From an uncultured Verrucomicrobiae bacterium (GTDB lineage: Bacteria > Verrucomicrobiota > Verrucomicrobiia > Limisphaerales > Palsa-1400): a stretch of 64,000 nt of DNA. The stretch spans positions 1,600,001-1,664,000 of the forward strand of contig CAVXRD010000001.1 in assembly GCA_963764165.1 (NCBI GenBank). The letters run 5' to 3'. Both the position numbers and the translations under genes were made by a program. Below are positions 1 to 64,000 of the stretch, one piece after another (within the stretch, counting starts at the first letter, position 1; each line of letters starts with the position of its first letter). The notes beneath the pieces are model-generated. The model did no database searches and was not told the DNA's origin. It saw only the letters and a list, made by a program, of their open reading frames with translations.

Positions 1-1
1 C

Positions 2-658
2 ATCGGCCTCGCCGCAAATGCCACCTTGGACCCGAACGACCCGGCCTACAAATGGACTGATGAAGGTATCGTGGTGCGAACCAAGGAGGGTGATAATTGC
101 AACGCGATCGACCCAACCATTTTTCAAGACACGGACGGAAGCTTGTGGCTGACGTTTGGATCCTATTGGAGCGGCATTAAATTGATTCAGCTCGATCCCA
201 AAACCGGCAAGCGCATCGCGCCGGATTCGGCGATGTATCCGCTGGCTTACAATGAATCCATCGAGGCGTCCTATCTTTGCAAGAACGACGGCTGGTATTA
301 TCTTTTTGTGAACTGGGGTTCGTGCTGCCAGGGGCCAAAAAGCACTTACAACATCCGCGTCGGACGAAGCAAAACGATCACCGGGCCTTATCTTGACAAA
401 GCCGGTGCGGACATGCTGCACAGCGGCGGCAGTGTGTTTCTCCCAAATGCCAACGGCCCCTTGATCGGGCCGGGACATGCGGGAATGCTGAATGCCGATG
501 GCAAGACTTGGTTCACGTCGGATTTCGAAGGCGACATTCGAATGAATGGAAAGGCAACCCTGGCCATCATGCCCCTGCGCTGGAACACGGACGGCTGGCC
601 GGAGGCGACGGTGAATGATGTCAAACCGGCGGCCTCCGCGGACCCGACGCCGAAGTAA
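2..658 (+). CDS. GH43 glycoside hydrolase (arabinan endo-1,5-alpha-L-arabinosidase-like), 5'-partial
   Basis: Frame is open from the window edge. Motifs NAIDP, FGSYWSGI, IEAS, NWGSCC, Y.IRVGRS..ITGPY.D and GPGH are typical of GH43 arabinanases. Confidence 0.85.
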   Translation: MGLAANATLDPNDPAYKWTDEGIVVRTKEGDNCNAIDPTIFQDTDGSLWLTFGSYWSGIKLIQLDPKTGKRIAPDSAMYPLAYNESIEASYLCKNDGWYYLFVNWGSCCQGPKSTYNIRVGRSKTITGPYLDKAGADMLHSGGSVFLPNANGPLIGPGHAGMLNADGKTWFTSDFEGDIRMNGKATLAIMPLRWNTDGWPEATVNDVKPAASADPTPK

Positions 659-722
659 AACGCATGCCTTAACTTATCATCGCGGCGCCCGTTGGCTCGC
701 AGACAACAGCCGCGATGGGCTT

Positions 723-1565
723 TCAATGGGAGTTTACGGCAAATACGTCGTTCTTGTCCGCCCGCAAGTCGGACCATCGCCAGCGTTCCACATGGCCATC
801 GCAAAAGGAGAAGACGGCGCCCTTATCATGGCGGCAGGCTGGCTGCTTGTAAGGTGAAAGCGCAAAGCCAATGCTGGGGACGGGTTGTTTGGTGGTGATT
901 TCCGTGTAATAGCCGGCGGACGGCAATGCGTCAACGCTCTCGCCGCTTTTCGGAACGCCCACGTCTCCCATCAACCAGATTTGGCTCGGACGCAGCAGTT
1001 GGGTCAGCTTGAGGCTGCCGAGGGCGGACCCATCGGTGTTCAATCCATAACGAATGATGCCCTCCGTGTAGTCGTCGCCCTCCACCGGGCCATAGCCGCC
1101 GACTTGAATGCCGCCATAATAGTTGTCCACGCTGGCTTCGATGTCAGCGTTCAGCACCGCTGGACAGCGCCAGATGTTGTTGGATTCCGAAACGGCGGTC
1201 ATATAGTGGCCGCTGCTAAGAATGTTGAACCACCAATTTGGTGTCACGCCGGTGGCAAAGTTGCCCGTGTTCAAGGACGGCAAGTATTGTTGATTGTCGT
1301 CGGCATACATGATGAAGGCCGTGGCGATTTGCTTGCTGTTGCTGGAGCAATCGGACGTCACAGCCTGGAGTTTGGCCTTGGACAGCGCGGGCAGCAGCAA
1401 CGCCGCCAGAATGGCAATGATGGCGATGACGACCAGCAATTCAATCAAGGTAAAACCCTGAGTGACGGCGCAACAGTTAGCTCTGCTCTTCAGTTGAGCC
1501 CGCACAACCCGTGCAGGCTCAACTGGATCTATGGAGTCATGATTCCAATTCGCGGTTGAACTCAT
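723..1565 (-). CDS. Prepilin-type N-terminal cleavage/methylation protein with C-terminal H-X9-DG motif (DUF1559-like)
   Basis: [29 protein letters not shown] near the N-terminus; [16 protein letters not shown] near the C-terminus. The ATG at 1565 overlaps the upstream stop (ATGA). Confidence 0.9.
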
Positions 1566-3766
1566 TGAACAGACAACCGGTAAAACCGACTCCCGGCGCC
1601 TTTGGTGTCCGTGACTGTGACTGTCGCGGCCGTCCCATTGACGGTTTGCAAGGTCTGCCATGCGCCGTTCGACAAGTTGCTTGTATACTGCACGGTATAT
1701 TTCAAGCCGGTTTCCGTGGGGAAGCTCAGGCTAACAGTGCTGCCAGTCACGCTGGCGGTCATTGACGGCGGATTGATGGATGCCAGAGCCTTCCCCAAGG
1801 CCGCCACGTTCGTCGGATTGGCCACCGGGCCTACCGTCTTGAAACCATATTCGATGTGGTCTCCCGCTGTCGTTGCAAGGGTAATGCTGAAGGGCTGTCC
1901 AGAAACCAAGGGGGCGTTGGCAGCGGTGAAAGAACTGTAGTTCGGAGCAAAATCCTCAATGAATACCGTCTCGGTGTAGTTGGTTGCCAGCGTGTTGCTG
2001 GGGCAATAACCAACGAAGGTCAGCGTCTGCCCCGCCAACGCGTCGTCTTGCACATAGAAGTCGGCTTCCACAATGGCGGCGGGCGAGCCATCCGGATTCA
2101 CGAACTCGGCATTATTCGTAATATAATCGCTGGTGTTGGGAGACAGCGTCACCACTGCGCCATTGAACATCGCGGGAAGGTGCGCTGGAGGCTCCACGTT
2201 TTGACCCACCAAAGCGCCCTCCATGCCGCCATTATCATAAAAATAATTTTCGTAACCGACCCAAGGCGCATTCGGATCAACGGTCAAATGAGCCGGGTTC
2301 AGAACAGTGAGGTACGTAGAGGCGCTGTTTGTGCTGGCGCTGCTGGTGGCCACGACGGTGTATGTCCCTTCAGCACTAGCTGCCACATTGTTCAGGGTCA
2401 GAGAGGCAGTAGTGGCGCCCGACACGTTTGCGCTGTTGGTCAAATTCACGCCATTTTCCTGCCATTGATAATTCAAACCGCTGCCGGTGGCGGTGACCGT
2501 AAATGTCTGGCTGCCGCCCACCAGGACAACCGGGTTGGCGGGGAGCACCACGAGATTGGTGGTCGAGGGCACGGCGATCACTACATCGCCCAGGCTGGCG
2601 ACCGTGGCGGGGTTCGCATCCGGCCCGATCACCTCAAATCCGTACTGCACGATTTCGCCTGGGTTGTTGCCAGTCAATGGATAGGTCACAGTGTTCGTGC
2701 CAGGAGTCAAATTCACGGTCTGTTCTCCATTAAACGAGTAGCCAGGGCCGAAATCTTTGATCCATGCATCAGCGGTGTAAGGAGGAACCAGCGTATTTGT
2801 CAGCACGACAAAAGTAAAGGTGATCGTGCTGTTGGCATCCGCTCCGTTGGGCACCTGAGCGTAGAATGACGCGTCCATGATGTTCGCTCCACTGCCATCG
2901 GCGTTGACCCAGTAATCGTTCCCGGCGGCGTAGGTATTGGTGTTCGGGCTAAGCGTCAACGTGGTGCTGGTCAGGGTTTCCGGCAAATCAGCGATTCCCC
3001 AGACTTGGCCGCCCGGATTGCTGCCTCCGTATCCCGGGGCATCACTCGGATTGGCAGTCCAGCTCATATAGCCATTCACGAACGTGATGGGGCTTACTGT
3101 AACGTTGGTCACCAGCGGCGCGTCGATGACTGCCGAACCCAAGCTGGCGACGGTCGCCGGATTGGCGTCTGGCCCGATGGTTTCGAAGCCGTATTGAATA
3201 TGATCCCCTGGCTGGGTCGTAAGATTGATTGAAAAGGGACCGGGACCTATCGGCTCCGTCGAGGAGTTGACGAGCGCATAACTGGAATTGAAGTCCTTGA
3301 TAAAAGCCGTGCAAGTATAGGCGCCGTCCAGAGTGTAGGCCAGCCCTTCGCCCGAGAAAACCACGTTCGTGCCCGCAAGAGCGTCATTTTGAACGTACAT
3401 GCTGGCATCCATGGTCTTGTTGGGGGTGACTCCGTCAGCCTGAACCCAGTAGGTGTCGTTGGTTTCCCAGACGTTGGTGCATGGAAGGAGCGTCAGGGTC
3501 TGGTTGGAAAAAACTGCGGTTAATGCGCCAGTGGCCCACGGGCTTCCAAACTGATACCCTCCTCCGTCGGAAGGCAGCGCGAACACGTTCATATAGCCAA
3601 TCCATGGTTGTGTTGAATCCACATACACATTCACCTGCGCGCTGGCCGAATGGGACAAAACAAACGCCAGACCGGACACGACGGCCGTTCGTCCGATAAT
3701 CTTGAACCAATTTATGCTCGTTGAAATCGAACGGGCAACACAAGGACAAGAGATGGAGATTTTCAT
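1562..3766 (-). CDS. Secreted protein with three ~175-aa repeats, an Ig-like domain and a C-terminal FYR domain
   Basis: Signal-peptide-like ...SHSASA-Q. Three repeats end in YGF..(I/V)GP.ANP..VA.LG. Ig motif [14 protein letters not shown]...GTYTVV. C-terminus ...SRFYRLSVQ. Confidence 0.8.
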
Positions 3767-4006
3767 ATTTCTAATATATTAATTTGAATTGTTCAGTTGC
3801 GCTGAGGGCAAGAATTCCTCGAAGCCCGCTGAGGACACGCCTTCCGTGGACGATTGAGTCGGCGCAAATCATGTATTTGGAGGCGATTATATGGAATCCG
3901 CCAAAAACCCCATCCCTCTTTCGAGGGATACGATGGGAGGCGCTGGCAACAGCTTGGATTCAGGACTCCTGAAAATCGGCGAACCGGCGTCCAAGCAGGT
4001 AAACGC

Positions 4007-4107
4007 ATATAATCTCTAAAAACCCGCTACACCCGCTACATCGTTGAGCATCAACCAGATAACCCGCTACAAATACAGCTACAAGGCCGCTACAAACCCG
4101 CTACATT
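4007..4107. repeat. ~100-bp phased GCTACA element, copy A
   Basis: Six GCTACA-type motifs around the palindrome GTTGA-GCA-TCAAC. Aligns over its full length with 15300-15400. Confidence 0.85.
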
Positions 4108-4136
4108 CTTCCGAAAAATGGTTTCTAAAGGGTCTT

Positions 4137-4263
4137 TACAGAAGGCAACGAAGTTCACGAAGGGGGAAAAGACCGTCTGTCCCATGCATCTCTCCTCCCT
4201 TCATTTCCTTTGCGTGCTTCTGGATATGGCTTTATGTCCCTCTGCGCACTCATCTTCTCTGCG
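4137..4263. repeat. Short 8-9-nt-periodic intergenic repeat arms
   Basis: Imperfect pair ACAGAAGGCAACGAAGTTCACGAAG...CTTCATTTCCTTTGCGTGCTTCTG. The arm at 4239-4263 matches the reverse complement of 32451-32475 at 25/25 bases. Confidence 0.65.
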
Positions 4264-4518
4264 CGAACGATTTCCTCGGGGATTCTTGTCGCAATAACCA
4301 AGGGTGCAATAGGGTGCAATTACGCGCAACGCCCCGATCCGTTTTTATTTAACCGTGTCTAAAAAATACAAGGTCGTCTGGGGCGGGAATCCGCAAAAGA
4401 TCAAAGAACACGCCCCGATGGCGAGAGGGAGAAACATAAAGCCCGAAGCCCGGATTGTCAATTAATATTGCAATTACACGCTTATGTGGTATAAGGACTC
4501 GGCGCAATAACCAAAGGT

Positions 4519-4690
4519 TTATGCGGGCGCCGCGTCGCGCATCGCCCGGGTGGCCGCAGGCGGAAGCGGTTTGCCCGCCTGGCGAAGTTGATCCACCTCC
4601 TCGGCAATCACGGCACAGAGGTGGAGATAGGCTTCCTGCTCCGTCGCGCCGTGACAGACGCCACGCCAAGGGAAGAGATCAGGATATTCG
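4519..4690 (-). pseudogene. hicB: 5'-truncated HicB-family antitoxin remnant
   Basis: YPDLFPWRGVCHGATEQEA...GKPLPP resembles HicB. No plausible N-terminus and no hicA partner nearby. Confidence 0.6.
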
Positions 4691-4753
4691 TTCGTTCCAT
4701 TATGGCATTTGCTTGATTGTGTCCTGCCGAGCGATTCGTTATCGTGCGTGGCA

Positions 4754-5971
4754 ATGACCCCTACCAATAATCGCGGCTGGCTCGTTGCCTTCTCCGGCCT
4801 CGGGATCAATCTTGCCCTCGGTGTCCTTTACACATGGAGCATGTTCAAAACGGCCATTGAAAAGGAATTCGGCTGGGAAGGGAGCAAACTCAATGATCCC
4901 TACGCGCTTTGCTGCCTGGTCTTTTCCTTTACGATGATCGTTGCAGGCCGATGCCAGGATAAATTCGGGCCGCGGGTGACTGCCACTGCCGGCGGATTGC
5001 TCCTCGGCGCTGGAATGGTTTTGATCTCGACGACAAGCAATTACGCGTCGTGGTTATTGGGCTTCGGCGTGCTGGTCGGTTTGGGGATCGGTTTCGCCTA
5101 CTCCTCCGCCACGCCGCCCGCATTGAAATGGTTTCCGCCCGCGCGGACAGGACTCGTGGCCGGACTCGTGGTGGCGGGCTTTGGGCTGGCGCCTGTTTAT
5201 CTGGCGCCAGCTTCTCAATTTGCCCTTGCTCATTTTGGGTTGAAAAAGTCCATGCTCGTATTCGGGATGGCTTTCACGGCCGCCGTTTGCGGGCTGGCGC
5301 AAATGTTGAGAAATCCGCCCGCGGGATTCGTGGCCGCTCCAGAAATGTCCGCCACCGTCGCCAAGCCCTCCGCCAATAATTTTGTCGCCAGCCAGATTCT
5401 GCGCACCGGAACGTTCTATGTATTATGGCTGATCTACGCGATTGGCGCCGGGGCCGGACTGATGGTCATCGGCAGCGTCAGTGGAATGGCGAAGAAAAGC
5501 ATGGGCGAAAATGCCTTTATCGCGGTGGCGGTGATGGCCGTCGGCAATGCTGGTGGCCGTCTCGGCGCCGGGCTGTTGTCCGACAAAATCGGGCGACGCT
5601 GGACGCTGCTGCTGGTGCTGCTGTTTCAGGCCGGCCTCATGTTCGCCGCCGTCCCCGTGACCTCCCATAAGGATTCTTTGCCCGTCGTCGTAGTGCTCCT
5701 GGCCACATTCATCGGCTTCAATTACGGCGCAAACCTCGCGTTGTTCCCATCCTTTGCCAAAGACTTGTGGGGCTTGAAGAATTTTGGGACCAACTACGGC
5801 GTCCTCTTTACCGCGTGGGGAATTGGAGGGCTGATCTTCCCCAAGGTGCAGCAGATGCTCACCACGAACAGCGGTGGAAGTTTTCAGTCATCGTTTATTT
5901 GCGCCGGAGCGCTTCTCATCGGAGGCGCCATGCTGACATTCCTGATCCGGCCCGCGCCGCCGCCGCGATAG
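4754..5971 (+). CDS. OFA-family (oxalate/formate antiporter-like) MFS transporter
   Basis: About 12 hydrophobic segments. Motifs GRCQDKFGPR, KWFP..GL..GLVVAGFG, GLLSDKIGRR, NFGTNYG.LFTAWG. Confidence 0.85.
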   Translation: MTPTNNRGWLVAFSGLGINLALGVLYTWSMFKTAIEKEFGWEGSKLNDPYALCCLVFSFTMIVAGRCQDKFGPRVTATAGGLLLGAGMVLISTTSNYASWLLGFGVLVGLGIGFAYSSATPPALKWFPPARTGLVAGLVVAGFGLAPVYLAPASQFALAHFGLKKSMLVFGMAFTAAVCGLAQMLRNPPAGFVAAPEMSATVAKPSANNFVASQILRTGTFYVLWLIYAIGAGAGLMVIGSVSGMAKKSMGENAFIAVAVMAVGNAGGRLGAGLLSDKIGRRWTLLLVLLFQAGLMFAAVPVTSHKDSLPVVVVLLATFIGFNYGANLALFPSFAKDLWGLKNFGTNYGVLFTAWGIGGLIFPKVQQMLTTNSGGSFQSSFICAGALLIGGAMLTFLIRPAPPPR

Positions 5972-5978
5972 CGCCGAA

Positions 5979-7046
5979 TCAAACTTCCACCTGGTAAAAC
6001 TGAACGCGGCCCCAGGGCGGCCATTTGCCATCTTTGCGTGGCGGCTGTCCGATCGCACCGGAGAAAATGAGCCAATTGCCATCCGCGGTGAACCGGGCGT
6101 GAGTGATGCGCCACTTGGTGTCAACAGACGCCACAAGGTTTCCATCTGTAGAATCAAAGATGGCCGCGTTCCAAGTGCCTTGCGCCTGCCTGCCCGCCAT
6201 GACGAAGTGCTTGTGGTTGGGGTGCCACGCGATTGTTTCCATCAGGCCGGAGCCTTGCTGGGCTTCCTTGATCTGGTCCAGTTTCGTGCCTTTGCGCCAA
6301 TCCCACCGTTGCCAGGTCATTTTTCCATTGCCAGCCATGGGATCGATCATCGGCCCCATGCCGCAGCCAAGAAGTGAGTTTCCGTCGGGCGCAAACGCGA
6401 GGCCGTAAATGCCGCCGGAATAATGATGCGATTTAATCGTGCCCCACGAGGTAAAATCCGGAGATGTCCATTTTGCCACCGGCGGAGAATCCGGCTTGGC
6501 CCGCAAATCCCATACCCGAATTTCTCCCATCATATTCCCTGCGGCAAGATACCGCCCGCCCGGGCTGAAGGCGCAGCTCAACACCGGCGGTGTATGCGAA
6601 AAAGCCCCAATGCGCATTCCTGTCGCCGTGTCAAATACTTTTACCGATGGCTCTGTTTCAGGAGCGGGCTCATATTTCCAGCCGCCGGCAATATATTGCC
6701 CTGTGGTTGCCGCCAACCGCTTCCCATCCGGCGACAACGCAAGCTGCCAGTTCCAAAACTTGTGCGCCTTGACGCGGCGATGGCTCCGGCCGGAATTGGC
6801 ATCATGCCAGAGCAGCCTTCCATCGTAGCCGCCCGAGATGACAGTCTTGCCGCCCGGCAATAAGACGCACGAACTGGCGGACGAAGCATGCTTCTTTGAA
6901 AATATTTTCGATTCGCCGGTGTCGAGATCCAAAGAATGAACTGACCCATCTGAACACGCGGCGAAGGCCGCGCTCCCTTCCGGGTCGGTGGCAAAGCCCA
7001 GCACGCCGGTCGGCAATTTTATATCCAGATCAGGTGTGAGCTTCAT
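5979..7046 (-). CDS. WD40/beta-propeller protein
   Basis: Repeated SPDG/SPGG, ISGGYDG.L.WH and IRVWD motifs. Start taken at MKLTPDL. Confidence 0.8.
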   Translation of the reverse strand: MKLTPDLDIKLPTGVLGFATDPEGSAAFAACSDGSVHSLDLDTGESKIFSKKHASSASSCVLLPGGKTVISGGYDGRLLWHDANSGRSHRRVKAHKFWNWQLALSPDGKRLAATTGQYIAGGWKYEPAPETEPSVKVFDTATGMRIGAFSHTPPVLSCAFSPGGRYLAAGNMMGEIRVWDLRAKPDSPPVAKWTSPDFTSWGTIKSHHYSGGIYGLAFAPDGNSLLGCGMGPMIDPMAGNGKMTWQRWDWRKGTKLDQIKEAQQGSGLMETIAWHPNHKHFVMAGRQAQGTWNAAIFDSTDGNLVASVDTKWRITHARFTADGNWLIFSGAIGQPPRKDGKWPPWGRVQFYQVEV

Positions 7047-7050
7047 GGTA

Positions 7051-8427
7051 TCAGGCCAGCAATTCCCGAATCGGCGGCGCTTGATTTTCCACCCGGTGGA
7101 ACGTCGGCAGGCCGGGCAGGTCATATTCGGCGTATGGATCGATTCCCAGGGCAGTGAAAATCGTGGCGAACAAATTTTGCTCGTCGTAAGCCTTCTCCAC
7201 CACCTCCACCCCGTCCTCGTCGGTCGCGCCTGTGACGACGCCGCGCTTGAGCCCGCATCCAGTCATCATCAAGCTCCAGGCATTCGGGTAATGGTCGCGT
7301 CCGCGCGCGGCGTTCAACCACGGCGTGCGCCCAAACTCGCCCATGGCAATGACCAGCGTGCTGTCAAGCAAACCGCGATGTTCAAGGTCATTGACCAAAT
7401 GAAAAATGACGCGGTCCAATTCCGGCACCAGCATTTGATGGATCTCGTGCTGGAAGACATGGTTGTCCCAATTCATTCCGTTGGCCACCATGACAAAAGG
7501 CGCGCCGTGGGAGACCAGGTTCAGGGCCATGAGCGAATGCTGGGCAAAACTTCCCGCTCCATACCGTTCGCGGTCCTTGGCGGGCAGTTTCTTCAAATCA
7601 AAAAGATCCGCGCTGGCGGTCATTCCTTTCAGGCGGTCAAACGCCGCATTCTGAGTGTGCGCCACCGCGCTCTTCCGATCTCGCTCGTATTTCGAAGTCA
7701 GGAAGCGGCGCAATGTTTCGCGGGATTCCTGGTCGTGCCGCGGAATGCCTTCCAAAGCGGCGTCGACGAATTGAGTATAATCGCCGCCCAGGCGGACGGG
7801 CGCATGCTCGGCGCCAAGCCAGCCCGGCCAATTTCCAGCCTTGAACATTTCGAATTCGTTGCCGCCGGGAATTGGGTCAAGAAGAATGAAGTTGGGAATC
7901 GCCGCATCCAATTGGCCCAATGCCTGCGAGCAGGCGCTTCCCAAAGTCGGCCGCGTAAAGCCCGCGCGTTCCGGATTTCCGCGCTGGAGCAGATTGATGG
8001 CCTGCAAATGCTCCGATTGCGCCGTCTTCATGCTGCGCACAATATTCAGCTTGTTGGCAATGCTCGCGCAGCGCGGCATAAGCGACGAAAAATGCACACC
8101 GGGAATTTTTGTCCGAATGCTTCCGAACGGACCGCCACTGGGACGGCCCGGCTTGGGATCCCACGTTTCAAACTGGCTCGGCGCGCCGCAAAGCCAGAGG
8201 AGAATGCAATGTTTCCCGGCCTTTTTCGTTTGCGCCGCAAACAGCGGATTCTGAAACAGTCCAGTGAAACTTGCGATGCTGGCCAGCGCGCCGCCCGCCA
8301 GTCCTTTGATAAAAAGCCGCCGGTGCAGCCGATGCTCATCCACGCGGCACGAGCCTGGCGCGCAACTTTCTCCAGCGCCGCTTCCCGCGTTGCACCGGTC
8401 GGATGTATCTGGTGAAACGGGATTCAT
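7051..8427 (-). CDS. DUF1501 domain protein (Tat-exported)
   Basis: RRLFIK twin-arginine motif; ILLWL.GAPSQFETWDPKP, WDNH, GEFGRTP, GRDH. Confidence 0.9.
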   Translation of the reverse strand: MNPVSPDTSDRCNAGSGAGESCAPGSCRVDEHRLHRRLFIKGLAGGALASIASFTGLFQNPLFAAQTKKAGKHCILLWLCGAPSQFETWDPKPGRPSGGPFGSIRTKIPGVHFSSLMPRCASIANKLNIVRSMKTAQSEHLQAINLLQRGNPERAGFTRPTLGSACSQALGQLDAAIPNFILLDPIPGGNEFEMFKAGNWPGWLGAEHAPVRLGGDYTQFVDAALEGIPRHDQESRETLRRFLTSKYERDRKSAVAHTQNAAFDRLKGMTASADLFDLKKLPAKDRERYGAGSFAQHSLMALNLVSHGAPFVMVANGMNWDNHVFQHEIHQMLVPELDRVIFHLVNDLEHRGLLDSTLVIAMGEFGRTPWLNAARGRDHYPNAWSLMMTGCGLKRGVVTGATDEDGVEVVEKAYDEQNLFATIFTALGIDPYAEYDLPGLPTFHRVENQAPPIRELLA

Positions 8428-8429
8428 GA

Positions 8430-10310
8430 TTATGGCATGGTCAGGAATTCGGCGCTCGTCATCAAGGCCCAAAGCAAATCGCGATCCGCTTCCGCCGGGT
8501 GTTTGGCCCGCTCTTTCAGAAATGTTTTCGCGTAACCTGCTTCTTCAGAATCAGGCAGGCGGGCATACGTTGCGAGAAACGCCTCTTGAACGCACGCATT
8601 TGGATCCGCCAGCGCCGCGAGGCGCGACACGGTGTTCGTCGAGCCGGATTTGAGGATTTCAGCGATCAAGGAGGAATTCGCCAGGAATTGCGCCTGCTGA
8701 TAGGAGGCGTTATAATCCTTCGGCAAAACCTCCGGCAGCGCCGTAATCGCGGCGCGCCGCAATGCATCGTCTTCCGGCGTCAAACCAGCCGCAATGCGCC
8801 ACGAACGCGCGAGCTGCTCGGCGGAGAGCGGGCGTTCAATGGCGCCGGCGAATGTTTCCGGCGGCGCGCCCGAGTTGCTCAGGGCGTAGGCGCGGCTGAG
8901 CACCATGCCTTTGACTTCCCTGCGGACATCGTAATTGTGGCTCGCGAAATCCTGGGCCAGCCAATCCAGCAATTCCGGATGGCTTGGCGCGTAGCGGGCG
9001 TTCATTTCATCCGCCGGCTGCACAATGCCGCGCCCGTAAAAAACGGACCACATGCGGTTGACAAAGGCGCGCGCCAGGAGCGGGTTGTTCTGCGTCGCCA
9101 TATCGGCGAACGCGGCTCGCCGGGAAAATTTAGGGACACGGACTTTGGCTTTGGGATCCACATATTTGTCGTCACTATCGTTTTCCTTGGCGTCCGCGGC
9201 GGGGCGATCTTCCTTTACGACGCCTCCGCAAAGGAGAGTGACCACCGCAGGCTGCGATTCCTTCTTCAAGTTTGTAAAATTGACAAAGCCGCCGGTGGCC
9301 GATTCCGACACTGCATTGCCGCCCTCGACGTTCTTGCTGCGATTGTAGGCCGCGACCAGGCCCCAATAGTGAGCCTGCTTGATTTCGCGGGCCAGGGGAT
9401 GATTGTGGCATTGGGCGCAATTAACTTTTGTTCCGTATGCAAGAGGAGCGACCGCTTCCGCGATGGCTTGGTAATCGTCGCGCCGCTCATACAAAAACCA
9501 TGACGAGCCTTCGTCCTCCGGCCTGGCTGGCCGCGCCACCAAAATCGCGTGGACCATTTCGTTCCACGGCCGGTTGGCGCGGAAATTATTTTCCAGAAAA
9601 GACCACCAGCCGTTCTTCTGGCGCTGCCCCTCCGTCTTCTCCCGTTTGGGGCGGCCCATGAGGAAGTAATCCCACAGCTCGCGCATCCGCACGGGATACT
9701 CATCGGAGGCGAGCAGCTTGTCCACCAAGCCGGCGCGCTTCGACGATGCCTGATCGCTGGTGAACGCCTGCAATTCCGCCGGGGTGCAAATGCGCCCGGC
9801 TAGATCAAGATAGACGCGGCGGCACCATGTGCGATCATCCACTTCGGCCGCGGGTTTGACGTTGCGTTCCGCCCAGCCTTCCGAAATCAACGTGTCCACC
9901 GCTTGCGTAATCGAATCAAAGTGACGGGCGGGGCGCGGATGGGCGGAGGCCGCGACCTCTGCCGCGCTCATGGAAGTGATCCACTCACCCACCGCTTTCA
10001 TGTCCGCCTCCGACAACTGCTTCTTGGGCGGCATGTGCGGATCCGCATTGGACGCCAGATTGTTGTAAAGGCGGCTTTCCTGCGGCTTGCCGGGAACGAT
10101 GACCGCGCCATCATCGCCACCCTTGATCACCATTTCGATGTTATCCAGTTCAAGCCCGCTCTTCTGTTGGAGCGGGCCGTGGCACTTCACGCAATTGACA
10201 TCCAGTATCGGCTGGACCTTGCTGGACCAAAGCAGGGACGCCTCCGTCCCGCTGGCGATTCGGGCGGCAATAAGAATCCCGCAAAAGATATGAACTGATT
10301 TGAGGCGCAC
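8430..10310 (-). CDS. Planctomycete-type cytochrome c / DUF1549 / DUF1553 protein
   Basis: CVKCH and CAQCH heme motifs; RRVYLDLAGR, ARAFVNRMW, PSHPELLDWLA.DF, LSAEQL. Confidence 0.9.
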   Translation of the reverse strand: MRLKSVHIFCGILIAARIASGTEASLLWSSKVQPILDVNCVKCHGPLQQKSGLELDNIEMVIKGGDDGAVIVPGKPQESRLYNNLASNADPHMPPKKQLSEADMKAVGEWITSMSAAEVAASAHPRPARHFDSITQAVDTLISEGWAERNVKPAAEVDDRTWCRRVYLDLAGRICTPAELQAFTSDQASSKRAGLVDKLLASDEYPVRMRELWDYFLMGRPKREKTEGQRQKNGWWSFLENNFRANRPWNEMVHAILVARPARPEDEGSSWFLYERRDDYQAIAEAVAPLAYGTKVNCAQCHNHPLAREIKQAHYWGLVAAYNRSKNVEGGNAVSESATGGFVNFTNLKKESQPAVVTLLCGGVVKEDRPAADAKENDSDDKYVDPKAKVRVPKFSRRAAFADMATQNNPLLARAFVNRMWSVFYGRGIVQPADEMNARYAPSHPELLDWLAQDFASHNYDVRREVKGMVLSRAYALSNSGAPPETFAGAIERPLSAEQLARSWRIAAGLTPEDDALRRAAITALPEVLPKDYNASYQQAQFLANSSLIAEILKSGSTNTVSRLAALADPNACVQEAFLATYARLPDSEEAGYAKTFLKERAKHPAEADRDLLWALMTSAEFLTMP

Positions 10311-10374
10311 TTTGGCCTGTTAGTTTGCCACCAATAGACGAGTTCGCGCAACAGCCTCTTCAAACAAAAATACT

Positions 10375-10659
10375 TGATGTGTTGACCGGCGCGTTCAAAT
10401 CGCTGCCAGTGATGGACGCAGGCCCGCAGGTGGCGCGCGGCTGTGTCGAAGACCAGCCGCAGCAACACTCAAACAACCCAAAACGAATCTGGCTGTGGCC
10501 ACCTCCGAAAGACATATCAAAACTTCGAAACTGCAACTGGCGAGCCGTGGAACTCTTTCTAACGCGCCACTTGTTTCGGAGTGGCTGCGGCTGGTCTTCG
10601 ACACAGCCGTGCTCCGCTCAAAGCGAAATCACACGCCGCACCCGCTTTCAATCACATCA
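10375..10659. mobile_element. MITE/REPIN-like composite element, copy 1 (inner IR 10435-10463 / 10584-10612)
   Basis: GCGCGGCTGTGTCGAAGACCAGCCGCAGC and its near-perfect inverse flank a 120-bp spacer homologous to that of the 23.9-kb copy. Outer arm CTTTCAATCACATC at 10645-10658. Confidence 0.8.
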
Positions 10660-10883
10660 CTGAGCAATTGCTCCGGCGGGTCGATTCGGCGAATCGCTTG
10701 CCTGCGGACATATGCGGAAATCGTTTGCCTTGGGGGAAAGCGCGTGGCCATGCCGGGGAAAATTGCGGCCGACGTTTCGGCCCTCACAATCAAGTGGGAT
10801 TCTCGACAGAATATCCTTGTCAAAAAAACGCCGGCAAGCCACGTTCTTGACAGTTTCTCGCAGGGGCGACATTCTCGTCCGCA

Positions 10884-12692
10884 ATGCACAATCGCTTCTT
10901 AGCTCTTTCGGCGATTCTTTTGTCAGGCTGTTATTTCGACACGGCAGGAGCGCAATCTTCGATGGCAGATTCGGAAGCGCACGATGTGTCCGCGGTGGCC
11001 AATGAAGCGAACCTGTGGCGGGCGGAACACCGGATCATCGATTTGCATCAGCACTTGGACTACACGCCAGAGTTGCTGGCGCGGGCCATCCGCGTCATGG
11101 ATGCATCCGGCGTGGGATTGGGAATTGATCTGACACCCGGAACGGTGACTGCCGGGGCAAAAGGCGAGCCTGGCGAATTTGAATCGCACAAAAAGATGGA
11201 GGATTCGCTATTTCCCGGACGCTGGGTGCAATACATGAATCTCGATTACACGCACTGGGATCAGACGGATTTCGCGCAACAGGCGGTCAAGCAAGTCGAG
11301 GAGGGGCATCGCCTTGGCGCTGCGGGCTTCAAAGAGTGGAAACGTCTCGGATTGTATTTGCGCGATGGTTCCGGCGCGCTGATTAAAATCGACGACCCGA
11401 AACTCGATCCGATGTGGGAGCGATTGGGTCAACTGCACATGCCCATCTCCATTCACGTGGCCGATCCAAAGGCGTTCTTCGAGCCGTACACGCCCCAAAA
11501 CGAACGCTGGGAGGAATTGAAGGATCACCACAGTTGGTGGTTTGGCGACACGAACAAGTTCCCCACTTGGAAAGGCCTGCTGGAAGCCATGAGCCGCGTG
11601 ATCGGACGCCATCCAAACACCACTTTTGTGTGCGTGCATTTTGGAAACAACGCCGAGGAATTGGAGTGGGTCGATCAGCAGCTCGCGCTGCATCCCAACA
11701 TGATGGTGGATCTGGCGGCGCGCATTCCCGAAATCGGGCGGCATGACCCGGGGAAGGTCCACGACTTTTTTGTCAAGCATCAGGATCGGATTTTGTTCGC
11801 GACCGATTTTCAATCCCTGGACTGGCGGATGATTCTCGGGTCGAGCGGTCCCGAGCCGCCTCCTTCGGAAGCCGATGCCGAGGTTTTCTTTCGGAAAGAA
11901 TACCGATGGCTGGAAACGTGGGACAAGAACTGGCCGCACATGACGCCAATCCAGGGAAATTGGAGCATCAGTTCCATCGGCCTCTCGGTTCCGGTTCTGC
12001 GCAAAATTTATTTCGACAACGCCCGCCGGCTCTTGGCCAGATCGCTTCCAACGCCCGTCCTGGCTGCCCGCCACACGACGGTGGATTTTGTGCCGGATGG
12101 CGATGTCACGAAAACAATCTGGCAGACCACCAAGCCCGTGCACATCGAAACTCGCAGCGGCGATGGTGCCATTTGCGCCGCTCTTTCCACAACTGTCCGA
12201 TGCCTGTGGTCGTCTAACAATCTTTATCTTGCCTACCGCTGCCCATTCACGAAATTGACGGTTTTCGATCCTCCACAAAAAGAAGGAAAGCGTATCGGAA
12301 AGCCGCATGACGGACTTAGCCTTTGGGATCGCGACGTTGTGGAAGCATTCATCGGGAGCGATTTGAAAAACATCCGGCATTACATGGAATTCGAGGTGGC
12401 GCCCACCAACGAGCGGCTGGATGCAAGCCTTGATTTGCCCAAGAAAGACTTTGCATGGGAGAGTCATTTTCAATCCGCCGTGCGAGTCGATGAGAAAGGA
12501 AGGTTTTGGGACTGCGAGATGCGAATTCCAATGGCGTCGCTGGGGGCGCAGCCGGCCGCCGCAGGCACAAAATGGCGCATCAACCTTTACCGCGGCGACA
12601 CGGCCAGCAAAACGGATTTGTCGTGGAACCCCTGCCTGGTCGAAACGTTTCATGCGCCGGACCGGTTTGGCGTCCTGGAATTCACTGAGTGA
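10884..12692 (+). CDS. Amidohydrolase (Amidohydro_2) fused to a CBM9-like domain
   Basis: IIDLHQH, IHVADP, HFGN and RILFATD motifs. The C-terminal domain has DVVEAFI, YMEFEVAP, W.CEMRIP, WRINLYR and FH.P.RFG.L.F. Confidence 0.8.
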   Translation: MHNRFLALSAILLSGCYFDTAGAQSSMADSEAHDVSAVANEANLWRAEHRIIDLHQHLDYTPELLARAIRVMDASGVGLGIDLTPGTVTAGAKGEPGEFESHKKMEDSLFPGRWVQYMNLDYTHWDQTDFAQQAVKQVEEGHRLGAAGFKEWKRLGLYLRDGSGALIKIDDPKLDPMWERLGQLHMPISIHVADPKAFFEPYTPQNERWEELKDHHSWWFGDTNKFPTWKGLLEAMSRVIGRHPNTTFVCVHFGNNAEELEWVDQQLALHPNMMVDLAARIPEIGRHDPGKVHDFFVKHQDRILFATDFQSLDWRMILGSSGPEPPPSEADAEVFFRKEYRWLETWDKNWPHMTPIQGNWSISSIGLSVPVLRKIYFDNARRLLARSLPTPVLAARHTTVDFVPDGDVTKTIWQTTKPVHIETRSGDGAICAALSTTVRCLWSSNNLYLAYRCPFTKLTVFDPPQKEGKRIGKPHDGLSLWDRDVVEAFIGSDLKNIRHYMEFEVAPTNERLDASLDLPKKDFAWESHFQSAVRVDEKGRFWDCEMRIPMASLGAQPAAAGTKWRINLYRGDTASKTDLSWNPCLVETFHAPDRFGVLEFTE

Positions 12693-12730
12693 CGAACTTT
12701 GCAGACCGCCTCAAGTTTATATGGAAAATT

Positions 12731-12818
12731 AAACAGGAGGAAAACCGGGAGAGCAGAGAAAAATGCTCATTTTGCGAACGATTTTTCCATCTCCGTTTCC
12801 TCGGCTTTGCTCCTGTTC
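12731..12818. repeat. Imperfect inverted pair of 9-nt-periodic arms
   Basis: AAACAGGAGGAAAACCGGGAGAGCAGAGA ... TCTCCGTTTCCTCGGCTTTGCTCCTGTT. Confidence 0.55.
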
Positions 12819-12905
12819 AAATTTTCATTCCTGCACCCCAGCGAGGATTCGAAATCAACTTGGTTGACACCCCTGAACGAACCGCCTCATATTGCTTGAA
12901 GACCC

Positions 12906-13808
12906 ATGAGAACATATTCTTTCGCCGAAACCTCCCGCAGGAAGCTATATTCAAAATGCGCTTTCATTCTTGCCTTGGCGTTTGCCTTTTCGATTCACGG
13001 CGAAGAAAAGATCCCGGATGAATGCAAAATCGGAGGCTTTGCCATTGGCTGTATTGTTTACACATTCGACCATGCCAATTTGTTTGACTCGCTGGAGATG
13101 ACGGCCCAGACGGGTTCACGCGTCGTCGAATTGGCAGCCAAACCGAGCCTGAGCAAGGAGGATCCGAAAGTCCCGTTTGACTATCATGCTTCGCCTGAAG
13201 TCATCCAAAAAGTGAAGGCCAAGCTGGCCGAGTGCCATCTCAAGCCCGTCACCTATGCGGTCATCCCATTTCCCGCTGAGGAAAACGATGGACGCCAGTT
13301 GTTTGAATTTGCCAAAACGATGGGTTTGCGCGCCATCGTCACCGAATCGCCCGAACTTATAGACCGCATCGAGAAGCTGGCCAAGGAATTCGACATCATG
13401 GTTGGCTTCCACGATCACCCACGGCACCAGGACGACGCTAGCTACAAGATGTGGGACCCGAACTACGTCCTTTCGCTGGTCAAAGATCGGGATTGGCATC
13501 TCGGCGCCTGCGCCGATACGGGCCATTGGGTTCGCTCCGGCCTCAAGCCCGTCGATTGCTTGCGCATTCTCAAAGGCCGGATTGTTTGCAGCCACCTCAA
13601 GGATTTAAACGCGATGGGACGCGGCGCGCATGATGTTCCTTTTGGCACCGGCGTCTCGGATATTGGCGGAATCCTCGATGAGTTGAAGGCCCAGAATTTT
13701 CAGGGCAGCCTATCCATCGAATACGAATACCACTGGGATACTTCCTTGCCCGAAGTTTCCCAATGCGTGGGCTTTGTCCGCGGATACGGCATGGCAAAAA
13801 ATTGGTGA
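12906..13808 (+). CDS. Sugar phosphate isomerase/epimerase (AP-endonuclease-2 TIM barrel)
   Basis: Motifs GACADTGHW, SHLKD, VPFGTG, SIEYE. Confidence 0.85.
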   Translation: MRTYSFAETSRRKLYSKCAFILALAFAFSIHGEEKIPDECKIGGFAIGCIVYTFDHANLFDSLEMTAQTGSRVVELAAKPSLSKEDPKVPFDYHASPEVIQKVKAKLAECHLKPVTYAVIPFPAEENDGRQLFEFAKTMGLRAIVTESPELIDRIEKLAKEFDIMVGFHDHPRHQDDASYKMWDPNYVLSLVKDRDWHLGACADTGHWVRSGLKPVDCLRILKGRIVCSHLKDLNAMGRGAHDVPFGTGVSDIGGILDELKAQNFQGSLSIEYEYHWDTSLPEVSQCVGFVRGYGMAKNW

Positions 13809-13828
13809 CAGCAAACAAATTCCTTAAA

Positions 13829-15127
13829 ATGCAAAATCGACGTCAATTTATTGCGCAGACAGGAGCGGTCGCCGGCGGACTCAGCCTGGGTCTGTCTCTG
13901 GATGCCAAAGTTCTCGACCAGAGCCCGGGAGCCAATGATCGCATCTCTATCGGACTGATTGGTTGCGGCACGCAAGGCCGCTACAATTTGCGGGAGCTGA
14001 TGAAACTTAAAGGCGTGCGCGCCGCCGCAGTCTGCGACGTCGATGAAACTCACTTGCAAGACGGCGTTCACGACGTTACCGAAGCGGGCCAGCCTGCCCC
14101 AAAGCAATTCAAGGACTTCCGGCGCTTGTTGGAGGACAAGGATATCAACGCAGTCATCATCGGCACGCCGGATCATTGGCACGCGCCCATTTTTATCGCC
14201 GCCTGTCAAGCAGGCAAAGACATCTGGTGCGAAAAACCGATCTCACACAATTTGATGGAGGCCAAAGCCATGCTCAATGCGGCGCGGCGGCACAAGCCCG
14301 TCGTCCAAATCGGCACCTGGCAGCGCAGCATGAAACATTTCCAGGACGCCATCGCCATCGTGCAATCCGGCATGCTGGGAAAAATCAACATCTGCCGCGC
14401 CTGGATGGTTTTGGACCGCGACATTGGCCGGCAGACTGCCCAGACGCCTCCGCCGACTCTCGATTGGAATTTTTGGCTCGGTCCGGCGAAGTCGGTGCCT
14501 TACACGCCCAATCGCTGCCATGAAAACTGGCGCTGGTTCTGGAACACGGGCGGCAGCCTGATGACCGACTGGGGAATCCATATGATTGACATCGTCCTGC
14601 TGGCCAGGCGCCAAAGCGATCCCATTTCGATTTCCAGCCAGGGCGGCATTCTCACTTCCGACGATGACCGGGACACCCCGGACACACTGCAAGCCAGCTA
14701 CCGCTTTCCAAACTGGATCTTGAATTGGGAGCACCGCTTCAACAACCCGCGCGGGATCGACGGCGGAATTTCCCACGGCGCGGAGTTCATCGGCCAGCAT
14801 GGAACTCTTATAGTTGACCGACAGCGCTACCAATTCTTTCCCAATCCCAAGGATGCGCCCGCGCCGCCGGAGTCGAAATGGGAAGACAGCACGCACTGGC
14901 AGAATTTTGTCGATTGCATCCGCACCCGCGCCACGCCGCGCTCGGACATCGAATCGATGGCCAAGACGACGATGGTGTGCCACTTGGGCAACATCGCCCT
15001 GCAAAGCGGGGGCACGGTGCATTGGGACGCCGCGGCGCAAGACGTGTCCCATCCCCGGAGCGTGTCGCACTGCCTGGCCTACCAGCGCGAATACCGCAAG
15101 CCGTGGAAACTCGAGATGCACGGGTGA
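13829..15127 (+). CDS. Gfo/Idh/MocA oxidoreductase with Tat signal
   Basis: NRRQFI twin-arginine motif; IGLIGCG, TPDHWH, CEKP, WLGPA, DWGIH. Confidence 0.9.
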   Translation: MQNRRQFIAQTGAVAGGLSLGLSLDAKVLDQSPGANDRISIGLIGCGTQGRYNLRELMKLKGVRAAAVCDVDETHLQDGVHDVTEAGQPAPKQFKDFRRLLEDKDINAVIIGTPDHWHAPIFIAACQAGKDIWCEKPISHNLMEAKAMLNAARRHKPVVQIGTWQRSMKHFQDAIAIVQSGMLGKINICRAWMVLDRDIGRQTAQTPPPTLDWNFWLGPAKSVPYTPNRCHENWRWFWNTGGSLMTDWGIHMIDIVLLARRQSDPISISSQGGILTSDDDRDTPDTLQASYRFPNWILNWEHRFNNPRGIDGGISHGAEFIGQHGTLIVDRQRYQFFPNPKDAPAPPESKWEDSTHWQNFVDCIRTRATPRSDIESMAKTTMVCHLGNIALQSGGTVHWDAAAQDVSHPRSVSHCLAYQREYRKPWKLEMHG

Positions 15128-15143
15128 CAGCAAGGAGCAATTG

Positions 15144-15291
15144 AATCTGGAACGCCCAAACTCAGGAAAAGAGGCGGGTGTGCCAATTTATGCCTCTTGC
15201 TGGCTCAAACGCAAAGAGGAGACAATTAATTGCCGAAGAGCGCACTTACTGGAATGGAATCCTCCGTTCCTGAGTTCGGTCGTTCCAGATT
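15144..15291. repeat. MITE-like intergenic element with ~30-bp imperfect TIRs, copy 1
   Basis: AATCTGGAACGCCCAAACTCAGGAAAAGAGG ... CCTCCGTTCCTGAGTTCGGTCGTTCCAGATT; same arms as 41049-41232. Confidence 0.75.
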
Positions 15292-15299
15292 ATAATAAT

Positions 15300-15400
15300 A
15301 TATAATCTCCAAAAACCCGTTACACCCGTTACACAGTTGATTATCAACTAGATAAACCCCTACATCAGCCGCTACAGGTCCGCTACAAACCCGCTACATT
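15300..15400. repeat. ~100-bp phased GCTACA element, copy B
   Basis: Aligns with 4007-4107; central palindrome AGTTGA-TTA-TCAACT. Confidence 0.85.
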
Positions 15401-15594
15401 TCATCGGGCGACAGCCGCAGATGGACATAGATCGACGGAGATTTTCAAAAAAAGATGGTCGGCACCCGGATTTTTCCCGGCATTGCATTTCACCGGTAGG
15501 GCAAACGTATCTAAATGCAAATTAAGCTGCGTCTGCCCCATCGGTTGCGCCTTCTCCGGTTGCCCAGAAATCCGAGCAGGTATATTCTTCCGGC

Positions 15595-15795
15595 ATGAGT
15601 TCCGTGCATGAGATCGAAGCCGCCGTCAGCAAGCTTTCCCGTCAGGAGCTTTTGGCTTTCCGCGACTGGTACTCCGGGTTCGACGCTGCCGCGTGGGACT
15701 AACAGTTTGAGGGGGACGTTGCCGCCGGACATTTGGACGCCCTTGCAGACGAGGCCATCCGTGATTTGCGCGAGGGGCGCTGCCGGGACTTGTGA
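15595..15795 (+). pseudogene. Small putative antitoxin with an internal TAA stop
   Basis: MSSVHEIEAAVSKLSRQEL..FRDW...D...WD*QFEGDVAAGHLDALADEA.. with the stop at 15700-15702. Its end overlaps the GTG of the downstream toxin remnant. Confidence 0.7.
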
Positions 15796-16143
15796 AGCAT
15801 CGCGCCGCCCCAGAACCCATCTCATAAATAGGAGCGGGGCGCGCTCGCCAGAAAACGGCCCTCTGGCGTCGTTGCTCCTCAGTCACAGCCCCATGTGGGG
15901 GATGCTCCTTCGTCGCGCCTAGCCAGAGGGCCGTTTTCTGGCGAGCCCCTCGGGTGGCCGATCTTTGGGGCGGCGGCTTCGTTGCTCGTCGGTCGAAGAT
16001 CGCTGCGGATATTCTTCCTCCTCGCGCCTTGCCGCCACCCCAAATCTCTGGCCACGCGCCCCCCACTCCTATTTATGAGATGGGTTCTAAGTTCTGGCAG
16101 TACTACGCGCAACTTCCCGAGGGGATTCAGCGGCCGGCGGATG
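15792..16143 (+). pseudogene. RelE/ParE-like toxin remnant split by a MITE and truncated
   Basis: VKHRAAP | insertion | KFWQYYAQLPEGIQR.AD rejoins into a typical small-toxin N-terminus. Similarity is lost after this point. Confidence 0.6.
15812..16088. mobile_element. 277-bp MITE with perfect 23-bp TIRs and two internal hairpin modules
   Basis: AGAACCCATCTCATAAATAGGAG (15812-15834) and CTCCTATTTATGAGATGGGTTCT (16066-16088). Internal 24-bp IR CTCGCCAGAAAACGGCCCTCTGGC. No transposase. Confidence 0.85.
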
Positions 16144-16318
16144 ATCGCGCGCTTCGCTTTGGCGCACGCTTCGCTTGCAGGGTTTTGGCGGCGAACTTGC
16201 CTCCTGATTCTGCTTCACAACGGCGAATGTCTTCGCCGATGGCGTGAACGTCATAATTGAATCGTTTCGCGTAATCCGTGCGGCGGCGGTGGATTTCTTG
16301 AACAATTGGATCTTTCAT
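16127..16318 (-). CDS. Small hypothetical protein, typical partner of PIN-domain toxins
   Basis: MKDPIVQEIHRRR..YAKRFNYD..AI; lies immediately downstream of the PIN remnant. Confidence 0.6.
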   Translation of the reverse strand: MKDPIVQEIHRRRTDYAKRFNYDVHAIGEDIRRCEAESGGKFAAKTLQAKRAPKRSARSSAGR

Positions 16319-16319
16319 A

Positions 16320-16570
16320 TCATGTTTCCGATACTCCCATCAATTCCAGCGGAGTGCAAATGACGGGAAGGGCGTAGCCTTCGGCTGCCGCCAGTCGTTC
16401 GATGCCAGGGAATAATCTCGCCGTTGTTGATGTGTGCGCAATTCCAAGTCAGCAGAAAATGAATGCCATGAACGGTGGCGGTGGCGATGTGAAATGCATC
16501 CACAGCAGCCTTAGCCGGAAGCAAATGGGTTGTCAGAATTCGACGGGCAAAGTCATCCACCTGAAGTTTC
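16320..16570 (-). pseudogene. PIN-domain (VapC-like) remnant, 5'-truncated and frameshifted
   Basis: DAFHIATATVHGIHFLLTWNCAHINN, then a frameshift near 16408 into GIERLAAAEGYALPVICTPLELM. Confidence 0.75.
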
Positions 16571-16741
16571 AATCGCACTCATGTCCGCCGTTACGATGGC
16601 CTTCGAGCAAGCTTAAATCAAGCTCGTATGCGCCGCCTCAAAAAACCAGCTACAAGTCCGCCGAGGTTGCGAAAAACAGAAAGTGCAAAAAGTGCGGACC
16701 GACGAGATTGATAATTATTTAACATTCCTACTAATGGTCTA

Positions 16742-16770
16742 TTGACATACTTTAAAAAGCAATTCATACT
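16742..16770 (+). promoter_or_regulatory. Sigma70-type promoter of vapBC, probably giving a leaderless mRNA
   Basis: TTGACA, 17-bp spacer, CATACT. The ATG begins 8 nt after the -10 box and there is no Shine-Dalgarno. Confidence 0.65.
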
Positions 16771-16777
16771 TCAGCAA

Positions 16778-17053
16778 ATGAATACGACCAACAAGACCGA
16801 GGCGGTCTGGTTTACAATAAAAGGCCAGGTGGTCATTCCGCTGCGTCTCCGGAAACAGTTCGAGATTGGAGACGGCACAAAAGCTGTGGTCCAGGCGACT
16901 CCCGATGGAATTCTTCTTACTCCTGTGACCGCCGCACTCATAAGGCGCGGCCGGGGCATCCTCAAGCGCAAGCCGGGTGAAAAGCCGCTCACTGAGCAAA
17001 TGGCGGAGCATAAGAAACAGGAACGTGAACTGGAGGAACGTCATGCCGGCTAA
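16778..17053 (+). CDS. AbrB/MazE/SpoVT-family antitoxin
   Basis: KGQVVIP..LRKQF.I..G...DGILLTP swapped-hairpin motif; overlaps the toxin start. Confidence 0.85.
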   Translation: MNTTNKTEAVWFTIKGQVVIPLRLRKQFEIGDGTKAVVQATPDGILLTPVTAALIRRGRGILKRKPGEKPLTEQMAEHKKQERELEERHAG

Positions 17054-17444
17054 AGTGCTCGACAGTTTTGCGCTCATCGCCTATTTCCGCGACGAATCGG
17101 GCGCGGAGGCAATGGAAGAATTGCTTGTGGCGGCGGGGAAAAAGGATAACCCGCTCCAAATGACGGATGTGAATTACGCCGAAGTGAAACACTCCATTTT
17201 GAAAAAGGACGGCGCAAACGCGTGGGCCGAAGCCGAAAAGATTCTACAGAGCCTGCCGATTGAGTTTAACTCCACAGACCGGCTCCTTGCGGACTGCGCC
17301 GCCGATTTCAAGGCTCGCTTCAGAATCAGCCTGGCAGACGCGTTCGCCGCCGCCCTGGCGAAATCGAAAAATGCGGAACTCGTCACCGGCGACCCAGAAT
17401 TCAAAGAACTGGAGAAAGAAATTAAAATTGGATGGCTTGGTTAA
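17043..17444 (+). CDS. vapC: VapC/PIN-domain toxin
   Basis: Motifs VLDSFALIAY, N.AEV, SLADAFA, LVTGDPEF. Confidence 0.88.
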   Translation: MPAKVLDSFALIAYFRDESGAEAMEELLVAAGKKDNPLQMTDVNYAEVKHSILKKDGANAWAEAEKILQSLPIEFNSTDRLLADCAADFKARFRISLADAFAAALAKSKNAELVTGDPEFKELEKEIKIGWLG

Positions 17445-17679
17445 ACCCCAGTTTTATCCTGTAAATCCTGTTCATCCTGTCTAAAGAGCAGCCCTGATTC
17501 TGCGAATGCAGATTTCCGGTCGTTTCGTCAGGTCGTGCTCCCAAATTCGGACGACCCGCCAGCCTTTTTTCCGAAGCGTCTTCAGCAGCGAAGCGTTGCA
17601 AGCTGAGCGACCAGCCGGGAAACAGATAGTTTAGGTTACTCCGCGCGCGAACTTTCGTCTTGGTAAAATCGTCTGACAT
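17422..17679 (-). CDS. Hypothetical ORF, possibly decayed
   Basis: The ATG lies 1 nt after the stop of 17681-17980. The 3' end runs through a repeat arm and into vapC. Confidence 0.25.
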   Translation of the reverse strand: MSDDFTKTKVRARSNLNYLFPGWSLSLQRFAAEDASEKRLAGRPNLGARPDETTGNLHSQNQGCSLDRMNRIYRIKLGFNQAIQF

Positions 17680-17680
17680 T

Positions 17681-17980
17681 TTAATCTAAGTTCGGGCCGA
17701 AACAATTGCCGTCTTCGTCGACAATTTTGCCATCCGGATGAACGGTGACCGGCACAACGTATTCCTCAACTTCTATTGCATCCCCATACTCACGCTCGCC
17801 ATCAAGAAATTGCTGAAGCCGGGTGATCTGGTTATCAATGATTTCCTTTTGAGCCTCCAACTCGGTTGCGAAAACGATGTAACCGTCGCCGTCATTCACG
17901 ACGGGCACCGGGCCTTGGCGAAATGTATTGATGTAAATGCAAAACCCGTCCCGCAGGTTTGTCGAGGCTTGTTCGCTCAT
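17681..17980 (-). CDS. Hypothetical acidic protein (99 aa)
   Basis: Clean ORF with a purine-rich upstream sequence (GGAAGAG), divergent from the XRE gene. Confidence 0.6.
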   Translation of the reverse strand: MSEQASTNLRDGFCIYINTFRQGPVPVVNDGDGYIVFATELEAQKEIIDNQITRLQQFLDGEREYGDAIEVEEYVVPVTVHPDGKIVDEDGNCFGPNLD

Positions 17981-18056
17981 GATTGCTCTTCCTGTTGAAT
18001 CTTCATTGCGCGCCGCAACCTTTTTAACTTGTGGCCTTCAATCTGCAAGAAGTTTG

Positions 18057-18073
18057 TGTTCTATACTAGAACA
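18057..18073. promoter_or_regulatory. Palindromic operator candidate TGTTCTA-TAC-TAGAACA
   Basis: Perfect 7-bp IR in the divergent intergenic region, overlapping a TATACT -10-like hexamer. Confidence 0.5.
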
Positions 18074-18110
18074 ACACTTTCGAAGGTGAACCTGGTAGCC
18101 TGGCGGCTTC

Positions 18111-18350
18111 ATGTCACAAGTCAGCCAGAATCTTGTTGGCGAACGTGTAAAAAAAGCGCGCGGAAGTGCGCAGCCACCGCTCACACAGGACGGACTAGCC
18201 AAGAAATTGGCCAAGCTCGGCATTTCGATTGACCGAGCCGGTGTCGCAAAGATTGAAACGGGTATTCGTGGCGTTCTCGACTTTGAGCTTGTCGCTCTTG
18301 CCAAATCTTTGGGTGTAAAAGTGACGTGGCTGCTGGGCATAAAGGAGTAA
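18111..18350 (+). CDS. XRE-family HTH regulator
   Basis: LVGERVKKAR...LTQDGLA...IDRAGVAKIETG.R....EL.ALAK.LGV. Confidence 0.85.
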   Translation: MSQVSQNLVGERVKKARGSAQPPLTQDGLAKKLAKLGISIDRAGVAKIETGIRGVLDFELVALAKSLGVKVTWLLGIKE

Positions 18351-18353
18351 AAC

Positions 18354-20351
18354 ATGGCTGCCTTCTACCGGGCATTTCTTGTCGATTTTCTCGCCGACTC
18401 TCCCGAAGAAATACTGGGCGCGCTTCTCCGCTCCTATCAGCATAACGAATTGCAGAAGCGGCAGACGAAGGCATGGGAAAAAGAAATTGTCGTTTTGAAA
18501 GGGGCGTGTGCTGAACTGATCCGCCTTGCCCCAATCGCGGCGAATTGGTCGCTGCTCATGGAATATCCAATTCCCCGGCGGCCCAAGCGGCTTGATGCTG
18601 TCTTGCTGGCTGCCGACGTAATCATCTGCCTTGAATTCAAAACGGAGGACAAGGCGCACAGTTTGCAACCTCAACGACAGGTTGAGGACTACGCGCTTGA
18701 TCTTCGCGATTTTCACGAAGCAAGCCGTAATCGGCGCATCGTGCCGGTGGTTGTCGTGCCAAAAGCTCCGCCCTCGACAGATTCCAACGTCCAGATTTCC
18801 ATCGAAGCAGTGCGTGACGTGAAACTGACCAATGCTTCCGATCTCGCACAAACACTTTTGACGGCCTTCAATGCCGAGCATCGTGATGATTCTACGCCGA
18901 TTGACCCGACAGCTTGGGATAAATCTCCGTATCGCCCCGTTCCGACGATCATCGAGGCGGCTGAAGTTTTGTTTGCCGGCCACAATGTCAGCGAGATTGC
19001 CCACTCTTACGCAGGCGCAACCAATCTGACAACTACATCTAACCGACTTGTAGAAATAATTCAGCAAGCGCAGCGACAGTCGGAGAAGGTCATCTGCTTT
19101 GTTACTGGCGTTCCGGGCGCCGGCAAAACACTCGCTGGGCTGAACGTCGTTCACAACCCAGCATTGCGGAGTGAAGGTCGTCCAGCCGGAGTGTTTCTTT
19201 CTGGCAACGGGCCGCTTGTTAAAATTGTTTCCGCTGCAATTACCCGCGACCACCAACGCCGCGTCCGCGAAACAGGTGGCGAGCGCGCGGTGGGTACATT
19301 CATTCAGAATGTTCACGTCTTTGTCCGGGAAGGACAGGAGAAATCCGATAGGCCACCGGTCGAAAGGGTAATCGTGTTTGATGAAGCGCAACGCGCATGG
19401 AACGCAGTTCAAAACCAAAAGAAAAATGGACTGGATGTTTCCGAAGCGGAAACGATGCTTTCAATCATGGATCGCCACCAAGATTGGACAGTTCTAATTG
19501 CGCTCGTAGGCGGCGGCCAAGAAATCCATAACGGCGAAGCCGGTTTAGCTGAATGGGGCAAGACACTGCTGGAAAAATTCCCAGGCTGGAAGATTGCCGT
19601 CTCGCCAATGGCGCTCGAACACGATTCAAGCACCGCCGGTCATCGCCTGTTCGCCGATGGAAATGCTGGCTCGCTTGCAATTCAGAAAGAGCCGTCGCTT
19701 CACTTGAAAGTTAATGAGCGTTCATTCCGCGCCCAAAAGCTTACCGATTGGGTTGAAGCTGCTTTGTCTGGCGAAGCCGCAAAGGCAGCAGCGATTGGTC
19801 CCGACTTACGCGAATTCCCGTTCACGCTCACCCGCTCGCTGCCGACTGCCCGCCAATGGCTGAAAAAACACGCGCGCGGCCAACAACGCGCCGGGCTGGT
19901 TGCAAGTTCGGGCGCGATCCGACTTCGCGCCGACGGGCTTGAATTGTCATCGGGCTTCCGGCAAGGAAATCGCGACATTTATGTGAATTGGTTTTTGAAT
20001 CACCCGCCGGACATTCGTTCCTCAAATCAACTCGAAGTCGCGGCATCCGAATTCGAGTGTCAAGGATTGGAACTCGATTGGGTTGGCCTTTGTTGGGGCG
20101 GAGATCTTTCCTATGACATTACAACCACCGGATGGAGGTTTCGGAATTTTAGCGGTTCACGTTGGGGAAGTCTGAAGAACGAAATTGACCGGAAATATCT
20201 TCTCAACACTTATCGTGTCCTTCTCACCCGCGCTCGACGTGGATTGATTCTCTGGATTCCGAAAGGCGACATTTCGGATGAAACGCGTTTGCCAATTTCA
20301 TTTGATTCCACAGCGGATTATTTGATTCGCTGCGGATTGACCGTCATTTAA
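18354..20351 (+). CDS. DUF2075 (Schlafen group 3-like) helicase with N-terminal PD-(D/E)xK/NERD-like nuclease domain
   Basis: EYPIPRR.KRLDAVL...LEFK; Walker A GVPGAGKT; FDEAQRA; CQGLELDW; NTYRVLLTRARRG. Confidence 0.85.
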   Translation: MAAFYRAFLVDFLADSPEEILGALLRSYQHNELQKRQTKAWEKEIVVLKGACAELIRLAPIAANWSLLMEYPIPRRPKRLDAVLLAADVIICLEFKTEDKAHSLQPQRQVEDYALDLRDFHEASRNRRIVPVVVVPKAPPSTDSNVQISIEAVRDVKLTNASDLAQTLLTAFNAEHRDDSTPIDPTAWDKSPYRPVPTIIEAAEVLFAGHNVSEIAHSYAGATNLTTTSNRLVEIIQQAQRQSEKVICFVTGVPGAGKTLAGLNVVHNPALRSEGRPAGVFLSGNGPLVKIVSAAITRDHQRRVRETGGERAVGTFIQNVHVFVREGQEKSDRPPVERVIVFDEAQRAWNAVQNQKKNGLDVSEAETMLSIMDRHQDWTVLIALVGGGQEIHNGEAGLAEWGKTLLEKFPGWKIAVSPMALEHDSSTAGHRLFADGNAGSLAIQKEPSLHLKVNERSFRAQKLTDWVEAALSGEAAKAAAIGPDLREFPFTLTRSLPTARQWLKKHARGQQRAGLVASSGAIRLRADGLELSSGFRQGNRDIYVNWFLNHPPDIRSSNQLEVAASEFECQGLELDWVGLCWGGDLSYDITTTGWRFRNFSGSRWGSLKNEIDRKYLLNTYRVLLTRARRGLILWIPKGDISDETRLPISFDSTADYLIRCGLTVI

Positions 20352-20464
20352 TTATTAGTCGTGTAATTGTCCGATACATCGGTTTCAAGGATGGCTTCGC
20401 ATTTTGACCCTTGCGCCGGAAATTCCGGGAATTCAAATGCGCCCGGTTCCCTGAATTTGGTCAC
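20348..20464 (-). pseudogene. Probable remnant of a C5 DNA methyltransferase
   Basis: 38-aa ORF (V)TKFREPGAFEFPEFPAQGSKCEAILETDVSDNYT, coupled by GTGA to the XRE gene. It resembles the FR...F.FP....ILE..V...YT stretch after motif VIII of Dcm-like enzymes. Confidence 0.4.
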
Positions 20465-20688
20465 GTGTCCACTCCCCTGCAAAGTTCTGCCGTGGTAAGG
20501 CCCAGTGATTTGGCGAGGCGGGCGACATTCTTGATGCCCAGATTGCGGAGGCCGCGCTCGATATCGCTGATGTAGGTGGGATCAAGGCCTGACTTTTCGG
20601 CGAGTTTCTCCTGTGTGAGCTTGCAGGCTTCGCGGGCCGTGCGCACATTCCCGCCGAACGCGGAAAGGACTTTGTCTTTTTTCGACAT
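20461..20688 (-). CDS. XRE-family HTH, RM controller (C-protein)-like
   Basis: FGGNVR..R....TQEKLAEKSGLDPTYISDIERGLRNL.IKN..RLA..LG; GACT-N3-AGTC-like boxes lie upstream. Confidence 0.85.
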   Translation of the reverse strand: MSKKDKVLSAFGGNVRTAREACKLTQEKLAEKSGLDPTYISDIERGLRNLGIKNVARLAKSLGLTTAELCRGVDT

Positions 20689-20919
20689 GGCTCATAGTCC
20701 ATGCCAAAGCGCACCAACCGTCCATCGACGATGAGTCAAGTTGGCGCGCCTCGGAGCGCGCCATGTCACCAGATAATTCTAATATTTCATTCTGCGGTCT
20801 GAACTCTGAGTCTACTTTACGGAGGCTTGTCGTATCCGGAGCCATCGCGTTTCAGCGTTTTCGCGCATGCGATTCGGGGCCGGTTTTGCCTGAATTGCGG
20901 CATTTGCGGCGTGTTGCGA

Positions 20920-21036
20920 GGTATGATTGAACGTGGGCGAGGATTTCAACATTATTTGGGCGGCGCACAGTACCGCAATTTGGTAGGGCGGACCTGCGTG
21001 TCCGCCCAAATATTTTCCCCGCCTTTAATCACACCC
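20920..21036. repeat. Composite element: outer TGATTGAA/TTAATCACACCC arms enclosing a GTAG-type REP (20982-21007)
   Basis: GGTAGGGCGGACCTGCGTGTCCGCCC hairpin; outer arms are related to those of 28084-28249. Confidence 0.6.
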
Positions 21037-21087
21037 GCTTCGAGGACAGAGGCTTGTTTTTCGGCGGAACGAAGCTATTTTTTTGCG

Positions 21088-21303
21088 ATGAGCAAGATTG
21101 AGGAAATCGAGCGTGCTTTCGAGCAATTGCCTCTGGCAGACTTTGTTGAGCTGGCTGGGTGGGTTGACCAGCGCCGACAGCAACTTGAAATCTTTCCATC
21201 GTCCACCGACAAGAGCCAGGAGACCGATCGTGACCACAGTGCCTTTCTAAACAGCTACGCCCCGCAAGACGAGGGTCTTTACGACGATGCCGCAACCAGG
21301 TGA
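21088..21303 (+). CDS. Small putative antitoxin; its toxin partner is reduced to a 6-codon stub
   Basis: MSKIEEIERA..QL...; acidic tail AFLNSYAPQDEGLYDD. The overlapping ATGCCGCAACCAGGTGAA (MPQPGE, 21287-21304) resembles a PemK/MazF start. Confidence 0.6.
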   Translation: MSKIEEIERAFEQLPLADFVELAGWVDQRRQQLEIFPSSTDKSQETDRDHSAFLNSYAPQDEGLYDDAATR

Positions 21304-21304
21304 A

Positions 21305-21351
21305 CCTTCGGCGGGACGCCGAAGGCGGCGGTCGAGACGACCGCGCTCCCC
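21305..21351. repeat. REP-like double hairpin
   Basis: CCTTCGGCGGGACGCCGAAGG followed by GCGGTCGAGACGACCGC, between convergent genes. Confidence 0.6.
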
Positions 21352-21381
21352 ATTTTCATCTGCACGGATGAGGCTCAGGCC

Positions 21382-23838
21382 TCACGGCGCGAGAATTCCG
21401 CGGTAGAATTGGGTTTGGGCGCCGGCGGAGACTTGGAAGATGGTGTTTTGGTTTGTCAGCGCGGTGGTGCTGATGGTGTTCCAATGGAGCAAATCCCCGG
21501 AAGATTGCAGCGCGACGTTTTGGCCGATTTCTCCGCTTACCTTGATTGAAAACTGGCCGCCCACTTCCGCGCCGGGCGTGAGCCGCAGGGTTGAACTGGC
21601 GGGAAGAATAAATAACGTCACGCTTTGGCCGGGCACGATGGTTTGCAATACACCGCCCGTGTAAGGGACGCTCGCGAGCTGGGTGATGACGTTGGTTGAA
21701 TTGAGCTGCCAGACTTGGGCGGTGCCGGTGCCGATGAAATTGGTGGCGTTGATGATCAGCGGAGCGGTGCCTGTCAAATACTTGCTGACGACCATGATGG
21801 TCAGCGCGGCATCACTGGAGCGCTGGGCGGCGAAGACGGCGACGTTGTCCGGATTCGGGCCGCCGGCCAGCACGCTGGTGTCACCGAAGGCGTGGCGCGC
21901 GCCGTCGTAGTTGCGATACATCTTCATGGCCAGATACGTGGGCGAGCCGGTGGCGGGGGTTGTCCAGCGGGTGGACAGGTCAAGTCCTTCGCGGCCAAAA
22001 ATGCCGAGGATGTCCGCCTGCGCCGTCGCGCCGCTGATGTAGGCTTCCGCGCCCCAGTTGTATTCGGTCACGCCAATTTTCGTTCCCGGATAATTCGTGG
22101 AAACCCAATTCTTCATGCGCGGAATCAATTCAATCACGGAGTTGATCCAGCTTGGATCGACGTAGTTGGAATCCCAAAAGACGCGGGTGGTCTGATTGCG
22201 AAGGAGGGAGGTTGCGCTGGAAACATCCGTCTGGCTCCCAACGTTTCCTTCCTGCGGATAGCAATGCAGCGTGAAATAATCGAGCAAGCGCGTGCCGGAG
22301 TTGGTGTCGTGCTGGTGAATCTGGTTCAGCAGCCACGGCATGTAATCCCAGCCGCCGTTGGTCTTGCGGTCGGGATACTGGCTCGTGTTGTAATTGTTGT
22401 TCTGGCCCGACCATTGCTGGTCGTAGCCGCTGTAAAGGTAGCCGGGCCAGCCCCACTCTTCCGGGCCCAAAACCAGGGCCTGCGGGTCCATGCTTTTGAC
22501 CATCGAAGCGTAGGAAATCATTTTGCCGAAAATTTCCTGCATGGTCGGTCCGACCGGATGGATGTCCTGATGCGTGGAAGACCAGAGGCTGTGCTCGTTG
22601 TCCATGATGTAATACTCCACCCCGCCGTTGGTGGACTTGCCCCACGCATTGGTCAAATGAGCCACGTAGTTCATTTGAAAATTCGTATCCACGGGAATAT
22701 AGGAATCGTTGGGATCGTTCCATGTGATCAGGGTGCTGTTCGTCACGCTGACGCCATTGCCCGCGTTGGTGAAGTAAGGATCGTTTCCGGTCTGCGGGCC
22801 GTATTTGGAAATGGCGTAACTCGGCAGAATGGCCCGCCCCGGCCCCAACTTCGGCCCCCAACTCATCATGGGAACCGTGATCAGGACTTGCGCGCCGGCG
22901 GCTTTGCTGTTGGCTACCATGGAATCGGCGGATTGGCCCGGGGTGGCGGAGGAATCGGGATAGCTTTCGAAGTAATAGTCCGCCCCTTTGCCGTGGGCGT
23001 TAATGGTCCAATTGTAAGTGGATTCTTCGTTGCCGCCCGACCGGTTCATGGTAAAATTCAAATCCGCCAATTGATTGGAAGTCGCGAAAGCCACGCCGTA
23101 AATCAACGGGCTGATGGGATGGCGATTGGCCCCCGCATCGACGCCAATGAAATTGGTCGGGTTCGGCTGCGCGGGCTGAGGCGTCCCTCCGACCAGGGAT
23201 ATGTTATCGATCCAATTTGTCATGGTGAACAGCGGATAGCCGCCGTAAGAATTGATGCCGAAGCAAACCCCCGGCACATTGCCGAATCCGAGGCTTTGAT
23301 TGACAGGCACCGAAAGGTGAACCCATCCTGAAGCCGCGCTGGCCGGAATGGTCACGGTTGCATTCGATTCAAACGCATAGCCGGAGCTAATGAAGCCCAC
23401 AATCAAACTGCCGTAATTCCCCGAAGAACTCAGCGGCGTGCCCGGGGCCACGCGGATGTCAAAAGAGAGATTGGTGTAGGCGGCCGTGTTGGCATCGACG
23501 CTGAAATCATAGGCATTATTGACGTTGCTGGCAAAGGTTCCGAAAAAGACATTCTGCGTGCCACCGGCCAGCGGACTGACCACCTTGAGCGAGCCGGACG
23601 AAGCATTGTTGCTGGCATCCATGGTCGGATCGCACAAGATCGGCTGATTGCCTCCCGGCGAATTGTACCAGTATATCCAAGCGCTGTTGAAGGGCGACGT
23701 CGCCCCGCCATTGGCAAAGGTGAAAGTGAACGTATTGGTAATAATCGTCTGCGCGCGAAGCGGTGAACTCGCGGCCAGACATCCGCAAACGGCCAGCAGC
23801 GCGCAAAGACTCCGCCGAATTCGAGTATTCAAGGACAT
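21382..23838 (-). CDS. Secreted GH44 endoglucanase/xyloglucanase with an N-terminal accessory domain and C-terminal FYR domain
   Basis: Signal peptide ...SPLRA-Q; motifs ISPLIYG, NRSGGN..STYNW, MDNE..LW..TH.D.HP, LHCYPQ, TEYNWG, LGIFGREG. Confidence 0.9.
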   Translation of the reverse strand: MSLNTRIRRSLCALLAVCGCLAASSPLRAQTIITNTFTFTFANGGATSPFNSAWIYWYNSPGGNQPILCDPTMDASNNASSGSLKVVSPLAGGTQNVFFGTFASNVNNAYDFSVDANTAAYTNLSFDIRVAPGTPLSSSGNYGSLIVGFISSGYAFESNATVTIPASAASGWVHLSVPVNQSLGFGNVPGVCFGINSYGGYPLFTMTNWIDNISLVGGTPQPAQPNPTNFIGVDAGANRHPISPLIYGVAFATSNQLADLNFTMNRSGGNEESTYNWTINAHGKGADYYFESYPDSSATPGQSADSMVANSKAAGAQVLITVPMMSWGPKLGPGRAILPSYAISKYGPQTGNDPYFTNAGNGVSVTNSTLITWNDPNDSYIPVDTNFQMNYVAHLTNAWGKSTNGGVEYYIMDNEHSLWSSTHQDIHPVGPTMQEIFGKMISYASMVKSMDPQALVLGPEEWGWPGYLYSGYDQQWSGQNNNYNTSQYPDRKTNGGWDYMPWLLNQIHQHDTNSGTRLLDYFTLHCYPQEGNVGSQTDVSSATSLLRNQTTRVFWDSNYVDPSWINSVIELIPRMKNWVSTNYPGTKIGVTEYNWGAEAYISGATAQADILGIFGREGLDLSTRWTTPATGSPTYLAMKMYRNYDGARHAFGDTSVLAGGPNPDNVAVFAAQRSSDAALTIMVVSKYLTGTAPLIINATNFIGTGTAQVWQLNSTNVITQLASVPYTGGVLQTIVPGQSVTLFILPASSTLRLTPGAEVGGQFSIKVSGEIGQNVALQSSGDLLHWNTISTTALTNQNTIFQVSAGAQTQFYRGILAP

Positions 23839-23887
23839 TCGCCAAAAATGTATCACGCGCCCGCCAAAATGCGAGCCATGCATTCAC

Positions 23888-24157
23888 GTGTGATTGAAAG
23901 TGCGTAATGGACGCAGGTGGAAAGGCGGAGCGCGGCTGTGTCGAAGACCAGCCGCAGCCGCTTCGAAACAAGCGGCGCGTTGGAATGAGTGCCATGACTC
24001 GCCACTCGAAGTTCCCAAGTTTTGATATGTTTATCAATGAGGGCTGCAACAAGATTCGCTTTTTGGTTATTTGAATGTTGCTGCGGCTGGTCTTCGACAC
24101 AGCCGCGCTCCGCTCAAAGCGAATGCGCTTGCTCCTCGCCCGTCTTTAATCGCGCCC
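23888..24157. mobile_element. MITE/REPIN-like composite element, copy 2 (perfect 34-bp inner IR 23925-23958 / 24080-24113)
   Basis: GCGGAGCGCGGCTGTGTCGAAGACCAGCCGCAGC and its exact inverse. The spacer is the reverse-complement homologue of the copy 1 spacer. Confidence 0.85.
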
Positions 24158-24242
24158 CACGCATACTCCAATTTTTATTTCACAGACTTGTTGCTTCAGT
24201 TACATTTAATTGAAAGCCCGTCAAACTGAGGATGGGAATGTC

Positions 24243-25406
24243 ATGCGAGCGCTAAGTATAACCTGGATGATTCTTTGCCTGGCCGGAACTCTCCGCGCGG
24301 AAACAAATCTTGTTGACGTTGCCGCCATTGATCGCGCGCGCATCATGGCGGCTGCGAATGCAGCCCTTTCGGCCCCGCCCATGACCATCACCGCGCAGCG
24401 GGCGAAGCTGAGCCAGGGTGGGTCAAATGATTTCTACTCGAACGCCGATTATTCGTGGCCGGATCCCTCGAAACCGGACGGAATGCCTTACATCAATCGG
24501 GACGGGCTGTCGAATCCGGAGAATTTCTCGGCTCATCGCATGGCCATGCGAAACACGCGCGATGAGGTGGCCGCCTTGGCCGCTGCTTACAAGCTCACTC
24601 GCGAGGATCGTTATGCGGCAAAAGCCGCGACCTTGCTGCAAGTTTTTTTTCTCGATCCAAAAACCCGCATGAACCCCAATCTCCAATACGCACAAGCCAT
24701 TCCGGGCGGCGTCCCGGGGAGAAGCTGGGGCATCATCGACGGATTGCACTTGGTGGAAGTCGCTCGCGCGGTGGAGGTCATTGAAGCATCGCCCGCATTT
24801 CCCCCGCAAACCGCGGCGGGATTGAAAGATTGGTTTCGCGATTTAACCGAATGGATGCTCACGAGTCGAAATGGAAAAGCGGAAGGCGCCGCGAAGAACA
24901 ACCATTCCGTGGCTTATTATTTGCAGATTGCGAGCTTCGCGCATTTTACCGGCGACGACAAAGCTCTCGCTTTATGCCGCCGGCAATTCAAGGAGGTTTT
25001 CGTCCCAAACCAAATGGCGCCCGACGGCAGCTTTACTTTGGAACTGAAGCGAACCAAGCCCTACGGCTATTCGATTTTCCAATTGGACAACATGGCGGCG
25101 CTTTGCCAAATCCTTTCCACCAAGGACGACAACCTTTGGGAATTCCAGTTGGCGGATGGACGCGGCATTCGGCGGGCCATGGAATTTCTGCATCCTTATC
25201 TGGCCGACAAAACGACGTGGCCGCACGCGCCCGATGTGCAAGCGTGGAACAGTTGGCCCGCGCGCCAGCCGAGCCTTCTCTTCGCCGGGATCGCTTTCAA
25301 AGAAACCAAGTATCTCGACCTCTGGCGCAAGCTTCCCGCCGATCCTGTGGACGAGGAAGTCCGGCGCAACATCGCCATCACGCAGCCCATTTTGTGGGTT
25401 CAATAA
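24243..25406 (+). CDS. Alginate-lyase-family polysaccharide lyase
   Basis: Signal peptide; DFYS.ADY.WPDP...PY..RDG..NP, TRMNPNL.YAQ, GIID, NNH, ELKRTKPY.YS.F.L. Confidence 0.85.
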   Translation: MRALSITWMILCLAGTLRAETNLVDVAAIDRARIMAAANAALSAPPMTITAQRAKLSQGGSNDFYSNADYSWPDPSKPDGMPYINRDGLSNPENFSAHRMAMRNTRDEVAALAAAYKLTREDRYAAKAATLLQVFFLDPKTRMNPNLQYAQAIPGGVPGRSWGIIDGLHLVEVARAVEVIEASPAFPPQTAAGLKDWFRDLTEWMLTSRNGKAEGAAKNNHSVAYYLQIASFAHFTGDDKALALCRRQFKEVFVPNQMAPDGSFTLELKRTKPYGYSIFQLDNMAALCQILSTKDDNLWEFQLADGRGIRRAMEFLHPYLADKTTWPHAPDVQAWNSWPARQPSLLFAGIAFKETKYLDLWRKLPADPVDEEVRRNIAITQPILWVQ

Positions 25407-25407
25407 A

Positions 25408-27993
25408 CTAATCGACCGCATCGAGATTGTACTTAAAGTGACTGCAGCGGTTGGTGGCGAGCCAGTTCAACATCTCTGGCAGGAAATCCAACGGCGAGGT
25501 GATATCCATCGATGGCGCGCGGAAGATAAGCCCCTTGCAGGTCACATCGCTCCCTGAAGCCGAATTGGAGGCGTAGCGTGAAGCATCGAATCCCATCTCC
25601 GCGCCAACACGCTCCAGAAGGGCCGAACGCTCGGTTGTATTCGTATAATTGAGTTCCGAGAGTTGGCGCTCCCAATCGACAAATTTTGCATAAGGAGTGC
25701 CGGAGTATTCGCCAGCCAATCGCCGGCGCACCAATTCCACCGCTGCTTTGTTTGCGGCTACCATAGCCTTTAGCTGGTTCGTTTGGTCAGGACTTGCAAT
25801 GCGCGATCCGATTGTGCCGTCCGCGACTAGCCGCTGTATATGTTCGGCCATCGCTTTGTTCATTTCCTGATGAATCCTGTTCCACACTAATCGGGCCTTA
25901 GTCCGCCGCTGGCCTTCGGCACTGGCTTTGTCCAATTCCCACGGCGGAATTGCTCCTTCTATTTGAATCCCGAGATAGGACGAGAGATCTTCCTGCAAAT
26001 TCGTGCCGGCCGCCGCATTTGGGACGATGCAGCTCAAGTCAATACTAACTCCCTCGCTCGAGGATAGGAACGGCGTGACGGAAGGAGCGGTCAGCTTGTC
26101 CAGCCATCGCTGGCTTGCATCGCCGCTATCCTGGGCAAAATCGAGAATCAGCGATTCGCCGAAGAGCAAAGCGCCAGCCGTCGATGGCAGTTGATTGGTG
26201 ATGGCGGCAAATTTCGCCGCCGCCGCGGAAGAGTTCGGCAAGGTCGTCACAACAAGCACTCCGCCATATTTCCGGTCCTGGCCTTTCCAGACTTTGACAC
26301 TGGACAATTCGACGCGGTGACGCGGCATGGTGGCGGCATCCTTTAGAAAATCGGCGAGTGAACCACGCATGGTTCCAATCAGCAGGAATCCCGCAACCAC
26401 CGTCATCATAAATCCCGACAGGTAAATCGTCATCAACCCAATGGTCAGCCCGGCAGAAGGCGGTCGCGCATTCACCGATTCGTAGATGTTCAGCACGTGC
26501 TGAGCAATCAAGCGGTTGCCATGTTTTGGAAACGCCTCTTTGGCTGCTGCCGTGAGCGGGTCCGCCGCCCAAATTGGAATGTGAAAATCACCCGGCGCGG
26601 GCGGAGGCAGTGAAGTTCCGCGGAATTGCTCGGTGATTTTGCCAGTCTTTAGCGCACTGGGAATGGCAAGAGCCAGACTAATCGCCAGATAAGGAAACAA
26701 TCGCCCAAATCCCAAGGCGCTGGCCGCCACCAAGCCGAGGACGCCCAAGGCGAGAAAGCCCGCATTCAACCAGCGGTTTCGGCAGAAGAGCGTGGCCTGG
26801 AGAAAACGGCCACCATCCAGCGGCAAAAACGGAAGAAGGTTAAATACATTGAGCACTAACAGCAGGACTGCCACCGTTCGCACCCAGGGAACCGGATGCG
26901 ACATGCAGCAAGCGGCCAGAATCAACCCGATGGCAATACCCGGCAGCGGCCCTGCCAGCGACACGAGCGCCTTCTCCCATCCTGTCACATTGCGATTCTG
27001 CCCGGAGACGGCCGCACCGAAAAAAGGCAGAAAGAACATCCGCATATTGCGGTATCCGAATAGCTTCATGGCTACCCAATGGCCAGATTCGTGGAGGAAC
27101 AGAACCGGAACCAGCCAAAGCGCAATATCCCATCGGCTTCGTGTTGCGCTCGCAAAGAGGAAAAGCCCGGCAGAAATCACCAGCAATATCATCATCTGCG
27201 ACACGGATACCTTTTTATCCTCGATGGCTCTGATCTCCGCCAGCACGTCTGGATATTGAGAGCCTTGCACTTTGGCATCCTCCATCCGCTGCAAATGTTC
27301 CTGCGCCACCGCGATACTCTTCTCTGTGGGCTGCTGAAAGAATCCGCGCTTGAGATGGAATTGACACTGCAATTGGTGCAACCGCTCGCATCCGCCAATT
27401 AACTCGGCGTGGTTCGTCACCGGAACGACTTCCGAGCTTTGCCGCGCAGCCTCGACAATTTCCACGTGCTTCGAAAACAATTGAGGCATCGGAGCGCCGG
27501 GCATCCGATTCATTTTTACGGTTGGCGGCGCCGCGATGTCCGGTTTGCCGGATGATGATAAAATGAACGATCCGTTGGCGAACTCTGTAAAAAACATCGG
27601 AAAGAGCGCCCGCATTTTCTTCGCCTGTGTGTCCCAATAGCGATTATGAATTCGCGCGACGTATTGGCCAGACTCGTGGAAGGATGTCGCCCAATAAATC
27701 CGCGAGCCGCTGGCCGCGTCGTGAATAAAGTGATAGATAGCCGGGGAGAAACCGACCGATACAAGTTCGGCAATCAGCGGCGCAAAGAGTGCGTCAATAT
27801 CTGGCGGCAACGCCTCGACCTGAAATTCGGAGATGGAATCGACATTGGCATCATCGCTGGTGCAAGGCACGCGCAGGCGAAACACCTTCAGCATGGGGTA
27901 AATGAGGATAAACGAAATCGGGTTCTTCTTGCAGCCCCACCAGATTCCCTCCGCATTTGATCGCCTTATGTCGGTTTGATAAAAAACTGCCAT
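25408..27993 (-). CDS. Site-2 protease (M50) family membrane metalloprotease with large N- and C-terminal extensions
   Basis: HESGH (HExxH), FLPFFGAAV, SLAGP, FNLLPFLPLDGG. Confidence 0.85.
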   Translation of the reverse strand: MAVFYQTDIRRSNAEGIWWGCKKNPISFILIYPMLKVFRLRVPCTSDDANVDSISEFQVEALPPDIDALFAPLIAELVSVGFSPAIYHFIHDAASGSRIYWATSFHESGQYVARIHNRYWDTQAKKMRALFPMFFTEFANGSFILSSSGKPDIAAPPTVKMNRMPGAPMPQLFSKHVEIVEAARQSSEVVPVTNHAELIGGCERLHQLQCQFHLKRGFFQQPTEKSIAVAQEHLQRMEDAKVQGSQYPDVLAEIRAIEDKKVSVSQMMILLVISAGLFLFASATRSRWDIALWLVPVLFLHESGHWVAMKLFGYRNMRMFFLPFFGAAVSGQNRNVTGWEKALVSLAGPLPGIAIGLILAACCMSHPVPWVRTVAVLLLVLNVFNLLPFLPLDGGRFLQATLFCRNRWLNAGFLALGVLGLVAASALGFGRLFPYLAISLALAIPSALKTGKITEQFRGTSLPPPAPGDFHIPIWAADPLTAAAKEAFPKHGNRLIAQHVLNIYESVNARPPSAGLTIGLMTIYLSGFMMTVVAGFLLIGTMRGSLADFLKDAATMPRHRVELSSVKVWKGQDRKYGGVLVVTTLPNSSAAAAKFAAITNQLPSTAGALLFGESLILDFAQDSGDASQRWLDKLTAPSVTPFLSSSEGVSIDLSCIVPNAAAGTNLQEDLSSYLGIQIEGAIPPWELDKASAEGQRRTKARLVWNRIHQEMNKAMAEHIQRLVADGTIGSRIASPDQTNQLKAMVAANKAAVELVRRRLAGEYSGTPYAKFVDWERQLSELNYTNTTERSALLERVGAEMGFDASRYASNSASGSDVTCKGLIFRAPSMDITSPLDFLPEMLNWLATNRCSHFKYNLDAVD

Positions 27994-28083
27994 TGTTTGG
28001 TTCTCCCGGCCTGTTTTGCTATCGCGCGATTAGAGCAATTTCCAGATAGAATGCAACTGCAATTTTACATTTGACGCAGCATT

Positions 28084-28249
28084 GGGTTTGATTGGAAGTC
28101 GGTGAAGGTAGGGACGTCTCGCCGAAACGTCCGGGGTGAGGCGCCTGCCATGCCAAAACCCTGCAATAGCCACACGCAACCGGACGCCCCCGCGAGGCGT
28201 CTCTACCTCGCTCCGCGACCAAAATCTCGCCCACTTTCAATCACATCCC
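28084..28249. repeat. Composite element: outer arms enclosing a GTAG REP doublet (REPIN-like, 28106-28208)
   Basis: AGGTAGGGACGTCTCGCCGAAACGTCCG ... CGGACGCCCCCGCGAGGCGTCTCTACCT; outer arms GGGTTTGATTGGAAGT and ACTTTCAATCACATCCC. Confidence 0.7.
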
Positions 28250-28317
28250 GCAGAGTTTGCGAGAGCAGCCCCTGGCGAAACAAAGAATAGAAGACGGACG
28301 GCAGCCGAGCCGCGCTG

Positions 28318-30207
28318 CTACTCGGATTCCTTGCCGGCGGGCTTGAGGATGGCGGATAGCAAGTCGGGTTTGGTTTTGTCGCGGACGAGCTGCAGGTACT
28401 TTAGGCCGTCAGCGTATTTGATGGTGATGGTGCGGTAGGTGTCGCCGTCAAGCATTAGGAAATCGATGTGGCGCTTTTCCACGCTGTCGGCGATGGCGTC
28501 CTTGAGATGATCGCTGGAGAATTTGATATTGTTGACACCGACGACGGTCATGCCGGGGGCGAAGCCGGCCTGGTCGCCGGGCATTCCGGGAGTGACACTG
28601 CTGACGCGGCCGCTGCCATCGATGCTCATTCCCAGCGTGTCGGATGCAGAGCCGCGATGGCCTTTCGGCGGCTCGGGGCTGTATTGGAGCCGGTAGCCGC
28701 AGCGTTCGAGCACGGTCAGCGGGAGATCTGTTTGGGTGACATCGACGCGATCGTGGATGAAGGTGGCCCAATCGTAGGGAGTGATGTCGTTCAGCGCTTT
28801 GATGACGTCAGCGCGCTCGTAGGGGACGATTTTATCCCGGCCGTCCGGGCCAAGGAATTTTTTGCAGAAGTCATCAAGGCTTTTATGGCCGTCGGATTCC
28901 TGACGGATAATCGCGTCGGCTTCGAGCCACAAAAGCGCGCCTTCTGGGTAGTAATCCTGCGAGCGGCGCCACGATCCCCAATTCGGACTATGGCCGCGCA
29001 ACGTGTAATTAGCGGTAGCGGTGTCCTCCAGAGGACGCCATTGCCGGCCCGCCGTGTGCATCAGCCCGTCAATGGTGCCAGTAAAGCCCGCCAGGAAATC
29101 ATTCGTCGAAACCAATCCGCTTCGCACCGAAAGCACGCCGCCGAGATATTCCGTCAAGCCTTCGTAAACCCAGAGAAGGCTTGTGCGCTCGGGTGTGTGA
29201 AAATTCGTCGTGACCATCCCGGCGGGGCGTTTGTGCTTGCCGCACCATGAATGGGTGAATTCATGCGGCAAAAGATCGGCGTCCCCCTCGAAGGCGCCTT
29301 CGTCGATCAACGAGCGCTCGCCCATTTGATCCATGCTGCTGGACAAATGCTCGACCCCTGCCCCGCCCGCCTGGTCGCTGCAGGTGCAAAGGAAATGGTA
29401 GTTGGTAAAATGCGCGCCGCCGTAAAGCCTGCTCGCTTCCTGCACCAATTTCCGAAACTTGCCGATCATTTTTTCATCCACTTGAACGGCAGCCTGCGAT
29501 TCCGAAACGACGTGCATGACAACTGTCGGGAATTTTTCGGGGTTCAAGTCAATCGTGCGCAAATATTCGCCGCAAATCAGCGGGCAATCGACAAGGTTGC
29601 GAAGCGAAGCGCTCTTAAACTCGAAGAGGCTGTTGGTTTCCCTGGCAACCGTAAGGGCCGTGCCGATGCGCCATTTGGGCGGCAGCAGCAATTTGACGCC
29701 AGCGGTGAGTTCGTCAATCGATGCGTCCTCGGGATAAAAAAGGCAGGTGTTCCAACTCATCACGCCAAGCTTTGAATTTCCGAAGCAATCGACGCCTTCG
29801 GAGTTCACCGATGGCTGGTTGCAAATGTAGTCAATACGAATAATCAGACGGTTCATTCCAGCGGGAATCGTGCATTCGATGCGGCAAGGCTCCGCGCCGT
29901 CGCGCTGCCAGGCGATGGGCTTTCCGTCCGGTGTTTCAAGGAAAAGGCCTCCGATATTCTCGACTGGCCCGCACGGCGCGTGCGTGCCGGGAATCCATTT
30001 GGGATACCACAGCGCCAGTTTTCCCGGATGCACGGGAATTTCCTCTCGCGCATGCACGAGGCGGCGCTGAATCTCGCGCGCGTCCACTTCCAATTTGATG
30101 GAATTGGTTTCCGCCGCCTGCGCGGGAAGAAGAACAAGCGCAGCGAGTGCGAACGGGGCGAGGCGTCCAAGAAACGTTTCCAATTTCAAATCCAGCGTCG
30201 CGTTCAT
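28318..30207 (-). CDS. M61 family aminopeptidase with PDZ domain (paralog 2)
   Basis: PKWIPG, GVEHLSS, HEFTHSW, LLWVYEG.T.Y, DYYPEG, C-terminal PDZ. Confidence 0.9.
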   Translation of the reverse strand: MNATLDLKLETFLGRLAPFALAALVLLPAQAAETNSIKLEVDAREIQRRLVHAREEIPVHPGKLALWYPKWIPGTHAPCGPVENIGGLFLETPDGKPIAWQRDGAEPCRIECTIPAGMNRLIIRIDYICNQPSVNSEGVDCFGNSKLGVMSWNTCLFYPEDASIDELTAGVKLLLPPKWRIGTALTVARETNSLFEFKSASLRNLVDCPLICGEYLRTIDLNPEKFPTVVMHVVSESQAAVQVDEKMIGKFRKLVQEASRLYGGAHFTNYHFLCTCSDQAGGAGVEHLSSSMDQMGERSLIDEGAFEGDADLLPHEFTHSWCGKHKRPAGMVTTNFHTPERTSLLWVYEGLTEYLGGVLSVRSGLVSTNDFLAGFTGTIDGLMHTAGRQWRPLEDTATANYTLRGHSPNWGSWRRSQDYYPEGALLWLEADAIIRQESDGHKSLDDFCKKFLGPDGRDKIVPYERADVIKALNDITPYDWATFIHDRVDVTQTDLPLTVLERCGYRLQYSPEPPKGHRGSASDTLGMSIDGSGRVSSVTPGMPGDQAGFAPGMTVVGVNNIKFSSDHLKDAIADSVEKRHIDFLMLDGDTYRTITIKYADGLKYLQLVRDKTKPDLLSAILKPAGKESE

Positions 30208-30211
30208 CGAG

Positions 30212-32146
30212 TTATTCCTTGGAAAGCACCGGCTTGAGGATGGCGGATAGCAAATCCGGTTTGGAAGGATCGCGAACAAGCGCCGGATACTTCAAACCGC
30301 CCGAGTAATCGACTGTCACCGCCCTGAACGTCTCGCCATCGAGAACCAGCAGGTCGAGTTTGTGCTTGGCCACGCTTTCGATCACCGCGTCGCGCAATCG
30401 GTTGGCCGTGAAATTTCGGTTATCGACGCCGATGACTTTCATGCCGGGGCCGAGTCCGGCTTTGTCACCCGGCGTTCCGGGAATGATGCCGTAAATGGTG
30501 CCATCGCCGCCGAATGAAATTCCCAGCGAGTCGGTGGTCGAGGGCACGCTTCCATTGTGTTCGGAGTCTTTCTGGGATTGCGAAGGAGTGTTAGTGTAAT
30601 CCAAACGGTATCCGCAGCGCTCCACCACGCTCAGCGGCATGTTCGATTGAGTCACGTCGACGCGTTCATGGATGAAGGCAGCCCAGTCGTAGGCGCTGAC
30701 GGCGTTCAAATCGCGAATCACATCGTCGCGCTTGTAGGGAACGATTTCGTCTTTGCCATCGGGGCCGAAGAATTTTTTGCAAAAATCGTCGAGACTATGC
30801 TGTCCATTTGACTGCTGGCGAATGATTGCATCGGCTTCCATCCAGAGCAGTTCGCCCTCGTCGTAGTAATCCTGCGAGCGACGCAAAACAGACCAGTTCC
30901 GGCTGCCTGCGCGCAATAAATAACTGGCGGTCGCGGTATCCTCCAGCGGACGCCAATTCCGCCCAGTCACGTGCGTGAGCGAATCAATTTCCTGCGCGAG
31001 CTGCGGGATGAAATCGTTGGTCGTTTCCAATCCGCTGCGAACCATCAGCACATGGCCCAGATACTCCGTCAGCCCTTCGTAAACCCAAAGCAGGCTTGTG
31101 CGTTCGGGCGTGTGGAAGTTCGTCGTGACCATCCCGGCGGGCCGGCGATGTTTCCCGCACCATGAATGAACAAACTCGTGCGGAATCAGCTCGGCCACCC
31201 AGCCCTTGCGCCGTTTGTCGTCAATCAAATCGCGTTCGCTTACGCCATTGAGGCTGCTGGAAAGATGCTCGAGTCCGTTCGGGCCGATGGCATCGCTCAG
31301 TGTCACCAGAAAATGAAATTCGGAAAAATGCCCCCCGCCAAACAAAGCACCCGCCTCGCTCGGCACATTATGATATTCCGTGACGACCTTTTCATCGAGT
31401 TGGAAGGCTTCCGGCGATTCGGCCACGAGATGCATGTAGGACGGCGGAAAGTTGACCGGCTTCAAATCGATGGTGCGCATATATTCCCCGCAAATCAGCG
31501 GGCAATCGACCAAATTGCGGAGCGAGAGGCGATTGAATTCAACGGTGGAACCCGTTTGCTGAACCGTTTTGAGCGCGGTGGCATAAGACCAGTTAGCCGG
31601 CAGCGTCAGGCGGACGGAGGCGAATTGTTCGTCAATCGAAACGTCCTCGGGATAATAGAAGCAGGTATACCAATTGATGACGCCGAGTTTGGAATCACCG
31701 AAACAGTCAGCGCCCTCGGAATTCACGGAAGCCTGATTGCATATATAATCCAGACGCAAAACAATGTGATCGACGTTGGTTGGAACCGTGCATTCGAGGC
31801 GGCACGGTTCAGCGCCGTCGCGCTTCCATTCAATTGCCTGGCCGCTGGGCGTTTCCAAATACAAGCCGCCGATGTTCTCGATTGGCCCGCCAGGCGAATG
31901 GGTGCCGGGCAGCCATTTCGGAAACCAGAGCGCGAGCTTTCCGGGATGCGCGGGAATCTCTTCGCGGGCGTGCAGAAGCCGGCGGGAAATCTCGCGCGCA
32001 TCGATCTCCAGGCGAATATCGGAAGCCGCGCGGACTTGAATCGCCGCGGCCGCACCCAGCAGCAGCAGGAGCGGGAGACGGCTAACGCGGACGCAACACC
32101 GCGCGGCGAGGAACGTCAATGGGCCCGGTTTATTCATGGTGAACAA
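30212..32146 (-). CDS. M61 family aminopeptidase with PDZ domain (paralog 1)
   Basis: PKWLPG, GLEHLSS, HEFVHSW, LLWVYEG, DYYDEG. Start may be 32146 or 32137. Confidence 0.9.
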   Translation of the reverse strand: MFTMNKPGPLTFLAARCCVRVSRLPLLLLLGAAAAIQVRAASDIRLEIDAREISRRLLHAREEIPAHPGKLALWFPKWLPGTHSPGGPIENIGGLYLETPSGQAIEWKRDGAEPCRLECTVPTNVDHIVLRLDYICNQASVNSEGADCFGDSKLGVINWYTCFYYPEDVSIDEQFASVRLTLPANWSYATALKTVQQTGSTVEFNRLSLRNLVDCPLICGEYMRTIDLKPVNFPPSYMHLVAESPEAFQLDEKVVTEYHNVPSEAGALFGGGHFSEFHFLVTLSDAIGPNGLEHLSSSLNGVSERDLIDDKRRKGWVAELIPHEFVHSWCGKHRRPAGMVTTNFHTPERTSLLWVYEGLTEYLGHVLMVRSGLETTNDFIPQLAQEIDSLTHVTGRNWRPLEDTATASYLLRAGSRNWSVLRRSQDYYDEGELLWMEADAIIRQQSNGQHSLDDFCKKFFGPDGKDEIVPYKRDDVIRDLNAVSAYDWAAFIHERVDVTQSNMPLSVVERCGYRLDYTNTPSQSQKDSEHNGSVPSTTDSLGISFGGDGTIYGIIPGTPGDKAGLGPGMKVIGVDNRNFTANRLRDAVIESVAKHKLDLLVLDGETFRAVTVDYSGGLKYPALVRDPSKPDLLSAILKPVLSKE

Positions 32147-32651
32147 CGACGGGGTCGGATGCTAAAGTGACAGACCAAAAATTGCCACACATTCGTTTCA
32201 TTAAAATTCAGGCAGAATCCACAAGATGGGTTCTGGGTCCGACCAGGTCAGGCGCAAGGCAAATTTCTTTGCGACTTTCGTGTCCTTGTTGTTAAAAGTT
32301 TTTTTGGGATCGCCGACAGCGTGGCGCGCATGGTTCTTGCGGGGCCAACCGGAAACGGCAGGAAAATGGAACAGCAAGCACCCAAAGGCCACGAAGAGGA
32401 AAAGGCGTTTAATGGCACGATGGAGCCAAGACCCGACAGAAAAACTTTCTCGCAGAGAAGATGAGTGCGCAGAGGAACCCAAAGACAAATCCGCGCTCCG
32501 CTGAAAACAGCGCGGTATCACGTTCTTTTGGTTGCGGCTGGCCGCGCTGTGCCTTGGCGACCTTGCGTTAAATTCTGGTTTCGGGTTTTGAGGCTTGCTT
32601 CCATTAAATCAAGGGCGGCATATTTTTCCGGTTGCATTTGGCCCGCTGCGA

Positions 32652-34578
32652 ATGAATGCCGAAGCCAGTCGAGAATCAAATCCGTTACCATCGTCGTGGC
32701 GTGCGGCGGACTGGGGTTGGGCTCTCGCCCTGCTGACCGCAACATTGCTGGCTTACCAACCGGCCTGGCACGGGCTGCCCGTTTGGGACGACGACGCCAA
32801 CATGACCGCGCCCGCCCTCCGATCATGGCATGGCCTTTTCCAAATCTGGTTCAAGGTGGGCGCCACTCAGCAGTACCTACCCCCTCACCCACAGTGCTTT
32901 CTGGCTGGAGAACAGGCTCTGGGGTGACGCTCCGCTGGGCCACCATCTCGTCAATATCTTCCTCCATTCCATCTCGTCCTTTCTTGTGTGGAAAATTTTA
33001 AAAGCCCTGAAGGTCCCCCTGGCGGGGTGGGCGGCGGCGATTTTTGCGCTTCACCCAGTGCAAGTGGAGTCCGTGGCATGGATTACCGAACTCAAGAACA
33101 CCTTGTCCGGCGTCTGTTATTTCGGCGCGGCAATCTCATATCTTCGATTCGACCGGACTCGGGACAAGCAGGCTTATGCGCTCGCGCTGGCATTGTTTGC
33201 GGCAGGCTTGATGGCGAAAAGCGCCATCGCCAGCATGCCTGCGGCCCTGTTGATCATCTTCTGGTGGAAGCGTGGAAAACTTGCCTGGGAAACGGATATT
33301 CGCCCGTTGATTCCGTTCTTCGCGGCGGGCATCTGCGCTGGACTTCTCACAGGATGGATTGAAGGCTACCACCTTGGCCCGAACGGCACGGGAGCGCATG
33401 GTGAAGAATTTAATTTCTCACTGGCGGACAGATGTCTCATTGCCGGCCGGGCCGCGTGGTTTTACCTGGCTAAGCTGGCCTGGCCGTCGAATTTGAGTTT
33501 CTCCTATGCCCGTTGGACCATCGATCCCCGCCAATTTTGGCAATATCTGTTCCCGGCGGCGGCGGCGATGGGCCTCCTTGCGTTGTGGCTCATGCGAGGC
33601 AGACATCGCGGCCCCCTGGCGGCGGCCTTGTTTTTTGGAGGGACACTTTTTCCGACCTTGGGGTTCTTAAACGTTTACGTCTTTCGATATTCGTTCGTCG
33701 CCGACCATTTTCAATATCTCGCCTGCCTTGGCCCAATCGTGGCCGCCTGTTTTGGCTTGAATTTCCTGATGGAAAAGCTCCCCCGGAACCAACGTGTCCT
33801 CGAGCCGATGTTTTGCGCGGGACTGCTGGCAGCCTTGATGATTCTGACCTGGCGCCAAAGCCAGGGTTATGCCGGCTTGGAAACACTTTGGCGAACCACG
33901 GTTGCCCGAAGCCCGGGCTCATGGCTGGCCCACGATTGCCTGGGAGTTGTTGACACGAAAAACGGCCGGTATGATGAGGCCATTTCCCAGTTTAAACAGG
34001 CCATCGCCATCCGGCCCGGCGGGGCTGATCTCCATTACTCACTGGGAATGACGCTCCTCAAAGCCGGGAACAAGGCCGAAGCCATGGCCGAGTATGAGCA
34101 GGCAATCAAGATCCAGCCCCGGCATTTTCTGGCTCATTACGACCTGGGCACCGTGCTGTTCCAGAATGGCGACAAACTCGCCGCGACGCGGGAATTCCAA
34201 AAGGCCGTGGAACTGCGCCCCGATTATCCTGAAGCGCAGAACAACCTCGGTTACGTTTTGCTCGACCAGAACCGGGCCGATGAAGCCATAACGCATCTGC
34301 ATGAAGCGGCACGCCTCAATCCCCGTTATGCCCAAGCCCATTACAACCTCGGGCGCGCCCTCCTGGTAAAAGGACAAATCGATGGGGCGATTTCCCAATT
34401 CCAGGAGATGGCCGAGATTTGCGCGGAATCCGGGCAATTCGACGAGGCTCTCAGGGGCGCCGAGCAGGCGTTGCGACTGGCCAGCAGTCAAACTAATTCC
34501 GAAAAGGTTTCCGCCATTCGGGAACAGATTGCGCATTATCGCGCTGGAACCCCCCTTCCCATCAGCACGGCGCGATAG
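32652..34578 (+). pseudogene. TMTC-like GT-C membrane protein with TPR repeats, frameshifted at ~32877 (pseudogene or assembly error)
   Basis: N-terminal part with WDD in one frame, YPLTHS..W.E...FALHP.QVESVAWI.E.K and TPRs in the next. CAG CAG TAC C TAC CCC reads QQYYP if one C is removed. Confidence 0.75.
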
Positions 34579-34680
34579 TCCGGAATTTCAATTTGGCACA
34601 CGCGCCCCGGCGAGGCCTCCCTGCCTTTGAAGTCTTGGAAAATGCGGCCGCTCTCGCTATAATAGGCTGGTAGTGCCTTT

Positions 34681-35616
34681 ATGGTTGGCTTTTTCCAACA
34701 GGTGGTCGACGAATCACGGCGGAATCCTCGCTTTGCGTTGGGATTGATTTGCCGTGTCAAAGGCTCCAGCCCCCAAAAGGCAGGCGCAAAGGCCCTCTTT
34801 TTCCCGGACGGTCGAATGCTGGGCACTTTGGGCGGAGGCTGCCTCGAAGCGGAAGTTCGCCGCCGCGCTCACCAGTCCCTTGCAACAGGAAAAGCGGAGA
34901 CGTTCGAACTCACGCTCGATCACGATTTCGGCTGGGATGATGGCTTGATTTGCGGCGGAACGGTGTTCGGATTAATCCTTCCCAACGCAGCGAATGCCCT
35001 GGAAATATGGCGCACCCTGGCGCTGCGCGACGAAGCTCGAACGTGGGGTGTGCGCCAGGATTTTTCTATCGATTGGGCGCCCGGCGACGCCTCCGCCGGC
35101 TGGCTTTACCTCGAAACCCAATCGTCGCCCATGGCGCTTTGGATTGCGGGCTCGGGCCACCTCGCGCAAGCTGTCGCGCCGCTCGCGCAAGCGCTGGATT
35201 TCGATGTCACCATTTTCGATGATCGGCCCGAACTGGCCAATCGCGATTATTTTCCCGCCGCCACCCATTTGCGCGTCGGCCAATGGGGCGAATTATTGGA
35301 AACTCCGTTCCCGGCGCAGCGTGCGTTCGGCTTGATTGTCACGCGCGGGCATCAGCATGATGCGAATGTGCTGGCGGATTGGATTCACAAACCGTTTTTG
35401 TTTTTGGGCATGATCGGCAGCAAGCGCAAATCACGCTTGATTCGCGAAGGTTTTGCAAAAAAGAATATCGCGACGGCGGATGAATTTTCGCGCGTGGCAA
35501 GCCCGGTCGGACTGGAGATCGGCGCGGTGAGCGTGGAAGAAATTGCGGTGAGCATCATGGCGCAATTTATTCAGAAACGGGCAGCGCATGCGGCCCGCGC
35601 GTTATGTGAAATTTAG
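34681..35616 (+). CDS. xdhC: XdhC/CoxI-family molybdoenzyme maturation protein
   Basis: GSSPQKAGAK, GT.GGGC.E, GLICGG, VTRGHQHD, GMIGSKRK, PVGL.IGA....EIAVSI. Confidence 0.88.
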   Translation: MVGFFQQVVDESRRNPRFALGLICRVKGSSPQKAGAKALFFPDGRMLGTLGGGCLEAEVRRRAHQSLATGKAETFELTLDHDFGWDDGLICGGTVFGLILPNAANALEIWRTLALRDEARTWGVRQDFSIDWAPGDASAGWLYLETQSSPMALWIAGSGHLAQAVAPLAQALDFDVTIFDDRPELANRDYFPAATHLRVGQWGELLETPFPAQRAFGLIVTRGHQHDANVLADWIHKPFLFLGMIGSKRKSRLIREGFAKKNIATADEFSRVASPVGLEIGAVSVEEIAVSIMAQFIQKRAAHAARALCEI

Positions 35617-35633
35617 CCTGGAAGTTGGATTTG

Positions 35634-37547
35634 ATGACGTATTCGGAAGCAATCGATTATCTTTACAGTCTTCGCGTGTTCGGGATGAAGTTCGGGCTGG
35701 AAAACACCCGCGCCCTGGCTGAGGCGATGGGAAATCCGCAGGCCGGGCTGCGCTTCATCCACGTCGCGGGCACGAACGGAAAAGGCTCGGTCTGCGCCAT
35801 GCTGGAGAGCATTTACCGCGCGGCGGAATTGCGCGTCGGCTTGTTCACCTCACCGCACCTGGTCGCTTTTGCCGAACGAATTCAGGTCGACCGAATTCTC
35901 ATCAGCCGCTCGGACATTGCGCGTTTGACTGCCGGGCTGCGCGCCACCATTCAGGCTCTCGGTGCCGAGACGCCCCCGACATTTTTTGAAGCCGTCACCG
36001 TGATGGCGCTGCAATACTTCAAGGAGGAGAATTGCGATCTGGTGATTTGGGAGACGGGCCTCGGCGGCCGGCTTGACGCGACGAACATCGTCACTCCGAT
36101 GGCCAGCATCATCACCAATATTCAGCTTGACCACCAAAAGTGGCTGGGCCACACGCTCCCGGAAATTGCCCGCGAAAAGGCCGGCATCATCAAGCCCGGG
36201 ATCCCTGTCATCACCGGAACCGAGGACGCCGCCGCGCTCGAAGTCATCATGGAAGTGGCGAGGCAGCAGAAGGCTCCGCTCATCGTGGAGACGGAACCAT
36301 TGCGTCAATACGAACTTGGCCTCAAGGGCGAGCATCAAAAGAAAAACGCCGCGCTGGCGCTGGCCACGGTGAATGCGTTGCACCCCAAGATTGCGGTCCC
36401 GGAATCCGCCATTGCCGAAGGCTTTCGCACCACGCGCTGGGACGGGCGCCTGCAAGTGGTCGAGCGGCCCGGCGGGCCAATGGTGCTGCTGGACGGCGCG
36501 CACAATCCCGCGGGGGCGCGAACCCTGGCCGACGCCCTGCAAACTCGTTTTTACGGCCACCGCCCCGCCCTTATCATCGGAACGATGGTGGACAAGGATT
36601 ACGCCGCCATCTGCAAAACTCTCGCTCCGCTGGCGGACAATATTTTCGCCACCGCCGTGGCCAGCGAACGCGGGGCGCAGCCGGAATTGCTCGCGGAAGC
36701 CTGCCGCCTGGCCCATCCCTCGGCCAAGATCGTCGTCTGCCCGCGCGTTTCCGAGGCGCTGGCGCAAACGGAGCGGGAACGATTCGTGGTCGTGACAGGA
36801 TCGCTTCATTTTATCGGCGAAGCGATGGAGGCCCTCGGCCTCGCCCCGGAGGAATCGGAAGGCGGTCTGAATGACTACACGACCAAAGCCAGCCCCGGCA
36901 GCATTCGTGCGGTGACGTTTGATGTGGGTGGCACGCTCATTGATCCGTGGCCGTCGGTCGGGCATGTTTATGCCGAAGTGGCGGCGCGCCATGGAATCCA
37001 TGCCGCGCCGGAAGAATTGCAGGCAAGATTTATCCGCGCATGGCTTGCCAAGAGGGACTTCGGCTACAGCCTCGCGGAATGGTCGGACCTCGTGCATCAA
37101 ACCTTCGCCGGCTTGATTGGCGGACCGGTGACGGACGGGTTGTTCAGCGATTTATATTCGTTTTTCGCAACCGCGAAACCCTGGAGGATTTTCGACGACG
37201 TGAGGCCGTGCCTTGAGGAATTGAAACGGCGCGGCGTCAAGCTCGGCGTTATTTCCAATTGGGATGAGCGGCTTCGTCCGCTGCTGCGCGAGCTGGATTT
37301 GGAAAAATACTTTGATGCCGTCGTGGTGTCCGGCGAAGTCGGCGCGCATAAGCCGGATCCGCGAATATTTCAAAAGGCATTAGGCTTATTGCAAGTGCCA
37401 GCGGACGCCACGCTGCACGTGGGCGACAGCGCGCTGGAGGATGCGGTGGGCGCGCGATCCGCAGGATTACAATCTCTTCTACTGGCCCGCGGCCAGTCTT
37501 TGGCCGATCTGGCATCGCTTGAACCGCTGCCCGCGCTAATAACCTGA
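35634..37547 (+). CDS. folC: Folylpolyglutamate synthase/dihydrofolate synthase fused to a HAD-IA hydrolase
   Basis: FolC motifs HVAGTNGKGS, FTSPHL, ETGLGGRLDATN, EKAGI, LDGAHN, TGSL; then HAD motifs FDVGGTL, SNWDERL, KPDPRIF, HVGDS..D in the same frame. Confidence 0.88.
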   Translation: MTYSEAIDYLYSLRVFGMKFGLENTRALAEAMGNPQAGLRFIHVAGTNGKGSVCAMLESIYRAAELRVGLFTSPHLVAFAERIQVDRILISRSDIARLTAGLRATIQALGAETPPTFFEAVTVMALQYFKEENCDLVIWETGLGGRLDATNIVTPMASIITNIQLDHQKWLGHTLPEIAREKAGIIKPGIPVITGTEDAAALEVIMEVARQQKAPLIVETEPLRQYELGLKGEHQKKNAALALATVNALHPKIAVPESAIAEGFRTTRWDGRLQVVERPGGPMVLLDGAHNPAGARTLADALQTRFYGHRPALIIGTMVDKDYAAICKTLAPLADNIFATAVASERGAQPELLAEACRLAHPSAKIVVCPRVSEALAQTERERFVVVTGSLHFIGEAMEALGLAPEESEGGLNDYTTKASPGSIRAVTFDVGGTLIDPWPSVGHVYAEVAARHGIHAAPEELQARFIRAWLAKRDFGYSLAEWSDLVHQTFAGLIGGPVTDGLFSDLYSFFATAKPWRIFDDVRPCLEELKRRGVKLGVISNWDERLRPLLRELDLEKYFDAVVVSGEVGAHKPDPRIFQKALGLLQVPADATLHVGDSALEDAVGARSAGLQSLLLARGQSLADLASLEPLPALIT

Positions 37548-37641
37548 CTTCACACGGCTTATACCTATTTTACAGAATTGACTACGGCGGCGGGGTATCA
37601 TTAGATTTGCTGAACGATATGGATTCAACACAGGGCAAATC

Positions 37642-38346
37642 ATGGTAAACTTATTCCGCCATTTGTTTTGTTCCTCGCTCGGCAAGAAATATCTCATGGC
37701 GGGCACCGGGGCCGCGATGGTTTTGTTTGTCCTCGGGCATCTCGCCGGGAATCTTCAGGTTTTTCTCGGCCCGGAATCCATCAACCGCTATGGCGATTTT
37801 CTTCAAACAAACGTCGAGCTTCTGTGGCCCGTCCGCATCGCCCTGCTGGCCATCATTTTCATCCACATCTGGTCGGCGGTGAAATTGACCGCTGAAAACC
37901 GCGCCGCCCGCCCGCGGGCTTATGTCAAGTGGGAGCCGACGGCCGCCAGTTATGCTTCGCGGACGATGTTCATGAGCGGCGTGATCGTGGCCATCTTCAT
38001 TGTATATCACATTTTGCATTACACGGTGATGATGAAATCCATCAACTTCACCGGCCACGACTTCACCGCCAAGCCCGAGTTTTTCGACGCCCAAGGACGG
38101 CACGACATTTACAAAATGATGATCGTTGGCTTCAAGAATCCGATTGTCTCGGTGTTTTACATCGTGGGGGTTGGCTTGCTCTGCCTGCATCTGAGCCATG
38201 GAATCAGCGCGATGTTTCAATCGCTCGGCTGGAAAAAATATTCCTACGGGCAATTCCTCGACAGCGCCTCCAAATGGCTCTCGGTCCTCATCTTTTTGGG
38301 TTACAGTTCGATACCTCTCTCGATTCTGGTGGGATTGATTAAATAA
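37642..38346 (+). CDS. sdhC: Succinate dehydrogenase cytochrome b subunit (5-TM type)
   Basis: SS.GKK..MA.TG, HLAGNL, ASRTM, HL.HG..MFQSLG; first gene of the sdh cluster. Confidence 0.9.
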
Positions 38347-38347
38347 A

Positions 38348-40261
<1,914 letters not shown>

Positions 40262-40272
40262 GCGAAGCGACC

Positions 40273-41046
40273 ATGAATCTTACATTGAAAGTCTGGCGGC
40301 AGAAAGACGGCGCCAGCGAAGGCCGCCTCGTCACTTACCAGGCGCCCAACGTCTCGCCCGACATGTCGTTCCTCGAAATGCTGGACGTGCTCAACGAGGA
40401 TTTGATGGCGAAGGGCGAAGACCCGATTGCGTTCGACTCTGATTGCCGCGAAGGCATTTGCGGAACGTGCTCGATGGTCATCAACGGCTATGCCCACGGC
40501 GGCCAGCCGGGCACGACCGTCTGTCAACTGCACATGCGCAAATTCCGGGACGGCGACACCATCGTGATCGAGCCGTGGCGCGCCAAGGCATTCCCGATCC
40601 TGCGCGATTTGATCACGGATCGCAGCGCTTTTGACCGCATCATTCAGGCGGGCGGTTTCGTCTCGGTCAACACAGGTGGCGCGCCCGACGCCAACGCGAT
40701 TCCCATTCCGAAAACGGATGCCGACGTCGCGATGGACGCGGCCCAATGCATCGGCTGTGGCGCATGCGTCGCCGCCTGCAAGAACGCCTCGGCGATGCTT
40801 TTCGTCTCCGCCAAAGTTTCGCATCTGGCGATGCTGCCGCAAGGCCAGACCGAGCGCGAACGCCGCGTGTTGAAGATGGTCAAAGTCATGGATGAATCGG
40901 GCTTCGGCAATTGCACCGTGACTGGTTCCTGCGAAGCCGTCTGCCCGAAGGAAATCAGCCTTGATTTCATTGCCAAGATGAACCGCGAATATGGCAAGGC
41001 CATTTTGGAGAATAATGTTCCCAGAGCGAGCAAAGGCGGGGATTAA
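40273..41046 (+). CDS. sdhB: Succinate dehydrogenase iron-sulfur subunit
   Basis: [17 protein letters not shown]...C, CT.TGSC...CPK. Confidence 0.95.
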
Positions 41047-41048
41047 TG

Positions 41049-41232
41049 AATCAGGAACGACCGAACTCAGGAAAAGAGGCCTTGGGAGTTTTTAAAGATT
41101 GCACTCTGTGCGATGCAAATCATGGGAGTGATGTGAAGGATGGGACTAATGATTTCAGATGAAAGCGTGCGGATTAGCAGTGCGCGTGACCTAGGCTTTG
41201 GCCTCTGTTCCTGAGTTCGGTCGTTCCTGATT
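41049..41232. repeat. MITE-like intergenic element, copy 2, between convergent genes
   Basis: AATCAGGAACGACCGAACTCAGGAAAAGAGGC ... GCCTCTGTTCCTGAGTTCGGTCGTTCCTGATT; spacer differs from copy 1. Confidence 0.8.
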
Positions 41233-41878
41233 AATACCCTCCCTTCTTCCCCAGTTCCGGCCAGAGCCGTTCCAAGTCGGGATCGGTCGCGGCCATTGAT
41301 TTTAGCTCCTTGGCATCACCGAGCTTGAATGATTTTTCCAGATAGCCGCGCGCTTGGTCCAAGGCCCCAAGCTGGCAGCAATAACACGCAATGTTGTAGG
41401 GAACAATCGGCTCTTTGGGAAACTTCTTCTGGGCATCCAGCAAAATCAGTTTCGCCGCCTCCAATCCGCCGCCGGGGCTTCGCCGGATGGCGTAGGCCAT
41501 GCTGACCCACCAATTCACATCCCCGGGCTCAACCAGGCGCAGCGCATTGGATACTTCAGCCGCAATGTCCCAGCGGGCGGTTTTGGTCGAGATCGCCAAT
41601 CGCACCCGCAACACCTGCGGATGTTTCTGGAATTGCAGGGGGATCTTCCCCAATTCGTCAACCGCGGATTGCGCCTCACCGGCCTCCAGCCAGCCGAGAG
41701 CGGTCTTGATGGAAATGGCCAGATGCACCTGCAGCACATGCTGGTGCTTTTGAAATTTCGGAGCAATTTTCGCCAATTCTTCAATGGCGGACTTCTCATC
41801 CCCCAACTCCAGCCAGCCAAGGGCGGAGGAAAGGTAATGCGCGTCCGGCATCTCCAATTTGTTTTCAGAATCACCCAC
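41231..41878 (-). CDS. TPR-like protein with an internal 41-aa tandem duplication
   Basis: ALGWLELG../ALGWLEAG.. repeat; C-terminal YNIACY..QLG...A..YL...A.DPDL. Confidence 0.8.
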   Translation of the reverse strand: MGDSENKLEMPDAHYLSSALGWLELGDEKSAIEELAKIAPKFQKHQHVLQVHLAISIKTALGWLEAGEAQSAVDELGKIPLQFQKHPQVLRVRLAISTKTARWDIAAEVSNALRLVEPGDVNWWVSMAYAIRRSPGGGLEAAKLILLDAQKKFPKEPIVPYNIACYCCQLGALDQARGYLEKSFKLGDAKELKSMAATDPDLERLWPELGKKGGY

Positions 41879-41975
41879 GCATTCAACATTCCCATCGCAC
41901 CGATTGGCGTCAATGGCAATTGATGCGCGCCACTCGAATGTTGCAAAAGCAATTCAAGCCGTTAGTCTCGCGGCG

Positions 41976-43190
41976 GTGCCGACCAATTCGCGCCAGGTTC
42001 ATCCGTGGGTTTTCATGGTGCTGTGCATTCCCTTCGGGGTAAGCTCAGGTTACGCCAGCGTCACCCTCCCCTTCCTGCTCAAAGCGCAGGGCGTCTCCGT
42101 GGCAACCATCACCGCGCTGACCGCGCTCACGTTTTTGCCGCAGACGTGGAAGTTCTTTTGGGGGCCGGTGGTGGACATCACCCTGAACCAGCGAAAATGG
42201 TATGTTCTCTCCAATCTTCTCACCTCGATTGGCATTGGCGCGATTGGCTTTTTCCCGTCGACTCCAGCGGCCTTGAAGATTCTCTCGGCCCTGGTTTTTT
42301 TGAGCAGCCTTGCCTCGACTTTTCTGGGAATGGCGTTGGAAAGTTTGATCGCGCACGGCACGCCGGATGAGTGGCGGGGGCGCGTTGCGGGTTGGTACCA
42401 GGCGGGAAATCTGGGCGGGATGGGCCTCGGCGGCGGTCTTGGATTGGAATTGGCCGAGCGCCTGCCCTCGCCGTGGATGGCCAGCACCATTGTCGGCATT
42501 TTGTGCATCCTTTGCGGCGTGGCGCTGTTTTGGGCGCCCCATCCCGAAAAAGCATTCAGCGGGCAAAGGCTGCTGCCAAAGTTGTGGGAGACATGCAAAG
42601 AAATCTGGCAGGTGGTGAGATCCCGCACAGGCGCGCAGGCGCTGCTGCTTTGCTTTCTGCCGATTGGAACCAGCGCGGCGCCTTTTGCCGCGCTCGCCAC
42701 CGAATGGCACTCGTCGGATCATGTGGTCGCCATCGTCACGGGAGTGCTGGGCGGCCTGATCTCCGCTGTCGGCTGTTTTGCGGGAGGCTGGGCTTGCGAC
42801 CGGATGAACCGCCAATACGCCTACGTCTGGTTCGGCATCATCCAAGCCGGTTCGTGCCTTGGAATGGCGTGGATGGCTCGGACCCAGCCGATGTTTATAG
42901 CTTGGACATTGATTTATAACTTCACCGCGGGGCTGGCGTATGCGGCGTTCTCCGCCTACGTGCTGGAAGCCATCGGCAAAGGCGCCGCCGCGACCAAATA
43001 CAACATGCTGGCCTCGCTTTCCAACATTCCGATCATGTTCATGACCGAATGGGACGGCAAGGCGCACGATAAATGGGATTCAACGCGGATGTTCTACCTC
43101 GAAGCGGGTCTGGCCGTGGCCAGCGCCCTGATTTTTCTGGTGCTGACAAAATTGTTTTGGCCGAAGCGGCCACTCGAGATTGGGAAATAA
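41976..43190 (+). CDS. MFS transporter (AmpG-like)
   Basis: P.TWKF.WGP.VD....RKW, AG..GG.G.GGG, AATKY..LASL.N. Start codon uncertain (GTG). Confidence 0.75.
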   Translation: MPTNSRQVHPWVFMVLCIPFGVSSGYASVTLPFLLKAQGVSVATITALTALTFLPQTWKFFWGPVVDITLNQRKWYVLSNLLTSIGIGAIGFFPSTPAALKILSALVFLSSLASTFLGMALESLIAHGTPDEWRGRVAGWYQAGNLGGMGLGGGLGLELAERLPSPWMASTIVGILCILCGVALFWAPHPEKAFSGQRLLPKLWETCKEIWQVVRSRTGAQALLLCFLPIGTSAAPFAALATEWHSSDHVVAIVTGVLGGLISAVGCFAGGWACDRMNRQYAYVWFGIIQAGSCLGMAWMARTQPMFIAWTLIYNFTAGLAYAAFSAYVLEAIGKGAAATKYNMLASLSNIPIMFMTEWDGKAHDKWDSTRMFYLEAGLAVASALIFLVLTKLFWPKRPLEIGK

Positions 43191-43316
43191 AGGATCGAAA
43201 GGCAGGCAGCCAGTCGCACCTGTTTTTTGAAAGCGCGGCGCTAAACGCAGGATATTAATTGGAATTAAACATCCACCATAGACACGCATTTATGAAGTTG
43301 TTAGGATAACGTCCTT

Positions 43317-43784
43317 ATGAAACCAGTTCACCACATTGCGGAAGGATTCCGCGCGCTCACGCCTTATTTGATTGTGGATGGCGCGGTCAAGGCCATTGAG
43401 TTTTACAAAGCAGCTTTTGGCGCGAAGGAGATTGTGCGCATGCCAATGCCTGATGGGCGGCTCGCGCATGCGGAAATTGAAATCGGCGATTGCAAATTGA
43501 TGATGGCCGATGGCTGCGAAGCCACCCTGGTCAAAAGCCCGCAGGCCTACGGCGGCACGCCGGTGACGATGTGCCTTTACGTGGAGGATTGCGACGCGGC
43601 CACCGCCAAGGCGCTCGAACTCGGCGCGAAAATCATTCGCCCGCTGGAAGATCATTTTTATGGCGACCGCTCGGCCACCATCAGCGATCCATTCGGCCAT
43701 ATCTGGACCATTTCCACCCACAAGGAAGACGTGACACCCGAGGAGACACAACGGCGCGCCGACGCTTTGTTCGCGCAAAAATGA
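43317..43784 (+). CDS. VOC/glyoxalase (PhnB-like) protein
   Basis: LTPYL.V..A..AIEFY..AFGA, HAEI.IG, FYGDR....DPFGH.W. Confidence 0.92.
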   Translation: MKPVHHIAEGFRALTPYLIVDGAVKAIEFYKAAFGAKEIVRMPMPDGRLAHAEIEIGDCKLMMADGCEATLVKSPQAYGGTPVTMCLYVEDCDAATAKALELGAKIIRPLEDHFYGDRSATISDPFGHIWTISTHKEDVTPEETQRRADALFAQK

Positions 43785-43839
43785 ATCCCGAGGCGCGGCC
43801 CATCGTCTATTGGCTGTCCATGGCTGTCTGCCGGCAACG

Positions 43840-45975
43840 ATGACGTTTTGCGCCCATTCGAGTTCTGCCCTAAGGCCCCTGACTGCGGTGATTCCATTCG
43901 CCCGGGGAGCTTGCGCCATCGCCCTCGCGATTTTCCCGATTTTGGCCGCGCAAGCCGGGCAGAATCCAGGCGTGGCGGATTACAAGGCGCGCATCCAGCC
44001 GCTGTTGCAGAATTACTGCTTTGATTGCCATGGCGACGGCGCGCACAAGGGCGATGTGGCGTTCGACGAGATGAAGTCCGACCAGCAGATTCTTACCAAT
44101 CGCGATCTTTGGCTTAAAGCGCTGAAAAATGTCCGGGCCGGAATGATGCCGCCCGCCAAGAAACCGCAGCCGACGCCGGAAGAGAAGCTCCAGCTTGCGC
44201 AATGGATCAAAACGTCAGTTTTCAACGCCAATCCCGACGCTCCCGATCCCGGTCATGTGACGATCCGCCGGCTCAATCGGGTCGAATATCACAATACGAT
44301 TCGCGACTTGATGGGCATCAGTTACGACACGCAACTAGCCTTCCCGCCGGACGACACCGGCTACGGCTTCGACACTATTGGCGACGTGCTCACCATTTCG
44401 CCGATGTTGCTGGAAAAATACTTGAACGCCGCGCAGCAAATCGTGGCCAAGGCCGTGCCGGAGAAGCTGGAAGGGTCCGATTCAAAGGCGTATCGCCGAT
44501 TTTTCCCGCGCAACGTGCCTGAGACCGCCAAGGAACGCCGGGCCTACGCCCGGGAAGTCATTTCCAGCTTCGCCCAAAAAGCCTTCCGCCGCCCCGTGGA
44601 CACGAAAACGGTGAACCGCCTGGCCGACATGGCGGAGGACACGTATTCGCGCCCCGGCAAATCGTTCGAGTCTGGCATTGCGGACGCGATGGTTGCGGTG
44701 CTGGCGTCGCCGCGATTTGTTTTCCGCGAGGAAGCAACCAAGGAGAACAAGGCCCATCCCGATTATCCATTGGTGGACGAATTTTCGCTCGCTTCGCGCC
44801 TGTCGTATTTCCTGTGGTCGACCATGCCGGACGAGGATTTGATGCGCGAAGCCGCCGCCGGGACCCTCCGGGCAAATCTCACCGAGGAGCTGCGCCGCAT
44901 GCTGACCGACAAGCGCTCCAAAGATTTCGTGCGGAATTTCACCGGCCAGTGGCTGAAGGCGCGCGACGTCGAGAATATCCAGATCGAAGATTCCGCGGTG
45001 CTCCAACGCGAGCGCGGCAACAATCCGGAAATGGAAAAAGTCCGCCATCGCTACCACGAACTCGACAACCTTGGCGAAGAGCGCCGCAACAAGGAAGAGG
45101 AGGCGGAATACAAGGAGATCAAGTCGACTTTCTTCAAACGCTTTGCAGTCGCACTTACGCCCGCCCTGAGCAGCGAGATGCGCCGCGCCATGCGAGATGA
45201 AACCGAGCAGGTTTTCAGCTATGTCATCAAAGATGACCGCAGTTTGATTGAATTGATCGATAGCGATTACACGTTTCTCAACGAAAAACTCGCTCATCAA
45301 TACGGCATTACCAACGTCACCGGCAGCGACATGCGCCGGGTCACGCTGCCGCCAAATAGTCCGCGCGGCGGGATTTTGACCGAGGGCACGGTGCTCGTGG
45401 TGACTTCCAATCCCACCCGCACCTCGCCGGTGAAACGCGGGTTGTTCATCCTCGACAATGTTCTCGGCACGCCGCCGCCGCCGCCCCCGCCGAACATCCC
45501 GTCCCTGGAGGATGCGCTCAAGTCGCTAACCAACGGCACGCCAACCTTGCGCCAGACGCTCGCGGCGCATCGGGCCAGCCCCATGTGCGCCTCCTGCCAT
45601 AATCGAATGGACCCGCTCGGCCTGGCCATGGAAAATTTCGATGCCCTCGGCCTCTGGCGAACCAACGAGCTGAAGCAGCCCATCGATGTCGCGGGAACTT
45701 TGTTGACCGGCGAGAGTTTTGGGAGCATTCAAGAGCTGAAGCACGCCCTGGCCAAAAAGCACGCGGAAGATTTCTATCGGACTTTGACAGAAAAGATGCT
45801 AACTTATGCTTTGGGCCGCGGCTTGGAATACTATGATGTCGAGACAGTAGATCAAATTGTAGCCCGGATCAAAAAAGCGGATGGACGCCCTTCTGCCCTG
45901 CTCGCCGGCATCGTGGAGTCGGCTCCGTTCCAGGAATGCCGGGCCGCCTCGGCTAAATCAATCTCAGCGCGTTAA
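43840..45975 (+). CDS. DUF1587/1592/1588/1585 c-type heme protein
   Basis: CFDCH and CASCH; RRLNR.EY.NTIRDL, LASRLSYFLWS.MPD, RTSPVKRG, TYALGRG. Start codon uncertain. Confidence 0.88.
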   Translation: MTFCAHSSSALRPLTAVIPFARGACAIALAIFPILAAQAGQNPGVADYKARIQPLLQNYCFDCHGDGAHKGDVAFDEMKSDQQILTNRDLWLKALKNVRAGMMPPAKKPQPTPEEKLQLAQWIKTSVFNANPDAPDPGHVTIRRLNRVEYHNTIRDLMGISYDTQLAFPPDDTGYGFDTIGDVLTISPMLLEKYLNAAQQIVAKAVPEKLEGSDSKAYRRFFPRNVPETAKERRAYAREVISSFAQKAFRRPVDTKTVNRLADMAEDTYSRPGKSFESGIADAMVAVLASPRFVFREEATKENKAHPDYPLVDEFSLASRLSYFLWSTMPDEDLMREAAAGTLRANLTEELRRMLTDKRSKDFVRNFTGQWLKARDVENIQIEDSAVLQRERGNNPEMEKVRHRYHELDNLGEERRNKEEEAEYKEIKSTFFKRFAVALTPALSSEMRRAMRDETEQVFSYVIKDDRSLIELIDSDYTFLNEKLAHQYGITNVTGSDMRRVTLPPNSPRGGILTEGTVLVVTSNPTRTSPVKRGLFILDNVLGTPPPPPPPNIPSLEDALKSLTNGTPTLRQTLAAHRASPMCASCHNRMDPLGLAMENFDALGLWRTNELKQPIDVAGTLLTGESFGSIQELKHALAKKHAEDFYRTLTEKMLTYALGRGLEYYDVETVDQIVARIKKADGRPSALLAGIVESAPFQECRAASAKSISAR

Positions 45976-45979
45976 AATT

Positions 45980-47368
45980 ATGACGACAAAAAATAGTTCC
46001 AATGGCAATTCAGCCCAAACCGGATTCAGCCGCCGTCATTTTTTGCGCGGGCTCGGCGCGGCCATTGCCCTGCCCGCTTTCAGTTCACTCGTGCCGCCGT
46101 CACTGGCGGCCGCGACCAGCGCCAAGCTCGCCGTCACGCCGACGGGCGCGCCGCTGCGCACCGCGTTTCTCTATTTCCCAAACGGCGCCATTCCCGCCGC
46201 ATGGTGGCCGGCCAAGGAAGGCACGGATTTCCAGCTTAGCAAAACCCTCCAGCCGCTGGCCGACCTGCGCCAGCACCTGCAAGTCGTAGGCGGCCTTGAC
46301 GATCACAGCGCGGATGGGCGCGAGGACGGCGGGGGCGACCACGCCCGGGCCAACGGAACGTTCCTCACCGGCGTCCGCTTGAAAAAGAGCGCGACAGATA
46401 TTCGCGCGGGCATTTCCATCGACCAGGTTTTCGCACGGCAAATCGGGCATTTGACGCGCTTTAGCTCGCTGGAATTGACGTGCGAAAGCGAACGCCCCAG
46501 CGGCGCTTGCGATACCGGTTATTCCTGCGCCTATCAATACAATCTTTCCTGGAGTTCGCCCACCACGCCGATGGCGGCGGAATCGAATCCGCGCCTCGTG
46601 TTCGAGCGCCTCTTCGGCGCCGGCCCGCCCGGCCAGCGCGCGGAAAGCTTGCGCCGCCGCCGGCTGGAGCAGCGCTCGATCCTGGATTTCGTGATGCAGG
46701 ACGCCAAGGCGATGGAGCGCCGCCTCAATTACAACGACCAGGCCAAATTGGACCAATACTTGACAGGTGTGCGGGAATTGGAAGCGCGCATCCACCAGGC
46801 CGAAAAACTCGGCGATCCAAAAGACCCGATGGTGCCGACGCCCACGGCCATCCCGGCCAGTTACGCCGAGCACATGGACCTTTTATTTGACATCTTGACG
46901 CTTGCCTTCCAGACCGATTCCACCCGCATTGCAACGATGGCGCTGGCGCACGACGGCAGCAACCGCTCGTTTTCCGAGATTGGGATTCCCGAGGGCCACC
47001 ATGATCTTTCGCATCATTTTGAAAACGCGGAGAAAATCAAGAAAGTTTCCGACATCGATCTGTGGTATGTGCAGCAATTCGGCAAGTTCCTGCGCAAGCT
47101 CGACGCGGTCAAGGACACGGACGGCAAATCGCTTTTGCACAACTCCATGATCGTCTACGGCAGCGGCAACGCCGATGGCAACCGCCATTCGCACACGAAT
47201 CTTCCGCTGATCCTGGCAGGCGCGGGCGGCGGGACACTGACGCCAGGACGCTATGTCAAGCATTCGTCCGTTCCCATGTCTAATATGTTCCTGAGCGTCG
47301 GCGATCGTTTGGGGCTGTCAGACATTCCGCGCTTTGGAGAGTCCACCGGGAGATTGTCAAATGTATAG
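45980..47368 (+). CDS. DUF1552 domain protein (Tat-exported)
   Basis: SRRHFLRGLG, Y.PNG, GGDH, YSCAY..N.SW, FQTD.TR, HH.LSHH, H.H.NLP. Confidence 0.9.
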   Translation: MTTKNSSNGNSAQTGFSRRHFLRGLGAAIALPAFSSLVPPSLAAATSAKLAVTPTGAPLRTAFLYFPNGAIPAAWWPAKEGTDFQLSKTLQPLADLRQHLQVVGGLDDHSADGREDGGGDHARANGTFLTGVRLKKSATDIRAGISIDQVFARQIGHLTRFSSLELTCESERPSGACDTGYSCAYQYNLSWSSPTTPMAAESNPRLVFERLFGAGPPGQRAESLRRRRLEQRSILDFVMQDAKAMERRLNYNDQAKLDQYLTGVRELEARIHQAEKLGDPKDPMVPTPTAIPASYAEHMDLLFDILTLAFQTDSTRIATMALAHDGSNRSFSEIGIPEGHHDLSHHFENAEKIKKVSDIDLWYVQQFGKFLRKLDAVKDTDGKSLLHNSMIVYGSGNADGNRHSHTNLPLILAGAGGGTLTPGRYVKHSSVPMSNMFLSVGDRLGLSDIPRFGESTGRLSNV

Positions 47369-48233
47369 TTTCTTGCGGAAGGCGGCCGGAGTTGCCGCTT
47401 GCTTCGCTGCCGCCGCGGCGTTGAGCGCCATGGCGGCTGAGCCGTTTGTCCTGCCACTTTGGGAAAACGGCCCGCCTGGATTCGAAAAATACCGCAACGA
47501 AGTGGAAACCACCAACGGAGGCTCGGTCGCAAACGTCCACAATCCGTCCATCACTGTTTATTTGCCGCCGAAGGAAAAAGCCAACGGCGCAGGCGTGCTG
47601 ATTTTTCCGGGAGGCGGATTCCGCCAGATCGGTGTCAAGGGCGAAGGCGTCGAACCGGCGCATTATTGGAACGATCTTGGCGTGGCGGCGTTCATTTGCA
47701 AATACCGCCTGCCGCGCGAAACCAATTCGCCCTATTCCCTTGACATCCACCCGCGCCAGGACGGCCAGCGCGCGATGCGCGTCGTCCGCAGCCACGCCGC
47801 CGAATGGGGCATCGATCCGAAACGCATCGGCATTGAAGGCTTTTCCGCCGGCGGAGAAATGACCTCTTACCTAGCCTTCAGCCCCTACGCTGGCGACCCG
47901 AACGCCGCCGACCCGGTTGACCGCCTCGATTGTTCCGTCGCGTTTCAAATTGTTATTTATCCCGGCCCGCTTGGCATCCCGGAAAAGGTTGCCTCCGACG
48001 CCCCGCCCGCCTTCTTCATCATCGCGAACGACGACACAGGCCACATGGAAGGATTGCTTTCGATGGTCGCTAAATACCACGCCGCCAACCGCCCAATGGA
48101 AGTTCACATCTACGAGCGAGGCGGCCACGGTTTTGGAATGGGGACACACTCCAAATTCAAATCCATCCGCACATGGAATGACCGCCTGACCGACTGGCTG
48201 AACGACAACAAGATTTTGCAGGGCGCGCCGTGA
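47361..48233 (+). CDS. Secreted alpha/beta hydrolase (carbohydrate esterase-like)
   Basis: PGGGF, YRLP, GFSAGG nucleophile elbow, GGHGFG. Confidence 0.85.
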   Translation: MYSFLRKAAGVAACFAAAAALSAMAAEPFVLPLWENGPPGFEKYRNEVETTNGGSVANVHNPSITVYLPPKEKANGAGVLIFPGGGFRQIGVKGEGVEPAHYWNDLGVAAFICKYRLPRETNSPYSLDIHPRQDGQRAMRVVRSHAAEWGIDPKRIGIEGFSAGGEMTSYLAFSPYAGDPNAADPVDRLDCSVAFQIVIYPGPLGIPEKVASDAPPAFFIIANDDTGHMEGLLSMVAKYHAANRPMEVHIYERGGHGFGMGTHSKFKSIRTWNDRLTDWLNDNKILQGAP

Positions 48234-48275
48234 GTCGAAAAGCAACATCACCGTTGCGACAATGTTCCGCCGACA

Positions 48276-49361
48276 TCATGGGGGATTTTTCTTTCCGGCA
48301 GAAGGCTTCAAGTGTTTGAGCTTTTTTATCGCTGCATCAAAATCCTTTTCCACCAAACTTGGCTTCGCGTCTTCGAGCGCGCGGAATTTTGAGAATTCGA
48401 ACTGGGCTTTTTCCATCGCTGCGTCGTGAGAGATTTTTCCCGCATGCGTCAATATATTGCGATCGGACAGGCGCAAAAAATCGTCAAGCTTCGCAGTCCA
48501 GGCCCGCATGGTCATAGGGTTGCGATTCATCGCCTGCAGCTCGGCAAATTCCAGATAGGCGGTCACAATCCGGTTCAGCGCTGTCAATTCCTCCTCCGTC
48601 AAATAGTTTTTGGCAATCGACGTGTCCTCCTTGCGCACGATGCCGCCGGGGCGGGTCGTCTTCAGTCCCATAAAGGGTTTGCTCGCGTCGGCCCGCGCGT
48701 GAATCACTTCAGCCGCTGTGTGCCCATGAGCAGCCCAATGCATTTTATTTTGGACAATCGCAAAAAACGTTTGTGAAACCACCTGGCTCGGATCGTAGTC
48801 GGTGCTCGTGGCATAGATATCCAGAACCTTTCGCCAGAAGACTTTTTCCGACGAACGAATGTCGCGAATGCGCGCCAGCAGTTCCTCGAAATAATCCGCG
48901 TCGCCGCCTTCTTTCAGGCGCATGTCGTCCATCGCGAATCCTTTCACGATGTATTCGCGCAGCCTCTGGGTGGCCCAGATGCGGAACTGCGTGCCACGCG
49001 GAGAACGGACGCGATACCCGACGGCAATAATTGCGTCCAGATTGTAATGTTTCAGGTTCCGTCGAATCGACCGCGCACCCTCCATTCGAACTTGTAAGTA
49101 ATCCTTACAAGTTGCCTGTTCGCCCAGTTCACCTTCGCTGTAAATGGCTTGCAGATGGAGGGTTATGTTCTGCGGCGTAGTCTCGAAAAGCTCTCCCATC
49201 TGAGCTTGGGTAAGCCAAGCTGTGTGGCCGTCCAGGCGGACATGAAGGCGGGTCTGCGCGTCCTCAGTTTGAAAAAGGATAACCTCGCCACCCGGTTTTG
49301 GCTCTCCGCAGGCGGCTACTCGCAAGCCCGCTGAATAGGATTCCGACCCTGACTTGCTCAT
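48276..49361 (-). CDS. rhuM: RhuM-family protein
   Basis: WLTQ.QM.ELF....NI..HL..IY, YNLD.II.VGYRV.S.RGTQFR.WAT..L.EY..KGF.MDD.RLK, IRDIRSSEK, VQNK.H.A.HG.TAAE, AKNYL. Confidence 0.92.
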   Translation of the reverse strand: MSKSGSESYSAGLRVAACGEPKPGGEVILFQTEDAQTRLHVRLDGHTAWLTQAQMGELFETTPQNITLHLQAIYSEGELGEQATCKDYLQVRMEGARSIRRNLKHYNLDAIIAVGYRVRSPRGTQFRIWATQRLREYIVKGFAMDDMRLKEGGDADYFEELLARIRDIRSSEKVFWRKVLDIYATSTDYDPSQVVSQTFFAIVQNKMHWAAHGHTAAEVIHARADASKPFMGLKTTRPGGIVRKEDTSIAKNYLTEEELTALNRIVTAYLEFAELQAMNRNPMTMRAWTAKLDDFLRLSDRNILTHAGKISHDAAMEKAQFEFSKFRALEDAKPSLVEKDFDAAIKKLKHLKPSAGKKNPP

Positions 49362-49437
49362 GCGTCGACCAAGAGCATGACCATTCGCACGAAGCGAAGC
49401 CAGCGAAAACACAATCTCGCCGCGCATTATCGTGGAC

Positions 49438-49468
49438 TCGAACTTGTAAGCAATCCTTACAAGTTGCC
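49438..49468. promoter_or_regulatory. Palindrome upstream of rhuM, duplicated inside its CDS (49086-49116)
   Basis: TCGAACTTGTAAG[C/T]AATCCTTACAAGTTGCC, 30/31 identical between copies; core 10-5-10 [22 protein letters not shown]. Confidence 0.8.
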
Positions 49469-49478
49469 GCCCTGCAAT

Positions 49479-51683
49479 CTAAAACAGCACGGTAAGTTCG
49501 CGGGCGGCGGCCTCGTTCAGGAAATGAATCCACATCAGCCCTTCGTCCGCGCTGTAATTGACAGATTCGACATTCGCCCCGGCCAGGGTCACGGACTTCG
49601 CGGCGCGCGGCGCTCGAATCAAAACTACCGCGGCCGTCCCGCCGACTCCTTCGACCAACGCCGAAATTTTCTCCGCGCTTTGGGTTTGCGGCACCGCGCG
49701 GCAGCCCGCCGCCAGCAGCGAGCGCCCGGCAATATCGGGCGCATCGACATCGAGCAATACAAATCGATGCCCCGGCGATAAGACAACTTCCCTCTGCACT
49801 TTCAATTCGGAGTCAAATAAATTGATGAATCGCCCTTTCAGCACGCGCGGTTCACCGGCGATGGATTCATCAAGGCCCGCCGCGACAATGTAGGGGCCCC
49901 GCTTGAGGTAAAGGCAATTGGTCTCGCTCCAAGCGAAATGCGGAGCGATGGAGCTTGCCAGATCACTCGCGCCGCGGCGGACGGCGTCCACCACAGCTTC
50001 GTCACCGCGCTCTTTGCGCGAAAGCACCGCCGGATTGTGGTGCAGCCAGATCAACTCGCCCTGCCCAACTTTCACCGGGCCTGTTTCATTTTGCGCGACA
50101 CCCAATTGTTCGAAGAGATGCTGGCGCGGCGTCGCGTAATGCATGCCGTTCGTGTTCCACCATTCGCGGACGCGATCGAACGGGTCGCCGTCGTCATCGC
50201 AGAAAACGAGCAAGCCGCCGCGCTTCACCCAATCGGCCAAGCCCGCGTGAACTTCCGGCGTCAACGGTTTCATCCCATGATAGCTCATCAGCAGGCAATG
50301 AACGCCGTCGAGGTAGCCGGGAATTTGCGCGTCCTCGAGTTGGATGGGTTGCACTGGCAATCCGCGTTTGAGGAACGGCAGCGCAAGCCCATACACACCG
50401 CCTAGGCGCGAATCGCTCGGCGAAGGATCGCCGCGCTCGAACATCAGCGAATCTCCGATGATCACGCCTAGTCCGGTTGCGCCGCAATTCCATGAGACGT
50501 TCGTTTGCGCCATGTCGTCGAGGGCATTCCAGATCACTTGCAGCTCCGTCGCGTAGGCGGGGGGCATTTTTTTGCGGTCCTCCCGCGGGCCGTTGCGTGG
50601 GTAGCGCGTATTGAAAATGCGTTCGGGCCACGGCGCGATTTCGTAGCGTGAGACTTCCGGCTGGAAGAGCGATGCCGTCAGCGTGCATTCCCAATTCTGC
50701 TGGTAATCGTTCCAATCATGGTTCCCATTGTCCTCGATGGGATCGTTCAGATACCAAACCGTGCGTCCTGTGGAACGGACAAGATTCTGCATCGCGCCAT
50801 ATTCGAGAAACGCCGTGTCAAAGGTGCGCTCGCGCTCCTGCCCATGGTAGAAATTCGGCGTGCGCGACGTGCCCGTCCAGACCTGCGCAATGTAACCGTC
50901 GCAGCCGTTGAGGCGCGCCAGGCTCGACTCCGGACTGACGATTCCCCAGTCAGCGTAATTGATCAAACTGTGGGTCGGAACGTAGCAGCGGACGTGCGCG
51001 CCCTTCTCTTTGTTGAACGCCAAAATGCTGTCAAACACTTGCTGCAGCGCGCGGCGATACAAATAGTATTTCAGATTGGAGGCGCGCCATTGCGCGTCCA
51101 CCGACGAATGCGGCGCCTGCCACGGCTCGCCATAGTAGCTTTGCCACTCGCGTTTGAAGCCATCGGAATAACCGTTTTGCACCCAGAATTCTGGTTCCTC
51201 CAGATGCACGGCCTCGACGCCGGCGTCCAAAGCCTTGCGCACTCCGGCGCTTAGGTAATTGCCATAGTTTGTGCTCGGGCTCATATAGTATGCGCCGCCG
51301 CCATGGCCGTGCGCACGGCCGCTGCGATCCGTCTGCCGTTCGTCGTTGTGATCCTTCCCGTCGAATCCCCCAAAGAGGAAATTAGTGTAATTGCCCCACG
51401 CCACGCCGGTCATCAAATGAACCCGATAGCCGCGGTCGCGCCACGACTTCACACGCTCTTCAACGTTCGCGTCGAACCCATAGACGATGGCGACATCCGC
51501 GCGCAAATCGCAGTCGGGCTTCCATGCGACATGTGTTTGGAAACACGTCCGCTCCATGCTTTGTTGCGGGTCGGCAAAGGGCAGATTGGTTTGGGCGACC
51601 AGCGGACGAGTCAGCCCGCAAATGCCGAGCAGCGATGCGAAAACGGCAATGGCCTTAACTCGCGAAAACCTCGTCTCATTCAT
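49479..51683 (-). CDS. Secreted hypothetical protein, possibly glycoside-hydrolase-like
   Basis: Signal peptide; aromatic-rich sequence with HLEEPEF and LNDPIED; C-terminal L.DWV..GG.L.F like GH42-type trimerisation domains. Function not established. Confidence 0.7.
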   Translation of the reverse strand: MNETRFSRVKAIAVFASLLGICGLTRPLVAQTNLPFADPQQSMERTCFQTHVAWKPDCDLRADVAIVYGFDANVEERVKSWRDRGYRVHLMTGVAWGNYTNFLFGGFDGKDHNDERQTDRSGRAHGHGGGAYYMSPSTNYGNYLSAGVRKALDAGVEAVHLEEPEFWVQNGYSDGFKREWQSYYGEPWQAPHSSVDAQWRASNLKYYLYRRALQQVFDSILAFNKEKGAHVRCYVPTHSLINYADWGIVSPESSLARLNGCDGYIAQVWTGTSRTPNFYHGQERERTFDTAFLEYGAMQNLVRSTGRTVWYLNDPIEDNGNHDWNDYQQNWECTLTASLFQPEVSRYEIAPWPERIFNTRYPRNGPREDRKKMPPAYATELQVIWNALDDMAQTNVSWNCGATGLGVIIGDSLMFERGDPSPSDSRLGGVYGLALPFLKRGLPVQPIQLEDAQIPGYLDGVHCLLMSYHGMKPLTPEVHAGLADWVKRGGLLVFCDDDGDPFDRVREWWNTNGMHYATPRQHLFEQLGVAQNETGPVKVGQGELIWLHHNPAVLSRKERGDEAVVDAVRRGASDLASSIAPHFAWSETNCLYLKRGPYIVAAGLDESIAGEPRVLKGRFINLFDSELKVQREVVLSPGHRFVLLDVDAPDIAGRSLLAAGCRAVPQTQSAEKISALVEGVGGTAAVVLIRAPRAAKSVTLAGANVESVNYSADEGLMWIHFLNEAAARELTVLF

Positions 51684-51693
51684 GAGACTGATT

Positions 51694-53139
51694 TCAATGC
51701 GCCTGTGGCGCGGAGTCAACCTTGTTCATTTGCTTTGGAGGGGTGCGACGCGATTGGAGAAACGCGACCAGATCATCCATGTCGCCGGGGGCTAGGTTGG
51801 CGGCGAACGCAGGCATGTTGTTGCCTCCATTGGAAATTCGGATAATCATTTGGTCGCGCGTCAACCGATCTGCGACGTTGCTTAAGTCCGGCCCGCGACG
51901 CCCGCCGCTGCCGTCGATCCAATGGCAATTGAGGCAGCCTTTGTCATGAAATTTTTGCGCCCCAGCGAACACGGGGCCGCCCGTTGCCCCGACCACGGAT
52001 TCCGGAAGCGGCTTCGCCTCGAAGTTCGGCGACCATGGAGATTTCGCGCCCTCCACCCAAAGGGTCGAAATCATTATGACCACCGCAACGACCATCGCCA
52101 CCGCCCACGGCCGACGGCGAAAACTCCGCTCGCCCTTGTTTGCGATGAACGGCATAACGATCAGTATGAACCCTGCAATCAGCGGCGCAAACACCATGAA
52201 GTAACGCTCCGAGCCATGCGGCAAAAGCGCCAGCACTCCGAAGTACCACAGCAAATACCAATCCGGCCGCGGATCAGCCCCGACGATGCTCGGGTCCGGT
52301 GGCTTGCCAAGTTCGGGCGCGCCAACGATCATCGCCAGCAGCGCCATTCCCAAAATCATCCCCACGCAGAAAACGACATCGCGCCAGGCGGCATCCGGCC
52401 AGAATGGTTTGCCGGTTTTCTCCATCAATTCCTTATATTCCTTGCGATAGGTTTTTGGATTGACGGGCTTGCCTGGAGTCGGCGGCTCAGAAATCCCGTG
52501 ACGCAACACCAGCATCAGATGCAAACCGACAAAAGCAAAAATGCACGCGGGCATGATGAAGACATGCACAACGAAAAATCGTGTCAAGGTCGCCCCACCC
52601 ACTGTATCGCCGCCGAGTGTGAAATGAGCCAGCCACGGGCCAATCACGGGAACGCGGCCGGTTTGTTCCGCCGCGACCACCACCGACCAGATCGCGGTTT
52701 GGTCCCAGCGCAAAAGCTGCCCGGTAAATCCCATCACCAGCGTAAACCCGAGCAGCAGCACGCCCGTCGCCCAGGTCAGCTCGCGCGGAAATTTGTAGGA
52801 GCCGAACAAAAACACCTGCGCCATGTGCAGCCCCACCATCAGCACCATGGCCGAGGCGCCGTAGTAATGGAGGCTTCGCAGGAAATTTCCAAACGGCGCT
52901 TCGTTGGTGATGAATTGGAGCGTTTGATACGCGTCGCCCGCAGAGGGAATATAAGCAAACGCCAACGCTACTCCGCTGACAACCTGAATGACGAAGGCGC
53001 AGAACGTCGCGCTGCCGAAGACATACCACCAGCGCGCATCGTGCGGCACAAGGTGCTTGGCCTGCTCGCCGATCATCGCCCCGAGGCCTGTGCGATCCTC
53101 CAGCCAATCGCGGATTTTTATGAAAACGCGGCGAATCAT
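51694..53139 (-). CDS. qcrB: Cytochrome b (b6+subunit IV-like) fused to a c-type cytochrome
   Basis: W.Y.FGS, RSLHY.GAS.MV...LH, YK.PRE..W..G, TLTRFF..H, RPDWY (PEWY variant), CLNCH. Confidence 0.92.
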   Translation of the reverse strand: MIRRVFIKIRDWLEDRTGLGAMIGEQAKHLVPHDARWWYVFGSATFCAFVIQVVSGVALAFAYIPSAGDAYQTLQFITNEAPFGNFLRSLHYYGASAMVLMVGLHMAQVFLFGSYKFPRELTWATGVLLLGFTLVMGFTGQLLRWDQTAIWSVVVAAEQTGRVPVIGPWLAHFTLGGDTVGGATLTRFFVVHVFIMPACIFAFVGLHLMLVLRHGISEPPTPGKPVNPKTYRKEYKELMEKTGKPFWPDAAWRDVVFCVGMILGMALLAMIVGAPELGKPPDPSIVGADPRPDWYLLWYFGVLALLPHGSERYFMVFAPLIAGFILIVMPFIANKGERSFRRRPWAVAMVVAVVIMISTLWVEGAKSPWSPNFEAKPLPESVVGATGGPVFAGAQKFHDKGCLNCHWIDGSGGRRGPDLSNVADRLTRDQMIIRISNGGNNMPAFAANLAPGDMDDLVAFLQSRRTPPKQMNKVDSAPQAH

Positions 53140-53684
53140 GTGGTGGAAATGGGGATAGGCGCGGTGAGAATTTGCACCTGCCCTTTATAAATCCGAACTT
53201 GGTAGCGCGGCAGCGGCGCTGGCGGAGGACCGGCTGCAACCGCGCCGTCCTCGTAATAAACGCCGCCATGGCACGGGCACATGAATAATTTCGCTCCTTC
53301 CAGCCAGCGCACCGGGCAGCCCAGATGCGTGCAGTTCAGCGAGAACGCGATGAACGAATCCTCCCCCACCTTCCGCACATAGGCCGCCGTCCTTGCCGTC
53401 ACGCCAGCCCACGGCAATGGCGATGAATCTTCAAATGCGACCTGCTTCGTTTCTCCTAATTTGAACGATTTGGGATCTCCGACTGACCGCCATATCTGTT
53501 TGTCACGCTCGAAGAGCGGCGCGAAAATAAAACCCACCATCGGCAACGCCAATACCGCCGCGCCGAAACTGCCCAGCAAAATGCTGAAACGCTCGAGAAA
53601 TTTTCGACGCGACACTTCGGCAGGCGAGGCCGCGCACGCGCAGGGCGCGGGATTTGGATTATTTTCCGTGTTTGGATCTTTCAT
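53136..53684 (-). CDS. qcrA: Rieske iron-sulfur subunit
   Basis: SRRKFL Tat motif; CTHLGC and CPCHGG. Confidence 0.92.
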   Translation of the reverse strand: MKDPNTENNPNPAPCACAASPAEVSRRKFLERFSILLGSFGAAVLALPMVGFIFAPLFERDKQIWRSVGDPKSFKLGETKQVAFEDSSPLPWAGVTARTAAYVRKVGEDSFIAFSLNCTHLGCPVRWLEGAKLFMCPCHGGVYYEDGAVAAGPPPAPLPRYQVRIYKGQVQILTAPIPISTT

Positions 53685-53901
53685 GACGAATCTCCCGAAT
53701 CCAACCAATCATCGACACCGCGAACAACAACAAACCAATGCCCGAAATAATCAGCGAGCTCACCAAGCCCCAGACGATGAACATGATCGCCAGCGACAGC
53801 GCCGCGGGCCATATCGAAGGCTCTGGCAAGTCGTCCGGTTGCGGAGCCGTCCAGCCGGGCGGCAAATTCACTTGAGGCGGAGTCGAGTGTTCAGTGTCCA
53901 T
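53659..53901 (-). CDS. Small 2-TM protein (cytochrome c oxidase subunit 4-like)
   Basis: LPEPSIWP followed by two hydrophobic helices and GW..E; AGAGGAG upstream; overlaps both neighbours. Confidence 0.7.
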   Translation of the reverse strand: MDTEHSTPPQVNLPPGWTAPQPDDLPEPSIWPAALSLAIMFIVWGLVSSLIISGIGLLLFAVSMIGWIREIRHERSKHGK

Positions 53902-54814
53902 GCGCTTCTCCTCTGTTGGTTTGGTTTAATTGCGAATCTCGGCAGGGCGAGGCTCCTGCCGAGCCATCTTCGCGGGTGTGGCTCGGCAGGAGCCTCGCCC
54001 TGCCGCGCCTGTCATTTTGGCGCACCCTACTCTTACCCGCAATATCGGCACTCCCTTCCGCATACCAGCGGTTTAGCATGCCCAGGATCGCTGTAAAATA
54101 GACGATGCACGCGGGCACCCACATCAACAAGCCGCCCAATTGCTGGTCGCGCGAAGGCGTGAGGGCCCATTCGTGTTGAATCAGCGGCAGCACACCGAGG
54201 CGATCCTGCGGATGCAAATAAATTGAGCACACTTCGACCGGCGAAAACGTAATGATAATCCCAAGCAACGTGCAGCCCAGGCAGGCGGTGACCAAATAGG
54301 CAATGCCCGTCATTGGCGAAAGGCGCTGTTCTTCCCACGGCCCGATGATGGGCCACCAAAATGCGAGACCCATTCCCATGAGCGAAGCATACTGCACGCG
54401 ATGAATCCACGGGGTGGCCACTGCGGCGTTGCACAAGGTCGGCGCATGCCAGAGCCACATGCCGCCCAAGCCAAGAATCCAGCAAACGATTGGCAGACGC
54501 GCGGTCCAATCGAGAAAGCGAAACTTTGCCGGACGCGCGCCGACCGGAATGCTCAACAAGATGAGCGGCGGAATGATCAGCAGCAGAAGAAGATGCTGCA
54601 GCATGTGCGCGCTGAAGAGATAGCCGTCCGCCAGTGTGTCCACCGGCGAGGCCAGCGTCAGAAAGAACAGCGCCAGCCCGGCCGCCAGCCATCCAGTCCG
54701 GCTGTCAAAACGAAATTTTCGACGAACCCCGTAAGCCACGGCTCCTGCGGCACAAAAGCCAACCACCCACGCGTTCCATTCCCAAGCCGATTTAAAAAAT
54801 TGCGCGGTTGTCAT
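53891..54814 (-). CDS. ctaG: caa3-type cytochrome c oxidase assembly factor CtaG, with a REP-derived tail segment
   Basis: LFSAHM.QHLLL...PPL, W.WH.P, FWW.., DQQLGGLLMWVP. Confidence 0.88.
   Translation of the reverse strand: MTTAQFFKSAWEWNAWVVGFCAAGAVAYGVRRKFRFDSRTGWLAAGLALFFLTLASPVDTLADGYLFSAHMLQHLLLLLIIPPLILLSIPVGARPAKFRFLDWTARLPIVCWILGLGGMWLWHAPTLCNAAVATPWIHRVQYASLMGMGLAFWWPIIGPWEEQRLSPMTGIAYLVTACLGCTLLGIIITFSPVEVCSIYLHPQDRLGVLPLIQHEWALTPSRDQQLGGLLMWVPACIVYFTAILGMLNRWYAEGSADIAGKSRVRQNDRRGRARLLPSHTREDGSAGASPCRDSQLNQTNRGEAHGH
53940..54005. repeat. 66-bp REP-like hairpin (perfect 27-bp IR) inside ctaG
   Basis: CGGCAGGGCGAGGCTCCTGCCGAGCCA, 12-nt loop, TGGCTCGGCAGGAGCCTCGCCCTGCCG; homologous to 61966-62035. 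Confidence 0.85.
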
Positions 54815-57042
54815 AAAAGCGTCTTCAAATAAACCACCGAGAAAACCGCGATCCACACCACATCCACAAAATGCCAGTAAAGCCCGACGCTCTTCACGGC
54901 TTCAAATCGTCCAGTTCGGAAATCCCCCGCAAAACCAAGCCACGTCACCACCGCCAGCATTGCCAGGCCAACGCAAACGTGAATGCCGTGGAAGCCTGTC
55001 AAAGTGAAAAATGTGGTGGCAAACAAGTTTGAGTTGATGACGACTCCGTCGTGGAACAGCCGCGCGTACTCGAACCCCTGGCCAATGATGAAAATCACTC
55101 CCAGCAAAATTGTCACGAGCATCATCTTCACAAAACCTTTTTGGTTGCCTGCGAAAAGTTTTCGTTCCGCCAGCCAAAACGTGACGCTGCTCGCAAGAAG
55201 ACAAATTGTGAAAATTCCAGACTTGGCGATTTCCAGGGATTTCGCGGCGCTCGGTCCGGTCATTTCATGGCCGTTGTAATAGAGATACGCCAGAATCAAC
55301 ATCACGAAAAATGAGGCCTCGGAAATTAGAAAAGTCCCCATGCCGATTTCGTTTTTCTCCCACACTCTCGCTTTTTTCGCACTCGGCGCGCCATCTTCGG
55401 GATCGCGCCGAGCCGGGTTCGCCAAATCCCACAAGGGACGGCGGCTGCGCACTGGCGGCACGCGGTCGAAATTATGCTCCGGCGGCGGCGAAGTGGTGGC
55501 CCATTCCAACGTCCACGCCCGCCATGGATTGTCCCCCGCGGGTTCGCCGTGGCGCAGGCTCACCGCAATGTTCCAAATCAAAATGAGCACGCTGAAGCCG
55601 AGGACAAACGCGCCGACGCTGGAAACGACGTTCAAAATCCCCCATCCTGGCAAATCTGGATAGGTGTAAATGCGCCGCGTCATTCCCATCAAGCCGAGAA
55701 TGTGCTGCACGAAAAACGCGCCATTGAAACCGATGAGCGCCGTCCAAAAATTCAGCTTTCCGATTTTTTCGGAAAGCATTCTCCCGGTCATTTTCGGAAA
55801 CCAATAATATATGCCGCCGAGAATGGCGAAGAACGTTCCGCCAAAAAGCACGTAATGAAAATGCGCGACCAAATAGTAAGTGTCTGTGACCTGCCAATCA
55901 ATGGGCACGACGGCAAACGTGATTCCGCTCAAGCCGCCAACGGTAAATTGAATGAGAAAGGCCACCGCAAACATCATTGACGTTGTCAAACGAATCGCGC
56001 CGCCCCACATGGTCGCGCTCCAGGCAAAGATTTTAATCCCGGTCGGCACTGCAATCAGCATGCTGCTCGCCGCGAAAAACAAATCCATCGGATGCCCCAT
56101 GCCGACCGCGAACATGTGATGGGCCCAAACGCCAAAACTCAGCAACGCGATGGCCACCGTCGAACCAGCCACAAACTCGTAGCCAAAAATTGGCCGGCGC
56201 GAAAAGACCGGGACGATTTCCGAAATGATTCCGAAAGCCGGCAGCGCAAGGATGTAAACTTCGGGATGGCCAAAGGCCCAAAAGAAATGCTGCCATAATA
56301 TCACTGACCCGCCGTGCGCCGCCGTGAAGAAATGCGCTCCGAGCTGGCGGTCGATCAGCAGCATGATGATGTCCGCGTTCAAGGCGGGCATGGCCAGGAT
56401 GATCAGGAACGAATTGATCAAAATCATCCACACGAACAACGGCAGGCGCTTGATTGTCAAACCCGGCGGACGCAGCGTGAAAATGGTGGCGACCAGATTT
56501 ACGGAGGCGGCGACCGACCCGATTCCCAACACCAGCAGCGCAAGCACCCAAAAATCCACTCCCTGCGTCGACGCAAACGGCGTCTCGCTCAGCGGCGCGT
56601 AGCTGAACCATCCCACCGCGGGCGCGCCGCCGACCAGCAGGCTGAAGTGCAGCAGAAATCCGCCGCACGGCAGCAGCCAATAACCGAGCGCGTTGAGCCG
56701 CGGAAACGCCATGTCGCGCGCGCCGATCATCAGCGGCACCAAATAATTGGCCAGCCCGATGAGCGCCGGCATGACGACCAGAAAAATCATGGTCGTGCCG
56801 TGCATCGTGAAGAGCTGATTGAAGGCGTCTGGAGAGAGAAAATGATTATTAGGGCGGATCAATTGAATCCGAAGCAGCAACGCTTCCGCGCCGCCGACAA
56901 GCAGGAAAAACATCGCCGTCAACAAATACAATATCCCCACGCGCTTGTGATCGACCGTCGCCACCCATCCGAACAAGCCGTGGTGGAGGCTGGCTTTCTC
57001 CGCGGCTTCGGCGTTTTCCTGCGCTGGGGCCATCGCGCTCAT
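54811..57042 (-). CDS. ctaD: Cytochrome c oxidase subunit I fused to subunit III
   Basis: VDHKRVG, TMHGT.M, GHPEVY (A1-type), VWAHH, AHFHY; then TGFHG.HV and YWHFVD of subunit III. Confidence 0.93.
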   Translation of the reverse strand: MSAMAPAQENAEAAEKASLHHGLFGWVATVDHKRVGILYLLTAMFFLLVGGAEALLLRIQLIRPNNHFLSPDAFNQLFTMHGTTMIFLVVMPALIGLANYLVPLMIGARDMAFPRLNALGYWLLPCGGFLLHFSLLVGGAPAVGWFSYAPLSETPFASTQGVDFWVLALLVLGIGSVAASVNLVATIFTLRPPGLTIKRLPLFVWMILINSFLIILAMPALNADIIMLLIDRQLGAHFFTAAHGGSVILWQHFFWAFGHPEVYILALPAFGIISEIVPVFSRRPIFGYEFVAGSTVAIALLSFGVWAHHMFAVGMGHPMDLFFAASSMLIAVPTGIKIFAWSATMWGGAIRLTTSMMFAVAFLIQFTVGGLSGITFAVVPIDWQVTDTYYLVAHFHYVLFGGTFFAILGGIYYWFPKMTGRMLSEKIGKLNFWTALIGFNGAFFVQHILGLMGMTRRIYTYPDLPGWGILNVVSSVGAFVLGFSVLILIWNIAVSLRHGEPAGDNPWRAWTLEWATTSPPPEHNFDRVPPVRSRRPLWDLANPARRDPEDGAPSAKKARVWEKNEIGMGTFLISEASFFVMLILAYLYYNGHEMTGPSAAKSLEIAKSGIFTICLLASSVTFWLAERKLFAGNQKGFVKMMLVTILLGVIFIIGQGFEYARLFHDGVVINSNLFATTFFTLTGFHGIHVCVGLAMLAVVTWLGFAGDFRTGRFEAVKSVGLYWHFVDVVWIAVFSVVYLKTLL

Positions 57043-57974
57043 TTGAGAGTGGCGAGGTATTGCGCCAGCGCGTTGGCATCGGCGTCCGTCAGATTCAAAT
57101 TCGGCATGAGGCACGCAGGCTTGATGGATTGCGGATCCTTCAGCCAGCGATACAGATTTGTTTCCGTGATTGGCAAAATTCCAGCACCCAAATTTTTCCG
57201 CCCCGCAACGTGCGTCAAATCAGGCGCTGCCGTTGATATCCCTGAGACACCGCGAATCGTGTGGCAATTGATGCATGTTTTGTCCTGGAACGTTTTCAAA
57301 CCTTGTTCCAAAACTCCCGACGACGACGCCTGCGCCGGGGCCGATTGCGCGCGCAGCCATTCGTTGAATTTATCGGGAGGATCGGCCACGACGAGAAAGC
57401 GCATCCACGAATGCTGCGCGCCGCAATACTCGGCACAGGTGCCGTCGTAAGTCCCCGGCGACTGCGCGGAAAGCCAGAGATAATTGGTGAGGCCGGGAAC
57501 GACGTCGATTTTTCCGCCCAGTCGCGCCACCCAAAAATCGTGAATTACGTCGGCCGATTCCAATTGCACCAGCCAGTTGCTTCCAACGGGAATGTGGATT
57601 TCATTGGCCACGACTGCCGAAGAATCTGGATAGCGCGCCTCCCACCACCACTGATGGCTCACGACAATCAGATCCGGTTTGTCTTTTGCGGGCGGATCGG
57701 ACAAACGCATTCCCCGGGCTGTCAAGACGAACAAACCGGCGACGATCAGGGTCGGGACAGCCGTCCAGGCGATTTCCAAATTGCGATTGCCAAAATACGA
57801 GGGAGGATCCTCCGCGCCTTCACGATGGCGAAAGCGAATCAAACAAACAGCGATCAACCCCGCCACAATCGCCAGAATCACCGCGCAAACCGCCAAGGTC
57901 CCAATAAAAACATCCGATATCGCCGCCGCCTGCGCCGACGCAGGGTCGAACATCGGACTGATGGCCTTCAGCAT
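57039..57974 (-). CDS. ctaC: Cytochrome c oxidase subunit II with C-terminal cytochrome c (caa3 type)
   Basis: LEIAWT..P, QWWW, DVIH, CuA motif CAEYCGAQHSWM, CINCH. Confidence 0.93.
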   Translation of the reverse strand: MLKAISPMFDPASAQAAAISDVFIGTLAVCAVILAIVAGLIAVCLIRFRHREGAEDPPSYFGNRNLEIAWTAVPTLIVAGLFVLTARGMRLSDPPAKDKPDLIVVSHQWWWEARYPDSSAVVANEIHIPVGSNWLVQLESADVIHDFWVARLGGKIDVVPGLTNYLWLSAQSPGTYDGTCAEYCGAQHSWMRFLVVADPPDKFNEWLRAQSAPAQASSSGVLEQGLKTFQDKTCINCHTIRGVSGISTAAPDLTHVAGRKNLGAGILPITETNLYRWLKDPQSIKPACLMPNLNLTDADANALAQYLATLK

Positions 57975-57986
57975 TTTGGCTATGGG

Positions 57987-58673
57987 TTAAACGATGACGC
58001 GCTTTGGTTGTTTGGTGTGAGTCCACAGGCGGAGGCCGCCGCGAAACGCATTCGCGTTATCGCCGAGGCGGGCGCCAGGGGGGAGTTTCTTCAAAAGCCG
58101 CGCGTTGCCTCCGCCCAGAACAACGTAATCCGCTTCGAGGGCGGCTTTGAGTTTCTTGGTGACATCCGCGACGTAGTGGCGCCATTTCTTTTTTCCGTAG
58201 TGCTCCAATCCCGCCAGCCCAAGGTAATCCTCGTATGTCTTGCCTTTGCGATATGTCATGTGCGCCAACTCCATCGCTTCAAGAACGCCATCCACGATCA
58301 TGGCTGAACCGAGCCCGGTGCCAAGCCCTAAAAAAAGCATCCGCCTCCCCTGGTAACTGCCGACCGCCTGCATTGCGGCATCATTGATAATCTTGACCGG
58401 ACACTTGAACGCCCTTTGAAAACGGAACCCAATCCAACCCGCCCCCAAATTGTGAGGCTCTGCGGCAATGTGGTTGTGAAAGACCGTCCCGGGATAGCCA
58501 ATGGTGATGACATCGTATTTCCAACCGCGCGTCAGCTTTTTGACAGCAGCCACCATTTTTTTTGCTGTCATCTTCTTGCCCGAGGGAATTTCCACTCGCT
58601 CGGGATGCTCGGTCGAACGCACTTTGATGTGCGTGCCGCCGACGTCTATGACCATGATTTTCATCGCGCCCAT
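57987..58673 (-). CDS. ppgK: ROK-family polyphosphate/ATP glucokinase
   Basis: IDVGGT, GYPG, NDAAMQA, LGLGTGLGSA, ELAH, VLGGGN. Confidence 0.75.
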   Translation of the reverse strand: MGAMKIMVIDVGGTHIKVRSTEHPERVEIPSGKKMTAKKMVAAVKKLTRGWKYDVITIGYPGTVFHNHIAAEPHNLGAGWIGFRFQRAFKCPVKIINDAAMQAVGSYQGRRMLFLGLGTGLGSAMIVDGVLEAMELAHMTYRKGKTYEDYLGLAGLEHYGKKKWRHYVADVTKKLKAALEADYVVLGGGNARLLKKLPPGARLGDNANAFRGGLRLWTHTKQPKRVIV

Positions 58674-58676
58674 ATC

Positions 58677-60215
58677 CTAGGAAATTTTCTTCGGAACCGT
58701 TTTCTTCGGCGACAGTTCCGTTGGCAGCGGCCAGCTATGCCCGCAATCCATCAAGCCCTGCGCCGCCTCCGGCCCCCATGAACCTGCGGCGTAATTCGGA
58801 AAATCGCCCGGCGGCGCGGCCGACCACACGTCGATGAGCGGCATCAGAATCTGCCATGCCGCCTCGACTTGATCGTTCCGCATGAACAGCAGCGGGTCGT
58901 TTTTCATGATATCCCACAGCAGCGTCTCGTAGGCGTCCGGCGATTTTGTCTCGAAGGCGTCCTGGTAATTGAACTTCATCTCGACCGAGCGCAAATGCAT
59001 TTTCGGGCCGGGATGCTTCGCCTGAAATCGCAGGACGATGCCCTCATCCGGCTGGATGGAAATTGTCAGGCGCGAGGGCTGCCAGTCAAGCGTGCATTCG
59101 GTGGGAAAAGCCTGGTGCGGAACGCCGCGAAATTGAATGGTGATCTCCGAAGCCTGCCGCGCGAGGCGTTTGCCGGTGCGCAAATAAAACGGCACCTCCT
59201 GCCAGCGCCAATTATCGATGAAAAGTTTCAGAGCGACAAATGTCTCGGTTTGCGAATCCGGCGCGACGCCCTCTTCCTGCCGATAGCCGGGAACTTTTTT
59301 GCCATCGGTCACCCCGGGGCCGTATTGTCCGCGCACGGCCGAGCCGTGGACGGATTCAGCGGTCAGCGGGCGCACGGCGTGCAGGACATCCACCTTTTTG
59401 TTGCGGATTTCGTCGGCGGTGAAGGAAATCATCGGTTCCATCGCAACGAGGCACATCAATTGCATCAAGTGATTTTGCACCATGTCTCGCAGTGCGCCCG
59501 CGTGCTCGTAATAGCCCCCGCGATGCTCCACGCCGACCGTTTCCGCGGCGGTGATCGTCACGTATTCCACGTAGCGCCGGTTCCAAATCGGCTCGAACAG
59601 CGGATTGGCAAAGCGAAAGGCGAGAATGTTCTGCACCGTTTCTTTGCCAAGATAATGGTCAATGCGAAAAATCTGTTTTTCGTCGAAATTCCGGCCAAGC
59701 GTTTCATTCAATTTCTTCGCCGACTCAAGGTCATAGCCAATCGGCTTTTCGCAGACAATGCGCGAAGTTTCCAATCCCTTCGAAAGCCCTGCTTTGCCGA
59801 GAAAATTTGGAATTTCACCAAACATGCTCGGGGGCGTTGCCATATAGAAAATCCGATGCGTCTCCGCGCCCCATTCTTTTTCAAATTTGTCGCATTGCGC
59901 CCCAAGCGCGGTATAAGTCGGAAGCTTGGTAAAATCGCCCTGCATGTAAAAAATATGCTCGGCGAATTGGTTCCACGCTTTCCCTGCTTTCGAGCCGGTG
60001 CGCGAGAATTTTTTCACGCCTTCGTGCAGGCGCTGCCGCAATTTTTGGTCGCTCATGCTCGCGCGATCGACGGCGAGGATGGCGAACTTCTCGGGCATGC
60101 TGCGATCCTGCGCGAGGTCGAACAGAGCGGGGCCCAATTTCCTCCAGGTCAAATCGCCTCCGCCGCCGAAAATGACAAAAATGGTGGGAGCGGGTTGATC
60201 GCTGGATTTATTCAT
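58677..60215 (-). CDS. zwf: Glucose-6-phosphate 1-dehydrogenase
   Basis: [38 protein letters not shown]. Confidence 0.95.
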
Positions 60216-60218
60216 GGG

Positions 60219-61880
60219 TCATCGTTTCTGCCCGCCGGCCAGCGCATCGCTGACAATGGTTTGGGCTTCTCCCAAAATCTGGCGCAAATGTTCCGCGCTG
60301 CGGAAACTCTCGGCGTAAATTTTGTAAATATTTTCCGTGCCGGAAGGGCGGGCGGCGAACCATCCGTTTTGCGTGGACACTTTCAAGCCGCCGATGGCTG
60401 CGCCGTTGCCGGGGGCGGTCGTCAGCACGTTTTCGATTTTCTCGCCGGCCAATTCCTGGCTCTTGACCTGCTCGGGCGAAAGTTTTGAGAGGAGTGTCTT
60501 TTGCTCTGGAGTGGCCGAAGCTTCGACTCGATCGTAAAACGGTTCGCCGAATTCGCCCGTTAGCGTCTTGTAAATTTGGCCGGGATCCGCGCCAAGCTTC
60601 GATGTAATTTCCGCCGCGAGAAGGCATGGAATCAGGCCATCTTTGTCCGTCGTCCACGCGCCGCCCTTGCGCCGGATGAAGGTCGCGCCCGCGCTTTCCT
60701 CTCCCGCAAATCCGAGCGTTCCACCGATGAGTCCTTCGACGAACCACTTGAAACCGACCGGAAATTCAATGAGCTTGCGATTCAATTTCTTGGCGATGCG
60801 GTCGATCATCCCACTGCTCACCAGCGTCTTGCCAACGCCGACAGACACAGACCACTCCGGTCGGTTTTGGAAAAGATAAAATATGGCCACCGCCAGATAA
60901 TGATTTGTCGGCATCAATCCGACGCTCTTGGTTACGATGCCATGGCGGTCGTGGTCGGTGTCGCACCCGAAAGCGAGATCGAAGCGATCCTTCATGCCGA
61001 TCAACCGGCGCATGGCATACGAGGACGAAGGATCCATGCGAATCTGTCCGTCCCAATCGAGCGTCATGAAACGGAATGTCGGATCCACTTCCTCGCTCAC
61101 CACTGTCAAATTCAAACCATATTTCTCCGCGATGCGCCTCCAGTAACGAACACCCGCCCCGCCCAGCGGGTCAGCGCCCAGATTCAATTTCGATCCGCGC
61201 ACCGCATCCAGGTCGACCACCGCCGCGAGATCGGAAATGTAGGCCGTTGCATAATCGTGGCGATGGGTGGTCGGAGCCTTCAAAGCGCGAGCCAATGGAA
61301 TTCGCTTGATGCTGTCAAACGAACTTTCAAGAATTTCGTTGGCGCGCTTTTCGATCCACCCTGTCGCCGTTGAAGCGGCCGGGCCGCCATCGGTGCCGTT
61401 GTACTTGAATCCGCCGTCCTGCGGCGGATTGTGCGATGGCGTGATGACAATGCCATCCGCCAATCCATCTTTGCGCCCGGCGTTGTAAGTGAGGATTGCG
61501 TGCGAAACCGCAGGCGTTGGTGTGTATTCGCCTTCCTCGGCGATCATCACATTGACACCATTGGCGGCCAGGACTTCCAGAGCGGTGGCCGCCGCCGGGA
61601 TCGAAAGCGGGTGGGTGTCGATTCCCAAAAACAACGGACCGTTCGTGCCCTGCTGGCTGCGATACTGGCAGATGGCCTGCGTGATGGCCAAAATGTGATT
61701 TTCGTTGAACGAGGTGTTCAGCGAAGTGCCGCGATGGCCGGAGGTGCCGAAGGCTACGCGCTGCGCGCGCACGCCCAGGTCTGGCGCGTCTGTATAATAT
61801 GCGGTGACGAGCTTGGAAACGTTGACCAACATTCCCGGCTCCGGCAATTTCCCTGCAAGAGGACTTATATTTGAACTCAT
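60219..61880 (-). CDS. pgm: Phosphoglucomutase
   Basis: FGTSGHRG, TPSHNPP, DTDHDRH, GEESAG, RPSGTE. Confidence 0.95.
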   Translation of the reverse strand: MSSNISPLAGKLPEPGMLVNVSKLVTAYYTDAPDLGVRAQRVAFGTSGHRGTSLNTSFNENHILAITQAICQYRSQQGTNGPLFLGIDTHPLSIPAAATALEVLAANGVNVMIAEEGEYTPTPAVSHAILTYNAGRKDGLADGIVITPSHNPPQDGGFKYNGTDGGPAASTATGWIEKRANEILESSFDSIKRIPLARALKAPTTHRHDYATAYISDLAAVVDLDAVRGSKLNLGADPLGGAGVRYWRRIAEKYGLNLTVVSEEVDPTFRFMTLDWDGQIRMDPSSSYAMRRLIGMKDRFDLAFGCDTDHDRHGIVTKSVGLMPTNHYLAVAIFYLFQNRPEWSVSVGVGKTLVSSGMIDRIAKKLNRKLIEFPVGFKWFVEGLIGGTLGFAGEESAGATFIRRKGGAWTTDKDGLIPCLLAAEITSKLGADPGQIYKTLTGEFGEPFYDRVEASATPEQKTLLSKLSPEQVKSQELAGEKIENVLTTAPGNGAAIGGLKVSTQNGWFAARPSGTENIYKIYAESFRSAEHLRQILGEAQTIVSDALAGGQKR

Positions 61881-61965
61881 TCCACCCTTACGCTGCGCGA
61901 AACACTATGCGCGGGAGGCTTCTCCCCGGCACATAGGGTGTTCGCCTAATTACTGTTCGACCAGT

Positions 61966-62035
61966 CGGTAGGGCCAGGCTCCTGCCGAGCCGTCCGCCGC
62001 GCGGAAGATGGCTCGGCAGAAGCCGGGCCCTACCG
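61966..62035. repeat. GTAG-type REP doublet between xfp and pgm
   Basis: CGGTAGGGCCAGGCTCCTGCCGAGCC ... GGCTCGGCAGAAGCCGGGCCCTACCG. Confidence 0.8.
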
Positions 62036-62065
62036 CAACTCGGCCTTCCTAGATCCATCGTCAAA

Positions 62066-64000
62066 TTAAGTTGACTGGCCCGCTGAGGATTCCGCGACCG
62101 AGGATTTATTGCGAGATTTTTTTGAAACATCAGCGGCGGGCGTCGACCATTTCCAATTGCGAATCTCCGGCAAATCCTGGCCGTTCGTCTGGATGTAATG
62201 GCGATGCTCGGTCAATTTATCCCTAAGCATTTGCTTGAGGTAAACGCCCTTGTCGCCCGTTCGCGGAACGCGATCAACGACATCCATCACGAGATGGAAT
62301 CGATCCAATTCGTTCAGCACCGTCATGTCGAATGGGGTTGTAATGGTGCCCTCTTCCTTGTAGCCACGAACATGGATGTTGTGGTGGTTGGTGCGGCGAT
62401 AGGTCAGGCGATGAATCAACCAGGGATAAGCGTGAAACGCAAATATCACCGGTTTGTCCTTTGTGAAATAGGCGTCGAAATCCATATCGGTCAGCCCATG
62501 CGGATGTTCCGACTTCGGCTGCAGTTTCATCAAGTCAACCACATTGACCACGCGAATTTTCAATTTCGGCAGATGCTCGCGCAAAATCGAAACCGCGCCC
62601 AGCGTCTCCAACGTTGGCACATCGCCGCAGCAGGCCATGACGACATCTGGCGAAGTTTCCTGGTCGTTGCTGGCCCAGCTCCAGATGCCAATGCCTTCCG
62701 TGCAATGTTTGACAGCGGCATCCATCGTGAGCCACTGCGGCGCGGGATGCTTGCCGGCGACGACCACGTTGACGTAGTGCCGGCTGCGCAAGCAGTGATC
62801 CATAACCGAAAGCAGGCAGTTGGCGTCGGGAGGGAGATAAACGCGCACCACTTCCGCCTTTTTATTGACAACGTGATCGAGAAAACCGGGGTCTTGATGC
62901 GTGAAGCCGTTATGGTCCTGCCGCCAGACGTGCGAGGCCAGCAGGTAATTCAGCGAAGCAATGCGCCGCCGCCACGGAAGCCCCGCTGTCACCTTCAACC
63001 ATTTGGCGTGCTGGTTGAACATGGAATCCACAATGTGAATGAAGGCCTCGTAGCAATTGAACAAACCGTGCCGGCCGGTCAGAAGATAGCCTTCAAGCCA
63101 GCCTTCGCATTGATGCTCGCTCAAGACTTCCATGACGCGTCCCGCGCGCGCCAGCGCTTCGTCGCCGGGCACAGTCGAGCCTTCCCATTGCCGGGAGGTC
63201 ACTTCAAATATTTTGCCGAGGCCGTTGGAAATGGTTTCGTCCGGGCCGAACAGCCGGAAATTTTTCTGCTCCATGTTGAATTTCGCAACATCGCGGACAA
63301 ACGGCGCAAGGACGCGCGTATCGCCAATGCCCGTGATGCCGGGGGCAGAAACTTCCACTGCGTAATTGCGAAATTCCGGCATGCGCAGGTCCCGCAGCAA
63401 AATCCCTCCGTTGGCGTGCGGATTTGAGCCCATGCGGCGCTCGCCTTTCGGAGCGAGTTCGGCTAATTCGGATCTCAAGCGGCCCTGGTCGTCGAAAAAT
63501 TCCTCCGGGCGGTAACTGCGCAGCCAGTCTTCCAGCAATTTCAAGTGGCCGGGATGCGTGACCGGATCGGCCAGCGGCACTTGGTGCGAACGAAACGTCC
63601 CTTCAATTTGCAGCCCGTCAACAACCTTCGGGCCGGTCCAGCCCTTGGGCGAATTTAAGATAATCATCGGCCAGCGCGGACGCTCGGTGTTGCCGTTTTC
63701 ACGGGCGGCTTTCTGGATTTCCTTGATTTTCTCCACAGCGGAATCGAGCGCAGCCGCCATCGCCGCGTGCATTTTTTCCGGCTCGTGGCCTTCGACAAAA
63801 ATCGGCACCCAGCCGCAGCCGCGAAAGAATTGCTCCAATTCCTCGCGCGTGATGCGCGCAAAAATCGTCGGATTGGCGATCTTGTAGCCGTTGAGATGAA
63901 GAATCGGCAGCACCGCGCCGTCGTTGGCGGGATCGAGAAATTTATTCGAGTGCCAGGCGGTGGCGAGCGGGCCGGTCTCCGCCTCGCCGTCGCCGACGAC
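62066..64000 (-). CDS. xfp: Phosphoketolase (XFP family), 5'-partial
   Basis: [68 protein letters not shown]. Frame is open to the window edge. Confidence 0.95.

Follow-up and report, generated by a model that had tools for sequence, protein, structure and literature searches.

What does a perfect palindrome do inside the coding sequence of rhuM, and why does a nearly identical copy lie just upstream of that gene? Both questions are raised by the 64,000-nucleotide stretch of DNA analyzed here (the window), which derives from an uncultured Verrucomicrobiae bacterium and holds the following features at this locus.

47334..48233, plus strand: alpha/beta hydrolase gene, downstream of rhuM and convergent with it (context only)
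48276..49361, minus strand: rhuM, 361 aa, with PF13310 at residues 83 to 328 and a match to PADLOC PDC-S05
49047..49217, minus strand: swappable specificity cassette, approximately codons 49 to 105 (helix-turn-helix, palindrome, and wing)
49089..49113, no strand assigned: core of the in-gene palindrome, codons 83 to 91, in the first strand of the predicted wing; putative binding site
49134..49181, minus strand: predicted recognition helix, residues 63 to 76 (codons 61 to 76), in which P63, Q64, T67, and L68 covary with arm bases
49438..49478, minus strand: upstream solo copy of the palindrome (core 49441-49465), a likely relic of approximately 41 nt that abuts the stop codon of the upstream gene
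49479..51719, minus strand: upstream neighbor, 746 aa, an open reading frame with no Pfam family in the Pfam search

The rhuM product matched the Pfam family Virulence_RhuM (PF13310) with an E value of 3e-112 and 374.5 bits, against a cutoff of 33.7, and PADLOC PDC-S05 over residues 25 to 351 (E value of 3.7e-141), while profile searches of PHROGs and NCBIfam returned no family match. Translation probably begins at 49361, and a second in-frame ATG is present at 49427; the closest relative (P0001) has its N terminus in common with the window RhuM from MSKSG onward and differs before it. The gene is located outside any defense island. Its upstream neighbor (49479-51719) looks secreted and is 57 to 76% identical to the versions found in relatives. 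RhuM-type domains are present in 190 of 401 genomes of Verrucomicrobiota.

The two copies reported in the preliminary description were recovered at 49086-49116 and 49438-49468, 352 bp apart and identical at 30 of 31 positions. Both form a perfect 10-5-10 inverted repeat, and the lone difference is one loop base. The in-gene copy begins with the last base of codon 83 and extends through codon 91 (ATCKDYLQV), and the upstream copy lies 80 to 104 nt before the rhuM start. More copies in the same genome, a possibility raised earlier, did not emerge: the 7.0-Mb scan yielded 54 perfect 10-5-10 repeats in total and no third copy at up to 6 mismatches. One palindrome considered and rejected, at C2:2269062, sits after the stop codon of a gene and is unrelated to RhuM.

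Loci were pooled from scans of genomes, viruses, and metagenomes and from the genomes of Verrucomicrobiota, giving 231 tblastn hits, 226 of which could be anchored on the helix. At least 8 of 10 arm positions pair in 219 of these 226 RhuM hits and all 10 pair in 142, with 7 failing, and the palindrome occupies the identical codon offset in 218 of the anchored hits. Removal of the 7 nonpairing hits and of 7 duplicates left a working set of 212 loci. Wobble positions pair with wobble positions in this register, and all four such pairs are intact in 173 of the 212 loci, compared with 2.5 expected from the codon usage of each gene. The best 10-5-10 repeat elsewhere in the same genes, used as a control, never reached 10 of 10 (8 in 117 genes and 9 in 13). 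The palindrome had been proposed to persist through compensatory changes while the peptide varies, and the 133 distinct cores of the 212 loci display this behavior, since their arms vary (64 distinct left arms) and pair. Two further RhuM N domains in the genome of the window each encode their own, different palindrome at the same codons.

Among the 133 distinct cores, mismatches read on the coding strand comprise 22 G-T, 24 A-C, 10 C-C, and 8 T-T. They concentrate at arm positions 4 and 5, positions 1 to 3 and 7 to 10 being nearly perfect, and the spacer is A/T rich. The pattern expected of a hairpin, in which G-T is tolerated on one strand and destabilizing mismatches are avoided, was not found. 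Because the mismatches lack strand bias and include C-C and T-T, they suggest a double-stranded DNA site for a dimer rather than a hairpin, which disfavors the earlier proposal of a hairpin or recombination site.

Covariation between residues and bases supports the idea that protein and palindrome are matched to each other at the DNA level. If the codons of the palindrome itself are set aside, the peak of mutual information between residues and arm bases falls at residues 61 to 68, where residues 63 and 67 covary with bases 5 and 6, residue 64 with base 7, and residues 65 and 68 with bases 8 to 10. Glutamate at residue 68 corresponds to CGG in 29 of 29 cases and lysine or arginine to GCA or TCC in 45 of 46; at residue 67, the rules N-AT, S-GT, and T-TG each repeat in at least three inner classes. 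Pair 7/19, which is synonymous on both sides, is C-G in 46 of 46 rows with Q, R, or K at residue 64 and T-A in 26 of 26 rows with P, S, or A, such that all 72 rows in which the peptide permits this test follow the helix. Four helix residues gave the six arm bases correctly in 164 of 174 rows in a leave-one-out analysis, and held-out prediction of the six bases succeeded at 21 of the 24 predictable loci out of 28 new loci. Arginine and lysine usually pair with G in DNA recognition, and glutamate and aspartate with C; the observed residue-base pairings agree with this chemistry.

Independent-pair tests gave the expected direction in 13/13, 14/14, 10/11, 13/14, and 9/9 pairs, and the synonymous-only version had 5 supported pairs (P = 0.06). 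These tree-based tests show kept linkage, not independent coevolution or separate origins, because the helix and the palindrome are approximately 45 to 65 nt apart and move as one cassette. Part of the nonsynonymous covariation could also be internal to the protein, as the palindrome encodes wing residues too. Diverged genes that belong to one helix class have a silent identity of 0.92 in the arms and of 0.40 in the flanking cassette (933 nonindependent pairs, picked for diverged flanks), a contrast that appears to speak against simple shared descent. We consider it very probable that RhuM binds its cognate site.

It could be argued instead that the palindrome is old and is kept perfect by template-switch mutation, and that the helix covaries with it through protein packing against the encoded strand, with no function at the DNA level. 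It is true that the palindrome codes for residues of the domain to which the helix belongs. This account is opposed, however, by the synonymous pair that follows the helix in every testable row, by an arm length and register that are fixed across phyla, and by gene-free phage copies (see below) that match the real repertoire only, and its chance of being correct is very slight.

An AlphaFold2 model of RhuM (mean pLDDT of 89.8) contains helices at residues 52 to 58 and 63 to 76 and a long beta-hairpin, the wing, at residues 85 to 106; in this predicted winged-helix domain, the palindrome would encode the first strand of the wing. The predicted homodimer scored 0.77, against 0.00 for the best control; 20 of the 30 solved pairs reached the mark set for a dimer, as did 1 of 23 single chains. 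The dimer runs agree in at least 90% of their contacts, with pLDDT of at least 80, and the recognition helix and wing fall outside the listed dimer interface in the model. Among solved structures, those closest in fold are winged-helix proteins that bind DNA (Z scores of 5.6 to 7.5), and the fold search with the whole model gave no match at a Foldseek E value of 0.001 or a Z score of 8. The DNA-binding domain of pSK1 Par aligned with a Z score of 7.5 and an rmsd of 1.4 over 51 residues, and DdrC of Deinococcus aligned across both domains (Z score of 7.5 and rmsd of 7.1 over 206 residues; Foldseek E value of 1.5e-3, probability 1.0), at 6 to 16% identity to RhuM for the two proteins. DdrC is reported to be a homodimer that binds DNA breaks (PMC11347143). 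With their middling scores, DdrC and pSK1 Par provide a lead to the fold, and possibly to the sensing of broken DNA, and not a family assignment.

The helix and palindrome are exchanged jointly, in a cassette of approximately 170 bp. A FastTree phylogeny of the backbone (the rest of the protein), covering 172 of the 212 rows with 40 omitted as too short, contains 92 class changes, and 74 of 107 pairs that are at least 90% identical outside the cassette differ in class. Orthologous loci that share their upstream DNA carry five helix/site types. The pairwise comparison of cassettes covered 12 pairs, among them L175 versus L179, with 83 to 90% identity outside codons 49 to 105 and 27 to 61% inside.

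Exchange of this kind could mean that the palindrome is a self-spreading mobile hairpin or recombination site that itself drives the swapping. The 92 class changes would fit such a site, as would relics trimmed to the palindrome, butt-joined units in phages, and two RhuM proteins (P0032 and P0033) in which two different palindrome-encoded peptides stand in tandem and in frame. The cassette borders, however, fall mostly outside the palindrome, approximately 100 nt before and 40 nt after it, and the mismatches are those of a site without strand bias, C-C and T-T included. Further, no recombinase-like fold appeared among the listed structural matches, and a mobile site would leave the residue-base code unexplained. 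We therefore regard it as improbable.

The preliminary description had interpreted the two copies as a module in which the upstream copy acts as an operator at the promoter and conversion or selection maintains its match to the coding copy. The identical arms and the distance to the start would suit this interpretation, and RhuM would be expected to bind the upstream copy under the reading that we favor as well. A matching second copy is, however, not a general property of rhuM loci. The window has the only cognate upstream copy among the 203 loci with at least 600 nt of upstream sequence, so the conservation across the family that a promoter operator would predict is absent, and 28 further loci have no cognate upstream copy. 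Cognate half-sites in 205 upstream regions are not enriched (7 seen versus 6.1 by permutation). One other locus (L223) does have a cognate copy, but downstream, 68 nt past the stop codon and 906 nt after the in-gene site, with perfect arms extended to approximately 19 bp. Immediately upstream of rhuM, six other loci have a RhuM-type solo that in no case belongs to the class of the adjacent gene, and these solos are relics of other classes. At L180 and L025, rhuM genes have plainly been deleted, with the start and palindrome retained.

The flanks of the two window copies had been described as unrelated, which holds with respect to the window's own gene and fails for the 5′ flank of the upstream copy, where 13 nt match sister rhuM alleles. 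With a 2-nt gap, this stretch scored 21 against the sister-allele coding flank (E-L-Q-x-A-A) and 5 against the window's own gene, and 9 of 1,500 random flanks scored as well; the 3′ flank has no match beyond 3 nt. The promoter proposed to overlap the upstream copy (TTGCTT-16-GATAAT) reaches a score of 8/12, and a consensus scan calls no promoter there. A same-class match upstream needs no conversion, since the window's class already accounts for 24 of the 212 loci, a frequency at which a chance match is plausible. The upstream copy is most probably what is left of an earlier or other rhuM allele of the same class; at most, it is a local second site that could be bound by RhuM. A matched two-copy module is consequently highly improbable. 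No RhuM-type palindrome follows the stop codon in 12 homologues of the 746-aa upstream neighbor from relatives, and a search of 40 relatives for the empty site found none with the two neighbors of rhuM adjacent and none with a RhuM-type palindrome after the upstream gene.

Copies of the palindrome in phages, which the preliminary description had missed, argue against a simple operator at the promoter. The exact arms of the window occur in at least 120 viral stretches; among the matches listed, 93 are distinct, of which 6 lie in rhuM and the remainder represent 60 independent non-rhuM contexts. The same virus search returned 0 hits for every one of four control palindromes, namely a rearranged version, two versions in which one pair had been altered, and one with altered outer bases. 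A second real class was found in 33 viral stretches, 18 of them without rhuM nearby. None of the 47 records with gene-free sites among the matches listed has a match to the RhuM N domain (positive controls, 2/2), in a set that consists mostly of viral fragments, with only 9 records reaching 90% completeness, and in which a single query could miss a remote phage-encoded reader. Of the 60 contexts among the matches listed, 13 have a site of a different RhuM class at most 100 bp away, compared with 0.1 for shuffled classes, and 331 kb from 11 phage records held 8 more repertoire sites, 7 of them within 50 bp of the first. Such mixed arrays have a spacing of 26 to 50 bp and include butt-joined units. 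Ea22/DUF551 phage genes contain the window-class site in frame, with a second-class site 41 bp on. In E. coli, the palindrome region within rhuM was matched in 76 of 5,426 genomes, and strain SMS-3-5 has the identical 25-mer inside a rhuM gene adjoining a type I restriction-modification (R-M) system.

Several other phage sequences were noted alongside these. In Ea22/DUF551 genes (L288, L292, L356, and L373), the codons for the NSPVTPDGW-type peptide form an 8/10 RhuM-class palindrome; a recombination endonuclease gene of phages (L325, L330, L337, H1, and H2) contains the site in frame, apparently at its CxxC motif; and a family of 115-aa phage open reading frames (L286 and relatives, 12 distinct sites) contains the site in the reading frame of rhuM. 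Palindromes of other designs neighbor rhuM genes or, in phages, RhuM sites (L422:19853-19945, L328, L314, and L015), and we take these to be similar to parts of DinD, KilA-N, and Bro-N genes.

From the conservation, covariation, cassette exchange, gene-free copies, and mixed arrays seen in the DNA, together with the predicted winged helix and homodimer, we favor, with a probability of roughly 0.6, a reading in which the RhuM dimer binds the palindrome of its own gene as an off switch or self tag and phage copies mimic that site to escape. The dimer would park on the in-gene palindrome through the predicted winged helix; site-bound RhuM would be inactive, with its anti-phage-type activity off, and the parked dimer may also limit its own transcription as a roadblock. 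Free RhuM would block phage growth, either after the site is destroyed with the host chromosome or on replicating foreign DNA that lacks the site, and phage-borne copies would soak up or disarm it. Every transferred rhuM copy would thus carry its antidote, each cassette swap would rekey lock and key jointly, and swapping may represent the host's countermove to phage mimicry. Inactivity of the site-bound form is the simplest joint reading because phages collect the sites: sites that targeted phages would be lost, and decoys would induce a pure autorepressor. T7, T5, and T4 are phages that degrade host DNA, and release of RhuM upon chromosome loss would fit protection against them.

Intragenic operators are known, such as lac O2 and the PurR box in purB, and the palindrome could be a plain autorepression operator of this sort, with the phage copies passively captured or retained for another use. 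The code, the dimer, and the evidence for a double-stranded site are all compatible with such an operator, and capture does happen, as is seen in host gene relics that keep the palindrome. Titration of a pure autorepressor, however, would yield more defense protein and no gain for phages, which nonetheless hold mixed arrays and in-frame copies in their own genes. We find autorepression on its own rather unlikely.

A protein of the PDC-S05 family with a RhuM domain, which is another member and not the window allele, cut the plating of T7 and T5 approximately 1,000-fold and protected E. coli against T7, T5, and T4, according to the available part of that report (10.1101/2024.09.26.614923). RhuM has also been proposed as a toxin alongside R-M and PrrC (PMC3710099) and found enriched beside invertible loci (PMC9881135), again as given in the passages available; a LexA site described near a rhuM/doc gene in the accessible text of another study (PMC3998124) is not relevant here. 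The RhuM passages available from three of these sources do not mention an internal palindrome, DNA-binding specificity, or phage-borne sites (PMC3710099, PMC9881135, 10.1101/2024.09.26.614923). Our literature search, which most subscription papers were beyond the reach of, found no description of the RhuM palindrome.

BstA of the Salmonella prophage BTP1 is, in the available passages of its report, a single-gene defense with an N-terminal helix-turn-helix-type domain, and aba is a short, partly coding DNA element in the bstA locus that forms cognate protein-element pairs and suppresses BstA, also in trans at high copy (PMC8585504). RhuM resembles this system as a single-gene defense-type protein that likewise has a predicted helix-turn-helix-type domain toward its N terminus, with an element in its own locus that is partly or wholly coding and with cognate pairing, seen for RhuM by covariation only. 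In contrast to the 25-bp palindrome at codons 83 to 91 of rhuM, aba is 63 bp long, spans the start of its gene, has terminal direct repeats of CCCGCC, and is not a palindrome, a word that its report never uses; it protects the carrier prophage, and those passages report neither a residue-base code nor mimicry by other phages (PMC8585504). Unlike aba, the RhuM site codes for the wing of the very domain that would read it, and it is also present in phages without the gene. Neither the BstA nor the KilA-N family was found for the window RhuM in Pfam, PHROGs, NCBIfam, or the best 25 PADLOC rows. In an aba-like alternative, the site would mark replicating DNA as self, which temperate phage carriers fit. 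In our reading, RhuM works like BstA/aba and does not fit the sequence definition of aba; it would be a variant form of DNA-based self-immunity.

RptR is reported to regulate a defense island and to bind a fixed 6-bp promoter site (PMC12255303). RhuM shares with lac O2, the PurR box, and RptR a palindromic site for a dimeric DNA-binding protein; unlike the RhuM site, theirs do not encode the DNA-binding domain of the reader and do not switch with it. In type I R-M systems, a specificity module of HsdS is swapped between otherwise similar genes. The swapped RhuM module differs in carrying its own target site, and neither an invertase nor inverted repeats are involved.

Tentatively, and with the odds somewhat against it, RhuM may represent a class of single-gene immunity of its own, in which the codons for the DNA-binding domain of the protein contain the antidote DNA, a four-residue-to-six-base code links the two, a 170-bp cassette rekeys them, and phages answer with decoys of DNA only, either as noncoding many-key arrays or in frame, for example, in lambdoid Ea22/DUF551 genes. 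RhuM has been labeled a virulence protein without a mechanism, and these findings make its binding and its distinction between self and phage directly testable. They also suggest a counterdefense made of DNA alone and a possible explanation for variable peptides in common phage genes. In addition, they provide a naturally occurring residue-to-base code, housed in a small winged-helix domain, and the unexplained aba phenomenon would gain a tractable parallel.

Remnants of other rhuM genes occur in the G000 genome. A truncated rhuM directly downstream of an insertion element, presumably IS630-like, ends right after its own TIRKFRIV-class palindrome (C2:1619675-1619699; L084:3463-3903, minus strand), and a lone C-terminal RhuM fragment without a palindrome (C2:2399980-2400135; L003) looks like a relic that lost its site. 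Elsewhere in the window, genes named from their translations only include those for succinate dehydrogenase/fumarate reductase at 38348-41046 and a cluster for cytochrome b, Rieske protein, and cytochrome c oxidase at 51694-57974.
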